Assembly: GCA_041666325.1 (NCBI GenBank)
Contig: JBAYHC010000001.1
Coordinates: 137,708 to 201,707, forward strand
Length of the DNA: 64,000 bases
From: Patescibacteria group bacterium
GTDB taxonomy: Bacteria; Patescibacteriota; UBA1384; XYA2-FULL-43-10; 1-14-0-10-43-13
Reading direction: 5' to 3'
Part shown: piece by piece, positions 1 through 64,000 of the stretch
Layout of the letters: every line of letters starts with the position of its first letter
Position numbering within the stretch: the first letter of the stretch is position 1
Notes under the pieces: model-generated
What the model saw: only the letters and a program-made list of their open reading frames with translations
Databases searched by the model: none
Told to the model about the DNA's origin: nothing
Made by a program: the position numbers and the translations under genes

Positions 1-514
1 TCTCCTGTTCGAATCCAAGAGGGATCTGAATCGGATAAGCGTTGCGTGACAATCTGGCGCGGACGGAATCAAGAGATCGATAAAAGTCACCACCAGTTTG
101 GTTGATTTTGTTGATAAAACAAATACGAGGAACGTGATAGTTGTCAGCTTGTCGCCAAACAGTTTCTGACTGTGGCTCTACCCCCATTTTGCCATCGAAA
201 ATTACAACGGCACCATCAAGAACACGAAGAGAACGCTCGACTTCTACAGTGAAGTCAACGTGGCCAGGAGTATCAATAATGTTGATACGATGTTCCTTCC
301 AAAAACATGTTGTGGCTGCTGAGGTAATTGTAATACCGCGCTCACGCTCTTGCTCCATCCAGTCCATGGTGGCTTGGCCTTCATGAACTTCACCAATCTT
401 ATGGACGCGTCCGGTGGTATACAAAATACCCTCTGTCACAGTAGTTTTTCCAGCATCGATATGAGCAATTGTTCCGATGTTGCGAATTTTCTCTAACGGG
501 TAATCTCGAGCCAT
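1..514 (-). CDS. fusA: Elongation factor G, N-terminal ~171 aa only; the gene continues past the window start
   Basis: Reverse-strand translation from ATG (complement of 512-514): [25 protein letters not shown]...[20 protein letters not shown]...[25 protein letters not shown]. The EF-G G-domain motifs are present. An RBS (AGGAG) lies upstream. Confidence 0.9.
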
Positions 515-535
515 AAGTCTCCTAATATCTTACGA

Positions 536-553
536 ATCCGCCAGCTGGCGGAA
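536..553. promoter_or_regulatory. Perfect 16-bp palindrome TCCGCCAGCTGGCGGA in the fusA 5' leader; possible operator or RNA stem
   Basis: Read directly from the sequence. It sits about 20 nt upstream of the fusA start on the minus strand. Confidence 0.3.
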
Positions 554-798
554 CGAATTTAACGAAATTACGAAATTACAAATGATTAAAACTTTAGTAT
601 AGTATTTGTTTGTAATTTTGTACTTTCGTGAGATTCGTATTTTGGTAGGGGTTTTTATGAAATAAAAACAAAAATTCCCTCTTTCTGCTTTCGTATTGTA
701 ACACAGAGACTCATTCTATGTCAACGAAGAAATTTCCAAATTTGGCAAACTTCTAAAGCATCGGTTAATATATATTAGTAATTAATCGAAGGGATTCT

Positions 799-1038
799 AT
801 GGCAAAAACAGAGGAATTTAAGGTCTCTGGCGAGGAAATTGTCAAAAAGGTTAAGGAGATCGTCAAAGAAGGTAATGTCCGCCGAATTATTATCAAGAAC
901 GAAAAGGGCGAGACTGTGATTGAGCTCCCTCTGACAATCGGTGCCATCGGAGCGCTCATTGCCCCAGCCCTCGCAGCGGTTGGCGCACTGGCTGCCCTGC
1001 TAACAAATTGCACGATAGTTGTTGAAAGAAAAGAATAG
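799..1038 (+). CDS. Small DUF4342-like protein (79 aa)
   Basis: MAKTEEFKVSGEEIVKKVKEIVKEGNVRRIIIKNEKGETVIELPLTIGAIGALIAPALAAVGALAALLTNCTIVVERKE. The pattern is recalled from DUF4342 family members. An AT-rich promoter-like region lies upstream (TTGGCA...TAATAT near 742-772). Confidence 0.55.
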   Translation: MAKTEEFKVSGEEIVKKVKEIVKEGNVRRIIIKNEKGETVIELPLTIGAIGALIAPALAAVGALAALLTNCTIVVERKE

Positions 1039-1045
1039 GGACTAA

Positions 1046-1225
1046 CTACTTCTTTGCGGATTGCAGGAGAGAGAAGAGCAGAAGCCCGAGACCAAAAAGT
1101 ACGAGCAACCCGCCCAAGGGAAAGATAATCAGAGCAAAGATGAATCCGAATATGACTGAAATTAATCCCACCGCAACCGATGGGCGGTTTTTGATTAGAT
1201 CTTCAATTATCTTCTGCAATCCCAT
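1046..1225 (-). CDS. Small hydrophobic membrane protein (59 aa)
   Basis: MGLQKIIEDLIKNRPSVAVGLISVIFGFIFALIIFPLGGLLVLFGLGLLLFSLLQSAKK. GGAGGA lies 4 nt upstream of this internal ATG. The ORF-track version starts at 1276. Confidence 0.5.
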   Translation of the reverse strand: MGLQKIIEDLIKNRPSVAVGLISVIFGFIFALIIFPLGGLLVLFGLGLLLFSLLQSAKK

Positions 1226-1280
1226 GATCCTCCATCCTTTATATAGATCAATTTCATAATAACGTACCCAGAGCAAAAAG

Positions 1281-1312
1281 AAAAACCGGCGGGCCGCGGG
1301 GCCCGCCGGCTG
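1281..1312 (-). terminator. Rho-independent terminator after the WD40 gene
   Basis: Perfect GC inverted repeat CCGGCGGGCC-GCGG-GGCCCGCCGG, followed on the minus strand by a T-run (GGTTTTTCTTTTT). Confidence 0.7.
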
Positions 1313-1317
1313 TATTG

Positions 1318-2295
1318 TTAGGGTGCAATCGCCTGTGGCGCAACTTCGTACCCGAGCCCACTGGCCCTGGTGACGATCAAACTTCCGTGCGTAGGCAGTG
1401 GCACGATCGATATCACCCTCGTACCGGCCTGTGGCACGATCGACGCCAACTTTCGACCAGAGGCATCAATCTGGATGATCTGGCCATCTTCCCCCCCAGA
1501 GAAGACAGACTGACCGTCGAGGGCGAACTCGAGCGAGGTGACCGGTCCATCGTGATGACATCTCTGCCACCGGATCCATGCCTGACCCGCGTGCGAGCTG
1601 GGATACGGCCGGCCCAGGTCGGCGAGGCCGACCCAGCCCTGATCTGTGCCTGCGACGACCAGTCCGCCATCAAGCGAAATCGCCAGCGATCTGATCGAAG
1701 CGGCGTTATCTACGTCAAATATCCGGTGTGTGCCACTCCGGATATCCCAGACCTTGACGGTACCACTCTCGCCCGCCTGGGCCAGATAGCATCCGTCTGG
1801 CGAGATAGCCATTAGTGGCGCCCAATAGTCAGGCACCATCACTCTCTTGATGGTCTCCCTCTGGACATCCCAGACTGTGACGACGCTGTTCCGGCCAGCG
1901 CAAGCACTGGCCAGGATCCTGCCGTCCGCCGCCAGAGCAATTGCGGCAACTTCCGCCGTGTGCTGCAAGGTAGTATGCGGCTGATCGATACGATTGTCGA
2001 TCAAACCCATCTTGACTTGGCAGCCTTCAGCGATAGTCGCAACAACACGGCTAACCGGCGCGAGCTGATACCCCCTACAGCCAGACAACAGTTTGTGACC
2101 GATCGAAGTGACGTAGGGGTGAACCATTCCGCACCAGCTCTGCGGCAACCAGGTATACACCTGGTTATGCGTACCGACTGCCAGTCTGTAACCACTCTGG
2201 CAGTAGCCGAGCAAGGTTGCTGGCCCCAACGGAGGACTCTGCTTCAGAATAAGCCGGTCCCCATCCAATACTGCATTACCACACGTCTCAGACAT
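1318..2295 (-). CDS. WD40-like beta-propeller protein (about 325 aa) on a GC-rich island (about 60% GC) inserted between rpsG and fusA
   Basis: WD repeats are clear, e.g. AISPDGCYLAQAGESGTVKVWDIRSG and VVTVWDVQRE. RBS GGAAGGAG lies 7 nt upstream of the ATG at 2293-2295. The ORF-track start at 2367 is probably read-through into the leader. Confidence 0.7.
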   Translation of the reverse strand: MSETCGNAVLDGDRLILKQSPPLGPATLLGYCQSGYRLAVGTHNQVYTWLPQSWCGMVHPYVTSIGHKLLSGCRGYQLAPVSRVVATIAEGCQVKMGLIDNRIDQPHTTLQHTAEVAAIALAADGRILASACAGRNSVVTVWDVQRETIKRVMVPDYWAPLMAISPDGCYLAQAGESGTVKVWDIRSGTHRIFDVDNAASIRSLAISLDGGLVVAGTDQGWVGLADLGRPYPSSHAGQAWIRWQRCHHDGPVTSLEFALDGQSVFSGGEDGQIIQIDASGRKLASIVPQAGTRVISIVPLPTHGSLIVTRASGLGYEVAPQAIAP

Positions 2296-2465
2296 TGTGT
2301 TTCTCCTTCCCGACTCTACTCCACCTACCACCTTAACTCGAGGCTGGGAAAGAGAGGCCCCGACCATTCGGGACGCTCTTAGACAGGCTTTGTCACGAGG
2401 ATACTACCGGTATTGCCTCAAACTATGCCTGAATTTCCAGGATTTGTAAAGATACACTAGAGACT

Positions 2466-2498
2466 AACAAAAAAGGAGACTCAACAATCTCCTCTTTT
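2466..2498. terminator. Hairpin terminator downstream of rpsG (GGAGAcTCAACAATCTCC flanked by A/T runs)
   Basis: Read directly from the sequence. It separates rpsG from the inserted WD40 gene. Confidence 0.5.
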
Positions 2499-2516
2499 GT
2501 AATTTTGATTGATTAT

Positions 2517-2993
2517 TTAGAACCGGGCGAAATGTGCGAAGGCCTTGTTGGCCTCGGCCATTCTATGTGTATCTTCCCGTTTCTTTATTGCGGAACCCTC
2601 GCCATGGAAGGCATCAATAAATTCCTTTGCAAGTTTGGTCGCCATTGGTTCGCCCTTCTTGGATCGAGCGGCCGCGATAATCCAACGAACGGCTAGGGTG
2701 TTGCGACGATCTCTGCCGACCTCGACTGGGACCTGGTAGTTCGCTCCGCCAATTCTCTTGCTTTTGATCTCAAGGATTGGACCGACATTTTTGAGAACCT
2801 GTTGATAGACATCCATCTGTGGGACGTTGAGCTCTTTGCTGGCCTGATCGAGAGCACCGTAAACAATTCTCTCGGCGACTGTCTTTTTGCCATTCTCCAT
2901 AATGTGATTCATCAACTTGGAAACAAGAGTGCTACCGTACTGAATGTCAGGTACGATCTCATGTCTTTTAATTTTTATGTGTCCTCGTGGCAT
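2517..2993 (-). CDS. rpsG: 30S ribosomal protein S7
   Basis: MPRGHIKIKRHEIVPDIQYGSTLVSKLMNHIMENGKKTVAERIVYGAL... Canonical S7, 158 aa. Confidence 0.95.
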   Translation of the reverse strand: MPRGHIKIKRHEIVPDIQYGSTLVSKLMNHIMENGKKTVAERIVYGALDQASKELNVPQMDVYQQVLKNVGPILEIKSKRIGGANYQVPVEVGRDRRNTLAVRWIIAAARSKKGEPMATKLAKEFIDAFHGEGSAIKKREDTHRMAEANKAFAHFARF

Positions 2994-3044
2994 GGTGTAG
3001 TTTCTTAATTAATAAAGTTTCTAAAGTTATTTGAGTTCTAACGA

Positions 3045-3464
3045 TTATTCGGTTGATCTCTTGGCGCCATATTTGCTTCTGGCTTTTTTGCGACCCTTTA
3101 CACCGCTAAGATCGAGTTTGCCTCGAACAATGTGGTATCGCATACCAGGAAGGTCTTTGACACGGCCGCCGCGGACAAGAACAACTGAGTGTTCTTGAAG
3201 TTGGTGACCTTCACCGCCGATATAGGCATTTACTTCCATACCGTTAGTCAGACGGACGCGAGCAAACTTTCGCAAAGCAGAGTTTGGCTTCTTTGGTGTC
3301 ATTGTGCCGACCTTGACACAAACGCCACGCTTAAAAGGAGACCCTTTATCAAGCTCAACCGGCTTATTTTTCAGATAGTTGAAAGTTGTCTTGATGGCAG
3401 TGGTCTTTGTCTTTTTCTGGACCTTAACTCTACCTTTTTTTACTAATTGACTAATTGTTGGCAT
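3045..3464 (-). CDS. rpsL: 30S ribosomal protein S12
   Basis: [21 protein letters not shown]...[59 protein letters not shown]. Canonical S12. Confidence 0.95.
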
Positions 3465-3608
3465 GGTTTTTCTTCTTAAGCTTAACTTAACAGATTAAAG
3501 TTTATCACAATTTTATGCGTATGTCAAAGGAAATACGATAGTGTGAGAGCTGAAGAGTAGAGAGTAATGCGTTAATTACTCTTTCCCTTCAAACTCTCAC
3601 ACATCCTT

Positions 3609-6600
3609 TTATCTATCTTTTAATCCTGTTCCAGCAGGTATCAAGCGTCCGATAATGACGTTCTCTTTGAGACCGAGCAGCGGATCAGATTTGCCAGCGA
3701 TGGCTGCATCAATCAAGACACTTGTAGTTTCCTGGAATGAAGCGGCAGAGAGCCAGCTCTCAGTCTTGATGGCGACGCGGGTAATACCCATGACAACATC
3801 TTCGATTTCGATCTGCTTCTTGCCAGCTTCCTTCAATGCCTTGTTCTTCTCCCTGAGTTGAATTCTATCGGTTACCTGCCCAGCAAGAAACTCGGAATCA
3901 CCTGGATCAGTAATGCGAACCTTCGAAAGCATCATTCGAACAATAACCTCTACGTGCTTGTCATTAATATCTTGTCCTTGTGATTCGTAAATCATTTGGA
4001 CCTGTTTAATAACATAGTTCTCAGTAGATTGTCGTCCGGCCAGTTTGAGGCTAGCCGCTAAATCATAGTGACCCTCTGTAATCGCATCGCCGCGCTTAAT
4101 CTCGTCACCTGTTTTAACCTTAAGCTGGATAATTCTAGGCGCTGCGTATTCCTTGACGATGTTGCCGAATCCGGCAACCTTCGCCTGGCCACCCTTAATC
4201 TTGATCTCACCTGCAAACTGGGTACGGATAGGTGCCTGATCTGCGGCTTCCGCCACGATCTGCTTAGCCTTGACTTGTTCGCCAGTCTTAACTGACCATT
4301 TGTATCCGTCTGGCAAAACGACATCGGTCGATCGTTCTCCGCGACCAGAGACAGTGATAATCGAAGTCCCGCTCTCCTCCCGCACGGAAACCTTGCCTTC
4401 AATCTCAGAGAGAATAGCTGGAGACTTTGGAATGCGAGCTTCGAACAGCTCCTCAACTCGAGGCAAACCTGATGTGATATCAAGACCAGCTGCGCCGCCA
4501 GTATGGAATGTGCGCATAGTAAGCTGTGTGCCTGGTTCACCGATTGCCTGAGCAGCAACGATACCAACCGTAGAACCAGCCTCAACCACATTACCTGTCG
4601 CAAGATCGAGTCCGTAACATTTTTTACACACACCTTTTTGGGATTCACAGGTAAGAAGGGAGAATATTTCAACTGATGAAATACCTGCCTCGTTGAACTT
4701 GGCAACTTCCGCGTCAGTAATAATGGTTCCAACTGCGACGCCAGCAACGCTCTTGCCAAGAATTCTTCCATGAATATATTTGTCCCAATCCTCGCCCAGG
4801 CTCTGATAGAAGGCCCTTGAAATTGTTCTCGTCTTGTCGGTACCGCAATCATCAGATGTAATAACAGTATCCTGAGAAACGTCAACGAGCCTTCGTGTCA
4901 AATACCCAGCCTCGGAGGTACGAAGAGCGGTATCAGCGCGACCCTTACGTGAACCGTGGGTCGATACGAAATATTCGAACACGGACAATCCTTCTTTGAA
5001 GTTGGATTTGATTGGAATTTCGATAATTTCACCGGTAGTATCCGCAACCAAACCCTTCATGCCGGAAACCTGAACAATCTGAGCGACATTACCACGAGCA
5101 CCAGAGCTCATGATGACGAAAAGATCGTTTTCCTTGGTGTAGCCCTTTAACATATCTCGCTCAACCTGAGCCTGAGCATTCATCCAGATCTCTACAGTCT
5201 TGGCATGGCGTTCCTCGTCACTGATCAAGCCTTGCTCATATTGTTTGTTGACAGTATCAACCATCTTCTCAGATTCGCCAATGACTGCATCCTTGGTGGG
5301 CGGAACATGAATGTCATTAACAGCGAAGGTCAGGCCTGAACGCTGCGAGTATGCAAAGCCTAGATCCTTTAGGTCGTCTACGAACTGAGCCGTGCGCTCC
5401 GTGCCATACATGCGATATATCTTATCAACGAAACGAGTAATACTCTTCTTATTCATGAGTTCGTTTAGGAAGCGAAGCTCTTCTGGGATAATTTCATTGA
5501 AGAGAACTCGTCCAACGGTAGTCTTGACAATCTCTCCTGATTTAACCTTTACGGTAATCTTGGCGACCAAAGCAATGATGCCCTGGTTGTAGGCCGAGAC
5601 TGCTTCATTCTCAGAAGCAAAGACCATGCCCTCGCCCTTCATGCCATCTTCAATCGAAGTGATGTAATAACTTCCAAGCACAATATCTTGGGACGGCGTA
5701 ACAACAGGGTCTCCGGATGCAGGCTTGAGCAGGTTATGGGCGGAAAGCATAATGGTTCTAGCTTCTTCCTGAGCCTTGTCCGAAAGAGGAAGGTGAACTG
5801 CCATTTGGTCTCCATCAAAGTCAGCATTGAAAGCAGCACAAACCAATGGGTGAATCTGAATAGCCTTGCCCTCGATCAAAACAGGCTGAAACGCCTGGAT
5901 ACCAAGTCGGTGCAGTGTTGGGGCACGGTTTAGAAGCACGTACTTGTTTTTAGTAATTTCTTCAAGAATGTCCCAAACGAAGGGCTCACCCTTTTCGATC
6001 AAACGTGTCGCATTTTTAACATTATGAACATAGCCGTCTGAGATAAGCCGACCGATAATAAACGGTTTGAATAACTCAAGGGCCATGATTTTTGGCAAAC
6101 CGCACTGATGGAGCTTTAGTCGTGGACCAACAACAATTACAGAACGGCCAGAGTAATCGACGCGCTTACCGAGAAGATTCTGACGGAAACGGCCTTGCTT
6201 GCCGCGCAGCATGTCTGAAAGTGATCGGAGTTTTCTCTTGCCGCCAGCCGATGAAGCAACTTTACCCTTGCGGGCAGAATTGTCAATCAACGCATCAACT
6301 GCCTCCTGAAGCATTCTTTTCTCATTTCGAGATATAACTTCAGGTGCACCTTGAGAAATTAAGCGCTTGAGACGGTTGTTCCTGTTAATAACACGGCGAT
6401 AAAGATCATTTAGGTCTGAAGCAGCAAAACGACCACCATCTAGCTGAACCATCGGACGCAAATCCGGCGGAATAACAGGCAGGCGGGTCATAACGAGCCA
6501 TGCTGGATCTATCTCTGCGCCCTTCATATTCTTTAGGGTACGCAAACGTTTTAGGACTCTTGCCCGGTTCAAACCGGTTTGTCGCTTGGTGCTCTCCTCA

Positions 6601-7343
6601 GAGTCAACGATCTCTTTATCAAGATCAACATGCTTGAGAAGCTCCAAAATGGCGTCTGCGCCAATTCCTACACGAATAATCTGACCATACTTCAGGTTTA
6701 GCTCATGGTATTCTAATTCAGAAATTATTCGTCCAACGTACAGACTCGAAAGCTCGGTCTTAGCTCGGCGGTATGCCTGCTCAACCTCAGCCTTGAGGTC
6801 TTCGGGATTTTCATCACCACCAGCGTTATTCTTGAGGTCCTCGAGATACTCTTTGTATTCCTTCTCCAGACTCTCCAGGCTGCTCTTCTGCAACTCTTCA
6901 TTAACACTCAGAATTACAAAGCTTGCAAAATAAACAATCTTTTCAACGTCAGTGAATGACATGTTTAAGACTGTTGAGATAATACTGGAAGCACCTCTGA
7001 TATACCAGATATGAGCAACAGGAACGGCTAGATCGATGTGACCCAAGCGGACGCGGCGAACCTGAGAACGGGTTACCTCAACGCCACACTTATCACAGAC
7101 AACGCCCTTATATCTGATTTTTCGGTACTTACCACAATAGCATTCCCAATCTTTTGTCGGTCCGAAAATCTTCTCATCAAACAAACCATCGCGCTCAGGT
7201 TTCTGCGTTCGATAGTTGATGGTCTCGGGTTTTTGAACCTCGCCATGGGACCAAGAAAGGATTTGTTCCGGTGAAGCGACCGAGAGTTTGATCGCCTCGA
7301 AGTCCGCAACATTGATCTGGTCTGCGACCTCAAAGTTTGCCAT
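3609..7343 (-). CDS. rpoC: DNA-directed RNA polymerase beta' subunit
   Basis: 1244 aa. Zinc-binding motif [23 protein letters not shown] and the [12 protein letters not shown] catalytic motif are present. Confidence 0.97.
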
Positions 7344-7453
7344 TTAAGACTCCTTTTATAAGTAGGAGAGTCGGAGAGAGTGAGGGCCGAGAACTGGTAA
7401 GGAGTTTGCCCTGCCAGCTCTCACATTTGACGTTCTCACATTCTCACACTCAT

Positions 7454-10400
7454 TTATTCTTCAATTATTTCATCTGACTGAACATCATCTTCGACCTTCG
7501 TCTGCTGGGCTGCCAACTCAGTCAGGATTGCGTCAACATCCTCTTCTCTGTCCTTTTGTGGCAGTTCTTCACCTAATGCCTCAACGTCCATCGCTTCTGG
7601 TATGGCAATTGGCTCAACTGCTTCAACGTCTTCATGAATAGGAGCAACAACTTTAGGTGCAACAAGCTCAACAGATAGACCCAAGCTTTGCAATTCTTTA
7701 ACCATAACATTGAAGGCTTCTGGAATAAGTGGTTTCTGAATTTCCTCGCCCTTGATGATTGCTTCGTATGTTTTGCTTCTACCGACAACATCATCAGATT
7801 TAATCGTCAGCATTTCTTGCAAAGTATGTGCGGCGCCATAAGCCTCAAGTGCCCACACTTCCATCTCACCGAAGCGCTGTCCACCGAATTGCGCTTTACC
7901 ACCGAGTGGCTGCTGCGTAATCATTGAATAAGGACCAACACTTCGAGTGTGCATTTTATCATCAACTAAGTGGTGCAGTTTTAAGACATACATGATACCA
8001 ACGGTTGATTTGCGATCAAACGATTCGCCGGTGCGGCCATCGAACAGCTGGATCTTGCCGTCTGCCGGCAGACCTTCTTTTTTAAGGCGCTCTACAATAT
8101 CCTCGAATGTAATTCCCTCAAATGCAGGCGTAGCAACCTTGTAGCCGCCAGCGGACGCAGCTAAACCGAGATGAACTTCCAGAATTTGACCGACATTCAT
8201 ACGAGAAATGACACCGAGCGGATTCAAAACAACATCAACCGGACGTCCATCTGGCAAGAAAGGCATATCCTCTTCGTTTAAGATTGTGGAGATAACACCC
8301 TTGTTACCGTGACGACCAGCAAGTTTGTCGCCGATGGAGATTTTTCTGAGCTGGGCAACTGAAACCTCAACCATCTGATAAACACCTGATGGCAGCTCGT
8401 CGCCACTCTCCTTGGAGAAGAATCGAACATCAACAACCTTGCCCTGTTCGCCGTGTGGCAATCGAAGAGACGAATCTCGAACATCCTTGGCCTTTTCGCC
8501 GAAGATAGCTCTTAGAAGTTTCTCCTCAGATGAAAGTTCAGTTTCACCCTTCGGTAAAATCTTTCCAACCAAAATGTCACCGGCTTTTACATCGGCACCG
8601 ATTCGAACGATACCGTTTTCGTCCAGATTAGCCAAAGCCTCCTCGGAAACATTTGGAATATCCCGAGTAAGTAGCTCTGGACCGAGTTTGGTATCGCGAA
8701 CTTCAATTGAATATTGTTCAATATGGATTGAGGACAGAGCATGGTCCTTAACGAGACGGCTGGAGATAATAATAGCGTCTTCATAGTTGGAACCACCCCA
8801 GGACATGAACGCAACCAGGAGGTTTTGGCCCAAGGCCAGCTCGCCATGATCGGTTGCAGAAGAGTCTGCTATAACCTGCCCACCCCTTACCTTGTCACCA
8901 ACCCTAACTGTTGGGCGCTGGTTGATCGAGGTACCCTGGTTCGAGCGAGCATATTTCTCAAGAAAATACTCTGTCTCTTCGCCCTTCTTGTTTTTGAATT
9001 TGATAACGTCTGATGCAACTTTGGTGATCTCACCATCGCTCTCGGCAATAATAATCTGACCCGAGTCACGAGCGGCTGCGCGTTCTACGCCAGTTCCAAC
9101 AATTGGGGATTGAGGTCGAATCAAAGGAACAGCCTGGCGTTGCATGTTGGAACCCATCATGGCACGGGCACCATCATCGTGCTCAACGAAGGGAATAAGG
9201 GAGGTAGCAATAGAAATAATCTGTCGAGGTGAAACATCCATATACTCAACACGAGATGCTTCTGTGATCTCTGGCTCGCCATAAAGTCGAACGACGACGC
9301 GCTTGTCCTTAATAATGCCATTTTCATCAATCTCGACGGAAGCGGGCGCGATAATTGCCTTTTCCTCAGTACCGGCATCGAGGTAGACGATCTCATCAGT
9401 TACGTGCATTTTGCCGTTTTCGGCTCTAACTCTTCGGTAGGGAGTCTCTAGAAAACCAAACTCATTAATTCTGGAATAGCTTGAAAGATAACTCACCAAC
9501 CCAATATTTGGACCTTCTGGAGATTCGATAGGACAAATTCGACCATAGTGACTCTTGTGAACGTCGCGCACTTCAAAGCCGGCGCGCTCACGCGAAAGAC
9601 CGCCAGGACCGGTTGCCGACAAGGTGCGCTTATGCTCAAGCTCAGCCAAAGGATTGGTCTGGTTCATGAACTGGGAAAGCTGCGAGCTGGCAAAGAACTC
9701 CTGGAGAGCCGCAACAATAGGACGTGAATTGACTAAAGACGATGGAGTAATATCTCTTGGATCCGTAATACTCATGCGATCCTTGACGATTCGCTCAACA
9801 CGAAGAAGTCCAACTCGAACACGCCCCTGAATTGATTCACCAACAGCACGAATACGGCGATTCTTCAAATGGTCGGTGTCATCTGGCTCGGCGCCGGGAG
9901 TATTGTTAAGTCGGATAATTTCTTTGATGATTGCGACAACGTCATCGAGTCGAAGGGTTCTATTCTCGACTGTATTTGGAACATCAACATCAAGCCTCTG
10001 ATTGATCTTGTATCGTCCAACGCGACCCAAGTCATAGCGCTTGTGATTGTAAAACATTGCCTCGATAAAAGACTTGGCCGACTCAGCTGTTGCCAGATCG
10101 CCAGGTCTGATTCTTTTGTATGTCTCAACAAGTCCCTCTTCGTAATTTTCAGCCGGATCCTTGGATAAGGTAATATCGATGTACTTAGTATCAGGATTAG
10201 TGTCAACGTCAGTAAAAAGTTTCTGAATCTCTTCATTTGAGCCAACGCCAAGAGAACGCAAAAATGTCGTAATCGGGATGCGACGCTTACGATCAACCTT
10301 AACGGAAATAATACCCTTTGAGTTCGTCTCTATTTCGAGCCATGCTCCGCGAGATGGGATAATTTTGGCACCAAAGAAATTTTTGCCATTGATTCGCTCT

Positions 10401-10834
10401 GCGGTAAATAGTACGCCGTAGGAGCGAACAATCTGAGATACAACAACACGTTCAACGCCATTAATAATGAATGTTCCACGAGATGTCATCAGCGGGAAGT
10501 CTCCAAGAAAGACTTCACCCTCTTTGATCTCACCGCTCTGCTTGAAATGAAGTGATGCCTTAACACGAAGCGGTGCCTTGAAGGTTAAGTTTTTGGCGCG
10601 AGCGGTCTTCTCGTCCATCTTCGGTGGCTCGAGATAATAGTCATCAAAAGTCAGGCTGTACAACTCACCGGCAAAATCATTGATCGGTGAGATCTCATCT
10701 AAAAGTTCGCGCAATCCCTCCTTAAAAAACCATTCGTAGGACTTGGTTTGAATTTCAACCAGGTTCGGAAGTTCCTCCCAATGCGCCTCTGTTCTTGGCA
10801 AGACGCGCTCGATAGCCTTACTCTGTGCTGACAT
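7454..10834 (-). CDS. rpoB: DNA-directed RNA polymerase beta subunit, with an acidic C-terminal tail
   Basis: 1126 aa. Conserved blocks (e.g. [28 protein letters not shown]) are present. The last ~60 aa are strongly acidic. Confidence 0.97.
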
Positions 10835-11107
10835 TGCTCTCCTTTGAAAATTACCAAATTTAAGTTATTGAATGCTCCAGGACTCATTAACAAACCAAGA
10901 GTCCAGAAAATTTTTTGTTTCTGCCACCTAAAAACGCAAAAATTCCCCGGTTTGCCTGGGTAGCCGTTACTTCTCTATGAGAGTTGAGATCGTTTTCTTA
11001 ATCAATTGGCCAATTTATTTTAGTTTTTGAAAACATACTCAATTTAGCACAAAAAAGAATGTGTGTCAACACTGCATGTAATCAAATAACCACTTGTCAT
11101 AGGTATT

Positions 11108-11135
11108 CTATATGGAGGGCTGAAAGGGTGTCAAG
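11108..11135 (-). promoter_or_regulatory. Sigma70-like promoter (TTGACA-16-TATAGA) about 270 nt upstream of rpoB
   Basis: Read on the minus strand. A second TTGACA-17-TAAATT lies just downstream. Confidence 0.4.
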
Positions 11136-11139
11136 TGGA

Positions 11140-11170
11140 TAAAAAAGAAGCTCTGGGCAACACGCCCAGA
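11140..11170 (-). terminator. Rho-independent terminator ending the three-gene GC-rich operon
   Basis: CTCTGGGC-gtgtt-GCCCAGAG hairpin followed by CTTCTTTTTTATCC on the minus strand. Confidence 0.7.
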
Positions 11171-11192
11171 GCAAGATATCAAACGACTCGGA

Positions 11193-11576
11193 TTATCCAA
11201 ACTTCGGGCCAATAGTGGCTACACTGAGAGCTCGATTGCTAATACCCATCGAACGAAGCAATGCAGCGATTGTTTGCGGCTCAACCCTCACCTTGAGTTT
11301 GCCGCAGCGTAGCGAAACGCCGCGACCTTGCTCCGCCTCAACAATGTCGACACTGTCCTCGTTCCATCGAGGGTGGCACAGAATCTCTCGTGCACGAACA
11401 AGGGCAGACTCACGGGTCGGCCTGATAGCCGCAATCCCTGATTCAATGTCGTCAACTCGGCTTTCGACTCTCACTTCCCATATCTCACCGTCCACACCTC
11501 GGTCAATGGCCCAGTCGAATGCAAGCTTGATCAGTGCGTTGAGAAGATCAAGATCCGGCAGCTTGTTGTCCATCAC
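11193..11576 (-). CDS. Hypothetical protein (127 aa) on a GC-rich island, translationally coupled to the upstream beta-propeller gene (ATGA overlap)
   Basis: MMDNKLPDLDLLNALIKLAFDWAIDRGVDGEIWEVRV... No domain recognised. Confidence 0.5.
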   Translation of the reverse strand: MMDNKLPDLDLLNALIKLAFDWAIDRGVDGEIWEVRVESRVDDIESGIAAIRPTRESALVRAREILCHPRWNEDSVDIVEAEQGRGVSLRCGKLKVRVEPQTIAALLRSMGISNRALSVATIGPKFG

Positions 11577-12613
11577 AGCCCCCGCATCGTAACATGCTGA
11601 AGGAGGTTGCGCACAGGATAGAGGAAAACCTCTTTGGTGCCAAGCGACGCCACCGCCACATATTCACCGTCCGGCGAGCAAGCCAAACAGTGGGGCGGTG
11701 CCCCGGGCAGTTCGAGATAATCGAGCTGCTTCCAGGTGGCAGCATCAATGAAGGCCATAATGCCAGCCTTGATCACGTTGCCTACATTACTGTCTTCGTC
11801 CCCATTCGGCTTATAGCCCAAGCCGGTAGCCAGAACAAGCTTGTGGTGCGGCAGGGAACCAATATCAATGATTGAAGTCATACAGAGCTTCGCGCCATCG
11901 ACTTTGCCATATTTTCCCGTCGCCAGATCAACCACGACAACCTTCGGCTTCCCCGCCGGATTGGTCCAGATGGTCGCCAACCAAACATCGTTAATAAAGC
12001 CGAAAATATCCAGACAGTATTCCACAGATCCAACAAGCGGGCCGAGACTAAATGACCCAATACTCGAGAGCGATGAAGGAAAACGATAGACACTGATATC
12101 TGACCTATGGATTGAAGCAAGCAAACCGCTACTGCCAGGAGAGAAATGAGCAGATGATCCGGACAAGCAACCAAAAGTCAATCTTTTGGGCTTTCTGTCT
12201 GATATATCCCAAACCCCAAAACCTGGCCCGTGCGTATTGCAGACAGATATCAGTTTCCCATCACTCGACAAAGATACAGAATTGCCATTGGCCGGTTCCC
12301 CCATCTCAACAGCAACCTCATATTTACCGTCCGTGTCCCAGATTGAAACATGTCTATGATCCGCGTACCCAAGCGCTATGCGCTGACAATTTCCCATCGC
12401 AGCAACAGCGATATTGTGTACATCGGATTGCAAGACCCAACCGGAAGGCAAGACACACTCGAGCGACACACCGTTGGCAAAGCTCCACCTCTCGACATAT
12501 CCGCTCAAGCCAGCCTTACCTACTACGTACAAATTCCGCCCAAACCAAGTCAGGTCGCGAATGTTGGCACACTCTCCGCGGAGTGTAATGTACGGCACAT
12601 GCGATTTGGGCAT
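11573..12613 (-). CDS. WD40-like beta-propeller protein (GC-rich island); the alternative upstream start at 12685 is less likely
   Basis: WD-like repeats: VWDISDRKPKRL, CSPDGEYVAVASLGTKEVFLYPV. RBS GAAGGGGGA lies before the ATG at 12611-12613. Confidence 0.6.
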   Translation of the reverse strand: MPKSHVPYITLRGECANIRDLTWFGRNLYVVGKAGLSGYVERWSFANGVSLECVLPSGWVLQSDVHNIAVAAMGNCQRIALGYADHRHVSIWDTDGKYEVAVEMGEPANGNSVSLSSDGKLISVCNTHGPGFGVWDISDRKPKRLTFGCLSGSSAHFSPGSSGLLASIHRSDISVYRFPSSLSSIGSFSLGPLVGSVEYCLDIFGFINDVWLATIWTNPAGKPKVVVVDLATGKYGKVDGAKLCMTSIIDIGSLPHHKLVLATGLGYKPNGDEDSNVGNVIKAGIMAFIDAATWKQLDYLELPGAPPHCLACSPDGEYVAVASLGTKEVFLYPVRNLLQHVTMRGL

Positions 12614-12709
12614 GTAGCGCGTTCCCCCTTCTTTGGACTCAAGCAAAGCGGTTCTCTGCTCGGGATGAGACGGGTGTGTCACCACACCCGAGGAGAGAAA
12701 AACGAAAGA

Positions 12710-13717
12710 TCAATTATTAATCGGCCGAAAAAGCTGGTCAATCCGACCAACGTGAAGCAAGTTGTCTCTAAGAAGGGCAATGTGGCAGCCATCAGGCGAT
12801 AGAGCGGCCTGTTCTGCCTGAAATGAACTAGCTCGGCCGATGATGGTAGCGCCATAGCAGAGCCTAAGATCATCGACACCGTCCCATTCATCCTTCCTTG
12901 TGCCCCAGACAACCCAATTATCTCCATCTCCCGCTGTCATGGCTCCGTAATTACGCTCAAAGCCAGTGCTAACTACTCCCACAACCTCAATCTTATTCGC
13001 ATCAATCAGGTAAATGGGCGGGGTTTCGTTCCACCCGGCCGTGACAATCAATTGGTCCTTGTGAAATACGAGGGAGTCGGGTGTTCCGCCCTCAATCGAC
13101 CAGGGCGTGAGTTGTCGCGAGATCTGCGTGCTCAAGCCAGTTTTCAGATCAAAAAGATCAATTGGGCAATCATCGAAAACATAGGCCAGCAAACCCGATG
13201 GCGAGACAGCGCTCGCTCGCAGTGAACCATCCCCTCTCGCAACCCGGTGAATGCATTGTCCACTAGCGACATGGTAAACCTCAAGACCTGTGCGACTGGT
13301 ATAAATAAGGTTACCATCATGATAATCAATGGTAACACTCAGCACGCTTCCGGCAACGAGATCACTGGAAGGACTCGGTAAATTGCACGACTCAACCGCA
13401 TCACCGTCATGATAAGCGCGCAGGACAACGCGACCATCAAGCTGATGGATGGCCAAAACGTGCTGGCCCTCATATTTGCCCAGATATGTCCACGAACTGA
13501 AATGCTCTCCGTGATCCACGAGCCAAATAAGACTAATCTCCGGCCAGTTGAAAAAGACGTTTGCAATGTAGCGCGGCTTATCACTATAGTCTTCGCTGCC
13601 AACAATCATAGTCTTTGGGGTCGTCCAGCCGAGCTGAGAAACCCGACCGCGCCCTGACGGACGTACACAAAGCGTTACAAACTTTGATCCCACAAAGGCT
13701 GTCGGATCATTCGGCAT
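12710..13717 (-). CDS. WD40-like beta-propeller protein (GC-rich island)
   Basis: Repeats such as ALSPDGCHIALLRDNLLHV and SAVSPSGLLAYVFDD. A strong RBS AGAGGAGGG lies before the ATG at 13715-13717. The ORF-track start at 13759 reads through the RBS. Confidence 0.6.
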   Translation of the reverse strand: MPNDPTAFVGSKFVTLCVRPSGRGRVSQLGWTTPKTMIVGSEDYSDKPRYIANVFFNWPEISLIWLVDHGEHFSSWTYLGKYEGQHVLAIHQLDGRVVLRAYHDGDAVESCNLPSPSSDLVAGSVLSVTIDYHDGNLIYTSRTGLEVYHVASGQCIHRVARGDGSLRASAVSPSGLLAYVFDDCPIDLFDLKTGLSTQISRQLTPWSIEGGTPDSLVFHKDQLIVTAGWNETPPIYLIDANKIEVVGVVSTGFERNYGAMTAGDGDNWVVWGTRKDEWDGVDDLRLCYGATIIGRASSFQAEQAALSPDGCHIALLRDNLLHVGRIDQLFRPINN

Positions 13718-13893
13718 GTCAATGCCCTCCTCTTTCCGTGCCAGCTTTTGCCAGCACACAAAACCAGCCCCCTCTTGAGCTGGTCGCTGATGAGAACTAT
13801 ATCACTTAATTAGAAAAACGCAAGAATAGCAGACAAAGGTTAATCTGACGTGAAGCGGGGTACATCGCGCACAAACCACTTACGCCTGACGCG

Positions 13894-14007
13894 CTATTTG
13901 GCGATTGATTCAACTATGTCTGCCAACGTCTTGGACTGCTGCATGGTATAGAACGAAACAACTGCAAGCAGTACAAAGGAAACAATAATGATAACCTTTC
14001 TCTTCAC
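13894..14007 (-). CDS. Possible small secreted or membrane peptide (37 aa, GTG start)
   Basis: AGGAGG-N5-GTG, then (M)KRKVIIIVSFVLLAVVSFYTMQQSKTLADIVESIAK. Not in the ORF track because it is under 60 aa. Confidence 0.3.
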   Translation of the reverse strand: MKRKVIIIVSFVLLAVVSFYTMQQSKTLADIVESIAK

Positions 14008-14040
14008 ACGGGCCTCCTGCAAAAACTAGTATATCGTATT

Positions 14041-14084
14041 TCGCCCACCTGCATCACCTGGAGCGAAGCGACTGCGGGCAGGTA
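14041..14084. repeat. Copy A of a dispersed intergenic repeat family (core ...CCTGCATCRCCTGGAGCGAAGCGACTGCGGGCAGG...)
   Basis: A 44-nt near-identical core is shared with 15186-15240 and 31636-31692. Confidence 0.8.
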
Positions 14085-14134
14085 GTTCGCGTACCACATT
14101 GCAACCGAGCACCGATTCCGGCCCACAGCAAGAA

Positions 14135-15124
<990 letters not shown>

Positions 15125-15185
15125 TTATCAGGCGAAATACTAAAGTTAAAATCTCACTCCCATGAGCTGTCTCTTGCAATTAGTC

Positions 15186-15240
15186 CTTACGCCCGCCTGC
15201 ATCGCCTGGAGCGAAGCGACTGCGGGCAGGCTTTAAGCCT
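15186..15240. repeat. Copy B of the dispersed repeat (CTTACGCCCGCCTGCATCGCCTGGAGCGAAGCGACTGCGGGCAGGCTTTAAGCCTTA)
   Basis: Identical to copy C over about 50 nt. It is flanked by short CCTTA(C/A)GCC direct repeats. Confidence 0.85.
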
Positions 15241-15258
15241 TACTACTGATGCCTACGC

Positions 15259-16425
15259 TTAGTAGATGTAGCCCATAACAACACGCTCGTTGGTAGATAT
15301 CGTCCTGCGGCTAGTCACGCCCCAACCCCTGGCATTCATTTCGCTAATTGTGACTGAGTCGCCATCAACTGCTTCCACATAAGCCACATGACCCCACCAT
15401 GATTCATTCGTCACGATTATCGCACCAGCGGCAGGAGCAGAGCCGGTTTTATAACCAGCCTTCTTGGCTGAATCCAGCCATCTTCGAGCATTGCCCCAGG
15501 ATCCGGGAACCTGGCGACGGGTTGCAACGTAATAGGTACAGTATCCATACGGATATGCATTATCCTTGCTACCAGCTTTGTGAGGCAAAATTTCGCCAGA
15601 GCTAGCAAAAGCACGATCAGCGGCTGATTTGTCACGAGTTACGGTATTGCGAGAAGACAACGCAAGTCGCGCCTTCTTCTCTTTTTCCTTTTTATCAATC
15701 AGAGCTTGTGATACCTCATATCCCCTAGCAGGAACGCTAATTTTGGTTCCGGGCTTGAGCTTATTGGCATCATCAATATTATTGGTATACTTCAAGGTAG
15801 CTATCTTGACACCGAATTTCCAGCCAATCTCGGTCAATGTATCACCATCTTTTACTAAATAAGCAACAGTCCCACTAGAATTATCTGGAAGTGGCTCCTC
15901 GCGACTCGTAATCTCAGTCGAAACTGAACCAGCTCCATCAACAAAACCATCCGTCGAAGCCAGGGAAAGTGAAGCTTTCTCTGCAGATGCGATACTCTTG
16001 TCATCTTTAATCAGTGGAGTATATTGGTCTATCTCAAATACGATCGACTCCTCAGTCGATGGTTCGACATAAACAAGTTCACCGTTGAACGCACGAACGG
16101 TGTATCTGTCAGCGATGTTAGAGAAGATAACTACCCCGGCCAAAAACCCCAAGGCAAGGTGAGGTAGATATTTGCTTGCAATTATAAAATTCCTGATGTT
16201 ATCTGCGCCGTCAGACAATTTGGCTTTGAAGTTATGCGTAGCTTCAGATACCGCCAAGAGCCTGCTCTTTGCTTGTTCAACAAATCTTCCAGCGCTAATC
16301 AGGAATATATTCTTCCCTTGATAAATTGTTTGCTTTGATCGTACAAGTAAGGGTAAACTACCCTCACCTTCTTCATTCTCACCTGTGCAAGACGAAGGAG
16401 GTTCTATTTCTGATAGCAAAGCCAT
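15259..16425 (-). CDS. Membrane-anchored LysM plus CHAP-domain peptidoglycan hydrolase
   Basis: A LysM block (YLVKDGDTLTEIGWKFGVKIATLKYTNNIDDANKLKPGTKISVP). The C-terminal CHAP-like block has catalytic Cys and His context (YPYGYCTYYVATRR...GHVAYVEAV). There is an N-terminal TM segment. Confidence 0.8.
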   Translation of the reverse strand: MALLSEIEPPSSCTGENEEGEGSLPLLVRSKQTIYQGKNIFLISAGRFVEQAKSRLLAVSEATHNFKAKLSDGADNIRNFIIASKYLPHLALGFLAGVVIFSNIADRYTVRAFNGELVYVEPSTEESIVFEIDQYTPLIKDDKSIASAEKASLSLASTDGFVDGAGSVSTEITSREEPLPDNSSGTVAYLVKDGDTLTEIGWKFGVKIATLKYTNNIDDANKLKPGTKISVPARGYEVSQALIDKKEKEKKARLALSSRNTVTRDKSAADRAFASSGEILPHKAGSKDNAYPYGYCTYYVATRRQVPGSWGNARRWLDSAKKAGYKTGSAPAAGAIIVTNESWWGHVAYVEAVDGDSVTISEMNARGWGVTSRRTISTNERVVMGYIY

Positions 16426-16680
16426 GTTTGATACGGTAACGCTTTAGGTCCGACTAGGCAGAAACTAAGAAAAATAGCCTTCGTCGGGTTTTAACATTAC
16501 CGAGAACAAGTTTACCAAGTTGCAGCTCAATGTCAAGGCCCAAGCGGATTTGAAACAAGGTTTTTCGTGACATTTACGGCTCCTAGACATAATAACAGTC
16601 ATACAGCCCCAAGGATACAGATTTTTACGATTTAGTCATATATTGCCAAAAATAGCCCGAATACAGAACGAACAGAATCG

Positions 16681-17892
16681 TTATTTGCGCTCGATTGTTG
16701 CCGTAAGCGATGACGGAAGAACAGACAAAACAGTAATACCAGCCGGCGCCTTAATCATGTTGGGATTAATATCATAGTTATATATCCCTGCCGTTCTACT
16801 GCGCAAGTCTAGAGCTAACGAGACATCTCCCGATTTCAAGGCGTTAACCAAATCAGCTTTCCCGCTAACGATTATTCTAAACTGACTTGGCTCAGATGCC
16901 GATATCATATAGGAAAAATCAAGACCTTCAAAATTCGGCGAAAGAAAAAGCTCTCTTGAGACCTCAGAGTCCGAGATTTTGACCGAAATTTTAATTAAGG
17001 GATCGCTTCCGGACTGGAGTGTAATTCCAGACGGCAAACTCAAGCCGATATCACGCTCGATATCACTATTAGCGTTGGTTAAGTCAATTTTCTCAGTCTC
17101 AACAAATGCTATTTCAGAAACAACCGACTGAGGGCCGGTAATATCCACAGTACTTGGAACAGCACTGACTTCAGAAACATACGAGCCTGATTTAGGAGAA
17201 CCAATGGTCTTAACTTTTATACCAACGGTTTTGTTGTTTGATGCTTTTACGATAGCAACTTTGGCTGTAACGCTACTCTCCGAAAACTCGATCTGTCGAT
17301 TGATTTCGCCCTGATCATCGTAAGCATAGACATCTTCTGTCTTTGTAAAATCTCTCGTTTCGCCACTCAGGTTGATCACTGCGATTGCTTCAGTTAAATT
17401 TTCTATCGCACTCTTGGGTCCCTGGGCAGTAACCATATCCGGGTCAAACTCGACTGAGCCAGCAACGAAACCAGATCCTGCGCTCCCCTCGATGCGCTTA
17501 GCAACGGGAACATCCTTGGTAATCAGGGGCTCCAGGGTAACTAGGACCTTCTTGGGACTTTTATCAACGACTTGAACGCCAGGAACAGCTGACACAACAT
17601 TAACCGGCAACTCTTGTGTCCCTGCCTGATAGGACGCCAGGTCCACATAGGCAGAAAATGATTCGGCTGACAATTGCTTCCAGACACCGGGCTCAGCCAT
17701 AATTTTGACCTCCACTGTCTTGGTGTCGTAGATAGCAACTAATCCAGCCGAAACATTTATAGCCTTAATCTTTAAACTACTCGGAAACTTACCGACAGTA
17801 TTTTGCCCAGCCGCAACGTAAAACCACAAAAACACCGTCGAGAATAGACAGAGTGTCTTGATGCCAAAATTATTTGTGAAAATTCTAAACAT
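16681..17892 (-). CDS. cdaR: YbbR-domain protein, CdaR-like regulator of diadenylate cyclase
   Basis: 403 aa with an N-terminal TM and repeated beta-rich YbbR-like modules. It sits immediately downstream of cdaA. Confidence 0.7.
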   Translation of the reverse strand: MFRIFTNNFGIKTLCLFSTVFLWFYVAAGQNTVGKFPSSLKIKAINVSAGLVAIYDTKTVEVKIMAEPGVWKQLSAESFSAYVDLASYQAGTQELPVNVVSAVPGVQVVDKSPKKVLVTLEPLITKDVPVAKRIEGSAGSGFVAGSVEFDPDMVTAQGPKSAIENLTEAIAVINLSGETRDFTKTEDVYAYDDQGEINRQIEFSESSVTAKVAIVKASNNKTVGIKVKTIGSPKSGSYVSEVSAVPSTVDITGPQSVVSEIAFVETEKIDLTNANSDIERDIGLSLPSGITLQSGSDPLIKISVKISDSEVSRELFLSPNFEGLDFSYMISASEPSQFRIIVSGKADLVNALKSGDVSLALDLRSRTAGIYNYDINPNMIKAPAGITVLSVLPSSLTATIERK

Positions 17893-17909
17893 ATCTACAA
17901 AGTGTGAAA

Positions 17910-17956
17910 GGCGAGGCGCTAAGCGTCCCTGAAAGCAACGCTTGGCGTGGCGTAAG
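17910..17956. repeat. Divergent, inverted copy D of the CTTACGCC repeat family in the cdaA-cdaR intergenic region
   Basis: Its reverse complement starts CTTACGCCaCGCC...GGACGCTTAGCGCC, the same skeleton as copies B and C. Confidence 0.4.
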
Positions 17957-18080
17957 TACTAAGTGTCCCACCAGAGGCCCCTTTGCGGGGTGAAGGCCAA
18001 TAAACAAAGTCTTCATCACCGTTCCGTCCTCGCTCTTACTAACTCTCCCATTATTCAATGTTCATGAATAGACATTGCGC

Positions 18081-18890
18081 CTATACTCTTCCCCTTAACA
18101 AGCTGATCAATCGATTGCGTAAACGTTCATCTGAAATTCTGCGCTCAAGCTTTCCTCCGACCGCCAACGATACTGTACCCGTCTCCTCAGAAACAACAAC
18201 AGCAATGGCATCGGAAATTTCGGTTATGCCAGCAGCGGATTTGTGGCGCATACCGAGGTCAGGATTTGTAAGCGACTCTGATACGGGCAGTGTGGATCGA
18301 GCCGATATAATCCGATCCCCGGAAACGATAACTGCGCCATCGTGAAGCGGCGATCTGGGAAAAAATATTGAAAGCAAAACAACTGACTTAACTTTTGCAT
18401 CGATCATAACTCCATTTTCGATATATTCACGCAATCCGGTCTGGCGCTGGAAGACAATGAGCGCCCCGATCCGCTGATCCGAAAACTTTCTTGCAGCTGT
18501 AACGATTTCATCAATCGCTTCGTTGGAACGAGAAAACACTTTTTCGGGCAAAAACCCAGAACGGCCGACCTTTTCCAGCACTGTTCGAAGTTCCGGCTGA
18601 AAAACAATTGGTATGGCGACAACCAACATCGTCATCAGGTTTTTCAAAATCCAGTTAAGAAGGACTAAATTCAGAAGACTACCAAGAGCGAGAAGACCAA
18701 CCAAAAAGAGAAATCCATAAAGAATTCTCATTGCTCTTGTCTCTTTTAGAAAAATGAAAATCCAATAAAAAAGAACCGCAACTATTGCAATATCCAGGAA
18801 AAAGAGAGGGCTGAGATTAACCCGCAATCCCTCCAAAAAATAGCTCGCTTTCTCGGAAACGCCTAGAATTTTCCCCGCCAATGGCTCCAA
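18081..18890 (-). CDS. cdaA: Diadenylate cyclase (c-di-AMP synthase), membrane-anchored
   Basis: Three N-terminal TM helices plus a DAC domain (PLHDGAVIVSGDRIISARSTL, RHKSAAGITE). Confidence 0.85.
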   Translation of the reverse strand: MEPLAGKILGVSEKASYFLEGLRVNLSPLFFLDIAIVAVLFYWIFIFLKETRAMRILYGFLFLVGLLALGSLLNLVLLNWILKNLMTMLVVAIPIVFQPELRTVLEKVGRSGFLPEKVFSRSNEAIDEIVTAARKFSDQRIGALIVFQRQTGLREYIENGVMIDAKVKSVVLLSIFFPRSPLHDGAVIVSGDRIISARSTLPVSESLTNPDLGMRHKSAAGITEISDAIAVVVSEETGTVSLAVGGKLERRISDERLRNRLISLLRGRV

Positions 18891-19045
18891 CGTTAATTAC
18901 TCCTCCATAATGCTTTGATTTCATTATATCAGTCCATTAAAATCTTTCAAAGTCATTCATCACTGGTGAGGACAAACAAGTATAGTGCAGCGAGCAATCA
19001 CGCAAAGGCATCGCAAAGACTGTCTCTACATGGCTACTCCCCAAG

Positions 19046-19657
19046 TTATTCGCCTGCCTGGGAAATATTGTTTTTCGGTATCTCTAACCGAAAGAGCTCT
19101 TGGTGAACCGTGGACCTAACTCCCGGCCCTATTCCATAAATGGAGATGTGGTCAATTGGAAAGTGCCATGAAATGTCTGACAGCTTGTGCTCTATTGATT
19201 TCAGACGCAGTTTCAAGGCTGATCTTGACCTGTAACGATAGGCGCGCGCAAGAGTGAGATGCGGTCGAAAATGCATTTGCTTTTTGACGCAAAATTTTCG
19301 AAGGGGCTGCTGAATACTATTGTAGAACTTCTCTATTTCAGGAGAATAAAAAACTTTGAAAAACAGTACTCTTGGATCGTGGCCACCGAACACCCCAACC
19401 TGATTCACCGTCATATGTGTGCCGACCATCAGGGGCAGAAATTGACTGATCTCGAGAACGACCTGCTCCAAAGCTGTGAGCGTTTGGTCGCCAAGGTAGT
19501 AGATAGTGATATGCGGTGTCTCTGGCTTTACCGTGACAAGACCAATGTTCTCAAGACCAATACGCGAAAGCACGTCTTCAAACTTTTGCTGATCGTGAAA
19601 AGGCAATGGAATACCAATAAAGCAAGAAAGAAACCTTTCGCTTCTATACGATGTCAT
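19046..19657 (-). CDS. thpR: 2H phosphoesterase, 2'-5' RNA ligase LigT/ThpR family
   Basis: Two H-x-T-x motifs (HITIYYLG and HLTLAR) at the expected spacing. Confidence 0.7.
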   Translation of the reverse strand: MTSYRSERFLSCFIGIPLPFHDQQKFEDVLSRIGLENIGLVTVKPETPHITIYYLGDQTLTALEQVVLEISQFLPLMVGTHMTVNQVGVFGGHDPRVLFFKVFYSPEIEKFYNSIQQPLRKFCVKKQMHFRPHLTLARAYRYRSRSALKLRLKSIEHKLSDISWHFPIDHISIYGIGPGVRSTVHQELFRLEIPKNNISQAGE

Positions 19658-20169
19658 TCAGCATTGACCTCGATTCCACCGAACGCAGTCGATATCCTGA
19701 GGAGAACATATGGTTCTCCCTCCTTGTATGCATTAGTTGTATAGATCCTCTCACCAAAAGCAGCTGTGCTACCATCCGGCAACCGAATTGCGCCAAAAGC
19801 CCCGCTGGCATTGATCCTGATTGGCACATCCTGCCTAATCCGAACCTCGGCACCCCCAAAAACAACGTCGACCTGTATCTCTCTTTTATCTCCCGACAGA
19901 TTAATTTTCCTGAGATCAACCACCCCCTTGCCAAAAACAATTTCATATTTATTTTGGCGATCATTAGCTCTGATCTCTCCTTCTCCGAAGGTTATCTCAC
20001 TACCTTTGTTTCTCGTTCCAATCAGAATACTGCTTCCCCAAATTATCAGAAACAACGAGATCAAGATTCCGGCAACCGGGACATCAAAACCGAATATGTT
20101 TCTCATAACGAGAAGGATTCCGACCAAAATGAGCAAAACTCCAACAAAATTTCCCTTAATTAATGCCAT
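19654..20169 (-). CDS. LiaF-like (toastrack/DUF2154-like) membrane protein
   Basis: N-terminal TM helices, then repetitive beta-strand modules (EITFGEGEIRAN..., VDVVFGGAEVRIRQD...). Family assignment is from memory. Confidence 0.45.
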   Translation of the reverse strand: MALIKGNFVGVLLILVGILLVMRNIFGFDVPVAGILISLFLIIWGSSILIGTRNKGSEITFGEGEIRANDRQNKYEIVFGKGVVDLRKINLSGDKREIQVDVVFGGAEVRIRQDVPIRINASGAFGAIRLPDGSTAAFGERIYTTNAYKEGEPYVLLRISTAFGGIEVNAE

Positions 20170-20331
20170 TGCTTGCTCCTATTTTTACTGACCCTAATTA
20201 AATTGTAACATAGCGCGTAAATACGTCATCTTGTATTGATACCAAAAGACCGCCTAGCCAAAGTGACTAGACGGTTCATGGGTGGTGAGGTAGCTTCCTC
20301 ATCTCGCCACTAACCCAGGTGACGGGCATGC

Positions 20332-20700
20332 TCATCGTCGGGACCAGAGCCTTTGATGAAGACCGACGAAGAGCGCTCCATAGACCGCCCAAACGAGCTT
20401 CAGGCGGATGACCGCAACAGTCTGTTCGGCATCCCAGTGGAAGCCAAGCCCGTGTTCGTAGATGGTGAGCCCGTAGGCGGCAGCTACTATCACGGCAAGT
20501 TCGACCGCTGTCTTCCAGAACCAGTGAAGCGCCACATCTCCTCCTATCAGTACGTGCCCGCTCATGATATTGGTGATTTTATCCACCAGACCAGAACAGC
20601 CAGGATCGCTTGCAGTCCTTCTATCAGAACAATTCCCTTTTCGATGTCTGATGCCCCTGAATCTCCAGTGCGACATAACATCATAACATAATATTGACAA
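20332..20700 (-). CDS. Small 2-TM membrane protein on a GC-rich island; the real start is probably the internal ATG near 20565 (about 77 aa)
   Basis: Hydrophobic helices AVELAVIVAAAYGLTIY and VWAVYGALFVGL. The first 45 codons are AT-rich and look like leader sequence. Confidence 0.4.
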   Translation of the reverse strand: MSILCYDVMSHWRFRGIRHRKGNCSDRRTASDPGCSGLVDKITNIMSGHVLIGGDVALHWFWKTAVELAVIVAAAYGLTIYEHGLGFHWDAEQTVAVIRLKLVWAVYGALFVGLHQRLWSRR

Positions 20701-20736
20701 AATGCAATGGTAGAAAGCTAAAATATGGCCTATAAA

Positions 20737-20771
20737 AGCAAAAGAGCAGGCGCTACACCTGCTCTTTTGCT
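20737..20771 (-). terminator. infB terminator (13-bp stem GCAAAAGAGCAGG/CCTGCTCTTTTGC plus T-run)
   Basis: Read directly from the sequence. Confidence 0.7.
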
Positions 20772-20787
20772 CTAGATCTTGACCGTT

Positions 20788-22707
20788 TTACTCGACGGTT
20801 CTTTCTTTCTCGATTGTTTTATAAGCAACCAAGGTATCGCCAACGGCAACATTCGCACCAGCTGGCAACCCAAAGCCGCACTCAGTACCGACAGAACAAT
20901 CCTTGACCTCATTCTTCTCTTGGCGAAGAGAGCTGAGCTTCGCTGAATACTTCATATTTCCATCCTGCAAAATCTTGACTGAGTCTCTGGAGGAAATTCT
21001 TCCATCTTCGATCCGACCACCAACAACTACGCCCTTTTTGTCATCACGGAAAATGGCAAGAACTTTAGCACGACCTAATTCTTCCTCAATAATCAGCGGT
21101 GGCAAAGCGGCAGAGAGAGTTGCTTTAATATCATCAACCAATTCATAAATAACATCAAAAGTTTTTAGAGAAATCTTGTCCTTATCTGCAATCTTCCTGG
21201 CTGCCATCAGCACCGGCACTCGAAAACCAATAACCTCAGCACCTGTTGCGATGGCGAGAGTTATATCCGACTCAGAAATCGGCCCAACGCCCTCGGAGAT
21301 AATCTGAACACTAACTTCTTTACTCTTGATTTCAGAAATAAGTTTTTTGATTGCTTCCAAAGAACCGACAACATCACTCTTTATAACTAGATTAAGTTGA
21401 ACCAGTTCAATTTTATCCTCATCGCCATTTTCTCCAGCAACTCGCTTGGCTGTGGCAACATGAAGAGTCGAGTGCAGTCTCTGATCCTTCATCGCAGCGT
21501 CCTTGGCTTCTTTCTCATTGTCGAAAGCAAGAAGTCTATCGCCAAAACCTGGCAGAGACTTCAACCCGGCGATGCGAACAGGAGAACTTGGGCCTGCTGA
21601 CACAATCTTCTTGCCGCTCTGGTTCTCTAGGATCCTGACTCGCCCATAGGATCGGCCAATTGCGACAGCCTCTCCCTGATGAATGGTACCATTTTCTACC
21701 AAAGCGAGAGCAACAGCACCTCTTCCAACCTCCATGTGGGATTCAATGATCACACCAACAGCCTTGTCTTTTGGATTTGCTTTAAATTCCAACAGATCGG
21801 CCTGGAGTAAAATCATTTCGAGCAGATCATCAACCCCCGCACCAGTCTTGGCGGAAATTTCTACTATGACTGTTTTTCCGCCCCATTCCTCTGGCACTAA
21901 TTCATATTCGGTCAATTGTTGCTTGACCTTCATCACATCCGCGTCAGGCAGGTCAACCTTGTTGATGGCAACAATAATGGGCACGTTGTTTGATTTCGCC
22001 TTCTCAATAACTTCGGCAGTTTGCGGCATGACACCGTCATCTGCAGCAACGATAAGAACAACAATATCGGTGATAGTTGTGCCATGTTCCCTCATTCGAG
22101 AGAAAGCAGCGTGACCAGGGGTGTCCAAAAAAGTAATGGTTCGACTTTTGATATCAGGATTTTTAGTACTGGCGAGATTAACCTGGTAAGCCGAGATATG
22201 CTGAGTAATACCGCCCGATTCCCCCTCTGCAACCTTAGCGGAGCGTATTTTGTCAAGCAGGGTAGTCTTGCCATGGTCTACGTGACCCATAACCGTAACA
22301 ACAGGAGGGCGAATCTCTAGGTCTGCCTCATTAGTGGTTGTATGAACTTCCTTCTGTTGCACAGGTCTATTTGCGCCCTCTTTCTCGTGCACGATCTCCA
22401 GATTAAGATCATCACCAACAATGGCAGCTGTTTCAAAATCAATTGTCTGGTTGATACTAGCGAGTACACCATTCTTGATAAGTGCACTGATCACTTGCGT
22501 TACAGCCAATCCAGCTCGGTCCGCAAGATCCTTGACAGAAACTATCTCTGGGATAGATACGATTTTCTTGGCCTTCTCAACAGGCTTAGCTCTCTCGCTC
22601 AAATTTAAGTTGTTCTCTCTCTCAATAGCAAAACCGTCAGCCTTGTGAGCCGCCTTTTCTTCTTTTTTGCTTAGTTTTCTCTTCTTAACCCGTGCCATCC
22701 TGTTCAC
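20788..22707 (-). CDS. infB: Translation initiation factor IF-2 (short 639-aa form)
   Basis: G-domain VVTVMGHVDHGKTTLLDKIR...DTPGHAAF...NKVD, plus the IF-2 C-terminal domains. Confidence 0.95.
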   Translation of the reverse strand: MNRMARVKKRKLSKKEEKAAHKADGFAIERENNLNLSERAKPVEKAKKIVSIPEIVSVKDLADRAGLAVTQVISALIKNGVLASINQTIDFETAAIVGDDLNLEIVHEKEGANRPVQQKEVHTTTNEADLEIRPPVVTVMGHVDHGKTTLLDKIRSAKVAEGESGGITQHISAYQVNLASTKNPDIKSRTITFLDTPGHAAFSRMREHGTTITDIVVLIVAADDGVMPQTAEVIEKAKSNNVPIIVAINKVDLPDADVMKVKQQLTEYELVPEEWGGKTVIVEISAKTGAGVDDLLEMILLQADLLEFKANPKDKAVGVIIESHMEVGRGAVALALVENGTIHQGEAVAIGRSYGRVRILENQSGKKIVSAGPSSPVRIAGLKSLPGFGDRLLAFDNEKEAKDAAMKDQRLHSTLHVATAKRVAGENGDEDKIELVQLNLVIKSDVVGSLEAIKKLISEIKSKEVSVQIISEGVGPISESDITLAIATGAEVIGFRVPVLMAARKIADKDKISLKTFDVIYELVDDIKATLSAALPPLIIEEELGRAKVLAIFRDDKKGVVVGGRIEDGRISSRDSVKILQDGNMKYSAKLSSLRQEKNEVKDCSVGTECGFGLPAGANVAVGDTLVAYKTIEKERTVE

Positions 22708-22899
22708 TCCAGTCTCAGCTTAACTATTACCAGACATGATTAGTCGGTTGCCGATGCTCAACAAAGAACTTAGCGCCAAGGTGGCGCCTCTATTGCAAAC
22801 ACTGAACCTCTCCAATATTTCGAGGCCAGATCCTTAACGATTAAACCACATTGTTGGGCACGTGCACGTGAGACAGATCAATAACGCATATCACAAGAA

Positions 22900-22945
22900 A
22901 CAAAATATGGTCATACATGTCTATTATACAAGATTTGCTTGTCTT
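22900..22945 (-). promoter_or_regulatory. Strong sigma70 promoter for infB (TTGCTA-17-TATAAT), embedded in the TTTGCTTG/CAAGCAAA inverted repeat
   Basis: Read on the minus strand. Confidence 0.5.
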
Positions 22946-22984
22946 TAGCAAGCAAATCAGGTTCAGTCCAAATAATGTGCTGAA

Positions 22985-25900
22985 CTACTTCCGACCCCAA
23001 TAATTAACCTCTTTTGATTCTGATGAATCAGCCCCAGAATCAGTTGTGTCACCGCCATTATCATCGACGATAACCTTGTCACTGTATGCTTTAACATGAA
23101 GATCTGACGGAGTTGGTTGTGAAATTTCCTCAGTCAAAGAACCCTCCTCAACTTTATTAGCAACCTCTTCACCAGTGGTTGCAATTTCATCGCGTTTTTT
23201 TATGCTCGGCTTGCCCTTGTGCTCTTTTTTGGTTTCTTCCGGCGATTCATAAACACCGTCTGCGTCACTACTTTTAAGGGGCTTATCAATCAATGCTTCA
23301 CTCCTAGCCTCGACCAAATCTCCTTGATCCAGGCCGACAATTTCATCGCTATTAGCCAGAAGAAGGGCAACTGACGCAACCTTATCACCGGGACGGAGTT
23401 TCATTAATGTCACACCTTGTGTGTCGCGCCCAAGTCGCTTAATGTTGACTAAGGCTAAACGGATGAACTGACCATTGCGCGAGGCCAAAACAACATCTCC
23501 CTCATTGCTGTATGTAATATTCATACCGATCAAGTTTCCGGTTCTTTCTGTACAGTTTGCTGCTCGCATGCCATAGCCGCCACGTTTTTGTAGGTGAAAA
23601 TGATTTAGACTTGTTCGCTTGCCAAAGCCATTTTCGAGAACGACCAACATGTCTGCACCGCTCTGACCGACAGAATTATCAGTTGAAAAGTATTTTTGAG
23701 GAACGATATCCATGGACATGATCTTGTCCCCATTCTTCAGTCTCATGCCAGTAACCCCAGAGGCACTCCTGCCCATCGGGCGAGCATCACTCTCAAGATA
23801 ACAAATTGCTTGACCCTTCTCTGTTACCTCTACAACTGCATCCTCCCCGGAGGTGGTCTTTACCCACTTGAGTTCGTCTTTGCCCTTCAATCCGATAGCA
23901 ATAATTCCCGTCTTTCTTATATTGTCATACTGAGAAATCTCCGTCTTTTTGATCTGACCGTCTTTAGTCCCCATGACAAAGAATTTATTGTTATTCTTGC
24001 CCTTTGGTATCGTCAGGACTGCTGTTACAGTTTCATTGGGAGAAAGCTGAATTATGTTCACAATCGGTGTGCCCTTAGCGAGTCTGGAAGTGGCCGGCAA
24101 TTCATAAACTTTGCTCTTGAAAACTCGGCCTTTGTCAGTAAAGAAAAAAACGTCGTCGTGGGTGTTGGCGCAAGCAAGATAGTCGACAATGTCTTCCTCT
24201 TTGGTTGTCATGCCAACAATACCAACGCCGCCACGAATTTGCTTTCGGTACGAATTTACATCCTGGCGCTTGACATAATTGCTTCTAGAAATAGAAACTA
24301 TGACTTGTTCGTCCGGTATAAGATCCTCAGCCCTAAACTCTCCCAGTGCGTGTGGAATAATCGTAGTTCGTCGCTCGTCGCCAAATCTCTTAATAACATC
24401 TTTCAGATCAGCCTTAATTAATCCAAGAATTTTTTCTGGATGGGCAAGAAGATCTTTGAGGTAATCGATAGTTCGTAATACTTCTTCATACTCTTCCTCA
24501 ATCCTCTTGCGCTCCAGTGCAGCTAATGATGATAACCTCATATCAAGAATCGCGTTTGACTGTATAGTAGAAAGACCAAATTTGGCCATTAAATTCTTGT
24601 GCGCTTCTTCACGATTGGCTGAAGATCTAATCGTACTGATGACCTCATCAATGTGATCAAGAGCAATCTTTAATCCCTCCAAGATGTGCGCTCTCTCCTC
24701 AGCCTTCTTGAGCTCGAACTTAGTGCGCCTCTCGATCACTTCCTGACGATGGGCAACGTAAAACTGGCAGATATCACGCAGTGTCATAACCCGCGGCTCT
24801 AAATCGGGTGTAAGTGCTAACATGTTGACATGGAAAGCAGTCTGCATCGGAGTCAGCTCAAAAAGCCTATTCAATACCTTCTTCGGATACGCGCTAGATT
24901 TAAGTTCAACAACGACGCGAACGGCCTGCGTACGGTCTGACTCATCACGAATATCAGATATCCCATCAACCCGCTTATTTTTTACTAGTTCAGCAATTTT
25001 CTCAATTAAAGAGGCCTTATTAACCTGATAAGGAATCTCGGAAATAATTATGCGGAAACCGCGCTTTGTCTCCTCAATCTCTGCCTTGGCTCGCATCATG
25101 ATACGGCCTTTGCCGGTCGCATACGCCATTTTGATATCTTCAGTGTTATAAATATTGGCCCCAGTAGGAAAATCAGGACCCTGAATAAACTGCATGAGGT
25201 CTTCTACTGTTGCCTCCGGATTATCGATTAGATGAATTATGCCGTTAGCAAGCTCAGTCAAATTGTGGGGTGGAATATTGGTTGCCATCCCAACAGCGAT
25301 GCCCATCGCACCATTAAGAAGCAATTGGGGTACGCGAGCCGGCATCACCTTTGGCTCTTTGGTTGACCCGTCATAGTTGTCTTGCCAATCGATTGTATCT
25401 TTGTCGATATCAGCCACCAGCTCTCCAGCCAAAGCAGTCATGCGACACTCTGTGTAACGCATGGCAGCAGCAGAGTCACCGTCCATTGACCCAAAGTTAC
25501 CCTGGCCATCAACCAAACGATAACGCATCGAAAAATCCTGTGCCAAACGAACAAGTGTGTCATATACAGCTACGTCACCGTGAGGGTGATAATTACCGAT
25601 TACCTCACCGACAACCTTAGCAGACTTGCGATATTTTGCAGCATGAGTGAGTCCTGTGTCGTGCATAGCATAAATAACGCGTCGATGCACCGGCTTCAAA
25701 CCATCACGAACATCCGGAAGAGCACGCGAAACAATAACGCTCATAGCATAATCAAGATAAGATGTCTCCATCTCATGATTAAGATCGCGAGGCTTCAAGT
25801 TTCCGACAGCTGGATCATAAACAGGCCCATCAATAGACTTGTCATCAAGCTTATCGCTCTTAGGAACAAGCTTTCCGACCTTTTCAAGATCCTTGCCTTC

Positions 25901-26014
25901 AGATTCGGATGGCACAGCAGGTGCTTCAGCCGCTATCTCATCGGCAACTTCTTCTTTGCCTTCGCTCTCTTCCGGCTCTTGTTCGATTATTGTCTCTTCT
26001 TTCTCGTCTTCCAT
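22985..26014 (-). CDS. gyrA: DNA gyrase subunit A with acidic N-terminal (~90 aa) and C-terminal extensions
   Basis: [52 protein letters not shown]... Active-site Tyr region (AAMRYTECR) and the CTD beta-pinwheel repeats are present. Confidence 0.95.
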
Positions 26015-26048
26015 AAATTCTCTTCTTTACGTTTAAATGATGGATTGA

Positions 26049-28151
<2,103 letters not shown>

Positions 28152-28490
28152 TTAGATTAAGCAAAAATGTATATGTGGTACGAATCGAAAACAACGCTAA
28201 TTGCAACTACCAGACAACACAAGTTCTTCTAACTTATCGTTCTGCCTCTACCCACCCAACGAGAACAATTCGCGCCTGTGGTTGTTATGTCTTGTGCATT
28301 GGTTTGTTTCTCGCAATAAAAAGAGAAAACGAATGTTTCTCGCAATAGCATTGTATCATGGCCAGATTGAAGCATCAAGTCTGAAAGTTGTGCGGCAGCC
28401 AAGAAACTAACGTAAATCCAACCATTGGACACGACAACGCGAGCGCTGGAAATACAAATCTCCGAAACATAATCTTAATGTCCAGCTCTC

Positions 28491-28518
28491 TTGACAACCG
28501 ACCAATCCAGCGTATAAT
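28491..28518 (+). promoter_or_regulatory. Consensus sigma70 promoter TTGACA-16-TATAAT
   Basis: Read directly: ttgacaaccgaccaatccagcgtataat. Confidence 0.65.
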
Positions 28519-28524
28519 TCAGTC

Positions 28525-28698
28525 AAACGATTAAGCGTATCGCCACTATCCGACTCGCGAACCCTACGGCACGACTATCGCGCCGCCTGTCCGCTAGTCA
28601 GCCAAGCTGCTCCGAAAGTTCGGGGCGCTGCCCTGCTCTTACCCAAGCAGGGTAAATGTCGTGCTGGCAGCGGAGTCCCAGAGGGAGGAAGTTTACAG
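28525..28698 (+). promoter_or_regulatory. GC-rich, highly structured ~175-nt 5' leader (nested stems CGCTGCC[CTGCT..AGCAG]..GGCAGCG and CCGAAagTTCGG); candidate cis-regulatory RNA
   Basis: The stems are read directly from the sequence. The class is unknown. Confidence 0.35.
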
Positions 28699-29280
28699 AT
28701 GTTCGATCACACGAGGTATGTGGAGTTTCACGGAGTGGGCGCCTCCGTGAGGTGCGATGGCAAGCCAGTAGGGCTACTATCCGACATTGCCCCCAACCTG
28801 CGCTGGTTTGAGGTAGGTGCAGGGGCAAAGCTGCTTGCCATCGGGCTGGACAATCTCCAACCGACAGTTCAGCCACTCGACAGACGGCTGAACATGCTGG
28901 CAGCCAAAGCGCAGCCGGGTGAGCTCTGCCCAGTGCCACGCTGGCGCCAGGTGGAAGTTTTCTCCAGCTCCCCGGTCCACGGGGCACGGGAGATCGAACC
29001 TGGCAAGTGGCTCATAGCCAAGCGGCGCCTGGCGCCGCAAAAACAGGATACTGTTACGATACCAGCCGACGGGGTCGGTCAGATTACGCTGGCGATCAGC
29101 AGCCTGCGCCCTGGAGGCGGCAACACCCTGCTCATGGGCGAGATTCGCTTCAACGTAGCCCGGGGAAAAGGACTGACACCTCTCCCGGACAATCAGGAGC
29201 TGCTTCTGTGCAATCCCAACTGGGCAGATTCACTGCCCGCCGACGCCGGCGTCTTCTTTGCCGGTGTACTCAAACGCTGA
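28699..29280 (+). CDS. Hypothetical protein (193 aa) on a GC-rich island (about 62% GC)
   Basis: Strong RBS GAGGGAGGAAG before the ATG. MFDHTRYVEFHGVGASVRCDGKPVGLLSDIAPNLRWFEV... No domain recognised. Confidence 0.55.
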   Translation: MFDHTRYVEFHGVGASVRCDGKPVGLLSDIAPNLRWFEVGAGAKLLAIGLDNLQPTVQPLDRRLNMLAAKAQPGELCPVPRWRQVEVFSSSPVHGAREIEPGKWLIAKRRLAPQKQDTVTIPADGVGQITLAISSLRPGGGNTLLMGEIRFNVARGKGLTPLPDNQELLLCNPNWADSLPADAGVFFAGVLKR

Positions 29281-29385
29281 CGCGGCACCACCGCTAAAGC
29301 ACCCCCGGCCAGGCGCATATCATCACGCCAACTTTGCCTGGCCCCGTTCCTAAAAGCACAAAAATTGCGCTCTTGGGTGACGGAT

Positions 29386-29433
29386 TAAAAAATAGACCAA
29401 AGGATACTAGCATGGTCCGGTGGTCTATTTTTT
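29386..29433. terminator. Bidirectional terminator (AAAAAATAGACCA...TGGTCTATTTTTT)
   Basis: A perfect 13-bp inverted repeat lies between the convergent genes 28699-29280 (+) and 29425-31608 (-). Confidence 0.7.
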
Positions 29434-31608
29434 AATCTTCTCGAACTCAACAGAGAACTCTTTGTCCTGAAGCAGGGTGTGCCGAATCAAAATCCTGTGA
29501 TTAATCGCATCATAGTTCTTCACATTTATCGGCTTGTAGTTCGCAGGATACTTTATTGCTATTTCATAATCATCACCAATGCTTCCCGGCTGTTTTTGTA
29601 AGTAGAGCTTATAGGTCATTGTTTGGGCGCTTGTCTCAACACGGTAATTCGGCGCGTACTCAAAGGATGACTTAGACGACTTTCCTGGTTCAGTGTTCTG
29701 CCAGAAGCTAATCTTTGTTTTGCCAGCCTCTTCGCCCGTTTCATACAGTCTGGATGATGAATACTTTTTGTCATTATGCGGCCAAAAACTGCCCGATATA
29801 TTGGAAAAAGAATCGATTGTTGAGTTTTGCGGCAACAAAACACGGATCAAATTTACATTTGCACCATCGGGCCAGTTGCCATCACCATTGTGCTTACGGT
29901 TTATCTCCACTCTCGATTTTATTTCTCCCGAACCCGCGATATCAACCTGATATTTGACCAGCTCTTTAACATTTAGACTGCTCTTAGCTCCACCGATATT
30001 TGTATTATGAACAAATAAGTAATCAGCTAGCATGTGCTCGACCTTTCCGGCATAATCTAACTTCTCTAACATTTCCTGAAGGCTGGAATTCTTGAAATTT
30101 AGCAACATGTGCTTTTCCTTCAATCCGCGTCCGAGCGCCTCCAGCATTAGGTTTGACTTCTCAGCGCTACCAAAGCCATCAAAAAGACGGTTAATAAATA
30201 TTGGCATCATAACTGCCAATATTTTCTTTGGCTCATTCTCAACATCACTACCGTCCCGCTCAAAGTAACCTCGCTCAACCTCATACTGCACATCTTTCAG
30301 AAAATTATCGTAACCGATGGTCTTGCCAAATTCAGGCATATCTATCGGCCCAACAATTCTCAGGAGGTCAATAAAAAGAGTCGTATCCAGGGCCATGACC
30401 CCATCGACTTTTTTACCCGATTCTAGTTCATAAAACTCCATGACCCTGGAGAAGCTTTCTGGACCATCGATCGCAAGATTGCTATCTCTCATGGCCCATG
30501 ACTCAGCCATTGTCTCGAGCTCATTGGGGATGGCAACCTTAGTGTGGGCAGAAAAAGCTTTGTCTAGCTTGTAAATATTTGTCTCGAATTCTATATCAGC
30601 GAGCTTGCCATCAGAAAAACTTGCAACCGCAAACGAACCGATAAAACCGCCGCTACCACGTATCTCAGTATTGTTTTGAAAGAGGATAAGGATTCTTCTC
30701 GTGCCGCCATCACCGGATAACCACGGCAAGCCATCTTTGACAAAAACCCCCGTCTGGTCGAGCGTTGAATCAAGCTTATCAATAATATCAATGGCCTTCT
30801 TGCTCTCTTGCGCCAGAGCATTAGGCATAGAACTAGAGGTCTTTTCTAATTCTTTCTTGCTACTCTCAAGTCGATCTTTTGCCCGGGCAAGCGCAATCTC
30901 CAGGTCAGTCTGAATTAGCACTAGGTCAGCTGTTGGAATTCCGCTATCAGAAGTAGAGGCAACCGAATTGGCAAATGATACCTTTAGAGAATGCTCAAAG
31001 TCAGATAGAGCGCTTAGGATGGCATAAATACTATTTAAAAAACGCTCATACGCGACCAGTCTGGAGCTATGGCCGGGAACAAGACTCAAGTACTTGATGT
31101 CCTGCCCCCACGACTGAACAAGCAATTTTAATTGACCGATATCATCTTTGGCTTGGTCTGCCTCTTCTAGTCCTCGTGAAACATCGCCGCTCTCGATTGA
31201 GTCAAAAGCCGATACCAGATGCTCTTGTGCGCTCGCAGTCAGTGTTTCGACCTGACTCTTTGCGCCGAATGCCTTATACGAAGTAAACAGGACAAGGCAA
31301 AGTATCAGAATCGAAGCAACTCCAGTTTGGTACTGTCGAACACTCGAAAGCTTTAAATTAATTTTGTGACGGGCAGACCTTGCCTTTAGGCCAATAAAGC
31401 CCTTCTGCTTGATTGTAAATACGGCTGCTTTGTTAGAAATAAAGTTTGGGTGTTCTTGCTTTGACAAGCTCTTGATTTCCTTATCAGAAGGGACAACAAA
31501 AAAATCCCTGTTCTCTGGTTCGAGCTCAGATTCATAGAAAACGCCAATTCGATCTATTCTTGTCGAGTCGTCGCTACTCTCTTCTTTTTTGAGATCGTCT
31601 TCCCCCAA
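29425..31608 (-). CDS. DUF4012-like large membrane-anchored protein (727 aa)
   Basis: N-terminal TM. The central block ILILFQNNTEIRGSGGFIGSFAV is typical of DUF4012 (from memory). Confidence 0.55.
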   Translation of the reverse strand: MGEDDLKKEESSDDSTRIDRIGVFYESELEPENRDFFVVPSDKEIKSLSKQEHPNFISNKAAVFTIKQKGFIGLKARSARHKINLKLSSVRQYQTGVASILILCLVLFTSYKAFGAKSQVETLTASAQEHLVSAFDSIESGDVSRGLEEADQAKDDIGQLKLLVQSWGQDIKYLSLVPGHSSRLVAYERFLNSIYAILSALSDFEHSLKVSFANSVASTSDSGIPTADLVLIQTDLEIALARAKDRLESSKKELEKTSSSMPNALAQESKKAIDIIDKLDSTLDQTGVFVKDGLPWLSGDGGTRRILILFQNNTEIRGSGGFIGSFAVASFSDGKLADIEFETNIYKLDKAFSAHTKVAIPNELETMAESWAMRDSNLAIDGPESFSRVMEFYELESGKKVDGVMALDTTLFIDLLRIVGPIDMPEFGKTIGYDNFLKDVQYEVERGYFERDGSDVENEPKKILAVMMPIFINRLFDGFGSAEKSNLMLEALGRGLKEKHMLLNFKNSSLQEMLEKLDYAGKVEHMLADYLFVHNTNIGGAKSSLNVKELVKYQVDIAGSGEIKSRVEINRKHNGDGNWPDGANVNLIRVLLPQNSTIDSFSNISGSFWPHNDKKYSSSRLYETGEEAGKTKISFWQNTEPGKSSKSSFEYAPNYRVETSAQTMTYKLYLQKQPGSIGDDYEIAIKYPANYKPINVKNYDAINHRILIRHTLLQDKEFSVEFEKIKK

Positions 31609-31635
31609 TCCACCTCCAGATACTAGAAATACCGC

Positions 31636-31692
31636 CTTACGCCCGCCTGCATCGCCTGGAGCGAAGCGACTGCGGGCAGGCCTTACGCCTTA
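31636..31692. repeat. Copy C of the dispersed repeat (CTTACGCCCGCCTGCATCGCCTGGAGCGAAGCGACTGCGGGCAGGCCTTACGCCTTA)
   Basis: Identical to copy B except for 2 nt. The core is flanked by CCTTACGCC direct repeats. Confidence 0.85.
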
Positions 31693-31721
31693 TAAAGATT
31701 TTACCATAAAACTGTCAGATA

Positions 31722-31760
31722 TAAAAAAGGGCCCCGACCGGAGGTCGAGGCGGGGATGAG
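31722..31760 (-). terminator. Terminator after the GC-rich ORF 31773-32138
   Basis: CGACC-TCCG-GGTCG stem, then GGGCCCTTTTTTATAT on the minus strand. Confidence 0.55.
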
Positions 31761-31772
31761 GAGTGCTGAGTC

Positions 31773-32138
31773 CTAGTCGTTGTCCCGATCCCGGGGAGGG
31801 ATGGGGAAGTACGCGAGATGATTACCGAGCTCCGTTCTGAGATATCTCCCGACAGCGTCACTATAGAGATCACTCAGGGCAAAATCGATCGGCCCGGTCG
31901 GTACGGCAGAGACTGGGTCTTCTCTGCCGGTTGCTGTGCGCCAGAAGTCGAGGATCTCGCCTGGCGCTGCGTCGACGGGAAGACCCCAGTCTTCAACGTC
32001 GAAGCCATATTCGCCGACTGACATGCCAGTCGGCGACCTTTGGGCGGCTTGCACAAGAGTAGCCCGGAGGCACTCAAGATCCACTTGGCCACCTCCTTTC
32101 ACTGGAGAAGTGGATGCACTGCCTATGTATGTAATCAC
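31773..32138 (-). CDS. Hypothetical protein on a GC-rich island (about 60% GC); start uncertain
   Basis: MITYIGSASTSPVKGGGQVDLECLRATLV...GEYGFDVEDWGLPVD... No domain recognised and no clear SD. Confidence 0.4.
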   Translation of the reverse strand: MITYIGSASTSPVKGGGQVDLECLRATLVQAAQRSPTGMSVGEYGFDVEDWGLPVDAAPGEILDFWRTATGREDPVSAVPTGPIDFALSDLYSDAVGRYLRTELGNHLAYFPIPPRDRDND

Positions 32139-32267
32139 AATGGCCTATTATTGTCAATGGTAAAAATATTGAGACATTGGATTATTGCAGACCAAAAACC
32201 GGCTTTGATATTATCTCCACCGGCTCATATCCATATCGTAGTAGACCATGTCGCAAAGTTAGTTTGC

Positions 32268-35200
32268 TTATTGCTTTGTGGCAGGAACCTCTATCTCGGG
32301 ACCGTCCTTGGCCTGACTAAATTGATGCCTCTGCTTAATATATTCATCTTCCGTTGATACTTCGACACGCTGACTTGACGAAGAAGCGCTCGGGACTATT
32401 TGGGACTGAGACTGATCTTGAGCACTCTCGGGATCATATGTTTCTACTCGGCCCGGAGTAGTCGGAGTGCTCTGACCGGAAGTCGCAGCACCAGTCGTCT
32501 CCTCCCATGTGCGCGAAGGGCGAACAAAAGATTCCGGCTGCTGATCAGCTATAGTCGGTGTTGGTATGGCGCCCGCCCCATCTTCACCCTCATCTGAAGT
32601 AGTCACCGTGACGTTGCCAGAACCACCCTCTGCCTCTAGTCCAGTCATCTCCTTCTCAAGCCGTTCTAGTCTCTCTGGACCGTTCGTTGCATAGTACAAC
32701 CTATCGTTTCTATCTCGCTGTGAGATTAGTTCTTCGTGCTCTTTTCTTAGATGTGTAAGCCGCTCTGCTCTTGACTCGGCATTTGTCTCGCCTTGCTGCT
32801 CAAAGCCAACTCTGTGTTTTTCCCTCTCGGTGTCCATCTCCTCTTGCACTCCAGGTTCTGGGTTAGACAACAAGTTAAGTCGTTTTTGTGCTGCTTCCAA
32901 TATCTGACCGCTCTTGGCAGCTTCCAATTCTGCTTGCAACACGCGCTGCCTTAGATTCTCAATGTAACCGGCACCACCTTCGTGCACCGCTGGCTCATCC
33001 GGGTGGCTGCTGGCCCAATCTAATTGCTCCCTGGCCCGAAGAAGTGACTCATCTGCTCTGTCCTTTAGTCCTTGTGCATCTGCAAGAGCGCTGGCAGCCT
33101 CAATTGCCTGCGGTGACTCTGGCGGTGTTATGAGATCATGTTCTTCGACTGCTGTCGCCGGTGTCTCAAGCCTTGACTTATCCAACTCTGACAAACGTTG
33201 ATCATACCAGCCAGCGTTGCTTCGACCAGTGATAAATTCCCAGGCCCGTCTCCAACTTGGCTGATTGTTCTCATGAATCAGCTTGTCAATTTCTATTGGT
33301 GACTGATGATTGATTTCTACGTTTACCCACCTCAAAACCGGATGACCAGGAGCTGTAGAGTGAACAGGAAACATGAGGTGTCTATTGTCGCCATCTGCAA
33401 CAACCCTAATCTCATTCACTCCTGTTCGATCAGCATTATCCATGCGAAGCAGCATATTGCCAACGATATCGCTCAGGTATTTGCTGTTTTGGCCAGCTTC
33501 TCCTCGCATGAGGGCGCCGAGGGCATCTTTACTGATAACAGTTCCACTACTGTAACTCTCGGGTACGGGAGCTGACCCTGAATGATTAGACTCAAGCCAC
33601 TTTAGATATTCGTCCAACTTCGTGGCAGGAAGGAATTCTAGTTTGGTTTTTTCGCTAAAACTTTCAACAGTAATACTTGGTTGCGCCTCTGTCGCTTCGT
33701 TGGCACCCAGTGCGTGGCCATCACCAACTTCTGGCGCCGAGGCCAATTTGACAGGATGCTCCTGTTCATCAACCTCAACTCGAGATCTGTGAGTGTGATG
33801 TGATTCTACCCCACCAGTCCTTGGCGCAAATGGTTTGTCGTCATCTGGCATATACTTAGGCAACTCGGCCATAACCTCTTTCATATCCTGGCCAGGAGTA
33901 ATGTTGCCCGGCATCTCCTTTGCGGTAGCTGCAATCAAAGACTCATCTCTGGAATCAAAATAGCCGCTTTCCATCAATTTTTCTTTTTCTGCTCGGATAG
34001 CAGCAAAATAGTGATTGGTGGTAGGATATGCTTCTGGATTGGCTTTTCTGTGAGTGTCTACGATCTCCTGAGCAAGTCGCCTGGCAGCGCCGGCCCCTGG
34101 TTCATGGAGCACTCCCTCAACCTTCTCCCTCAAATGCAGTACGTCTGTTTTATCTGTGTCACCTGGCACTCCAGATCCATGTGTATCAGGCGCTGAACCA
34201 TGAACAACATCTTTGTTTTCACCCGGATCAGACGGAACAACACCTGCAGGAGCCTCGCCATCAACGTCAACCTCGACCTTATTGCCCGGCTCGGCAATAT
34301 CCTGACTTGGTTGAGGAGAAACCTCTGTAACACGATGGGCAGCGCCTGCTGCTGCGGCTTTCTCCATGCCCAGAAGATCTCTGCCCATGTCAACGTCATA
34401 GCCCAAGAGCTTCTTTCCTAGCAGGAAGGCGATACGGAGGGCAACAACTGTTGCGACACCCTTGCCACCACCAACCAGCGCACTCTTCTTGCGCTCTGTT
34501 TTGAATTGTTCTTGAACCTCGGCCACCTTGCCGAAATCTGTCTCTACATTAAACCTTTTAGCAGGATCAGTGTCGGTGCTGCGCCTAACCATTTCACGCC
34601 TTGCAGCTTCAATAATAGCTGAATGATCAGATGCCAACTTAGAGGTCTCTCGTGTCGAGCGAAGCGCTCCGAGTCCGAGCTGAATAACACCATTGACTGC
34701 CAAGCCGGCAGCGCCAAGACCTGCAACCTTGAGACCAAGAACACCCAGCCCGACAGAGACACCAATTTTGCCCCACCAGGGCATCTTACTGAAGTTATCA
34801 CGTAATTTGTCGAATCCTCTGACGACACCTTTTCTCTTCCCCATGTACTTCTTGTAGTCTTCTTGCTCTTTCCGCAGAAGAGAGGAATCGATTTTCAAAC
34901 CTTTGGCAGTAGAGATGGCCTCGAGTCGTGCGTATACCTCAACAACCTTCTCCTTTGGCATCTCCTTCATTTTGGCCGAGACTTTTCTCGCATCCCAATT
35001 GCCATCCTTGTCCTTGCAATCACCAAAATCGACTGTTAGCGCTGCTTCTTGTCGCTTCATCCAGCCGGCATCAACCGCTGTAGCACCGCCCAGAAAGCTA
35101 GTCATAAGCCTGACACCATTTGCCAATAATCTGCCGCCGGGGATTGCGGCCATACCAACCGTCAGAACACCGGAGACCGTTCTTGCCATGTGATTTCTCT

Positions 35201-35792
35201 GGTAAAACTGCCAAAATCGGGCAAGAGGCCCTCTGTTTTCGATTTCTTTATTAATGACCTCTTGATGTTTCTTGAATTTATCATCGAGCGACCTCTCGAC
35301 GGCCTTGCGCTTCAACTCAAGCTCTTTCTGCTTACGATCCTCCTCTGCCTTGCGTCGCTCGACCTCTTCTCTCGTACGTTTTGCTTCCTCGCTCTCACCC
35401 TGTTGGTCATGTCTCTCACCGTCTGGCGTTCTATCCTGTGCAACATCAGGTGACACTGGCTGGCGCACAGGAGGTTCTACAGTGGCTTCAGGAGAAGCTT
35501 TGCCCGCCTCGTCGTTATTTAGGTCAGGGGCAGTAACACTTGCAGGCACCTCATCATCACCGGGACCTCCGATCACATCGTCTGGCATTCCGAGTGGCCC
35601 AACAGGAGGAATCTCCTCGTTGTTATCCGTAGTAGTATTTCTATCTTGGCCAGCATCAATGTTAGCGACTGCGCCAAACCTTCTATCGTCATCATTAGCA
35701 CCACCAGCAACACTCTCGGGCATACCCAACGGTCCACTCTGAAAAGCCCGCTTAATATCATCTGGCGTTAATCCGCCTTGATTTTCTGACAT
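32268..35792 (-). CDS. Very large (1174 aa) multi-TM glycine-zipper protein of unknown function
   Basis: Acidic disordered N-terminus with duplicated GPLGMP(E/D)xV(A/I)GG motif, then a coiled-coil region (EEAKRTREEVERRKAEEDRKQKELELKRK). Three Gly-zipper hydrophobic segments follow (e.g. WWGKIGVSVGLGVLGLKVAGLGAAGLAVNGVIQLGLGAL). The ~700-aa hydrophilic C-terminal region ends in Ser/Thr/Gln-rich sequence. Confidence 0.8.
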   Translation of the reverse strand: MSENQGGLTPDDIKRAFQSGPLGMPESVAGGANDDDRRFGAVANIDAGQDRNTTTDNNEEIPPVGPLGMPDDVIGGPGDDEVPASVTAPDLNNDEAGKASPEATVEPPVRQPVSPDVAQDRTPDGERHDQQGESEEAKRTREEVERRKAEEDRKQKELELKRKAVERSLDDKFKKHQEVINKEIENRGPLARFWQFYQRNHMARTVSGVLTVGMAAIPGGRLLANGVRLMTSFLGGATAVDAGWMKRQEAALTVDFGDCKDKDGNWDARKVSAKMKEMPKEKVVEVYARLEAISTAKGLKIDSSLLRKEQEDYKKYMGKRKGVVRGFDKLRDNFSKMPWWGKIGVSVGLGVLGLKVAGLGAAGLAVNGVIQLGLGALRSTRETSKLASDHSAIIEAARREMVRRSTDTDPAKRFNVETDFGKVAEVQEQFKTERKKSALVGGGKGVATVVALRIAFLLGKKLLGYDVDMGRDLLGMEKAAAAGAAHRVTEVSPQPSQDIAEPGNKVEVDVDGEAPAGVVPSDPGENKDVVHGSAPDTHGSGVPGDTDKTDVLHLREKVEGVLHEPGAGAARRLAQEIVDTHRKANPEAYPTTNHYFAAIRAEKEKLMESGYFDSRDESLIAATAKEMPGNITPGQDMKEVMAELPKYMPDDDKPFAPRTGGVESHHTHRSRVEVDEQEHPVKLASAPEVGDGHALGANEATEAQPSITVESFSEKTKLEFLPATKLDEYLKWLESNHSGSAPVPESYSSGTVISKDALGALMRGEAGQNSKYLSDIVGNMLLRMDNADRTGVNEIRVVADGDNRHLMFPVHSTAPGHPVLRWVNVEINHQSPIEIDKLIHENNQPSWRRAWEFITGRSNAGWYDQRLSELDKSRLETPATAVEEHDLITPPESPQAIEAASALADAQGLKDRADESLLRAREQLDWASSHPDEPAVHEGGAGYIENLRQRVLQAELEAAKSGQILEAAQKRLNLLSNPEPGVQEEMDTEREKHRVGFEQQGETNAESRAERLTHLRKEHEELISQRDRNDRLYYATNGPERLERLEKEMTGLEAEGGSGNVTVTTSDEGEDGAGAIPTPTIADQQPESFVRPSRTWEETTGAATSGQSTPTTPGRVETYDPESAQDQSQSQIVPSASSSSQRVEVSTEDEYIKQRHQFSQAKDGPEIEVPATKQ

Positions 35793-35800
35793 TTTCCCTC

Positions 35801-36130
35801 CTATTCGGCGAATTCTACTATGAGCTCATTACGCAGTTTCTCTGCTTCCTCTTCAAACATTCTTTCAAAACTTGGTACCTCCTCAAACAAAAACGACTCC
35901 ACTGCTTCAGTGTCGCCTGCTTCTGCCAGGTCAGAAAGTTTTTCCTTCTTGTCATCATCCAAACCCTCAGTTGCTCGCATAAGCGTACGTGTTTGAATGA
36001 GATCCATCATCTTTGCCAACAAAATACCCTTTTCCTCATCTGGCAGATCCGCTGCTCCAATAACAGAAAAAATATCATTTGAGATCTTCTCCTTGAAATC
36101 AACCTGCTGATCCGCATCATCTTGCGCCAT
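35801..36130 (-). CDS. Small highly acidic protein (109 aa), co-transcribed 8 nt upstream of the 1174-aa gene; candidate chaperone or partner
   Basis: MAQDDADQQVDFKEKISNDIFSVIGAADLPDEEKGILLAKMMDLIQ... It is rich in Asp and Glu. Confidence 0.65.
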   Translation of the reverse strand: MAQDDADQQVDFKEKISNDIFSVIGAADLPDEEKGILLAKMMDLIQTRTLMRATEGLDDDKKEKLSDLAEAGDTEAVESFLFEEVPSFERMFEEEAEKLRNELIVEFAE

Positions 36131-36180
36131 ACTCCTCCTTTTGAGTTCGCTGCAATTAAATATCTCTCAAATATTATACG

Positions 36181-37269
36181 TTATTTATCATTTTTTAGCA
36201 CTCTATCAACTGTTTCCTTAAACTCTTTTCTAAAGCGTTCATTGGAGAAGGTCTCCGCATGCTTACGTATTTTGCCGCTATCGAACTTGTCCGGCTTGAA
36301 ATTTCTCACAGTATCGATCAAACATTGGGGGGTCTGTTCCTCAAACAACACCCCGGTAACACCCGGAACAACGGTTTCAACTGTTCCACCCTTGCCATAG
36401 GCAATAACCGGCCGACCGGCGGCCATTGCCTCAACGGGAACGATGCCGAAGTCCTCCTCTGCAGCAAAAACAAAAGCCCGCGCCTCTGCATAGTATTTCT
36501 TGATTTCCTCATCACTCAAGAAACCGAGAAACTCAATATTTTTCTTCGCTCTTTGCTCCAAAGCGGCCTTGTCTGGCCCCTGGCCGATTATCTTCAGTGG
36601 CAAGCCGAGATCATTAAAGGCATCAATGACCAGATCGCACTTCTTGTAACCAATTAAACGACTGACGAAAAGATAATAATTGCCGACTTTGTCACTATCT
36701 ACCGGCTCAAATCGCTCGATACCAACAGGTGGATGAACAGTGATTGAGTCGCGGCCATAATACTTTTTAATCCGCTTGCCGACATAGTCGGAGTTAGCAA
36801 GAAAATGGTCAACGCGATCTGCGGCGACGCGATCCCACAATCTCATCTTGTGAGAGGTGATGTTTCTCAGCCAAGAGAACTTACCCTTAGATGCCCTAGG
36901 GTCAACACTGGCTTCCCACAAATATCTCGGTGGCGTATGGCAATACGAAACGTGTACCGTGTCTGGTCGAGTGATAACACCTTTCGCGGCCATATGGGTG
37001 CTTGAGATGACTAAGTCAAACTGAGAAAGATCAAATTGCTCAAAAGCAAATGGGGTAAATGGTATCAGCGCCTCTCGCCTGGTTTTCATGAGAGGAATTT
37101 TCTGCAAAAACGAAGTATGGATCTCAAAGTCAGCGAAGGGAGCAGCTTTGACTGGATCAAAAACGGAGGTGTAAATTGGAGCATCGGGATATATCTTCTT
37201 CAACTCAAGCAAGACTCGCTCAGAGCCAGCAACACTGGTTAACCATTCGTGTATTAGAGCAACTTTCAT
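36181..37269 (-). CDS. Glycosyltransferase family 1 (GT4-like)
   Basis: C-terminal GT1 signature FAAEEDFGIVPVEAMAAGRPVIAYGKGG. Confidence 0.85.
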   Translation of the reverse strand: MKVALIHEWLTSVAGSERVLLELKKIYPDAPIYTSVFDPVKAAPFADFEIHTSFLQKIPLMKTRREALIPFTPFAFEQFDLSQFDLVISSTHMAAKGVITRPDTVHVSYCHTPPRYLWEASVDPRASKGKFSWLRNITSHKMRLWDRVAADRVDHFLANSDYVGKRIKKYYGRDSITVHPPVGIERFEPVDSDKVGNYYLFVSRLIGYKKCDLVIDAFNDLGLPLKIIGQGPDKAALEQRAKKNIEFLGFLSDEEIKKYYAEARAFVFAAEEDFGIVPVEAMAAGRPVIAYGKGGTVETVVPGVTGVLFEEQTPQCLIDTVRNFKPDKFDSGKIRKHAETFSNERFRKEFKETVDRVLKNDK

Positions 37270-37353
37270 TTTGTAATCTTATTACGTGTCAGGTATTGCG
37301 TATCATAGCCCCGACAACACGATGCTTAATTCTTAATTCTTAATACTGAACAC

Positions 37354-38850
37354 CTACTTTGTCTCGACTGATTCTGTCACCGACTCCTTCACTTCCGTGC
37401 CACTTGGCTGAATTGTCTCCGGCGCCCTATACTCCGTCTTGCCGCCAAAGACCTCAGAAAACACCAATCCAACCGTTTTTAAAATGATCATAAGATCAAA
37501 GAGGACTGACCAATTCTCAATATAGTAAGTATCATATTTAACCCTCTCCTTGATTGATGTATCTCCCTTAAGACCGTTAACCTGGGCCCAACCAGTTATC
37601 CCTGACTTGACTCTGTGGCGGCGAAAATACTCTGGAATCTCTTTTTGAAATTGCTCAACAAATTTGGGCAACTCTGGCCTGGGACCAACAAAACTCATCG
37701 TGCCAAATAAAACGTTGAAGAATTGGGGCAACTCATCGATGTTGGTCTTGCGCAGCAAAAGCCCGAACGGAGTAATTCTGCTCTTCTCGTCAGCCTTTGT
37801 CGTCCATTTCTTACCCTTCTCACTATAATCACATTTGTCGTAGTACATCGAGCGGAATTTATAGAAATCAAAGGTCTGCCCATCACGACCAACACGCTTC
37901 TGCTTAAAGACGATCGGTCCAGAAGAGGTAAGTCTGGTGCCAACGGCGGCGAATATCAACAATGGTGACGAAAGGAGAAGCGCGACTAGCGAAAAGAGAA
38001 TGTCTAGAATTCGTTTTGTTACACGTCCCCAACCATCAAGTGGAATCGGCTGAAGAGCCATCACTGGAGTAGAGCCAACCAATCCAAGGGAAACATTCTT
38101 TGTGGCTAGTGCCAACAAATCCGGAACGTAACGAAATGAGGCATGGCGGTCAGCACATAGCTGCAAAATATCCAACCCATTAGACTTACGGATTGACCCG
38201 TCGGTGACTATAACGTCGTCAACTTGATATTTTGTCATCACATCACCCAGCTCATCCAGCGCCCCCAACACCTTGAGCCCATTCTTGCTTGGCCTACCAT
38301 CAATTGTCAAAATACCGCAAATATTATAACCACAATTCTTATCGCGGGAGATGAACTGAATTATCTTCTCGGCAGAGCCATTGTCGCCGATAACAAGAGT
38401 GTTGCTAACTCCGATTTTAAAACGGAAGAGATAACTTCTGATTGCTCTAATAAGCAACCGGCCGAAAGCAAGAGTGAAAACGCTTAAACCCCAGGTAAAG
38501 ATTAATATCAGACGAGAGAAAAAGAGAGAACGGGAAAGGAAGATGGCCACGATCAAGATTAACATAGCCGTTGATGACGCACTGAATATCCTGTACAACT
38601 CTTTCCAGAAACTCCTGGTATTACCGATGCCATAAAGATCATTTAGCCCCAACAAAATTATCCATGCAGGCATAAGATAGAGTGAGTACCGCAGATATTC
38701 TCGCAAACCGATATCAGAGAAGGCTGGCACCACCTCAAGATCAATTCTGATGTAATAAGCCAGAACAAAGGCGGTGATAATCATGACGATATCTACCGGA
38801 ATCTGAATTGAGGCAAAAAATAATTCTGAACGTTTCATGAATATAAACAA
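37354..38850 (-). CDS. Polyprenyl-phosphate sugar phosphotransferase (WbaP/EpsB-like bacterial sugar transferase)
   Basis: Multiple N-terminal TM helices. The C-terminal sugar-transferase domain carries DILFSLVALLLSSPLLIFAAVGTRLTSSGPIVFKQKRVGRDGQTFDFYKFRSM. Confidence 0.85.
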   Translation of the reverse strand: MFIFMKRSELFFASIQIPVDIVMIITAFVLAYYIRIDLEVVPAFSDIGLREYLRYSLYLMPAWIILLGLNDLYGIGNTRSFWKELYRIFSASSTAMLILIVAIFLSRSLFFSRLILIFTWGLSVFTLAFGRLLIRAIRSYLFRFKIGVSNTLVIGDNGSAEKIIQFISRDKNCGYNICGILTIDGRPSKNGLKVLGALDELGDVMTKYQVDDVIVTDGSIRKSNGLDILQLCADRHASFRYVPDLLALATKNVSLGLVGSTPVMALQPIPLDGWGRVTKRILDILFSLVALLLSSPLLIFAAVGTRLTSSGPIVFKQKRVGRDGQTFDFYKFRSMYYDKCDYSEKGKKWTTKADEKSRITPFGLLLRKTNIDELPQFFNVLFGTMSFVGPRPELPKFVEQFQKEIPEYFRRHRVKSGITGWAQVNGLKGDTSIKERVKYDTYYIENWSVLFDLMIILKTVGLVFSEVFGGKTEYRAPETIQPSGTEVKESVTESVETK

Positions 38851-39162
38851 ATAATTGATAGATGATTTGATCTGCCTGCCACGTACCGAACAGGCTCTGT
38901 CAGATGACCGGCCAGCAGAGATAACATGGGCCGACTATCGCATATCGACAATATAATCGAGACAGATGCAAAATTCAACACTCAAAGCAGAAAGAAAACG
39001 GTAGAGGGCAAAGAGAATAAGAGCAGGAACAAGCAGGTACAGCTAGGATACTTGTGCGTTCCTTGCCATCTCTTACTCTCTACATCCTGCATCCTAAAAT
39101 CTCCCCCCAATATGCAAAAATGCCCCGACAATTTTATTTGAGGGGACATCTTCGCAAAGAGC

Positions 39163-39257
39163 CTGTCTAACAGCTACCACCAATAGTCATAACCAACACC
39201 ATTTGACTAAAAGCTACTTACCTCCGCCATCAGCGGCAGTTTTCAGACAGGCTCTCA
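39163..39257. repeat. 11-bp perfect inverted repeat AGAGCCTGTCT / AGACAGGCTCT enclosing about 73 nt; a third related copy (ACAGGCTCTGT) lies at 38911-38925
   Basis: Read directly. It lies just downstream of the zinc-ribbon gene. Confidence 0.6.
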
Positions 39258-39284
39258 TAATCAAAAACAAAAACTTGGAAACTA

Positions 39285-39428
39285 CTACTTTGCTTTACCG
39301 ATACGGAATACCTTTGTGCCACAAGCTGGGCATGTGCCCTGGATGGCTGGCTTGCCGTTCTTCATTGTGATCTCTTGTGCGTTTGAGACGTCAACTTTCT
39401 TTCGGCACTTTACGCAATAAGCCTGCAT
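39285..39428 (-). CDS. Small zinc-ribbon protein (47 aa, two CxxC pairs)
   Basis: MQAYCVKCRKKVDVSNAQEITMKNGKPAIQGTCPACGTKVFRIGKAK. Not in the ORF track because it is under 60 aa. Confidence 0.5.
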   Translation of the reverse strand: MQAYCVKCRKKVDVSNAQEITMKNGKPAIQGTCPACGTKVFRIGKAK

Positions 39429-39816
39429 TTTATTTCACCTCCTTTCGCCTTTGATTATTGTTTAACTGCAACCCTCACTCTTGCGAGCTCACACATTGCG
39501 GTTACATTCACAATTTTATTTTCGAGCCTGCACTCCTGTCAAGCGAATTGCTGCTTTTGGCGAAGAAAAAACCAATTTCTGCTTTCACCTGAAAAGATTA
39601 TCTTTTGTAGGAAATATCTTTTTGTTATTTACTTTCACTCTTTTATCACTTGCTCTTTTGTTCTCACCCTGAGTTATCCCCAGGTAATCAAGACCAGCAG
39701 CGAAGTATTACCATGGGAATACAGCAAAACCCTAATATAGCCAGATACCGTATTTTTTGCCTTCAAGTGGTTTATTTCATCTGCTGCAATGATAATTTAG
39801 CAAAACTACTGATCTA

Positions 39817-40392
39817 TTATTCTGCAGTTTTACCGGTTGAGTCTCCCGCCTCATCATCCGATACAACAACATCATCTATTGATTCATCACTTTGTGACGT
39901 GCTGGACGAAAAATCAACCATCTGCGCCAGCTGCGACAAGCTCCTGAATCCGGAGTAAGACTTTCCCTGATAGATCCATGTCGGATAACCGGTAATACCC
40001 TTTGCGGCGCATTCGTCCGGATTCGCGTTCTCGCCGGATGCGTCGCATTCGACGTAATTGACATACTTAAACGCATCGCCAAAAGCCTTCTTCTGAGATT
40101 TGCAATGAGGGCACCAATACGCCCCATACATTACCGCTCCCCTCTGGGCCAAAAACTTGGCCAGCTTCTCCTTGTATTCAGCACTCTCTCCGCTTTCTCC
40201 ATCAGGAATATTGCTATTATCCATCCCTGAAGAATCCTGACTTACAGAATTGTTGGCAGATGCATCGCCAGAGCTGCTATCACTGCCTTTGCCCTTACCT
40301 GCACCAATTGCTATTCCGGCAACGACAATGACAACCAGAACGATTAGTCCAAACATTGCTCCCTTGTCTTTCACACCACTCCTTCCATTCAT
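39817..40392 (-). CDS. Membrane-anchored thioredoxin-fold protein (CPHC active site)
   Basis: An N-terminal TM. The Trx-like block carries AVMYGAYWCPHCKSQKKAF. Confidence 0.7.
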   Translation of the reverse strand: MNGRSGVKDKGAMFGLIVLVVIVVAGIAIGAGKGKGSDSSSGDASANNSVSQDSSGMDNSNIPDGESGESAEYKEKLAKFLAQRGAVMYGAYWCPHCKSQKKAFGDAFKYVNYVECDASGENANPDECAAKGITGYPTWIYQGKSYSGFRSLSQLAQMVDFSSSTSQSDESIDDVVVSDDEAGDSTGKTAE

Positions 40393-40492
40393 TTACTTAG
40401 ACCTCGCGCCCGACATATTTACGCCTCATCTTTGTCTTTGCCATATTAAATCATGCGTAGAAGCTTGTCAAAGTTACAAATTTGCACTTATC

Positions 40493-40523
40493 CACAAAAA
40501 GAGCCCCGGCAATGTGCCGAGGC
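40493..40523 (-). terminator. Terminator for the 40542-41261 gene (9-bp stem GCCTCGGCA/TGCCGGGGC plus TCTTTTTG)
   Basis: Read directly. The sequence TTATCCACA, which matches the DnaA-box consensus, overlaps at 40486-40494. Confidence 0.55.
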
Positions 40524-40541
40524 AAAGAATAATCAAGGCAA

Positions 40542-41261
40542 TCAAGCGATTGTCATGATCCAGATGTACCAAATGAGATATCCGTCCAAGAGAGCGTAAG
40601 TATGCACCAGTCTTCCTTTAATCATTGCCGTTACCGCCCCCATGATTGCAGACGCTGCCTGGTTGTCCCACGGTAGGACAACTCCGGATTGTTGCAACCG
40701 CCACTGCCGATCTTGGAGAGGTAATTCTTCTAACCGTTCTTTGATAGCATCTGGGTCAAATGTATCTACACAAACCCGAAAGACACGGCGATGCGACCCA
40801 CCGATAATAGTACTGGCATTCTCTTCTGCCTCCGGCGAAATACCGCTGAAGTCAAGAACGATTTCCGTCACCATGTCGTCAGCAGTAACGATCTGCGGAT
40901 GCTCAGCCGGGAAATAACCCAAAGTCGAGTTGCCAACTTCCATCCCCAGCTCCTGGCCATAAATCAGGTTCCCAATCACGGGAAAAGTCCGGATCCCCCG
41001 GCCAAGCCCAAACTTCCGTATTGCTTTAGCTAGCATCCCCTCCCAAGGGGCGCCCCAAGGCATCAGAATGTCCTTGCGCGACTTCTCCCACTCCGCCCGA
41101 TCAAATCCTAGCAAATCAAGGAAAGCATCAGGGCTATCGATTGTGTCGGGCACAACCCGATCAATGATCAGTGAGTTTGGCCCGCCCGAATAGCCGATGA
41201 ATCGCCTCACTGCCGCAACATTCACTCCGACCGAACCAGCAAGGTTCAAACACACATTCAT
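40542..41261 (-). CDS. Hypothetical protein (239 aa)
   Basis: No domain recognised. The hydrophobic C-terminus (YLIWYIWIMTIA) may be leader read-through; the start is uncertain. Confidence 0.45.
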   Translation of the reverse strand: MNVCLNLAGSVGVNVAAVRRFIGYSGGPNSLIIDRVVPDTIDSPDAFLDLLGFDRAEWEKSRKDILMPWGAPWEGMLAKAIRKFGLGRGIRTFPVIGNLIYGQELGMEVGNSTLGYFPAEHPQIVTADDMVTEIVLDFSGISPEAEENASTIIGGSHRRVFRVCVDTFDPDAIKERLEELPLQDRQWRLQQSGVVLPWDNQAASAIMGAVTAMIKGRLVHTYALLDGYLIWYIWIMTIA

Positions 41262-41444
41262 ACCACTTTCCCCCTCTCTGTGGTCGCGTGTCCTGATTCA
41301 CAATCATTATTTAATCACACTTTTCCCCACTTGTCCACTAGCAAGTCCACAACCGCTCGCATGGGTATTCTGTCACTTTTCTTCCTTGATCTCCCCAAAC
41401 AGAGTTCGGAAAGACACAGAGACTTAGACGTGCTCCTCCCTTCT

Positions 41445-41475
41445 ACTCTCTACTTTCTACTCTCTACTTTCTGGG
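41445..41475. repeat. Tandem heptamer repeat (TACT[C/T]TC) x4
   Basis: tactctc tactttc tactctc tactttc, read directly. Confidence 0.7.
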
Positions 41476-41477
41476 CA

Positions 41478-41506
41478 AAGAAAAAACGGGCTGGCTAGGC
41501 CCGTCT
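41478..41506 (-). terminator. Terminator for the 70%-GC gene (ACGGGC...GCCCGT plus T-run on the minus strand)
   Basis: Read directly. Confidence 0.6.
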
Positions 41507-41521
41507 CGGTATGTGCCGGTC

Positions 41522-41545
41522 TTCAACCGGTTTTTTGTTTGCCGT
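41522..41545 (+). terminator. Orphan plus-strand terminator-like hairpin (CCGGT-cttca-ACCGG-TTTTTTG) with no obvious upstream plus-strand gene
   Basis: Read directly. Confidence 0.35.
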
Positions 41546-41631
41546 AAATATGGCACCTTCCTCCTTGGAATGTCCCCCGAGGGGGAGCGGCCGCGTAGTT
41601 CGTGCGTCCGCTCCCCACTCAGGGCTGTGTG

Positions 41632-43188
41632 TCAGGCCGCGGCGCCGGCGGGCTCGCCGCGCTGCTTGCGATTGCGGCCGTTGGCGCTCGGCTTGGCGAT
41701 GCCCTCGAGGAGCTCCTTGTCCGCGGGGGACAGGATGTCCCCGATTGTGGCGAGCTTGTCGTCCCCGGCTACCAACCGCACCGTCGGGCCGTCGTCGCCC
41801 TGCTGCACCTCGTCGATGGGCTCGGTGTCGCTGGGCCCGGCCTCTTCGGTGAGGCGGGCTTCTTCGGCGACACGCCGCCTGGCGGCACCGCGGCCGCCGA
41901 TCGGCTTCTCGCGCTCGGCCTCGGTCTTGCGGTCCTTGCCTTTGCCGCTGCCCTTGTCAGGTGCGGACTGAGGCTCGGACGCTGGTGCCGTGGCCGGTGC
42001 TGCGGTCTTCTCTCCCCGGATCTGGGCCAGCAGGCGCTCGCGCCGGGCATCGGCCTCCTGCTTCTGGGCACGGAGGGCCTCGGCAGCAGCTTTGTCGGCC
42101 TCCTCTTTGGCCTGGAGACGCGCTCCGATGGTGCGGCCGGCGGCTTCGCCCTCGCGGTCGAGGGCAGCGAAGGTCTGCCAGGCCGGCTCAAGCGCCGGAA
42201 CGACCTCGGTGAAGGCGCCGTCACTGAAGGCGTCGCGCCCGTTGCGCAGAGCGCCGACGATCGCACCCCACTCGCTGGAGTGGCGGCCGTCGAACGCCCC
42301 GGTCTCCTTGCGGCTGTCCAGCTCCCACTGCGTCTCCCAGATAGCGAGCTGGGCCCGGGCGAAGCTGACGACGTCCTCTTCGGGCACGTCATGGCACATG
42401 GCCACAACGCTGAGGGCCATCATAGTCGCCTCGCGGAGCTTGTCGGGGTCTTCGGCCTTGCGCGCCTCATCGAACAGATCCTGGGTTGCCTGCACGAGAT
42501 CACCCAGATCCTCCTCGCGGCCAAGCTCACGGACAGCATGGCGCGCGATGCCGAGGGCCTTGCGCGGCGCCCTCTCGGCCGGCGGCGGCGGGGTGTTGTC
42601 CCGCTCCTGCCGCTGCTCGCGCACTGGCTGACGCTGCTCGGCCACGATCCGGCCAGTCGGCTCCTCCACCATAATGGTCGGAGCCGTAACGTCCCCCGCC
42701 TTGCGGTAGGGGACGACGCGCGCGGCCTTGCGGGCGCTGCGCACCTCGTCCAGAACCTCGCGAGCCTGGCGCAGAGCCTCGTATCCGGCCCTGTCGTCAC
42801 CATTGCGGTCTGCCCTGCGGGCGGCGCCGATGGCGCTGGCGATCAGGCCGAAATTCCGGTTCCGCTTCTCTTCCCAGCCGGGGAAGGCCCCGGCGGCCTT
42901 GCCCTCGTCGAAGTCTGCCTGGGTGGCCTCGATGGCCACGCCAAGCGCGGAGCGGCGGACGTCGGGTACGTCGGGGCCGCGATACGATCGCGGCTCGTAG
43001 TCCCGACCCTGCGGTTCCTCTTCGCCCTCGATGGCGACGAGGAACTGAGTCAGGGCCCCCATCACTTTCGATACGCGGCCGCTCCGCGTGCGGACCGGCT
43101 CAGCCGAACGATAGTCATCACGCCGGGGCTCCTGCCCCTGGCGTCCTCGCGGTGCAAACGGATCGAACCTGTTGTCGTTACCCATTGA
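41632..43188 (-). CDS. Hypothetical protein (about 518 aa) on a roughly 70% GC island; Glu/Asp/Arg/Ala-rich, no recognised domain
   Basis: Composition on the minus strand (E, D, K, R, A balanced) is protein-like. The fully overlapping plus-strand ORF is L/G/A/R-rich, as expected for an antisense artefact. GGAGG lies 9 nt upstream of the ATG at 43186-43188. The ORF-track start at 43521 extends into AT-rich leader. Confidence 0.55.
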   Translation of the reverse strand, partial: SMGNDNRFDPFAPRGRQGQEPRRDDYRSAEPVRTRSGRVSKVMGALTQFLVAIEGEEEPQGRDYEPRSYRGPDVPDVRRSALGVAIEATQADFDEGKAAGAFPGWEEKRNRNFGLIASAIGAARRADRNGDDRAGYEALRQAREVLDEVRSARKAARVVPYRKAGDVTAPTIMVEEPTGRIVAEQRQPVREQRQERDNTPPPPAERAPRKALGIARHAVRELGREEDLGDLVQATQDLFDEARKAEDPDKLREATMMALSVVAMCHDVPEEDVVSFARAQLAIWETQWELDSRKETGAFDGRHSSEWGAIVGALRNGRDAFSDGAFTEVVPALEPAWQTFAALDREGEAAGRTIGARLQAKEEADKAAAEALRAQKQEADARRERLLAQIRGEKTAAPATAPASEPQSAPDKGSGKGKDRKTEAEREKPIGGRGAARRRVAEEARLTEEAGPSDTEPIDEVQQGDDGPTVRLVAGDDKLATIGDILSPADKELLEGIAKPSANGRNRKQRGEPAGAAA

Positions 43189-43583
43189 ACACAAACCTCC
43201 ACTCCCCTGCCCGACCAAACGGGCATTGCCGGGGAGCTGACCGAAAGTGCCAGCCGTCACCATTGAAGCGGCTAGACTGGCGGGTGTAATGAAAACTTTG
43301 AAAGTGAACTCTTCGGCAAGCCGGCGAAAATCATGCCGGTCGCGAACAAAGTCACTCACTAAAGTTGCTGCTATATTAGCATATTTCCACGTCTCTGTCA
43401 AGACCCATGGCCGTGAATCGAGACGAATCCAGTTAATATCGCCTGTATCGCTAAATATTATGCTGGATATGCACGATCGACGATATCTAGCATAAGACCA
43501 ATTGATAGTACGCAAAAACATGCAAGCATTAAAATGCTTACCGCTGATCAGGTAGTATTATCGCAAAAAAAAGAAATGGGTTA

Positions 43584-45632
43584 TTAGATCAAGCCCTCGA
43601 GTGCGGCGATCTGATCCCTAATCTCGGCCGCACGCTCGAATTCCAGCCGTTCTGCTGCTTCGCGCATGAGTCCTTCGAGCTCGCGAACGACTTTCCTCTT
43701 CTCCTGTGCTGGCAACCCCTTAAAAGAGCGGTTTATTTCTAAGAGCTCTTTTTCTTCCTTCTCAATTTGAGGCTTAAGGGTTTTGGTAATGGTCTGGGGT
43801 GTAACTCCATGTTCCTTGTTGTATCTTTCCTGTAATTTGCGCCTCTCATTGGTCTCATTTATGGCCACCCTCATCGATTCAGTCATCAAATCAGCATACA
43901 TAATTACTTTACCTTCGGAGTGACGGGCCGCGCGACCGATCGTCTGGACGAGCGAGGTGCGGCTGCGCAAGAAACCCTCCTTGTCGGCATCCAGAATCGC
44001 CACAAGCGACACCTCCGGCAGATCGAGTCCCTCGCGCAGCAGATTGATGCCAACCAAAACATCATATTTACCCAAGCGGAGCGAATGCAAAATTTCACTT
44101 CGTTCCAGAGTATCAACGTCAGAGTGAATATAAGAAACCTTAATAAAATTTTCTGTTAGATATTCTGTCAGCTCCTCTGCCATCCTTTTGGTCAGGGTCG
44201 TCACGAGGACACGTTGGCTCCTCTCCACGCGCAACCTTATCTCGCTAATTAGGTCCTTGACCTGACCGGCCGTTTTCCTAACCTCTATCCCGGGATCAAG
44301 CAAGCCGGTTGGACGTATAAATTGACGCACGATACCCTCGCCGAGAACTGATAACGGATTTTCGATTGTGGTGCGACGAGCGTCGGCAACATCCTTCGTC
44401 TCTCGTTCGTCGCTAGGCTTGGTATCGCTCATGCGTAACTCATAGTTACCAGGAGTAGCGGAAACATATATCGTCTGACCTCTCTTCTTGTCAAACTCAT
44501 CAAAACGGAGTGGGCGATTATCAAAAGCAGAGGGCAGACGAAAACCAAAATCGATTAGTTTTTTCTTGCGAGAATAGTCACCAGCATGCATGCCGCCGAT
44601 CTGGGGAATAGTCATGTGTGACTCATCAACAACCAAGAGATAATCCTCGGGAAAGTAATCAAGCAGAGTTGTTGGCGGCTCGCCGGGATTTCTGCGGTCG
44701 AAGTATCGAGAGTAGTTTTCTATACCTGAGCATATTCCCGTCGTCTCGATCATCTCCAGATCATAATTAGTTCGTTGTTCCAACCTCTGCGCCTCTAGCA
44801 ATTTCCCCTCAGAGCGAAGCTCACTCAATCTATTCTCAAGATCGGCTCTTATCTCGCCAAGTGCCACCTTCACTACGCTCTCTGGAGTAATAAAGTGCTT
44901 GGCTGGAAAAACTTCAAACTCAGAAAGCCTACCGATAATCTCGCCGCTTGGCCAAGCAACTTCAGATATTTTCTCGACGACATCACCAAAGAACTCGACC
45001 CTGACCAGATTCTCCGAGTATGCAGGGAAAAGATCGAGAATATCCCCCTTAAGACGAAATGTACCTCGCTTCACCTCCAGGTCGTTGCGCTCGAACTGCT
45101 GTTTGACAAGGCTTGCCAACATATCATCCCGCGGAATAGCCTCCCCGACACGAAAAGTAAAATTAGCCGACTGATAAAACTCAGGTGAACCGATGCCGTA
45201 GATGCAAGAGACGGATGCGACAATAATTACATCGCGCCGAGTCAGAAGCGCGTGAGTCGCGGCGTGGCGCAATCGATCTATTTCATCATTAATAGAGGAA
45301 TCCTTCTCAATATAGGTGTCGGTCGATGGAACATACGCCTCCGGCTGGTAATAGTCATAGTACGAAACGAAATAATGAACTGCATTATCGGGAAATACTT
45401 CCCGAAACTCGTCCGCCAGCTGCGCCGCCAGAGTCTTGTTGTGTGCAATCACAAGGGTGGGTCTTTGCACATTGTTAACGACATTAGCAACCGTAAAAGT
45501 CTTGCCACTGCCGGTCACACCCCACAGGGTTTGATGTTTATTGCCATGAATAAGATTAGCCGTTAGCGCCCTAATCGCCTCCGGCTGATCACCCTTGGGA
45601 GTAAAGTTTGATTTTAATTGAAATTTAGTCAT
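43584..45632 (-). CDS. uvrB: Excinuclease ABC subunit B
   Basis: GVTGSGKTFTVANVV Walker A, helicase motifs and a C-terminal UVR domain. Confidence 0.95.
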   Translation of the reverse strand: MTKFQLKSNFTPKGDQPEAIRALTANLIHGNKHQTLWGVTGSGKTFTVANVVNNVQRPTLVIAHNKTLAAQLADEFREVFPDNAVHYFVSYYDYYQPEAYVPSTDTYIEKDSSINDEIDRLRHAATHALLTRRDVIIVASVSCIYGIGSPEFYQSANFTFRVGEAIPRDDMLASLVKQQFERNDLEVKRGTFRLKGDILDLFPAYSENLVRVEFFGDVVEKISEVAWPSGEIIGRLSEFEVFPAKHFITPESVVKVALGEIRADLENRLSELRSEGKLLEAQRLEQRTNYDLEMIETTGICSGIENYSRYFDRRNPGEPPTTLLDYFPEDYLLVVDESHMTIPQIGGMHAGDYSRKKKLIDFGFRLPSAFDNRPLRFDEFDKKRGQTIYVSATPGNYELRMSDTKPSDERETKDVADARRTTIENPLSVLGEGIVRQFIRPTGLLDPGIEVRKTAGQVKDLISEIRLRVERSQRVLVTTLTKRMAEELTEYLTENFIKVSYIHSDVDTLERSEILHSLRLGKYDVLVGINLLREGLDLPEVSLVAILDADKEGFLRSRTSLVQTIGRAARHSEGKVIMYADLMTESMRVAINETNERRKLQERYNKEHGVTPQTITKTLKPQIEKEEKELLEINRSFKGLPAQEKRKVVRELEGLMREAAERLEFERAAEIRDQIAALEGLI

Positions 45633-45877
45633 GGGCTGAAACTTTATTGGGAAAAGCAGTAATGAAGTGAGGCGATAATGCGGTAAGCTGCAAGGACGGT
45701 TACCATCCCCACGACATTACAGCCATACTGCCCTACTGCTTTATTGCCAAATTTTGCCTTTTCATTTTGAATATCTATTATATGTGGATAACTCCGTTGC
45801 GTCAACGGTTAGCGCCATGATATATCTTGACTAAGTCTGGTACCGACCTTGAATGCCTACGTGTACGAGCCCGCCCG

Positions 45878-45905
45878 GAGGAGGGGGCTCGTTTTTGTAC
45901 TTGAG
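45878..45905 (+). terminator. Hairpin GAGCCC-N11-GGGCTC plus GTTTTT; terminator or attenuator-like
   Basis: Read directly. Confidence 0.4.
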
Positions 45906-45947
45906 AACCTTGACGTGCATCTCGCCACTCATCCATTGACACATAAG

Positions 45948-45980
45948 CCACGGCCATGTTATAAAAGTAGTTATATCTCA
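45948..45980 (+). promoter_or_regulatory. Sigma70-like promoter TTGACA-18-TATAAA at the head of a GC-rich island
   Basis: Read directly. Confidence 0.45.
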
Positions 45981-46126
45981 CTACGCGGGGCCTGCCACAT
46001 GGCCCCCAAGGAGGACACAACCTTGCGGAAATTCGGACAGATCAAGCCGAGTTCGAACGCGGCGCAACGGTGCCACTGGGCCCGCCCCTACTTCAAGCCT
46101 CTACGTGAACATGTGGGGGCAACCCA

Positions 46127-46340
46127 CATGGAATGTGGTGTGATGAGCCACACCGAAGAGTCGGTCAAGACAGTCGCCGCCGAGCGCGGCAGCTTCCGGT
46201 TGAAGGAGAACACCTCCATCGACTGGGAGAGAGTCATGGCCCACGCAGCCGCCAGTCACGCAAGACACAGGGTGGCCAGTGTCCGTATCGCAGAAACACT
46301 GGAAGAGCCGCTCGCCCGAGTGGCATCCGCCGGCACATAG
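46127..46340 (+). CDS. Possible small protein (70 aa) on a GC-rich island, followed by a terminator at 46385-46412
   Basis: MECGVMSHTEESVKTVAAERGSFRLKENTSIDWERVMAHAAASHARHRVASVRIAETLEEPLARVASAGT. The overlapping opposite-strand ORF looks like an antisense artefact. Confidence 0.3.
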
Positions 46341-46384
46341 CCGGCACCGCAAGTTGCTGATTGCCACCTCCCCGGTGGCACCCA

Positions 46385-46412
46385 GAGCCGACGCCCGTCG
46401 GCTCGTTTTTAT
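46385..46412 (+). terminator. Rho-independent terminator GAGCCGACG-CC-CGTCGGCTC plus TTTTTATT
   Basis: Read directly. Confidence 0.6.
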
Positions 46413-46429
46413 TCTCCCCCTTCTACTTT

Positions 46430-47146
46430 CTACCTAAATAGATCTGGTCTTTTTTTCTTTGTCCTCTCTTTGGCTTGCTCAAGCCGCCACTTTGCAATCT
46501 CAGAATGATTGCCTGACTTTAGTACTTCTGGCACGAGTGATCCCTTGTATTCATCGGGGCGAGTATAAACCGGATACTCCAGAAGCAGGTGACCATCTTC
46601 ATCCCTCAAATTAAAACTCTCATCTGAAAATGATTCATCCTTACCCAAAACACCCGACACAAGACGCGATGTGGCATCAACAATCGCCATTGCCGCAATT
46701 TCTCCTCCCGTAAGAACGAAGTCGCCCAGCGAAATCTCCTCATCAACCAGGTTCTGTCTGATCCGTTCATCAAAACCCTCATAGTGTCCACAAACCAAGA
46801 TGATATCAGACATCTTTGATAACTCCTCTGCCTTTTTCTGATTGAACGGTTGCCCCTGTGGCGTCATCAAAACAGTTCTTCGCAGTTCGTAATCAGGAGT
46901 TCTCACATCACCTTTGATCGCGTTTAGAGCGCTATCCATGACGTCGACTTTTAGCACCATGCCTGGACCACCGCCATAAGGCGTATCATCAACAGTTTTA
47001 TGTTTATCAAGCGCAAAATCACGCAGATTGTAGAGTTTAATTGCGATTGAATCGTTTTGCTGCGCACGCTTCAAAATGCTCTCAGAGAAGGGACTCTGAA
47101 ACATTTCGGGAAAAAGCGTTAAGATGTGGAAAGTAATCTTTGCCAT
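46430..47146 (-). CDS. trmD: tRNA (guanine37-N1)-methyltransferase
   Basis: ITFHILTLFPEMF...DDTPYGGGPGMVLK (SPOUT knot). The ORF-track start at 47179 is probably 11 codons too long. Confidence 0.9.
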   Translation of the reverse strand: MAKITFHILTLFPEMFQSPFSESILKRAQQNDSIAIKLYNLRDFALDKHKTVDDTPYGGGPGMVLKVDVMDSALNAIKGDVRTPDYELRRTVLMTPQGQPFNQKKAEELSKMSDIILVCGHYEGFDERIRQNLVDEEISLGDFVLTGGEIAAMAIVDATSRLVSGVLGKDESFSDESFNLRDEDGHLLLEYPVYTRPDEYKGSLVPEVLKSGNHSEIAKWRLEQAKERTKKKRPDLFR

Positions 47147-47241
47147 ATATTTTGACCTCAGACACAAAGAAATCGCCATGCATCAATTCATTAGAATAGA
47201 GCTGTGGCGACTCCTTTACTTTTAGTTTGTTGTTTAGCGAA

Positions 47242-47583
47242 CTAGGCTAGAACATCTTCTGGGACGTCATCAAGAGCATCATCGGAAACCTGAGAGCTGC
47301 TTCTGGCGACATGTTCACTACCCTCTGGCTCGACGATCTTCAGGTTAACGCGAGCGTTGTTTTTTGCACCAAGGACTCGAAGAAGGGTTCTAATGGCCTT
47401 AGCAGTCTTGCCATCTTTGCCGATAATTTTCCCCATATCAGATGGATCTACAGTCAATTTAATCAGAACACCCATTTCATCAATCGTTCTTTCAGTCGAA
47501 ACCTTATCAGGATTATCAACGATTGCCCTAACAACATCCTCGACAAACTGTTGATCTTGTTCCATCTTCTCGTCTTTGTCCAT
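47242..47583 (-). CDS. KH-domain RNA-binding protein (YlqC/UPF0109-like)
   Basis: KH GXXG loop IGKDGKTAKAIRTLL. It sits between rpsP and trmD, as in the rpsP operon. Confidence 0.75.
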   Translation of the reverse strand: MDKDEKMEQDQQFVEDVVRAIVDNPDKVSTERTIDEMGVLIKLTVDPSDMGKIIGKDGKTAKAIRTLLRVLGAKNNARVNLKIVEPEGSEHVARSSSQVSDDALDDVPEDVLA

Positions 47584-47689
47584 AGCTTATCCTTTCTGTA
47601 ACACTGACAATGTAGATTTGCAGTGTACTTTACTTCTCTCTACCAATTCTAACGCCAACTCTTTCTTTTTTCAAGCAGATTACAAGTTC

Positions 47690-47998
47690 CTAAGCAGCTT
47701 CTTTTTGTGCTTTTTTGGATTGAGGTTTGCCGTAAACCTTCGCTACTTTCGCCTCTTTAGGAAAATAGCCTAGATCAACCATCAAGTTTTTGACAGTATC
47801 GGAAGGCTGAGCACCACGCCCCAACCAAAAAACAGCCCGTTCTTGATCGATTACAAGATCCTTGGGCTTTCTTGTTGGATTATAATGGCCTAAGATTTCG
47901 ATAAATTTACCCTTAACGGCCCTGGTTTTTTCCGCGACAACAACGCGATAAGCTGGACTGTTTTTCTTGCCAACTCTAGTGAGTCGAATTGCGAGCAT
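47690..47998 (-). CDS. rpsP: 30S ribosomal protein S16
   Basis: MLAIRLTRVGKKNSPAYRVVVAEKTRAVKGKFIEILGHYNP... Confidence 0.95.
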   Translation of the reverse strand: MLAIRLTRVGKKNSPAYRVVVAEKTRAVKGKFIEILGHYNPTRKPKDLVIDQERAVFWLGRGAQPSDTVKNLMVDLGYFPKEAKVAKVYGKPQSKKAQKEAA

Positions 47999-48057
47999 CT
48001 TTCTCCTTTGATTTTCAGCTGCACTGAATTACAAATTCTATACGTTAGTTTAGCAAT

Positions 48058-49383
48058 TTAATCTCTAAATGTCAACTCTGTACGATAGCCTCTTTTGAAA
48101 TCTTCATAGCTCATTTCTTTTTTGCCTTCGGGCTTGACTACATCAATGACCAGTCCAGCTGCTTCAGCCATGTGAGCAGACAGTATTTGCACTCTTTTGT
48201 CCTTAACTATGGTATAGACCTTGGGCCAATCATGGAACGCCCTGATCATCCTCTCAACATCTCGAGCCGAAGTATTGGCATTGACACAACCGTCATCCTT
48301 CTTGATCATCTTGGTATATGTAGCTTTCTTTTCGTTCTGCATGGTCGGCTTAAGCTCGCCGGCAATATAGTATGGCAACGAATCAAGGAGTAATGTCGCG
48401 CCTATATCGGAAAGATAGTCCTTAAGAATCGTTGACGTTTCACCACCCGATAGCTCGACTGCAACTTGGGAGATGATATCGCCCGCATCCAGTTCTTCGC
48501 TTGCCAGCATTAGTGATACCCCTGCCAATTTATCACCATTCAAAATTGTATACTGCACTGGGGCGGGCCCGCGATATCGGGGCAAAAGAGAGGGGTGAAT
48601 ATTAATAACTCCATATTTAGGCAAGCGCAGCAATTCAGGTGGAATTATCTGGCCAAAGTCAGCCATGATGATAATCTCCGGTTTCCATTTCCTGATTTCC
48701 TGGACAATGTTCCCTTCACGGATCTTCTCGGTGCGAATGATCGGCAAGTGTAAATTATGAGCAATCTCGAATATTGCGTTTGTTTCTCTTTCCTCGCCTC
48801 GAATATGAGCCTTGGCATCCCCGGTAACAACGCCGACAATATCGTATTGCTGATCAGTAATAAGCGACTGTAGGGCTGGGGCCCCAAGCGTTCCAGTGCC
48901 TATAAAAACAGTTCTAACTTCCTTAAGATGGTCAACGATCAATGTTGCGTTCAGGTGGTCTGTTTCGTGCTGTAGAACGCGAGCGTGAACACCTTCTACC
49001 TCAAGCGTGATATTCTTACCGTATCGATCCTGTCCTACAACTGTTGCTTTGTCAGGGCGTTTAACCAATATTTCCCTACCAGGAACAGACAGACACCCCT
49101 CAACCATCGCTCTCTGACGACTCGAGTTCTTAACAACTTTTGGATTGCAGACTACTGTGAGTGGAAAACCAGTCAATACAGAATCTTTCTCTGGGATAAA
49201 CTCGGCTACGAAAACGCTCTTCGAGACCCCGACTTGGGGTGCCGCCAAACCAACACCATCGTTGGCTCGCATAGTCTCAATCATATTGTCTATCAGCTGC
49301 TGAAGATCAAAATCAAAATCAGTCACAACCGCAGCTGGCTGGCGCAATATCGGATCGCCTTCTTTTTTGATCGGTAATATCAT
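48058..49383 (-). CDS. def-fmt: Fused peptide deformylase / methionyl-tRNA formyltransferase (def-fmt in a single 441-aa ORF)
   Basis: N-terminal Def motifs GVGLAAPQVG, EGCLSVPG and HETDHL. This is followed in frame by Fmt motifs VFIGTGTLGAPAL and HPSLLPRYRGPAPVQ. Confidence 0.85.
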   Translation of the reverse strand: MILPIKKEGDPILRQPAAVVTDFDFDLQQLIDNMIETMRANDGVGLAAPQVGVSKSVFVAEFIPEKDSVLTGFPLTVVCNPKVVKNSSRQRAMVEGCLSVPGREILVKRPDKATVVGQDRYGKNITLEVEGVHARVLQHETDHLNATLIVDHLKEVRTVFIGTGTLGAPALQSLITDQQYDIVGVVTGDAKAHIRGEERETNAIFEIAHNLHLPIIRTEKIREGNIVQEIRKWKPEIIIMADFGQIIPPELLRLPKYGVINIHPSLLPRYRGPAPVQYTILNGDKLAGVSLMLASEELDAGDIISQVAVELSGGETSTILKDYLSDIGATLLLDSLPYYIAGELKPTMQNEKKATYTKMIKKDDGCVNANTSARDVERMIRAFHDWPKVYTIVKDKRVQILSAHMAEAAGLVIDVVKPEGKKEMSYEDFKRGYRTELTFRD

Positions 49384-49444
49384 AAATTAGATTAATTGTA
49401 CTCGATTTTGCCTCAAAATTCAAAGGCCAATCAGAACAAAAAAA

Positions 49445-49485
49445 CACTACCCGCTGGCTCTCACAATATGGGTAGTGTTCGGACA
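49445..49485 (-). terminator. Rho-independent terminator overlapping the RT stop codon (CACTACCC...GGGTAGTG plus TTTTTTTG)
   Basis: Read on the minus strand. It isolates the RT from the downstream def-fmt gene. Confidence 0.7.
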
Positions 49486-50438
49486 TCTATCAAAACCGGA
49501 TGATCAACCGGATTTCGGGATAGCTTTCGCCCTGGTGATTCGGACTGAATCAGGAAGAAGCGCGCCCGGTACTGGTCGTAAAGGCTGATCAATTCTTTTT
49601 CGAGACGGCTTTGGGGTCTTCTTTTCCCCGTGAAGGCAAAGAAGGTACTCATTGAGCCGGAGATCACATTGTGTTTAGGGTGAGATTCCCCCAGCGCCTG
49701 CCGCAACATGCAACAGAGCTCTTTAACCTTCGAGCGCTTAAGAAAGGTCGTTCCATCAGGGTGAATACCAATACCATTAATGAATACGTCACCCTTCTTG
49801 AGATCTAACACCTGGCATTTGTGACAACTCAGTCGAAAACCCACTGAGCGAATGGCTGCTGCCAAAGTCGCTCTCTTTCTCCTACCAACAGGGAACCTGG
49901 AGGAGAAGAGCAAATCATCGGCGAATCGAGTGTAGTGAAGACGGTATTTCTGGCACAGCGTCCGGATAGCCGGGTCGAGATGAACCTTCAAATACAACTC
50001 AAACCAATAGTTTGAGGCAGGGGCCCCAACTACCAGTCCTCCATTTCTGTGCAGGCAATAACGCTGAAGAAAAGTCAAAACCTCTTCTTGCTTGCCCGTA
50101 TACTGCGGGTCAACATCACAAATAGTCTCTGCCAATTTTGTGCCGTCAATACTCTCAAAGGCGCTGGCGATGTCCATCGAGACATAGTAACGGTTCCCGA
50201 GACGAAGATGTGTTCGCAGCAGCGCTGGCGCCGATGACATCTTGACTGAACCGAAACGAACTGCCCAATACGGCCGCCGCCACAGTCTGCGAATGTACCT
50301 CTTGATCTCCGCATGAACTCGACGCATCGTATCATTCGGCTCACCGATCGTTCGCCATTTCTTTCGTCCACTGATCGGATTGACCGCCAGTTTACGAAAG
50401 AAGCGGAAGGTTGGTTCCTCCCGCTGTGTTTTCGGCAT
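49461..50438 (-). CDS. Stand-alone reverse transcriptase (325 aa; retron, DGR or DRT-like, with no maturase or other fused domain)
   Basis: RT motifs are present: KKWRTIGEPNDTMRRVHAEIKRYI (motif 1), YYVSMDIASAFESI (motif 2), GLVVGAPASNYWFELYL (motifs 3-4), RFADDLLF (the YxDD catalytic box) and VFINGIGI (motifs 6-7). Confidence 0.9.
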   Translation of the reverse strand: MPKTQREEPTFRFFRKLAVNPISGRKKWRTIGEPNDTMRRVHAEIKRYIRRLWRRPYWAVRFGSVKMSSAPALLRTHLRLGNRYYVSMDIASAFESIDGTKLAETICDVDPQYTGKQEEVLTFLQRYCLHRNGGLVVGAPASNYWFELYLKVHLDPAIRTLCQKYRLHYTRFADDLLFSSRFPVGRRKRATLAAAIRSVGFRLSCHKCQVLDLKKGDVFINGIGIHPDGTTFLKRSKVKELCCMLRQALGESHPKHNVISGSMSTFFAFTGKRRPQSRLEKELISLYDQYRARFFLIQSESPGRKLSRNPVDHPVLIDVRTLPIL

Positions 50439-50705
50439 CGTGCCGCCCCTTTCTTTCAGCGAACCCGGAGGGGTGGTTTTTTGGAGCCTCCATAGGCTAC
50501 CTCGAACTCTCTAGCTGAGTTTGCGCTTCTCTGAGAAAAAGCACACAGGAAAAAGATTCCTGCGTCTCGGTAAGCTCGTGTCCGAGCCTCCCTCCCTCTG
50601 CCTACGCAAAGGGTTGTGCTTTGGCGCTGTAAGGAACTCCAAAACCTTCCCCTCCAGGTTGCAGCCTGGCCCACACATGAACCAGGCGCCAAGCCCGCTT
50701 ACAGA
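50439..50705 (-). ncRNA. Candidate structured ncRNA of about 265 nt transcribed with the RT (retron msr-msd-like, DRT ncRNA-like, or DGR template region)
   Basis: A dedicated promoter lies just upstream. The region is GC-rich relative to the backbone and abuts the RT ATG. No credible protein is encoded, yet three overlapping 64-78-codon stop-free frames are present. Confidence 0.45.
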
Positions 50706-50708
50706 CGC

Positions 50709-50736
50709 ACTATAGCACATGATGACGACTATTCAA
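50709..50736 (-). promoter_or_regulatory. Sigma70-like promoter (TTGAAT-16-TATAGT) driving the ncRNA-RT unit
   Basis: Read on the minus strand, just after the galE stop. Confidence 0.5.
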
Positions 50737-50749
50737 GGGCAAAAATCTT

Positions 50750-51937
50750 TTAAGCAGAAGCAACTGCAGGATTTGGACCGGCCGCATATCCCTCAGGGTG
50801 TTTCGAGTGCCAATCCCAGGCCGTTTTGGCCATATTGCTGAGATCATGGCTGGCTTTCCAGCCCAGAACTGTTCCAGCCCGGGAGGGGTCACAATATGAG
50901 ACTGCGGGATCCCCTGAACGGCGAGAGACAACTTTGTAATTCACCTTTTTTCCACTCGCGCTCTCGGCTTCTCTAATAACGTCAAAAACAGAATAACCCT
51001 TCCCGTTCCCCAGATTGAAGACATTGCTTGCATTGTTTTGCGTTAAATACCTAAGAGCAGCGATGTGACCAGTAGCGAGATCAAGCGGATGAATATAATC
51101 ACGAATGCAAGTACCATCTTCAGTCGGGTAATCGTCACCGAAGACAGAGAGTTCCGCGGTTCTGCCAAGAATATTCCAAAAACACAAAGTCATCAGAGTC
51201 GTGGGCTTGGGTTTGTCTTCTCCTATCTCACCATTTTCGCCCGCACCGCAAACATTGAAATATCGCAGTGCGACAGATTTGACGCCATAGAGATTATCAT
51301 ACTTTTTCATCAATATTTCGTCCAAGAGCTTAGTCAAGCCATAGACAGATGCCGGAATACGAAGTTTTGTTATCTCTTCATCGGTCAGTGCCAGTTCTTC
51401 ACGGTCTATGACCAGTTCGCGATAATAATCAATAATTTTCTCAAAGAATCTCTCGCCTGACACATCTTTTCCATCCCACTTGCCGGGAAGAAGTGCTGAT
51501 TTTTCCGGCTTGAATGTGGCTTGATAATCCTCCCTAAGAGGAAAATCGCTCTCATGCAGCGGATCGCCATACGTAGAGGCAGTTGAAGACTTGATGACAT
51601 ATTTACAACCGTGCTTTACCATCACGTCAAGCAAACCAATGAAATTCTCTACATTGTTTTTCATGTAGCGAAGAGGATCCTCCATTGATTCGCCCACAGC
51701 CAGATAAGCAGCAAAATCAATAACAGCGACAGGCTTGTATTGCTGAAAAACTTTACTCACTCCGGAGGAGTCTGCAATATTAATGACTTCAAGAACTGCT
51801 CGCGTATCTATTGCTTCCCGGTGACCATTTTCAAGGCTATCGATAACGACAACCTTGTACCCCTCGTCCAATAATTGCCTTACAGTAAAGCCACCAATAT
51901 ATCCAGCACCACCAGTAACAAGAATTGTTTGAGACAT
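50750..51937 (-). CDS. galE: UDP-glucose 4-epimerase-like NAD-dependent epimerase with an insertion of about 50 aa
   Basis: TGGAGYIGGF Rossmann motif, a YGxxK catalytic region and the C-terminal YPTEDGTCIRDYIH block. An extra segment lies between the substrate-binding Ser and the Tyr motifs. Confidence 0.8.
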   Translation of the reverse strand: MSQTILVTGGAGYIGGFTVRQLLDEGYKVVVIDSLENGHREAIDTRAVLEVINIADSSGVSKVFQQYKPVAVIDFAAYLAVGESMEDPLRYMKNNVENFIGLLDVMVKHGCKYVIKSSTASTYGDPLHESDFPLREDYQATFKPEKSALLPGKWDGKDVSGERFFEKIIDYYRELVIDREELALTDEEITKLRIPASVYGLTKLLDEILMKKYDNLYGVKSVALRYFNVCGAGENGEIGEDKPKPTTLMTLCFWNILGRTAELSVFGDDYPTEDGTCIRDYIHPLDLATGHIAALRYLTQNNASNVFNLGNGKGYSVFDVIREAESASGKKVNYKVVSRRSGDPAVSYCDPSRAGTVLGWKASHDLSNMAKTAWDWHSKHPEGYAAGPNPAVASA

Positions 51938-52014
51938 AGTACTCCTTAAAGTATTACTTACTTCCTAGAATACAAAAAGGGCTGGCAAATTGCCAGCACC
52001 AACGAATCTATCAA

Positions 52015-52289
52015 TTAACACAGATAGGCACGGTCAGGGCCAACCGGCAGGAAAACCCTTTTTTGACGATGGGATTCGACAAAAACATGGGTATAACCAC
52101 ACCCAGGACAACATGCATCCCAACCAAAAACTATGTCTGGGGATGTGGTCGAAGGATCAACATTTTGTCTTGATGTTGGATCGTTCGGCTCAATTTCGAA
52201 CACCCTCCCACACCTCGGACAGCTAACATTTTCTCCCCCAGGAGGGAATCGATCATACCGAGGCGGCACTCTACTCTCCAGCCGACTCA
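52015..52289 (-). CDS. Hypothetical small Cys-rich (zinc-ribbon-like) protein of about 91 aa; its start overlaps the upstream gene stop (translational coupling)
   Basis: MSRLESRVPPRYDRFPPGGENVSCPRCGRVFEIEPND...WDACCPGCGYTHVF. Confidence 0.35.
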
Positions 52290-52610
52290 TATTTGTTGTA
52301 CCACTCGCCAGACAGGTACCGGACCAACCCATCTGGCTTCTCGGACTCTCTTCGAATCCAGTCCGCCAGCTCAATGTCTCCAGGCATGCTGCCAGCAGGA
52401 CAACCGCAGCTAGACGGGTTAAGAGCAGCCGAATGCGGGCCACCGCCACTAACGCTCATCATAGATGGCGCCACAACATTTGCCAGAAAAACAGTACCGC
52501 CAACATTTATCTCCCTCAGATACCTTTGTGCATAAACCTGAAAAGCAACGGGGGTCTGAGGAAGATCCTCTTTGGTAACAATGATCACGCTAGCACAACA
52601 TGACTTCATG
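52271..52610 (-). CDS. Hypothetical Cys-rich protein (about 112 aa) with a strong RBS (AGGGAG)
   Basis: MKSCCASVIIVTKEDLPQTPVAFQVYAQRYL...GGGPHSAALNPSSCGCPAGSMPGDIELADW. No confident family. Confidence 0.45.
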
Positions 52611-52700
52611 GTACATCTCCCTCTTGCCATGAATTGGCGCAATCAAGTTAACACAAAAAAACAAAATATACAATTTCCACAAACGTAAAATAGTACCAAA

Positions 52701-54668
52701 CTAAAGTAAATCTTCCGGATCCACATCCCAAAAAAGATAGGGATTGGACTGAAACACTTCCGTTAATAATTTGTTTGGTAACTCACTTACTTTGAATATA
52801 ATGTGATAGCGATGCTTGTTACGGATTCTGGACAAAAACGCCTTCGCCGGACCAATATACTTCAGCTTTCTCTTGTCGGCCTCATGGGCAACCGCTTCGA
52901 TTAAATTCTTTGCTCTCTCCAGGTTAGCGTCCTCTGCGACAACCCGAACTAGGTGGGAAAACGGCGGATCGCCGAATTCTCTCCTATTCTTGATCTCACT
53001 TTCATAAAAAATATGATAATCATGGTCCTTGGCTGCAAGAATTGACTTTGCCTCCGGCCAATATGTCTGAATAATTGTTTTTCCCTCGTTTTCACCCCGC
53101 CCGCTTCTGCCAGAAACCTGCGTTAAGATCTGAAATGTCTTCTCGTCCGCTTTGTAGTACGGCAGATGAAGCCCGACATCGGCCGAAACAATCCCGACAA
53201 GGTCAACCGACGGTATATCAAGACCCTTAGCAATGATTTGAGTTCCGATCAAAATATCGATTCTGCCGCACTTCAAGTCGGCATAGAAATCGTGATAAGC
53301 ACCCTTGGTCGAAAGACTCTGGGAATCAACCCTGCGTATTCTGGCACGTGGAAACAACTGGCGAATCTCGCTCTCAATCTTTTCAACTCCAGCGCCGAAG
53401 TATTTGATCTTATAGCCGAGGCAAACAGGACAATTTAGAGGGACCTTGCCCTCATAATCACAATGGTGACAACTAAGATAGTTTTTACTACCGCTAACAT
53501 GGTAAACAAGAGGAATCGCACAATTTGGACAAAGCAAGACCGTGCCGCACTCTCGGCACGAAACGAATGTAGCCATCCCCCGACGATTCAAGAAAAGAAA
53601 AACCTGTTTCTTTTTGGCAAGCGCATTGGAAACTTCTTCCTGAAGACGAAGAGAAATTGGTGAATAGTTTTGAGCTTTCATCTCCTGGCGCAGGTCAACA
53701 ATAGTCGCTGGTGGCAAAGTTGACCGTTGATAACGGTTCCTTAGTTCAAAAAGATCGAATTCACCCACTGTGGTCTTATAAAAAGACTCTATTGTTGGTG
53801 TCGCACTACCCATGACAAGTAGTGCATCAGAATATTTGGCAAGTTGCAGAGCCACTTTGACCGCATGGTATTTTGGATTCTTTTCCTGTTTGTATGCCCC
53901 CTCGCCCTCCTCATCCAAAATAATGAGACCGAGATTCTTGCTTGGCACGAATAAAGCCGAACGAGGACCAACAATAATCGGTTTTGCTCCCGAGTAGAAA
54001 TCAAAGTAGTTCTTGTAGCGCTCTGATTTTGACAGGCCGGAGTGGATAAGGGCAACATTATCGCCAAAGCACTCGCGAAAACGCTCCATGGTTTGGGGTG
54101 TTAGGACGATTTCAGGAACAAGGACTACGACCTGCTTGCCCATATTAATAACTTCTTTTGCTAATCGAAGATAAACCTCAGTCTTACCTGAAGAAGTTAC
54201 CCCCAAAATCAAGGCCGGCTTCTTGGGACCGCTATCAAGCTTTCTTTTTAGGTCAAGAAAAACTGATTCCTGCTCGAGAGATAGCTTCTTTGGTATCGAT
54301 ATCTCATGCTCATCTTCTCTGGCCACTCGACCCGGCCGCTTCATTTCAGTCGGCAGGAAAAGCGACAGCGCCTCGCCTTGCGAACAAAGATAATACTCTG
54401 ACATCCACTTAATCAACGGAATATAGTGCGCCGGCAAGTTGAATGATGGATCAATACCGGTAATTTCCCTTAATTCAAAGGCAGACGGTTGGCTTGTCTC
54501 ATCTGAAATCCCTATAACTGCTCCACGGATTTTGTTCTTGCCGAATGGCGCTGAAACTATCGAACCAATACTAATCTGATCTTCCATCTCTCCTGGAACG
54601 AGATACGAAAAAACTTCTTTTTCAACGTTTGTTTTTTTTTCGGGAATAATATCAATTTTCATTGCCAA
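52701..54668 (-). CDS. priA: Primosomal protein N' (PriA helicase)
   Basis: Walker A LILGVTSSGKTEVYL, DExH helicase motifs and the Cys-rich zinc-binding insert (CRECGTVLLCPNC...CHHCDYEG...CPVC). Confidence 0.9.
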   Translation of the reverse strand: MAMKIDIIPEKKTNVEKEVFSYLVPGEMEDQISIGSIVSAPFGKNKIRGAVIGISDETSQPSAFELREITGIDPSFNLPAHYIPLIKWMSEYYLCSQGEALSLFLPTEMKRPGRVAREDEHEISIPKKLSLEQESVFLDLKRKLDSGPKKPALILGVTSSGKTEVYLRLAKEVINMGKQVVVLVPEIVLTPQTMERFRECFGDNVALIHSGLSKSERYKNYFDFYSGAKPIIVGPRSALFVPSKNLGLIILDEEGEGAYKQEKNPKYHAVKVALQLAKYSDALLVMGSATPTIESFYKTTVGEFDLFELRNRYQRSTLPPATIVDLRQEMKAQNYSPISLRLQEEVSNALAKKKQVFLFLNRRGMATFVSCRECGTVLLCPNCAIPLVYHVSGSKNYLSCHHCDYEGKVPLNCPVCLGYKIKYFGAGVEKIESEIRQLFPRARIRRVDSQSLSTKGAYHDFYADLKCGRIDILIGTQIIAKGLDIPSVDLVGIVSADVGLHLPYYKADEKTFQILTQVSGRSGRGENEGKTIIQTYWPEAKSILAAKDHDYHIFYESEIKNRREFGDPPFSHLVRVVAEDANLERAKNLIEAVAHEADKRKLKYIGPAKAFLSRIRNKHRYHIIFKVSELPNKLLTEVFQSNPYLFWDVDPEDLL

Positions 54669-54797
54669 TCAATTCTATTACACACCTTGGATCAAAGCAA
54701 ATGCCAAAGACCCTTGATATTTGCTCCAGCCCTGATACACTTGCCGATGAGAAAACACCACGAAGTCTGTGGGTTAATCTCGGGCCGAATCCCAGAC

Positions 54798-54911
54798 CTG
54801 CTCTGTGCCCGAAGGAGGTGTTTGATGGCTGGAGTGAAAACGAAGAAAGTGGCAACGCCCGTGGTCGCCCCAACTACTTGACGCAATTCGTCGTTTTCAG
54901 CACAGAGCAGG
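54798..54911 (+). promoter_or_regulatory. 12-bp perfect inverted repeat (CCTGCTCTGTGC / GCACAGAGCAGG) enclosing a strong SD plus an 18-codon ORF
   Basis: Read directly. Confidence 0.5.
54825..54881 (+). CDS. 18-aa ORF MAGVKTKKVATPVVAPTT with a near-perfect SD (AAGGAGGTG-N5-ATG); possible leader peptide or small protein
   Basis: Read directly. It is followed by a terminator at 54921-54946. Confidence 0.3.
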   Translation: MAGVKTKKVATPVVAPTT

Positions 54912-54920
54912 TCACCCCGG

Positions 54921-54946
54921 CCCGATTCACTGAATCGGGCTTTTTC
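54921..54946 (+). terminator. Rho-independent terminator CCCGATTCA-c-TGAATCGGG plus CTTTTT
   Basis: Read directly. Confidence 0.65.
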
Positions 54947-54948
54947 GA

Positions 54949-54976
54949 TTGACATTTTTTATTCTTATGGTATACT
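54949..54976 (+). promoter_or_regulatory. Sigma70 promoter TTGACA-16-TATACT for der, with a 145-nt structured leader
   Basis: Read directly. The leader contains the stem GTCTGC..GCAGAC and a GCCAGTGGCC plus T-run element. Confidence 0.55.
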
Positions 54977-55128
54977 TAATATGATCAAACATGTCTGCGT
55001 CGCAGACACTGATCGAACTCGGCCCTGGCGTTGCTTTACGTCGTGCTTCATCATCTCTCGGCACGTCGTCGTTCCCAGAGTAGCGCCAGTGGCCTTTTTT
55101 ACTTGATTAAACATAAGACATATTCGAA

Positions 55129-56457
55129 GTGATGGAAAAAACATCAACAAAAACAGTTGCAGTAGTTGGCCGACCAAACGTTGGTAAGTCAACCCTCTTT
55201 AACCGCCTTATCGGGAGGCGCGAGGCCATCGAATCACCAGTCCCAGGAACTACCAGGGACCGTCTTTTTGGGCAGGTTTCATGGCGAAATGAAACATTTG
55301 AACTAATTGATGTTGCCGGGATCGAAACAGGCACCAAGGGAGAGATCGCAAAAAATGTTCAAGAGAGTATCGAGGTTGGCATTGAGGCAGCTGATTTGCT
55401 TCTTTTCATCGTTGACTGGTGCGATAAATCCAATGATATCGATCGCCTTATTGCCAGAAAACTTCGTCGCTACAAAAAAGAGATTATTCTGGTTATAAAC
55501 AAAGTCGACAACACTCTTAGGAATCAAGACGTAGAGGAGTTCAAACGCTTGGGTGATTTTCCGATGGCTACCATTTCTGCCATATCAGGCAGAGGCACGG
55601 GGGATCTCCTTGACCTGATTCATGAGAAGCTTAAAGCGGTACCATCTAGCCCGATTGAACCCGACCAAGAAGGTTCCATAAAATTGGTTATTCTTGGCCG
55701 GCCCAATGTTGGTAAGTCAACTCTGCTAAATACTCTGATTGGCCAAAAAAGAGCAATAACCTCCGCTGAGCCAGGAACAACCAGGGATGCCATCTATATA
55801 AGCTTTATGCACAAAAACAAAAAAATTGAGCTTTCCGATACCGCTGGCATCAGACGTTCCGGCAAAATCGTAAAAGACACAATAGAGAGCTTCAGTGTTA
55901 TACGCGCCTGGAAAGCTTTTGATCAGGCCGATATTGCGATCGTTGTCATAGATGGCAACGAAGGAATTACGGCTGGTGACATTAAATTAATCGGCGAAGC
56001 AAAAGAACGCGGCAAAGGCGTTATATTAGCTGTCAACAAAATTGACCTGTGGGGAGATGCTGCCGAAAACAAGATTTCAGAGCAATTAGTTCTACTTCAA
56101 CACAAGCTAAATTTTGCTCCCTGGCTACCAGTTGTTTTTATTTCAGCCAAAGAGCAGCTGAATACGAAACCGCTTTTGAATCAAGTGGTCAAGGTCGAGG
56201 AGAGCCGCCGATCCATTATCCCAGAAGAAGACCTAGACGCCATTCTCAATTTTGCCAAGGAATCGAACAATCAACTCCAAAACATTGTCAAGCTCAAACA
56301 AAAAAGAAGTGCTCCCCCTACGTTTGATCTAGTCTACCAAGGGAAAACACCTCCTCACTACACACAAATGCGCTATTTAGAAAATAAATTTCGCGACCTC
56401 CATCCCCTAAACGGTACACCAATATTTATTGATGTAGTTCATAAAAACAAGGCGTAA
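55129..56457 (+). CDS. der: GTPase Der (EngA), two tandem G-domains plus a KH-like C-terminal domain
   Basis: GRPNVGKSTLFN and GRPNVGKSTLLN P-loops, DTAG motifs and NKxD. Confidence 0.9.
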   Translation: MMEKTSTKTVAVVGRPNVGKSTLFNRLIGRREAIESPVPGTTRDRLFGQVSWRNETFELIDVAGIETGTKGEIAKNVQESIEVGIEAADLLLFIVDWCDKSNDIDRLIARKLRRYKKEIILVINKVDNTLRNQDVEEFKRLGDFPMATISAISGRGTGDLLDLIHEKLKAVPSSPIEPDQEGSIKLVILGRPNVGKSTLLNTLIGQKRAITSAEPGTTRDAIYISFMHKNKKIELSDTAGIRRSGKIVKDTIESFSVIRAWKAFDQADIAIVVIDGNEGITAGDIKLIGEAKERGKGVILAVNKIDLWGDAAENKISEQLVLLQHKLNFAPWLPVVFISAKEQLNTKPLLNQVVKVEESRRSIIPEEDLDAILNFAKESNNQLQNIVKLKQKRSAPPTFDLVYQGKTPPHYTQMRYLENKFRDLHPLNGTPIFIDVVHKNKA

Positions 56458-56511
56458 CAAGAAACTCATTGACGAGTTGGGATACCCCGCAAGTAAGAAT
56501 CCAAGAGACAA

Positions 56512-57237
56512 TTACTTTTCCTGAGCACTGGATCTCTCAAGTCGCAAAGAAATTACGCTTAAGCCAGGATACTGAACTCTGCCGTGAACTTGAAGTCGAT
56601 CGAGTGGCTTAATACTAAGCCATGTTCTCCCGACAATATTTGATTTAGGTAGAGCACCCCACTCTCTAGAGTCAGATGAGTGCTGGCGATTGTCACCCAT
56701 GACAAAATATTCATCACTTTGCAGGGTTTTTTCGAGTACGGCCCTATCGGAAACGTAGGTTTGAATACTACTAGGCAAGTACTCCTCACTCAGAGCAACA
56801 CCCTTAGGATTGGCTTGGTTATAGACAGTAATTTTGTTGTTTTCGATTTTAACAGTCTCATTCGGGAGTCCAATAATCCTCTTGATATAGTTCACATTCG
56901 GATTCCCTGGGTAACGAAAAACCACAACATCACCTCGCTTGGGCTGTCCGCTCAAGTAGCTGATCTTCTCAGCAAGAAGATACTCACCATTAACATAGTT
57001 TGGCATCATTGACTCACCGTCAACTATGAATGGCTGAACAGCAAAGTAGCGTAGCGAAAAAGCCAGAACAAATACAACCACTGCCGTTTTTAGTAAATCG
57101 AATACGAAATAGAGGAAATCTCTAGCTGGATCACTCGGAACATCTAAATTATTGAGTTCCTCGGAGTTTGTTTCTTTGTCAAATTCATTTGTCATGCGAT
57201 TATTTGTTTTAATAATTAAACCTCGGATACGGCACAT
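56512..57237 (-). CDS. lepB: Signal peptidase I
   Basis: GESMMP (catalytic Ser), RGDVVVF, IKRIIGLPNETV (Lys box) and VMGDNRQHSSDSR. Confidence 0.9.
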   Translation of the reverse strand: MCRIRGLIIKTNNRMTNEFDKETNSEELNNLDVPSDPARDFLYFVFDLLKTAVVVFVLAFSLRYFAVQPFIVDGESMMPNYVNGEYLLAEKISYLSGQPKRGDVVVFRYPGNPNVNYIKRIIGLPNETVKIENNKITVYNQANPKGVALSEEYLPSSIQTYVSDRAVLEKTLQSDEYFVMGDNRQHSSDSREWGALPKSNIVGRTWLSIKPLDRLQVHGRVQYPGLSVISLRLERSSAQEK

Positions 57238-57381
57238 AATCGTACCACCTGCACCATCATTTTACCAGGCCTTGACAACGCCAGTCAACCAAGGAGTATA
57301 ATAAAATGCGCAATTAAATGAGTTATTTTTTAAATATTTCTATTTATAATTGCGCGCTATTTAATTAAAAGCTAGCAATAA

Positions 57382-58161
57382 ATGCACCCAGTGTTGTTTA
57401 AAATTGGGGAATTCAGCATCTCCACTCACGGAGTTTTGGCAGTGGTGGGAATTGTGTGCACTTCGGCGATTACTTATTTACTGGCCCACCGTCGCCTCAA
57501 CTGCACCTATCTATTCGATAATATCGTCTATGCTGTGCTGGCTGGAATTATCGGCGCAAGGCTAACGTATATCCTCCTATACCCAGAACAATTTTCAAGC
57601 TTGAATGATATGCTATTCATTTGGGAGGGGGGTCTCGTTTCCTACGGAGGTTTTATTCTTGGAGGACTGGCTCTTGCAGTTATCCTTAAATATCAGAGAG
57701 AACCTGTCCTCGAGTGGCTCGATATTCTGGCGATTTCATTCCCGGTTGGCATCATGTTTGGTCGTATCGGAGATATTTTTGCGGGAGAGTATTTTGGGGT
57801 AGCAACTCAAAGCAAATTATCCCTTGGCGGAGTTGTCCCGGTCACACTATATGAAGCAATTTGGGATTTGATGATTTTTTGTGTCTTATTCTTCTGCTTC
57901 CGCTTCTCCACCAAAAATTATCCTCGGGGCACCATGCTAGCACTAACTTGTGGTCTTTATGGGGGCGGAAGGTTTGTTATCGATTTTTGGCGAGACGAAA
58001 GTGACTTTTTTCTTCGTCTATCTCCCGGACAGGTAACAAGCCTAATGATCGCGGTTATTTCAACCGTTTATCTTGCGACGCTGATCGCCCCAATTATGAA
58101 AGGAAAAAATAATGCCAATAACAAAGACATTTTTAGAAAAGCAACGAAGAACATTACTTGA
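57382..58161 (+). CDS. lgt: Prolipoprotein diacylglyceryl transferase
   Basis: Multi-TM protein. The N-terminal PVLFKIGEFSISTHGVLAVVG resembles the Lgt signature, and FGRIGDIF is the Lgt signature region. Confidence 0.85.
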   Translation: MHPVLFKIGEFSISTHGVLAVVGIVCTSAITYLLAHRRLNCTYLFDNIVYAVLAGIIGARLTYILLYPEQFSSLNDMLFIWEGGLVSYGGFILGGLALAVILKYQREPVLEWLDILAISFPVGIMFGRIGDIFAGEYFGVATQSKLSLGGVVPVTLYEAIWDLMIFCVLFFCFRFSTKNYPRGTMLALTCGLYGGGRFVIDFWRDESDFFLRLSPGQVTSLMIAVISTVYLATLIAPIMKGKNNANNKDIFRKATKNIT

Positions 58162-58453
58162 GGAAAAGGGCCGCCTCGAAGAGCGAATTGCCCGTCTTCG
58201 CGAATACCCAGATTACGGCTTCGACGAGGAAGATAACGTTCGTGAGATTAGTGAATTCGAGAGCAATAGATCTTTTGAAACACAAATGCAGTATTTGCTT
58301 AACAAGGTAAACAGGGCGCTTGAAGCAATTAGTGATGGCACATATGGACAGTGCACAAAATGTAGCAGTGCCATCGAAGAGGGCCGGCTGGCTATCATGC
58401 CATACGCCGAGTTATGCGTTTCATGCAATATTGAAAACGAAATAATCAGATAA
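58112..58453 (+). CDS. DksA/TraR-family C4 zinc-finger protein
   Basis: C-terminal CTKCSSAIEEGRLAIMPYAELCVSCN (CxxC-N17-CxxC). Overlaps the lgt 3' end; the real start may be internal. Confidence 0.65.
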   Translation: MPITKTFLEKQRRTLLEEKGRLEERIARLREYPDYGFDEEDNVREISEFESNRSFETQMQYLLNKVNRALEAISDGTYGQCTKCSSAIEEGRLAIMPYAELCVSCNIENEIIR

Positions 58454-58485
58454 GCCAACAATAATACCAGACGAATTGAAGAGAA

Positions 58486-58902
58486 ATGGAAGACGGGTCT
58501 TCCATTTCTCGTATTTTAAGCAAATCGGCAATGAAAAAAACATCAATAATACTTATCCTGTGCCAAATCATTGATTTTGCCGCTTACCACCTTGAGGCGG
58601 GTGAGGTCAATAATCGATTTATATTCGGCTTTTACGGCAACAACTGGATTGCAATCCTCACTTCAATGATACTGCTAGCCGCAATTGTCCTTTGGCCGAC
58701 CACAAGACACATGGGCACACCCGTGACTCTGATTTTCGCCGGATCCCTCTCAAACGTTCTAGATCGAGTTATCTACGGCGGGGTAGTTGATTATATGGCG
58801 CTATGGCAGGTTACCCATTTCAACATCGCTGACACGCTAATCATTGCTGGCCTATTTGTTCTGCTCACAAGGATTGCTGAAAACAAAAAACTTCCTGTTT
58901 AG
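58486..58902 (+). CDS. lspA: Lipoprotein signal peptidase (SPase II)
   Basis: NRFIFGFYGNNW, FAGSLSNVLDRVIYGGVVDYM and FNIADTLI (catalytic Asp regions). The start is possibly at the internal MKKTS (58531). Confidence 0.8.
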   Translation: MEDGSSISRILSKSAMKKTSIILILCQIIDFAAYHLEAGEVNNRFIFGFYGNNWIAILTSMILLAAIVLWPTTRHMGTPVTLIFAGSLSNVLDRVIYGGVVDYMALWQVTHFNIADTLIIAGLFVLLTRIAENKKLPV

Positions 58903-58925
58903 GGAAGTTTTTTGTTAGTAGTAAT
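58895..58925. terminator. Bidirectional terminator AACTTCC-tgtttag-GGAAGTT between lspA and rplT
   Basis: Read directly; the hairpin is flanked by A and T runs. Confidence 0.65.
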
Positions 58926-58931
58926 CTATTC

Positions 58932-59276
58932 CTATTTTGTTGCTTTTTCAACAAGCTCTTTGAATACTGCTGGCTGATTTTCAGCGATATCGGCTAGCAT
59001 TTTTCGATCTAGGGTTATGTTTGCGTCAGCAAACTTTTTCATCAATGTTGAGTAGTTTAATCCCATTGCTCGAGCTGCAGAGTTGATTTGCTGAATCCAC
59101 AGAGCCCTGAATACTCTTTTTTTGACACGTCGATCTCTATAAGCGTGCTGACCAGCCTTATAAACAGCCTGTTTTGCTAACTTAAAAACAGACTTGCGAC
59201 GGCCCTGATAGCCCTTGGCAAGCTTGATTATCTTTTTGTGTTTAGCGTGCCTGGTTGTTCCTCGCTTAACTCGCAT
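58932..59276 (-). CDS. rplT: 50S ribosomal protein L20
   Basis: [50 protein letters not shown]... Confidence 0.95.
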
Positions 59277-59459
59277 GCATTCTCCTTCGGGAACTAAAGC
59301 GTCAGTTTGGTTACTGCTCTTGGTTGCTCGCTCCCAGATTATTTTGAGTAAATCTAAATATAATACTCGCCCACTATCGTGATCTTGATAAAAAACCTAA
59401 CACAGAGACCACTCAACCAATCTCGTTCAAGGGGACGACTTCGTTACTTAAAAACAAAG

Positions 59460-59651
59460 CTATAGATACGGGGCCAGCCTATTAACCTTCGCCTTGTCAA
59501 CGGTCTTAATCTCGATAAGAGTTCTGGTTCGATCAGTCTTGTGAGACAGAAGGTGGCTCTTGGCAGCCTTAACTCGAACAAGTTTACCTGACCCGGTTTG
59601 TTTAACTCGCTTGACTGTTGCTTTGTGAGTTTTTAGTTTCATGTTTGCCAC
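59460..59651 (-). CDS. rpmI: 50S ribosomal protein L35
   Basis: MANMKLKTHKATVKRVKQTGSGKLVRVKAAKSHLL... Confidence 0.9.
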   Translation of the reverse strand: MANMKLKTHKATVKRVKQTGSGKLVRVKAAKSHLLSHKTDRTRTLIEIKTVDKAKVNRLAPYL

Positions 59652-59659
59652 CCAGTAAA

Positions 59660-60163
59660 TTAATTAACACTAGACTGATTTTTACGCTTGGTTAGAATTC
59701 CGGAAATAAGATTTCCAGCCCTCGACGGCGAACTTTCGTATTCTAATCCAGACTGTTCGCTAAATTTTTTGAAAACCTCGAACGCCTGATCAGCAAAGAC
59801 ATTTTCCCGACCGCGTAATCGCATCGAAACCTTAACCTTGTTGCCACGATCAAAAAATTCCTTTGCCTGCTTAGCCTTATATTCAATGTCGTGATCGCCA
59901 ATTTTAGCTGTTAAGCGGATCTCTTTCAATCCACTTTCTTTTTGCTTGGCTCGGCTCTCTTTCTCTTTTTTGGATTGATCGTATTTGAATCTACCGTAGT
60001 CCATGATTCTGCACACTGGGGGGCGTGAGGTAGAGTTTATCTCCACCAAATCAAGTCCCTGCTCTCGCGCCAAAGCCAAAGCGTCACGGGTGATCATCTC
60101 GCCCAGTATTTGGCCCTCACTGCCAACAACCATTACGGGCGAAAACCGAATTCGCTCGTTCAC
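59660..60163 (-). CDS. infC: Translation initiation factor IF-3
   Basis: MNERIRFSPVMVVGSEGQILGEMITRDALALAREQGLDLVEIN... It heads the infC-rpmI-rplT operon. Confidence 0.9.
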   Translation of the reverse strand: MNERIRFSPVMVVGSEGQILGEMITRDALALAREQGLDLVEINSTSRPPVCRIMDYGRFKYDQSKKEKESRAKQKESGLKEIRLTAKIGDHDIEYKAKQAKEFFDRGNKVKVSMRLRGRENVFADQAFEVFKKFSEQSGLEYESSPSRAGNLISGILTKRKNQSSVN

Positions 60164-60302
60164 TCGATAAAACTTTTCCTTAATAATGGAAGCTCCTTTT
60201 AATCATTCTCGGTTACTACTTAGTAAAATAACATAAAGATCGTTTTTGGTCAACAGTAAAAAATGTCTATTGAGCTTGCAATAATCACCATTTAATCGAA
60301 AA

Positions 60303-60791
60303 CCCCCAAAGCAGACAATAAGCCGAGTTCTGTACCCGCCGCGAAGCGGCGGGACAAAAAAACTTTATGAACTAAAGAACGAAAGAACAGGTGGGAAATC
60401 AACTTTTTAACTATTAACGCCCTGGTTGTTCTTTGGTTTTTTAGTTTTTCGGTTCTTCGGTCCCGATGCTTCGCATCGGGGGATGGCAATCTATCTACGC
60501 GTGAAGACCTCGCATATCTTCCGAGCAGGAATAATGATATGTTCGGCCCACTTCACTTTCACCTAACGAGGCTTGCCACAGACGTACATCGCTGCACGAA
60601 CGCGTGTGCTCTTACCACACGATTTCACCCTTACCGGTCGTGCATAGCACGACTTAGGCGGTTTTTTTTCTGTTGCGCTTTTCTTAAACTTCACAGCCTA
60701 CTTACTCTCGTAAGCGTTATTGCTCTATGGTGCCCGGACTTTCCTCCATCCCGATAACTCGGGACAGTAGCCATCTAATCTACTTCGGGGG
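60303..60791 (-). ncRNA. rnpB: RNase P RNA (bacterial type; about 490 nt with an expanded central/3' region)
   Basis: The minus strand carries GGAGGAAAGTCCGGGCACCATAGAGCA (P4 5' strand), GCAACAGAAAAAAAACCGCC, GGTAAGGGTGAAA...GTGGTAAGAGCACAC and ACAGAACTCGGCTTAT (P4 3' strand). The P1 helix pairs CCCCCGAAGUAG at the 5' end with CUGCUUUGGGGG at the 3' end. The UUCG-capped stem CCCGCCGC-UUCG-GCGGCGGG sits just before the P4 3' strand. Confidence 0.85.
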
Positions 60792-60838
60792 CCAGGTTAT
60801 TATAACTCAAGATCATAAAACCGTCAAGATCGCTGTAA

Positions 60839-63700
60839 TTACTTCTGGGCCGCCAAAACCACTTCCTTGCTATTCAATTTTAACTCCTCACGTAAATACT
60901 TGCCTGTGTATGAAACAGGATGAGCTGCAATTTCTTCTGGAGTTCCGACAGCAACAATCTCGCCGCCTTTGTCTCCGCCCTCGGGCCCCAAATCGACAAT
61001 ATAATCAGAAGATTTGATAACATCCAGATTGTGTTCGATAACGATAACCGTGTTTCCCTTCTCAACAAGCGCACTAAGCACAATCAGCAAACGCCTAATA
61101 TCCTCAAAGTGGAGACCGGTTGTTGGTTCATCAAGTATATACAACGTCTTACCGGTGCTCCTGTGAGATAGTTCTGTCGCCAACTTGATTCGCTGGGCTT
61201 CACCGCCAGAAAGTGTTGTCGCTGGCTGCCCAAGCTTGACATAGCCAAGCCCAACATCAACCAAGACTTGTAGTTTCTGTTGAATGGTCGGGATATTTGA
61301 GAAAAATGTGAGTGCCTCCTCAACGGTCATACCCAGAACGTCAGCAATACTCTTGCCTTTGTAGTGAACATCAAGCGCCTCTTTATTATATCGTTTCCCC
61401 TTGCACTCCTCGCATGTCACATAAACATCGGGCAAAAAATGCATCTCAATCTTTAGCACCCCCTCACCCCGGCACTTCTCACATCGCCCACCTTTGACAT
61501 TGAATGAAAACCGACCAGCACGATATCCTCTCATTTTTGCCTCTGGCGTTACTGCAAACAGCTCCCGAATTGTTGTGAATACTCCAGTATAGGTTGCTGG
61601 ATTTGATCTAGGTGACTTACCGATAGGAGATTGATCGATGTCAATTATCTTGTCGAGTTCTTTCGTGCCTCTAATCTCTTTGTGCTTGCCAGGAGTCGAT
61701 CTAGCATGATGAAACTGCTGAGATAAGGCCTTAGCCAAAATATCGTTAACTAATGTTGATTTACCAGAGCCAGAAACCCCTGTTACACACGTAAGCGTAT
61801 TTAAAGGAATTCTTGCAGAAACGTTTTTTAGGTTATTCTCCTCCGCGCCAATAATCTCCAAGTAATTTCCCGACCCAGGCCTCCTGATGGCCGGCAGCTC
61901 GATCTGACGCTTTCCGGATAAGTATTGGCCAGTCAGAGACTCCTTCGACTTCAAAATTTGGTCTGGCGTTCCGTCAAAGACAATTTCGCCACCATGCTCA
62001 CCAGCACCCGGCCCGATATCGATGATCCAATCCGCGTTCATCATCATCTCTTTATCGTGTTCAACAATAATAATCGAATTACCAAGCTCTTTCAGGTTCT
62101 TTATCGTTTTGATCAATCTATCATTATCCCTTTGATGCAGGCCAATTGATGGCTCATCGAGAATATATAAAACGCCCATCAAACCAGATCCAATCTGAGT
62201 TGCAAGCCTAATTCTCTGCGCCTCGCCTCCGGCCAATGTTGCAGCGTTCCTGTTCAGAGAAAGATAAGACAACCCAACATCCATCAAAAATTTGAGTCTT
62301 TCTCTTATCTCCTTAATCAGCCTTTCTCCAATAATGCGTTGCTCTGGCGTGAGAGAGTCCGGCAATTTATCAAAAAACTCAGTACTTTTCTCAACCGTAA
62401 GCTCGGAAACGTCATATATGTTCTTGCCGGCGACCAAAACACCCAGCACTTCCTTCTTAAGTCTTTTGCCCTTGCAAGAAGGACATTGCTGTACAACCAT
62501 ATACTTGTCAATTTCTTTCTTGACATAGTCCGACTGGGTCTCCTTGTACCGACGCTGGAGATTTGGTATGACACCTTCATACTTTGTTTCATAACCGAAC
62601 ACATTATATGTCTCTTCACCTGTACCATAAAGAATGGTCTTGAGGTCATCCTTGGAAAGTTGCGACACGGATTTGTCCATGTCAATTTTGTGCTTCTTGG
62701 CTACCGCCTTAAGAATATTCAAATACCAGCTGAGATTAGCCGAACTTCTGGACCAAGGCCTAATAGCGCCTTCGTTTATTGTTAGACGAGGATTAGGCAG
62801 AACCAAGTGGGGATCAATTTCCTGACGAACGCCAAGACCCTGGCAAACTGGGCACGCACCATGAGGCGAATTAAACGAAAATGATCTCGGCGTAATTTCA
62901 GTGAGAGAAAAACCACACTTGGGACAGGCAAACAACTCCGAGTAAGCAGTCTCTTTTTCTGTTTCGTAGTTATAGACAATGACCTTGCCCTGAGAAGCGG
63001 CCAGAGATTTTTCTACCGAATCGTATAATCGTTTGCGCGCAGATTCGTCCATCTCGTCCGGCTCCAGGATAAGGCGGTCTACCACCACTTCTATGGTATG
63101 TTTTGTCTGCTTATCAATCTCTTTACTCTCAGCTTCATCCAGATCCATGATTATTCCATCCAGACGAACTCTGGCATACCCAAGCTTCAAGATCTTGTTA
63201 AATACATCCTTGTGCTCACCTTTCTTATCCGCTACCAACGGAGCAATGAGCGCCACTCGACGAGTTTTCTTGCTTTCGGCCAAGATGTATTCAACGATCT
63301 GCCCAACTGTCTGCCTGGTAACAGGTACACCACAATCCGGACAGTGAATTATTCCGGCCCGAGCAAAGAGAACCCTTAGATAGTCATAAATCTCGGTAAC
63401 TGTGCCAACAGTGGAACGAGGATTCCTCGAAGCAGACTTCTGATCGATCGATATAGCCGGAGACAGACCCTCGATGTAATCGACATCTGGCTTTTCCATG
63501 AGACCCAGAAATTGCCTAGCATAAGAGGACAGGGACTCAACATACCTTCTTTGCCCTTCGGCATAGAGTGTATCAAAAGCAAGGGACGACTTGCCGGAGC
63601 CCGAGAGACCAGTGATGACGACAAGCTTATCGCGAGGAATTTCAAGAGAAACATTTTTAAGATTATGCTCTCTTGCACCTCTTATTTTAATTGATTCCAT
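60839..63700 (-). CDS. uvrA: Excinuclease ABC subunit A
   Basis: Two ABC ATPase modules ([14 protein letters not shown] and [14 protein letters not shown]) and zinc-finger Cys clusters. The probable start is [16 protein letters not shown]; the ORF-track start at 63775 extends into the leader. Confidence 0.93.
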
Positions 63701-63738
63701 ACAATCTTTCCCTTTATATAGCAAGATAAAAAGTAATG

Positions 63739-63839
63739 TGCTGCGATACAAGGCGCAACAAGAAGCGAAGCGCACTTATTGCAAGATATAAACGATGTGC
63801 TAAATACAAGGCGCAACAAGAAGCGAAGCGCACTTATTT
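63739..63839. repeat. Two direct copies of a ~42-nt element (GTGCTnnnATACAAGGCGCAACAAGAAGCGAAGCGCACTTAT), 59 nt apart, upstream of uvrA; candidate operator or iteron sites
   Basis: Copies at 63739-63780 and 63798-63839 are identical over 34 nt. A TATAAT lies at 63856-63861 on the plus strand. Confidence 0.75.
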
Positions 63840-64000
63840 TAGCTGTATAATTTTACCACCTTTGTCAATCCTAAACAAGACCAAAAATCAGCCCGAACAA
63901 ACAAAAGAACAAGAGTCTGCAATCGCGGTGATAATTTGAAGCTAATCATGAAAGCGGGCAAGGCATGCTTGATGCCTTGTGGTTCCGGCCTTCAAACCAA

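What the first reader, a model, noticed from the sequence alone, without database searches (positions are those of the whole stretch)
49423..50740. Self-contained reverse transcriptase plus upstream structured ncRNA module (retron-like or DRT-like) inserted between galE and def-fmt
A 325-aa RT with clear motifs 1-7 (YYVSMDIASAFESI, GLVVGAPASNYWFELYL, RFADDLLF, VFINGIGI) has no fused effector, maturase or DNA-binding domain. It is not within a group II intron.

Immediately upstream on the same strand is about 265 nt of GC-enriched non-coding sequence. That sequence is driven by its own TTGAAT-16-TATAGT promoter, and the unit ends in a rho-independent terminator overlapping the RT stop codon. 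The unit is therefore ncRNA-RT-terminator, wedged between two housekeeping genes.

The non-coding stretch is unusually depleted of stop codons. Three overlapping 64-78-codon ORFs on both strands appear in the ORF track (50456-50692 minus, 50511-50720 minus, 50521-50715 plus), although none looks like a real protein. That feature recalls the never-ending-ORF template of DRT2-type defence RTs, and the RT-plus-ncRNA-only architecture matches DRT2- or retron-like systems.

The RT carries 'SN' where DGR RTs typically have 'SQ'. I could not find a variable repeat nearby, so a DGR with a remote VR remains possible. Whatever the family, an apparently autonomous RT-ncRNA module in a reduced, likely epibiotic genome would be notable.
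Basis: partly seen in the sequence, partly recalled or inferred. Interest (0 to 1): 0.85.

Follow-up and report, generated by a model that had tools for sequence, protein, structure and literature searches.

The report
Effector-less retron-like RT with new ncRNA
A small reverse transcriptase of the retron lineage sits next to a previously uncatalogued, strongly structured non-coding RNA; the pair recurs in many ultra-small (CPR/Patescibacteria) bacteria with no partner protein, so it is probably a new two-part DNA-writing system whose product is unknown.

Summary
The core observation holds. Window 49438-50736 (minus strand) holds a promoter-like site, a ~250-nt structured RNA, a 325-aa reverse transcriptase (RT) and a terminator-like hairpin, between a galE-like gene and def-fmt.

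The RT is retron-like by sequence profile, by fold, and by the conserved H of NAxxH and G of VTG. It reaches no curated retron, DRT, DGR or group II threshold.

It belongs to a family of at least 100 clusters, almost all in Patescibacteria, under purifying selection (dN/dS about 0.13).

In 24 of 39 genome loci and 34 of 73 metagenome loci, a covariance model finds the same RNA core next to the RT:
- Every match of 23 bits or more is on the RT strand.
- The RNA lies upstream or downstream of the RT, in one to three copies.

The RNA has a long closing stem, two covarying hairpins, a conserved pyrimidine tract (about CUUUUUCUCU) and a conserved CUCAGCGG/CCGCUGA pairing. Rfam 15 has no match.

No neighbouring protein family is conserved.

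Verdict: a real, self-contained RT-ncRNA module and a new variant of the retron/DRT kind. Its mechanism is inferred, not shown.

The parts
50709..50736 (-). sigma-70-like promoter TTGAAT-16-(TG)TATAGT in front of the RNA; transcription start expected near 50702
   Evidence: Consensus scan, 9 of 12 with TG. Pattern only, function not shown.
50456..50702 (-). Whole non-coding RNA unit, about 250 nt, from the putative start to the conserved CGCUGA
   Evidence: MFE z = -4.6 to -5.0. The core matches the family covariance models at 32.4 and 29.5 bits, E 2e-7 and 5e-6. No Rfam match.
50664..50687 (-). P0: 10-bp leader hairpin (GCCUGGUUCA-UGUG-UGGGCCAGGC) 5' of the closing stem
   Evidence: MFE and centroid folds. 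Leader hairpins are also seen in L014 and L004. Not tested for covariation.
50641..50660 (-). P1 5' strand (AACCUGGAGGGGAAGGUUUU) of the long closing stem
   Evidence: Inverted repeat I1, 20 nt, 80% complementary. In the P1 cross-locus complementarity test the window scores 11.5 of 12, and no non-self flank does as well.
50594..50613 (-). H1: 8-bp hairpin CCCUUUGC-GUAG-GCAGAGGG, the first conserved scaffold hairpin
   Evidence: Hairpin scan. Covariance-model alignments A7 and A10: H1 is 96% paired, and 8-9 of 9 pairs show compensatory changes.
50572..50589 (-). H2: 7-bp hairpin with GNRA-type loop (AGGCUCG-GACA-CGAGCUU), the second scaffold hairpin
   Evidence: H2 is 85% paired in the independent set, and 9 of 10 pairs show compensatory changes.
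50533..50556 (-). Conserved pyrimidine tract(s): UCUUUUUCCU (50556-50547) and CUUUUUCUC (50541-50533)
   Evidence: A pyrimidine run sits at a fixed place just 3' of H2. Mean length is 10.2 nt against 5.1 in control windows (P 1.7e-5). A run of 9 nt or more is present in 28 of 35 independent units.
50514..50519 (-). Internal CUCAGC, the window's version of the family motif CUCAGCGG; complementary to the 3' GCUGA
   Evidence: Family analysis with compensatory variants. In the window only 5 bp can form, so support here is weak.
50462..50481 (-). P1 3' strand (AAAAACCACCCCUCCGGGUU)
50456..50461 (-). Conserved CGCUGA directly 3' of P1, about 18 nt before the RT start codon
   Evidence: The motif lies directly after P1 in the 23 units anchored on it, with variants such as CGUUGA, UGUUGA, CGCUGC and AGCUGA. 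A motif of this kind is found in 23 of 35 independent units.
49461..50438 (-). Reverse transcriptase, 325 aa, retron lineage (motifs YYVSMDIASAF, GAPASNYW, RFADDLLF, VFINGIGI)
   Evidence: Sequence-profile and fold evidence.
49438..49479 (-). Intrinsic-terminator-like hairpin (10-bp stem, 17-nt loop holding the TGA stop) plus T7 run
   Evidence: Inverted repeat I22 and the sequence itself. Not listed by the scanner because of the loop length.

Best explanation
Shown: the locus is a self-contained two-component module. It comprises one structured non-coding RNA gene and one 325-aa RT of the retron lineage. The pair belongs to a family found almost only in Patescibacteria (CPR). In that family the RT is accompanied on the same strand by one to three copies of this RNA, and by no conserved protein.

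Inferred mechanism:
1. The RT binds the conserved H1-H2 hairpins of its RNA, which play the role of a retron msr.
2. The long stem P1 plays the role of the retron a1/a2 stem and sets where synthesis starts.
3. The RT copies part of the variable segment between the pyrimidine tract and the P1 3' strand into a short DNA.
4. No effector gene exists, so the RT-RNA-DNA complex or the DNA itself would be the active agent. The most likely role is as an accessory, possibly antiviral, function. This parallels the two-component DRT2 and DRT9 systems in logic but not in ancestry.

Not shown: priming chemistry, template limits, the DNA product and the biological role.
For: RT identity:
- The window RT matches many retron-type RT models about equally, at 60-65 bits.
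- The closest solved sequences are retron RTs.
- The family profile scores 109 bits against Ec86 and Ec83 and 89 against Ec78, but only 40 against group II RT and 40 against DRT2.
- The Foldseek top hits are retron RTs at TM about 0.60-0.63.
- The family keeps NVxRH and ING, with H77 and G222 invariant. These correspond to NAXXH and VTG, whose H and G are the most conserved residues in retron RTs (PMC7736814).

Family:
- An exhaustive search found 1064 relatives, 104 of them below 1e-30.
- 38 close loci lie in species-representative genomes, nearly all labelled CPR. A further 73 lie in metagenomes.
- dN/dS is 0.12-0.14. The RNA region is 84-87% identical where synonymous sites differ by 45%.

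RNA:
- Every covariance-model match of 23 bits or more (28 matches) is on the RT strand within about 1 kb of the RT.
- All 37 matches in an independent metagenome set are on the RT strand.
- H1/H2 are 88-90% paired against 45-55% for slid controls, and 18 of 19 pairs show compensatory changes.
- P1 is complementary within a unit but not across loci: 10.4 against 7.8 of 12. It also covaries between tandem copies.
- The pyrimidine tract is conserved.

No partner protein:
- No protein family within 2.5 kb occurs in more than 5 of 43 loci.
- No Pfam family occurs in more than 3 of 140 flanking ORFs.
- In the window there is no room for another gene.
Against: - There is no experimental or transcript evidence of any kind.
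- No curated retron model is passed. St85 scores 70 bits against a cut-off of 235.
- The variable region shows no single long msd-like hairpin.
- The conserved CUCAGCGG/CCGCUGA pairing and the pyrimidine tract have no counterpart in retrons and are not explained by a retron-type model.
- RNA copies downstream of the RT, and in tandem, are not typical of retrons.
- The RNA core was not detected in about a third of strong RT loci. Some of those contigs are truncated.
- The window's own RNA is a divergent member. It scores 29-32 bits and has CUCAGCU rather than CUCAGCGG. No close relative exists: the nearest RT is 39% identical. Its structure therefore rests on the family model.
- Neighbouring genes are housekeeping genes, not defence islands.
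Confidence: 0.55

Rival explanations
1. Repeat-addition or homopolymer synthesis. The fixed pyrimidine tract (about CUUUUUCUCU) just after the H1-H2 scaffold is a short template that is copied again and again. This would work as in DRT9 (poly-U tract giving poly-dA) or DRT10 (telomerase-like repeats). The product would be purine-rich repetitive DNA rather than a retron-type single copy.
For: - The tract is the most position-fixed single-stranded feature of the RNA.
- UUUU occurs there in 15 of 28 units, against 14% of control windows.
- DRT9 is likewise RT plus ncRNA only, and uses a universally conserved uridine tract as template (PMC12483538).
- DRT10 makes tandem repeats from a short ncRNA template (PMC12632851).
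Against: - The RT belongs to the retron lineage, not UG/Abi.
- It is about 300 aa and lacks the C-terminal domain of class 2 UG RTs.
- In the window's minimum-energy fold both tracts are partly base-paired.
- No product data exist.
Confidence: 0.15
2. Selfish or formerly mobile retroelement. The RT and its RNA are a unit that inserts between genes, and the extra RNA copies are footprints of retro-insertion.
For: - Genomic contexts differ between lineages. They include an insertion between rplB and rpsS inside the S10 operon.
- RNA copies can flank the RT on both sides, as in L014.
- One locus has a tyrosine recombinase next to it, L004.
- In the window, the RT 3' end weakly resembles the def 5' end (P 0.02).
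Against: - There is one RT per locus and no RT fragments.
- The position is kept between related genomes: L005/L007, L035/L037 and L032/L033.
- Only one weak relative is found in 2.9 million viral contigs.
- There is no endonuclease, integrase or maturase domain.
- The 13-nt repeat flanking the window module is at chance level: 14 comparable pairs occur in the region.
Confidence: 0.1
3. DRT2-type gene synthesis. Rolling-circle reverse transcription of the stem-enclosed RNA makes concatemeric cDNA that encodes a never-ending ORF.
For: - The architecture is RT plus ncRNA only.
- A long stem encloses the RNA.
- DRT2 RT is among the fold matches, at rank 9.
- One sense frame is open across the window's P1-enclosed region.
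Against: - The Drt2 model scores 17 bits against a cut-off of 390.
- Open-frame length is ordinary in the window and in 27 homologous units. The best frame changes strand and phase between loci.
- No direct repeat at the two ends of the enclosed region was noticed when the units were read by eye. This was not tested systematically.
Confidence: 0.04
4. Diversity-generating retroelement whose variable repeat lies outside the window, or a degenerate group II intron.
For: DGRs are the commonest RT type in CPR (PMC8632793). Beyond that, this is only an RT with an adjacent non-coding region.
Against: - No repeat of the region and no A-biased near-repeat occurs in 64 kb.
- There is no Avd-like gene.
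- The RT profile is closest to retrons.
- The group II RT/maturase model scores 20 bits against a cut-off of 300.
- No intron RNA domains are found in Rfam.
- The adjacent RNA is a conserved folded scaffold, not a copy of a coding segment.
Confidence: 0.02
5. The RNA is only a cis-acting 5' leader that controls RT translation, and the RT acts on other cellular or foreign RNAs.
For: In the window the RNA ends about 18 nt before the start codon, and CGCUGA lies next to the ribosome-binding site.
Against: The same RNA lies downstream of the RT in 13 of 35 independent units. It also occurs in tandem copies up to about 1 kb upstream. A leader would not behave this way.
Confidence: 0.05

Closest known systems
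Retrons, especially stand-alone (msr-msd)-RT cassettes and orphan retrons such as the Ec107-like group (Mestre et al. 2020, PMC7736814)
   Same: - The RT is about 300 aa and consists only of fingers, palm and thumb.
- The best sequence-profile and fold matches are retron RTs.
- The conserved H of region X and G of region Y are present.
- A structured RNA lies on the same strand.
- The RNA is closed by a long-range stem, with conserved hairpins 5' and a variable part 3', like a1-msr-msd-a2.
- Effector-less retron cassettes are on record.
   Different: - No curated retron RT threshold or type model is reached. The family is equidistant from many types at roughly 100-115 bits, inferred from best E-values of 1e-27 to 1e-33.
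- The motifs are NVxRH and ING rather than NAxxH and VTG.
- There is no long msd hairpin.
- It has a fixed pyrimidine tract and a CUCAGCGG/CCGCUGA pairing.
- The RNA can be downstream of the RT or present in two or three copies.
- The whole family, not single orphans, lacks an effector.
- The host range is CPR.
DRT2 (UG2) RT-ncRNA system (10.1101/2024.05.08.593200)
   Same: - Two components only, RT plus ncRNA.
- A stem encloses the candidate template.
- The DNA product would be expected to act as the effector.
   Different: - It belongs to a different RT lineage.
- There is no conserved never-ending ORF.
- The RT is about 100 aa shorter.
DRT9 (UG28) and DRT10 (UG17) RT-ncRNA systems (PMC12483538, PMC12632851)
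   Same: - A structured ncRNA scaffold with a conserved U-rich tract at a fixed place.
- DRT9 is also RT plus ncRNA only.
   Different: - The RT is not of the UG/Abi lineage.
- No evidence exists for protein priming or oligomerisation.
- The tract is a mixed C/U tract, not a pure U run.
UG38, a small UG/Abi class 2 group reported from Parcubacteria and Nealsonbacteria (PMC9226505)
   Same: A solo RT found in CPR genomes, of unknown function.
   Different: Identity could not be tested because no UG38 sequences or model were available here. The present family matches retron models best and is too short for the class 2 UG architecture (own knowledge).

Membership tests
Retron | RT clusters with retron RTs or passes a curated retron RT model | tested here: inconclusive
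   Retron RTs are the best matches by profile and fold. However, NCBIfam retron_St85_RT scores 69.8 bits against a cut-off of 235, and no PADLOC type stands out.
Retron | Region X NAXXH (H most conserved) and region Y VTG (G most conserved) (PMC7736814) | tested here: inconclusive
   The family consensus is NVxRH and ING, with H77 and G222 invariant. The window has LLRTH and ING. The most conserved residues are kept, but the full motifs are not.
Retron | ncRNA on the same strand, closed by a1/a2 inverted repeats | tested here: met
   The P1 stem is present in the window and is supported across loci. Its equivalence to a1/a2 is an analogy, not a demonstration.
Retron | msd folding into a long hairpin (10-50 bp) that becomes msDNA | tested here: not met
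   The segment between H2 and the P1 3' strand folds into several short hairpins in the window and in homologues.
Retron | Branching G and 2'-5' linked msDNA | not testable with these tools
   This needs biochemistry. No conserved G next to P1 could be singled out.
Retron | Associated effector gene (tripartite system) | tested here: not met
   There is no conserved neighbour and no room in the window. Orphan cassettes are, however, known (PMC7736814).
DRT2 | UG2-type RT | tested here: not met
   NF041746 Drt2 scores 17.2 bits against a cut-off of 390. The family profile scores 40 bits against the DRT2 chain.
DRT2 | Template that reads as a stop-free repeat (neo) | tested here: not met
DGR | Template repeat / variable repeat pair with A-specific changes | tested here: not met
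   None is present in the 64-kb window. The rest of the genome was not available.
Group II intron | Intron RNA domains and an RT with a maturase domain | tested here: not met
   There are no Rfam matches at E up to 1. TIGR04416 scores 20 bits against a cut-off of 300. The protein ends after the thumb.
DRT9/DRT10 (UG/Abi class 2) | UG28 or UG17 RT | tested here: not met
   No UG/Abi model is among the best PADLOC matches. DRT9 chains rank below retron RTs in the fold search.
DRT9/DRT10 (UG/Abi class 2) | Conserved short U-rich template in the ncRNA | tested here: inconclusive
   A conserved pyrimidine tract exists. Its use as a template is untested.

The most novel reading that the evidence does not exclude
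This would be a new class of two-component DNA-writing system that arose from the retron lineage. A minimal retron-type RT would use a new scaffold RNA (P1, H1-H2, pyrimidine tract, CUCAGCGG/CCGCUGA switch) to make a DNA product by a mechanism unlike msDNA synthesis. One possibility is repeat addition on the pyrimidine tract. Loci with two or three diverged RNA copies would program one enzyme with alternative templates. It would be the first such system specific to ultra-small episymbiotic bacteria.
Probability: 0.2. Interest if true: 0.85.

Novelty: new variant of a known kind. Interest (0 to 1): 0.68.

Why it matters
- Every recently solved RT-ncRNA system (DRT2, DRT9, DRT10, DRT3) has revealed a new way of making DNA. 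This family offers another compact enzyme-RNA pair of about 1.3 kb with clear, testable RNA elements.
- It comes from the retron branch, where an effector protein is the rule. A whole family without one asks what the reverse-transcribed product does by itself.
- It is almost confined to CPR bacteria, whose defence and nucleic-acid biology is barely known.
- The RNA is a well-supported structured RNA family absent from Rfam.
- Small retron-type RTs with defined RNA scaffolds are also of practical interest for in-cell DNA production.

Tried and rejected
1. DRT2 'neo' logic. Stop-codon and open-frame statistics in the window and in 27 homologous units show no conserved frame.
2. DGR. A BLAST and an A-masked 50-mer scan of the region against the whole window found nothing.
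3. Group II intron or any known RNA. Rfam with permissive thresholds on the window region and on four of the best homologous loci gave no match.
4. Conserved partner gene. All-against-all BLASTP of ORFs of 70 aa or more within 2.5 kb, plus a Pfam scan of 140 flanking ORFs, found nothing recurrent.
5. Phage-borne element. Only one weak relative was found in IMG/VR.
6. Target-site duplication. The 13-nt repeat flanking the module is at chance level, and the similarity of the RT 3' end to the def 5' end is marginal (P 0.02).
7. Pairing between the RNA's P1 5' strand and the RT coding region. It is striking in the window (13.5 of 14) but absent in 20 other units, so it is not a family feature.
8. 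Duplex-energy z-scores for P1 over long flanks were uninformative. They were replaced by the anchored cross-locus test.
9. The word-indexed homologue search with the single protein found only the protein itself. The exhaustive search was needed.
10. Looking up family accessions in the supplements of the retron and UG/Abi censuses failed, because no supplementary files are held.
Full report
**What is in the window**

On the minus strand, a galE-like epimerase gene ends at 50750 and a def-fmt fusion gene starts at 49383. Between them lie 1366 nt. They hold one ORF of 325 codons (50438-49461), a 311-nt spacer before it and a 77-nt spacer after it.

The ORF is a reverse transcriptase (RT). Pfam RVT_1 matches at E 1.6e-13, and the catalytic aspartates are intact. 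The AlphaFold model has mean pLDDT 89.4. It shows fingers, palm and thumb, with nothing beyond them except a disordered 25-residue tail.

The upstream spacer is richer in G+C than its surroundings (0.54 against about 0.46). As RNA it folds much better than shuffled versions: z = -5.0, or -4.6 when started at the putative transcription start.

A TTGAAT-16-TATAGT site with an extended -10 TG lies at 50736-50709.

A perfect 10-bp stem follows the ORF, and its 17-nt loop contains the stop codon. Seven T residues come next. The same unit, 100% identical, is seen in three other assemblies of the same organism, a Patescibacteria MAG.

The 'depletion of stop codons' is marginal. The spacer has 18 stops against 25 +/- 4 in shuffles, and P is 0.06 with dinucleotide shuffles. 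The longest open stretch of 80 codons is matched by 35-43% of shuffles.

In 27 homologous RNA units the longest open frame lies on either strand and in any phase. It is no longer than chance. There is therefore no DRT2-like coding signal.

**Which RT it is**

- The window RT hits many PADLOC retron-type RT models about equally, at 60-65 bits (I-B, III-A, VI, II-A).
- NCBIfam retron_St85_RT scores 70 bits against a cut-off of 235. Drt3a scores 30, group II RT/maturase 20 and Drt2 17.
- The closest solved sequences are retron RTs.
- A profile of 50 family members scores 109 bits against Ec86 and Ec83, 89 against Ec78 and 83 against Ec67. It scores only 40 against a group II RT and 40 against DRT2.
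- Foldseek puts retron RTs first (Eco7, Ec86, I-A, Ec78, Ec83) at TM 0.60-0.63 over the whole length.
- The family consensus has NVxRH between motifs 2 and 3 and ING in motif 7, with the H and the G invariant. Retron RTs are characterised by NAXXH and VTG, with H and G the most conserved residues (PMC7736814).

The RT therefore belongs to the retron/retron-like lineage. It falls outside every typed group that I could test.

**The family**

The word-indexed search found only the protein itself. The exhaustive profile search found 1064 relatives, 104 of them below E 1e-30. All are about 300 aa, and the nearest is 39% identical.

A pattern-plus-tblastn scan of one genome per species returned 38 close loci. 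Nearly all carry CPR labels: Saccharibacteria, Paceibacterota, Berkel-, Wildermuth-, Harrison- and Zambryskibacteria, and Parcubacteria. A metagenome scan returned 73 more loci. The viral collection returned one weak relative.

Pairs of related loci give dN/dS of 0.12-0.14. Each locus has exactly one RT-like ORF.

**No protein partner**

- Called genes around five members are housekeeping genes. Examples are infC-rpmI-rplT, the S10 operon (where the RT sits between rplB and rpsS) and ATP synthase.
- Clustering all ORFs of 70 aa or more within 2.5 kb of 43 loci gives no family present in more than five loci.
- A Pfam scan of 140 flanking ORFs gives no family in more than three. Those that recur are translation factors, tRNA synthetases, SMC and ABC proteins.
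- In the window there is physically no room for another gene.

**The RNA**

Most loci have several hundred bases without a long ORF next to the RT. Primary sequence is not conserved between distant loci, but folds showed a recurring plan.

*Core hairpins.* The core is two adjacent hairpins.
- H1 has 8-10 bp and a tetraloop, with consensus CCAUnAC-nCAy-GUnGUGG.
- H2 has 7-10 bp, usually with a GNRA or UUCG loop.

*Covariance-model searches.* A model built from 13 units, and a second built from 27, were searched over all loci.
- All 28 matches of 23 bits or more lie on the RT strand within about 1 kb of the RT, in 24 of 39 loci.
- The window matches at 50569-50639 with 32 bits and at 50562-50639 with 29.5 bits.
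- In the independent metagenome loci, all 37 matches are on the RT strand, in 34 loci.
- Of the 50 strong RT loci in that set, 33 have a match. Many contigs there are truncated.

*Base-pair support for H1 and H2.* Pairs are formed in 88% and 90% of cells, against 45-55% when the partner is slid. In both alignments 18 of 19 pairs show compensatory changes.

Two caveats apply. The seed hairpins were picked by a hairpin scan, and the later alignments are fitted to the model. The independent set and the strand and position specificity do not suffer from the first problem.

*Elements around the core.* Four further elements recur.

1. A long closing stem, P1.
   - The 12 nt just 5' of a conserved CGCUGA motif are complementary to a segment 20-50 nt upstream of the core in the same unit. 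The score is 10.4 of 12, against 7.8 +/- 0.8 for the flanks of other loci.
   - The window scores 11.5, and no non-self flank does as well.
   - P1 changes in a compensatory way between tandem copies in L004.
2. A pyrimidine tract, about CUUUUUCUCU, roughly 10 nt after H2.
   - The longest pyrimidine run there averages 10.2 nt, against 5.1 in control windows (P 1.7e-5).
   - A run of 9 nt or more is present in 28 of 35 independent units.
3. A variable region of short hairpins.
4. An internal CUCAGCGG lying 37-70 nt upstream of the CCGCUGA that follows P1.
   - Matched variants occur: UCAACAU/AUGUUGA, CAACGA/UCGUUG, CUCAGCU/AGCUGAG, plus G-U variants.
   - Because the 3' partner abuts P1, this pairing is either a pseudoknot or an alternative to the inner part of P1.

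*Further observations.*
- Rfam 15 has no match for the window RNA or for the best-scoring homologues.
- The RNA region is 84-87% identical in locus pairs whose synonymous sites differ by 45%. It is therefore under constraint.
- The RNA is not tied to the RT start. It lies downstream of the RT in 13 of 35 independent units. It occurs in two or three diverged tandem copies in some loci: three in L004, two in L010 and L015, one on each side in L014, and two downstream in L020.

**How it probably works**

The general plan resembles a retron RNA: a closing stem, conserved hairpins in the 5' half and a variable 3' half. The enzyme is of the retron lineage. My best reading has three steps.
- The RT recognises H1-H2.
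- P1 sets the start of synthesis.
- Part of the variable segment is copied into a small DNA.

The absence of any partner protein means the RNP or the DNA is itself the active agent. In logic this is closer to DRT2 and DRT9 than to tripartite retrons.

A serious rival is that the fixed pyrimidine tract is a short template used repeatedly, as the uridine tract is in DRT9 (PMC12483538) or the repeat template in DRT10 (PMC12632851). I cannot separate these two readings without product data.

A mobile-element reading has some support from varied insertion sites. It is weakened by single copy number, conserved position between related genomes and the lack of any integration domain.

**Known or new**

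Effector-less 'stand-alone (msr-msd)-RT cassettes' and orphan retrons are on record (PMC7736814), as is a small CPR RT group, UG38 (PMC9226505). I found no paper in the library that describes this family or its RNA. I could not check census tables.

I rate it a new variant of a known kind. It is a CPR-restricted, effector-less branch of retron-like RTs with a new scaffold RNA.

**Limits**

- All function is inferred.
- The window's RNA is a divergent member without close relatives.
- About a third of strong RT loci gave no RNA match.
- P1 and the pseudoknot were tested with my own scripts rather than a full covariance model.
- Organism labels are those of the records.

Noticed in passing
window 45633-46429 (between uvrB 43584-45632 and trmD 46430-47179, minus strand): An ~800-nt stretch with G+C of 0.60-0.65 in a ~0.46 genome. 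It has no ORF with a credible product. As RNA on the minus strand it folds with z = -4.1 (20 shuffles). The only Rfam match is a sub-threshold sRNA hit. It may be a large unknown structured RNA.
   Followed up: partly
window 51938-52700 (between the galE-like gene and priA): A second gene-poor, G+C-rich stretch (up to 0.575), with fold z = -2.75. It holds a 144-aa ORF (52015-52449, minus) with CxxC pairs and a sub-threshold zinc-ribbon match (E 1.2e-4). Other annotators call hypothetical genes of 105-112 aa here.
   Followed up: partly
window 49894-49908 versus 50646-50660: The RNA's P1 5' strand (AACCUGGAGGGGAAG) is 14 of 15 complementary to the RT codons just after FADD (CUUCUCCUCCAGGUU). 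None of 200 shuffles did as well. The same test on 20 other units found nothing comparable, so it is either specific to this lineage or chance.
   Followed up: yes
window 49418-49430 and 50731-50743; also 49334-49353 versus 49453-49472: Imperfect 13-nt direct repeats (TTKGCCYTTGAAT, each including a -35-like box) flank the module. In addition, the RT 3' end and terminator weakly resemble the start of def (local alignment P 0.02). These could be insertion footprints, but 14 comparable 13-mer pairs occur by chance in the region.
   Followed up: partly
window 48058-49383: Peptide deformylase and methionyl-tRNA formyltransferase are fused in one 441-aa ORF (Pep_deformylase 3-156, Formyl_trans_N/C 157-408).
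   Followed up: no
window 60304-60786 (minus): Bacterial RNase P class A RNA, 145 bits, spans 483 nt for a 367-position model, so it carries sizeable insertions. No tRNA gene was found in the whole 64 kb.
   Followed up: no
L035 3486-3962 and L037 3510-3986: Two MAGs labelled as different CPR phyla (Saccharibacteria and Harrisonbacteria) share 87% nucleotide identity over 476 nt of the RNA region and the same flanking genes. Either one label is wrong or the block was transferred.
   Followed up: no
L004 4011-4089, 4457-4535, 4798-4876; L010 3453-3531, 3806-3884; L014 3787-3865 and 5099-5177: Several loci carry two or three diverged copies of the whole RNA unit for one RT. They share P1, the YUGAGG motif, CUCAGCGG and CCGCUGA, but differ elsewhere. 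What multiple RNAs per enzyme mean is unexplained.
   Followed up: partly
L038-L047 (for example L042 1450-1822, L047 3300-3871): A more distant RT subfamily (family HMM 160-290 bits) also has G+C-enriched gene-free DNA upstream. It gives no match to the RNA model and may have a different partner RNA.
   Followed up: no
L017 (contig CAYNGY010000001.1): One close family member lies on a 477-kb contig labelled 'uncultured Gammaproteobacteria'. It is the only non-CPR label among the close loci. This could be a binning or labelling error, or a real transfer.
   Followed up: no
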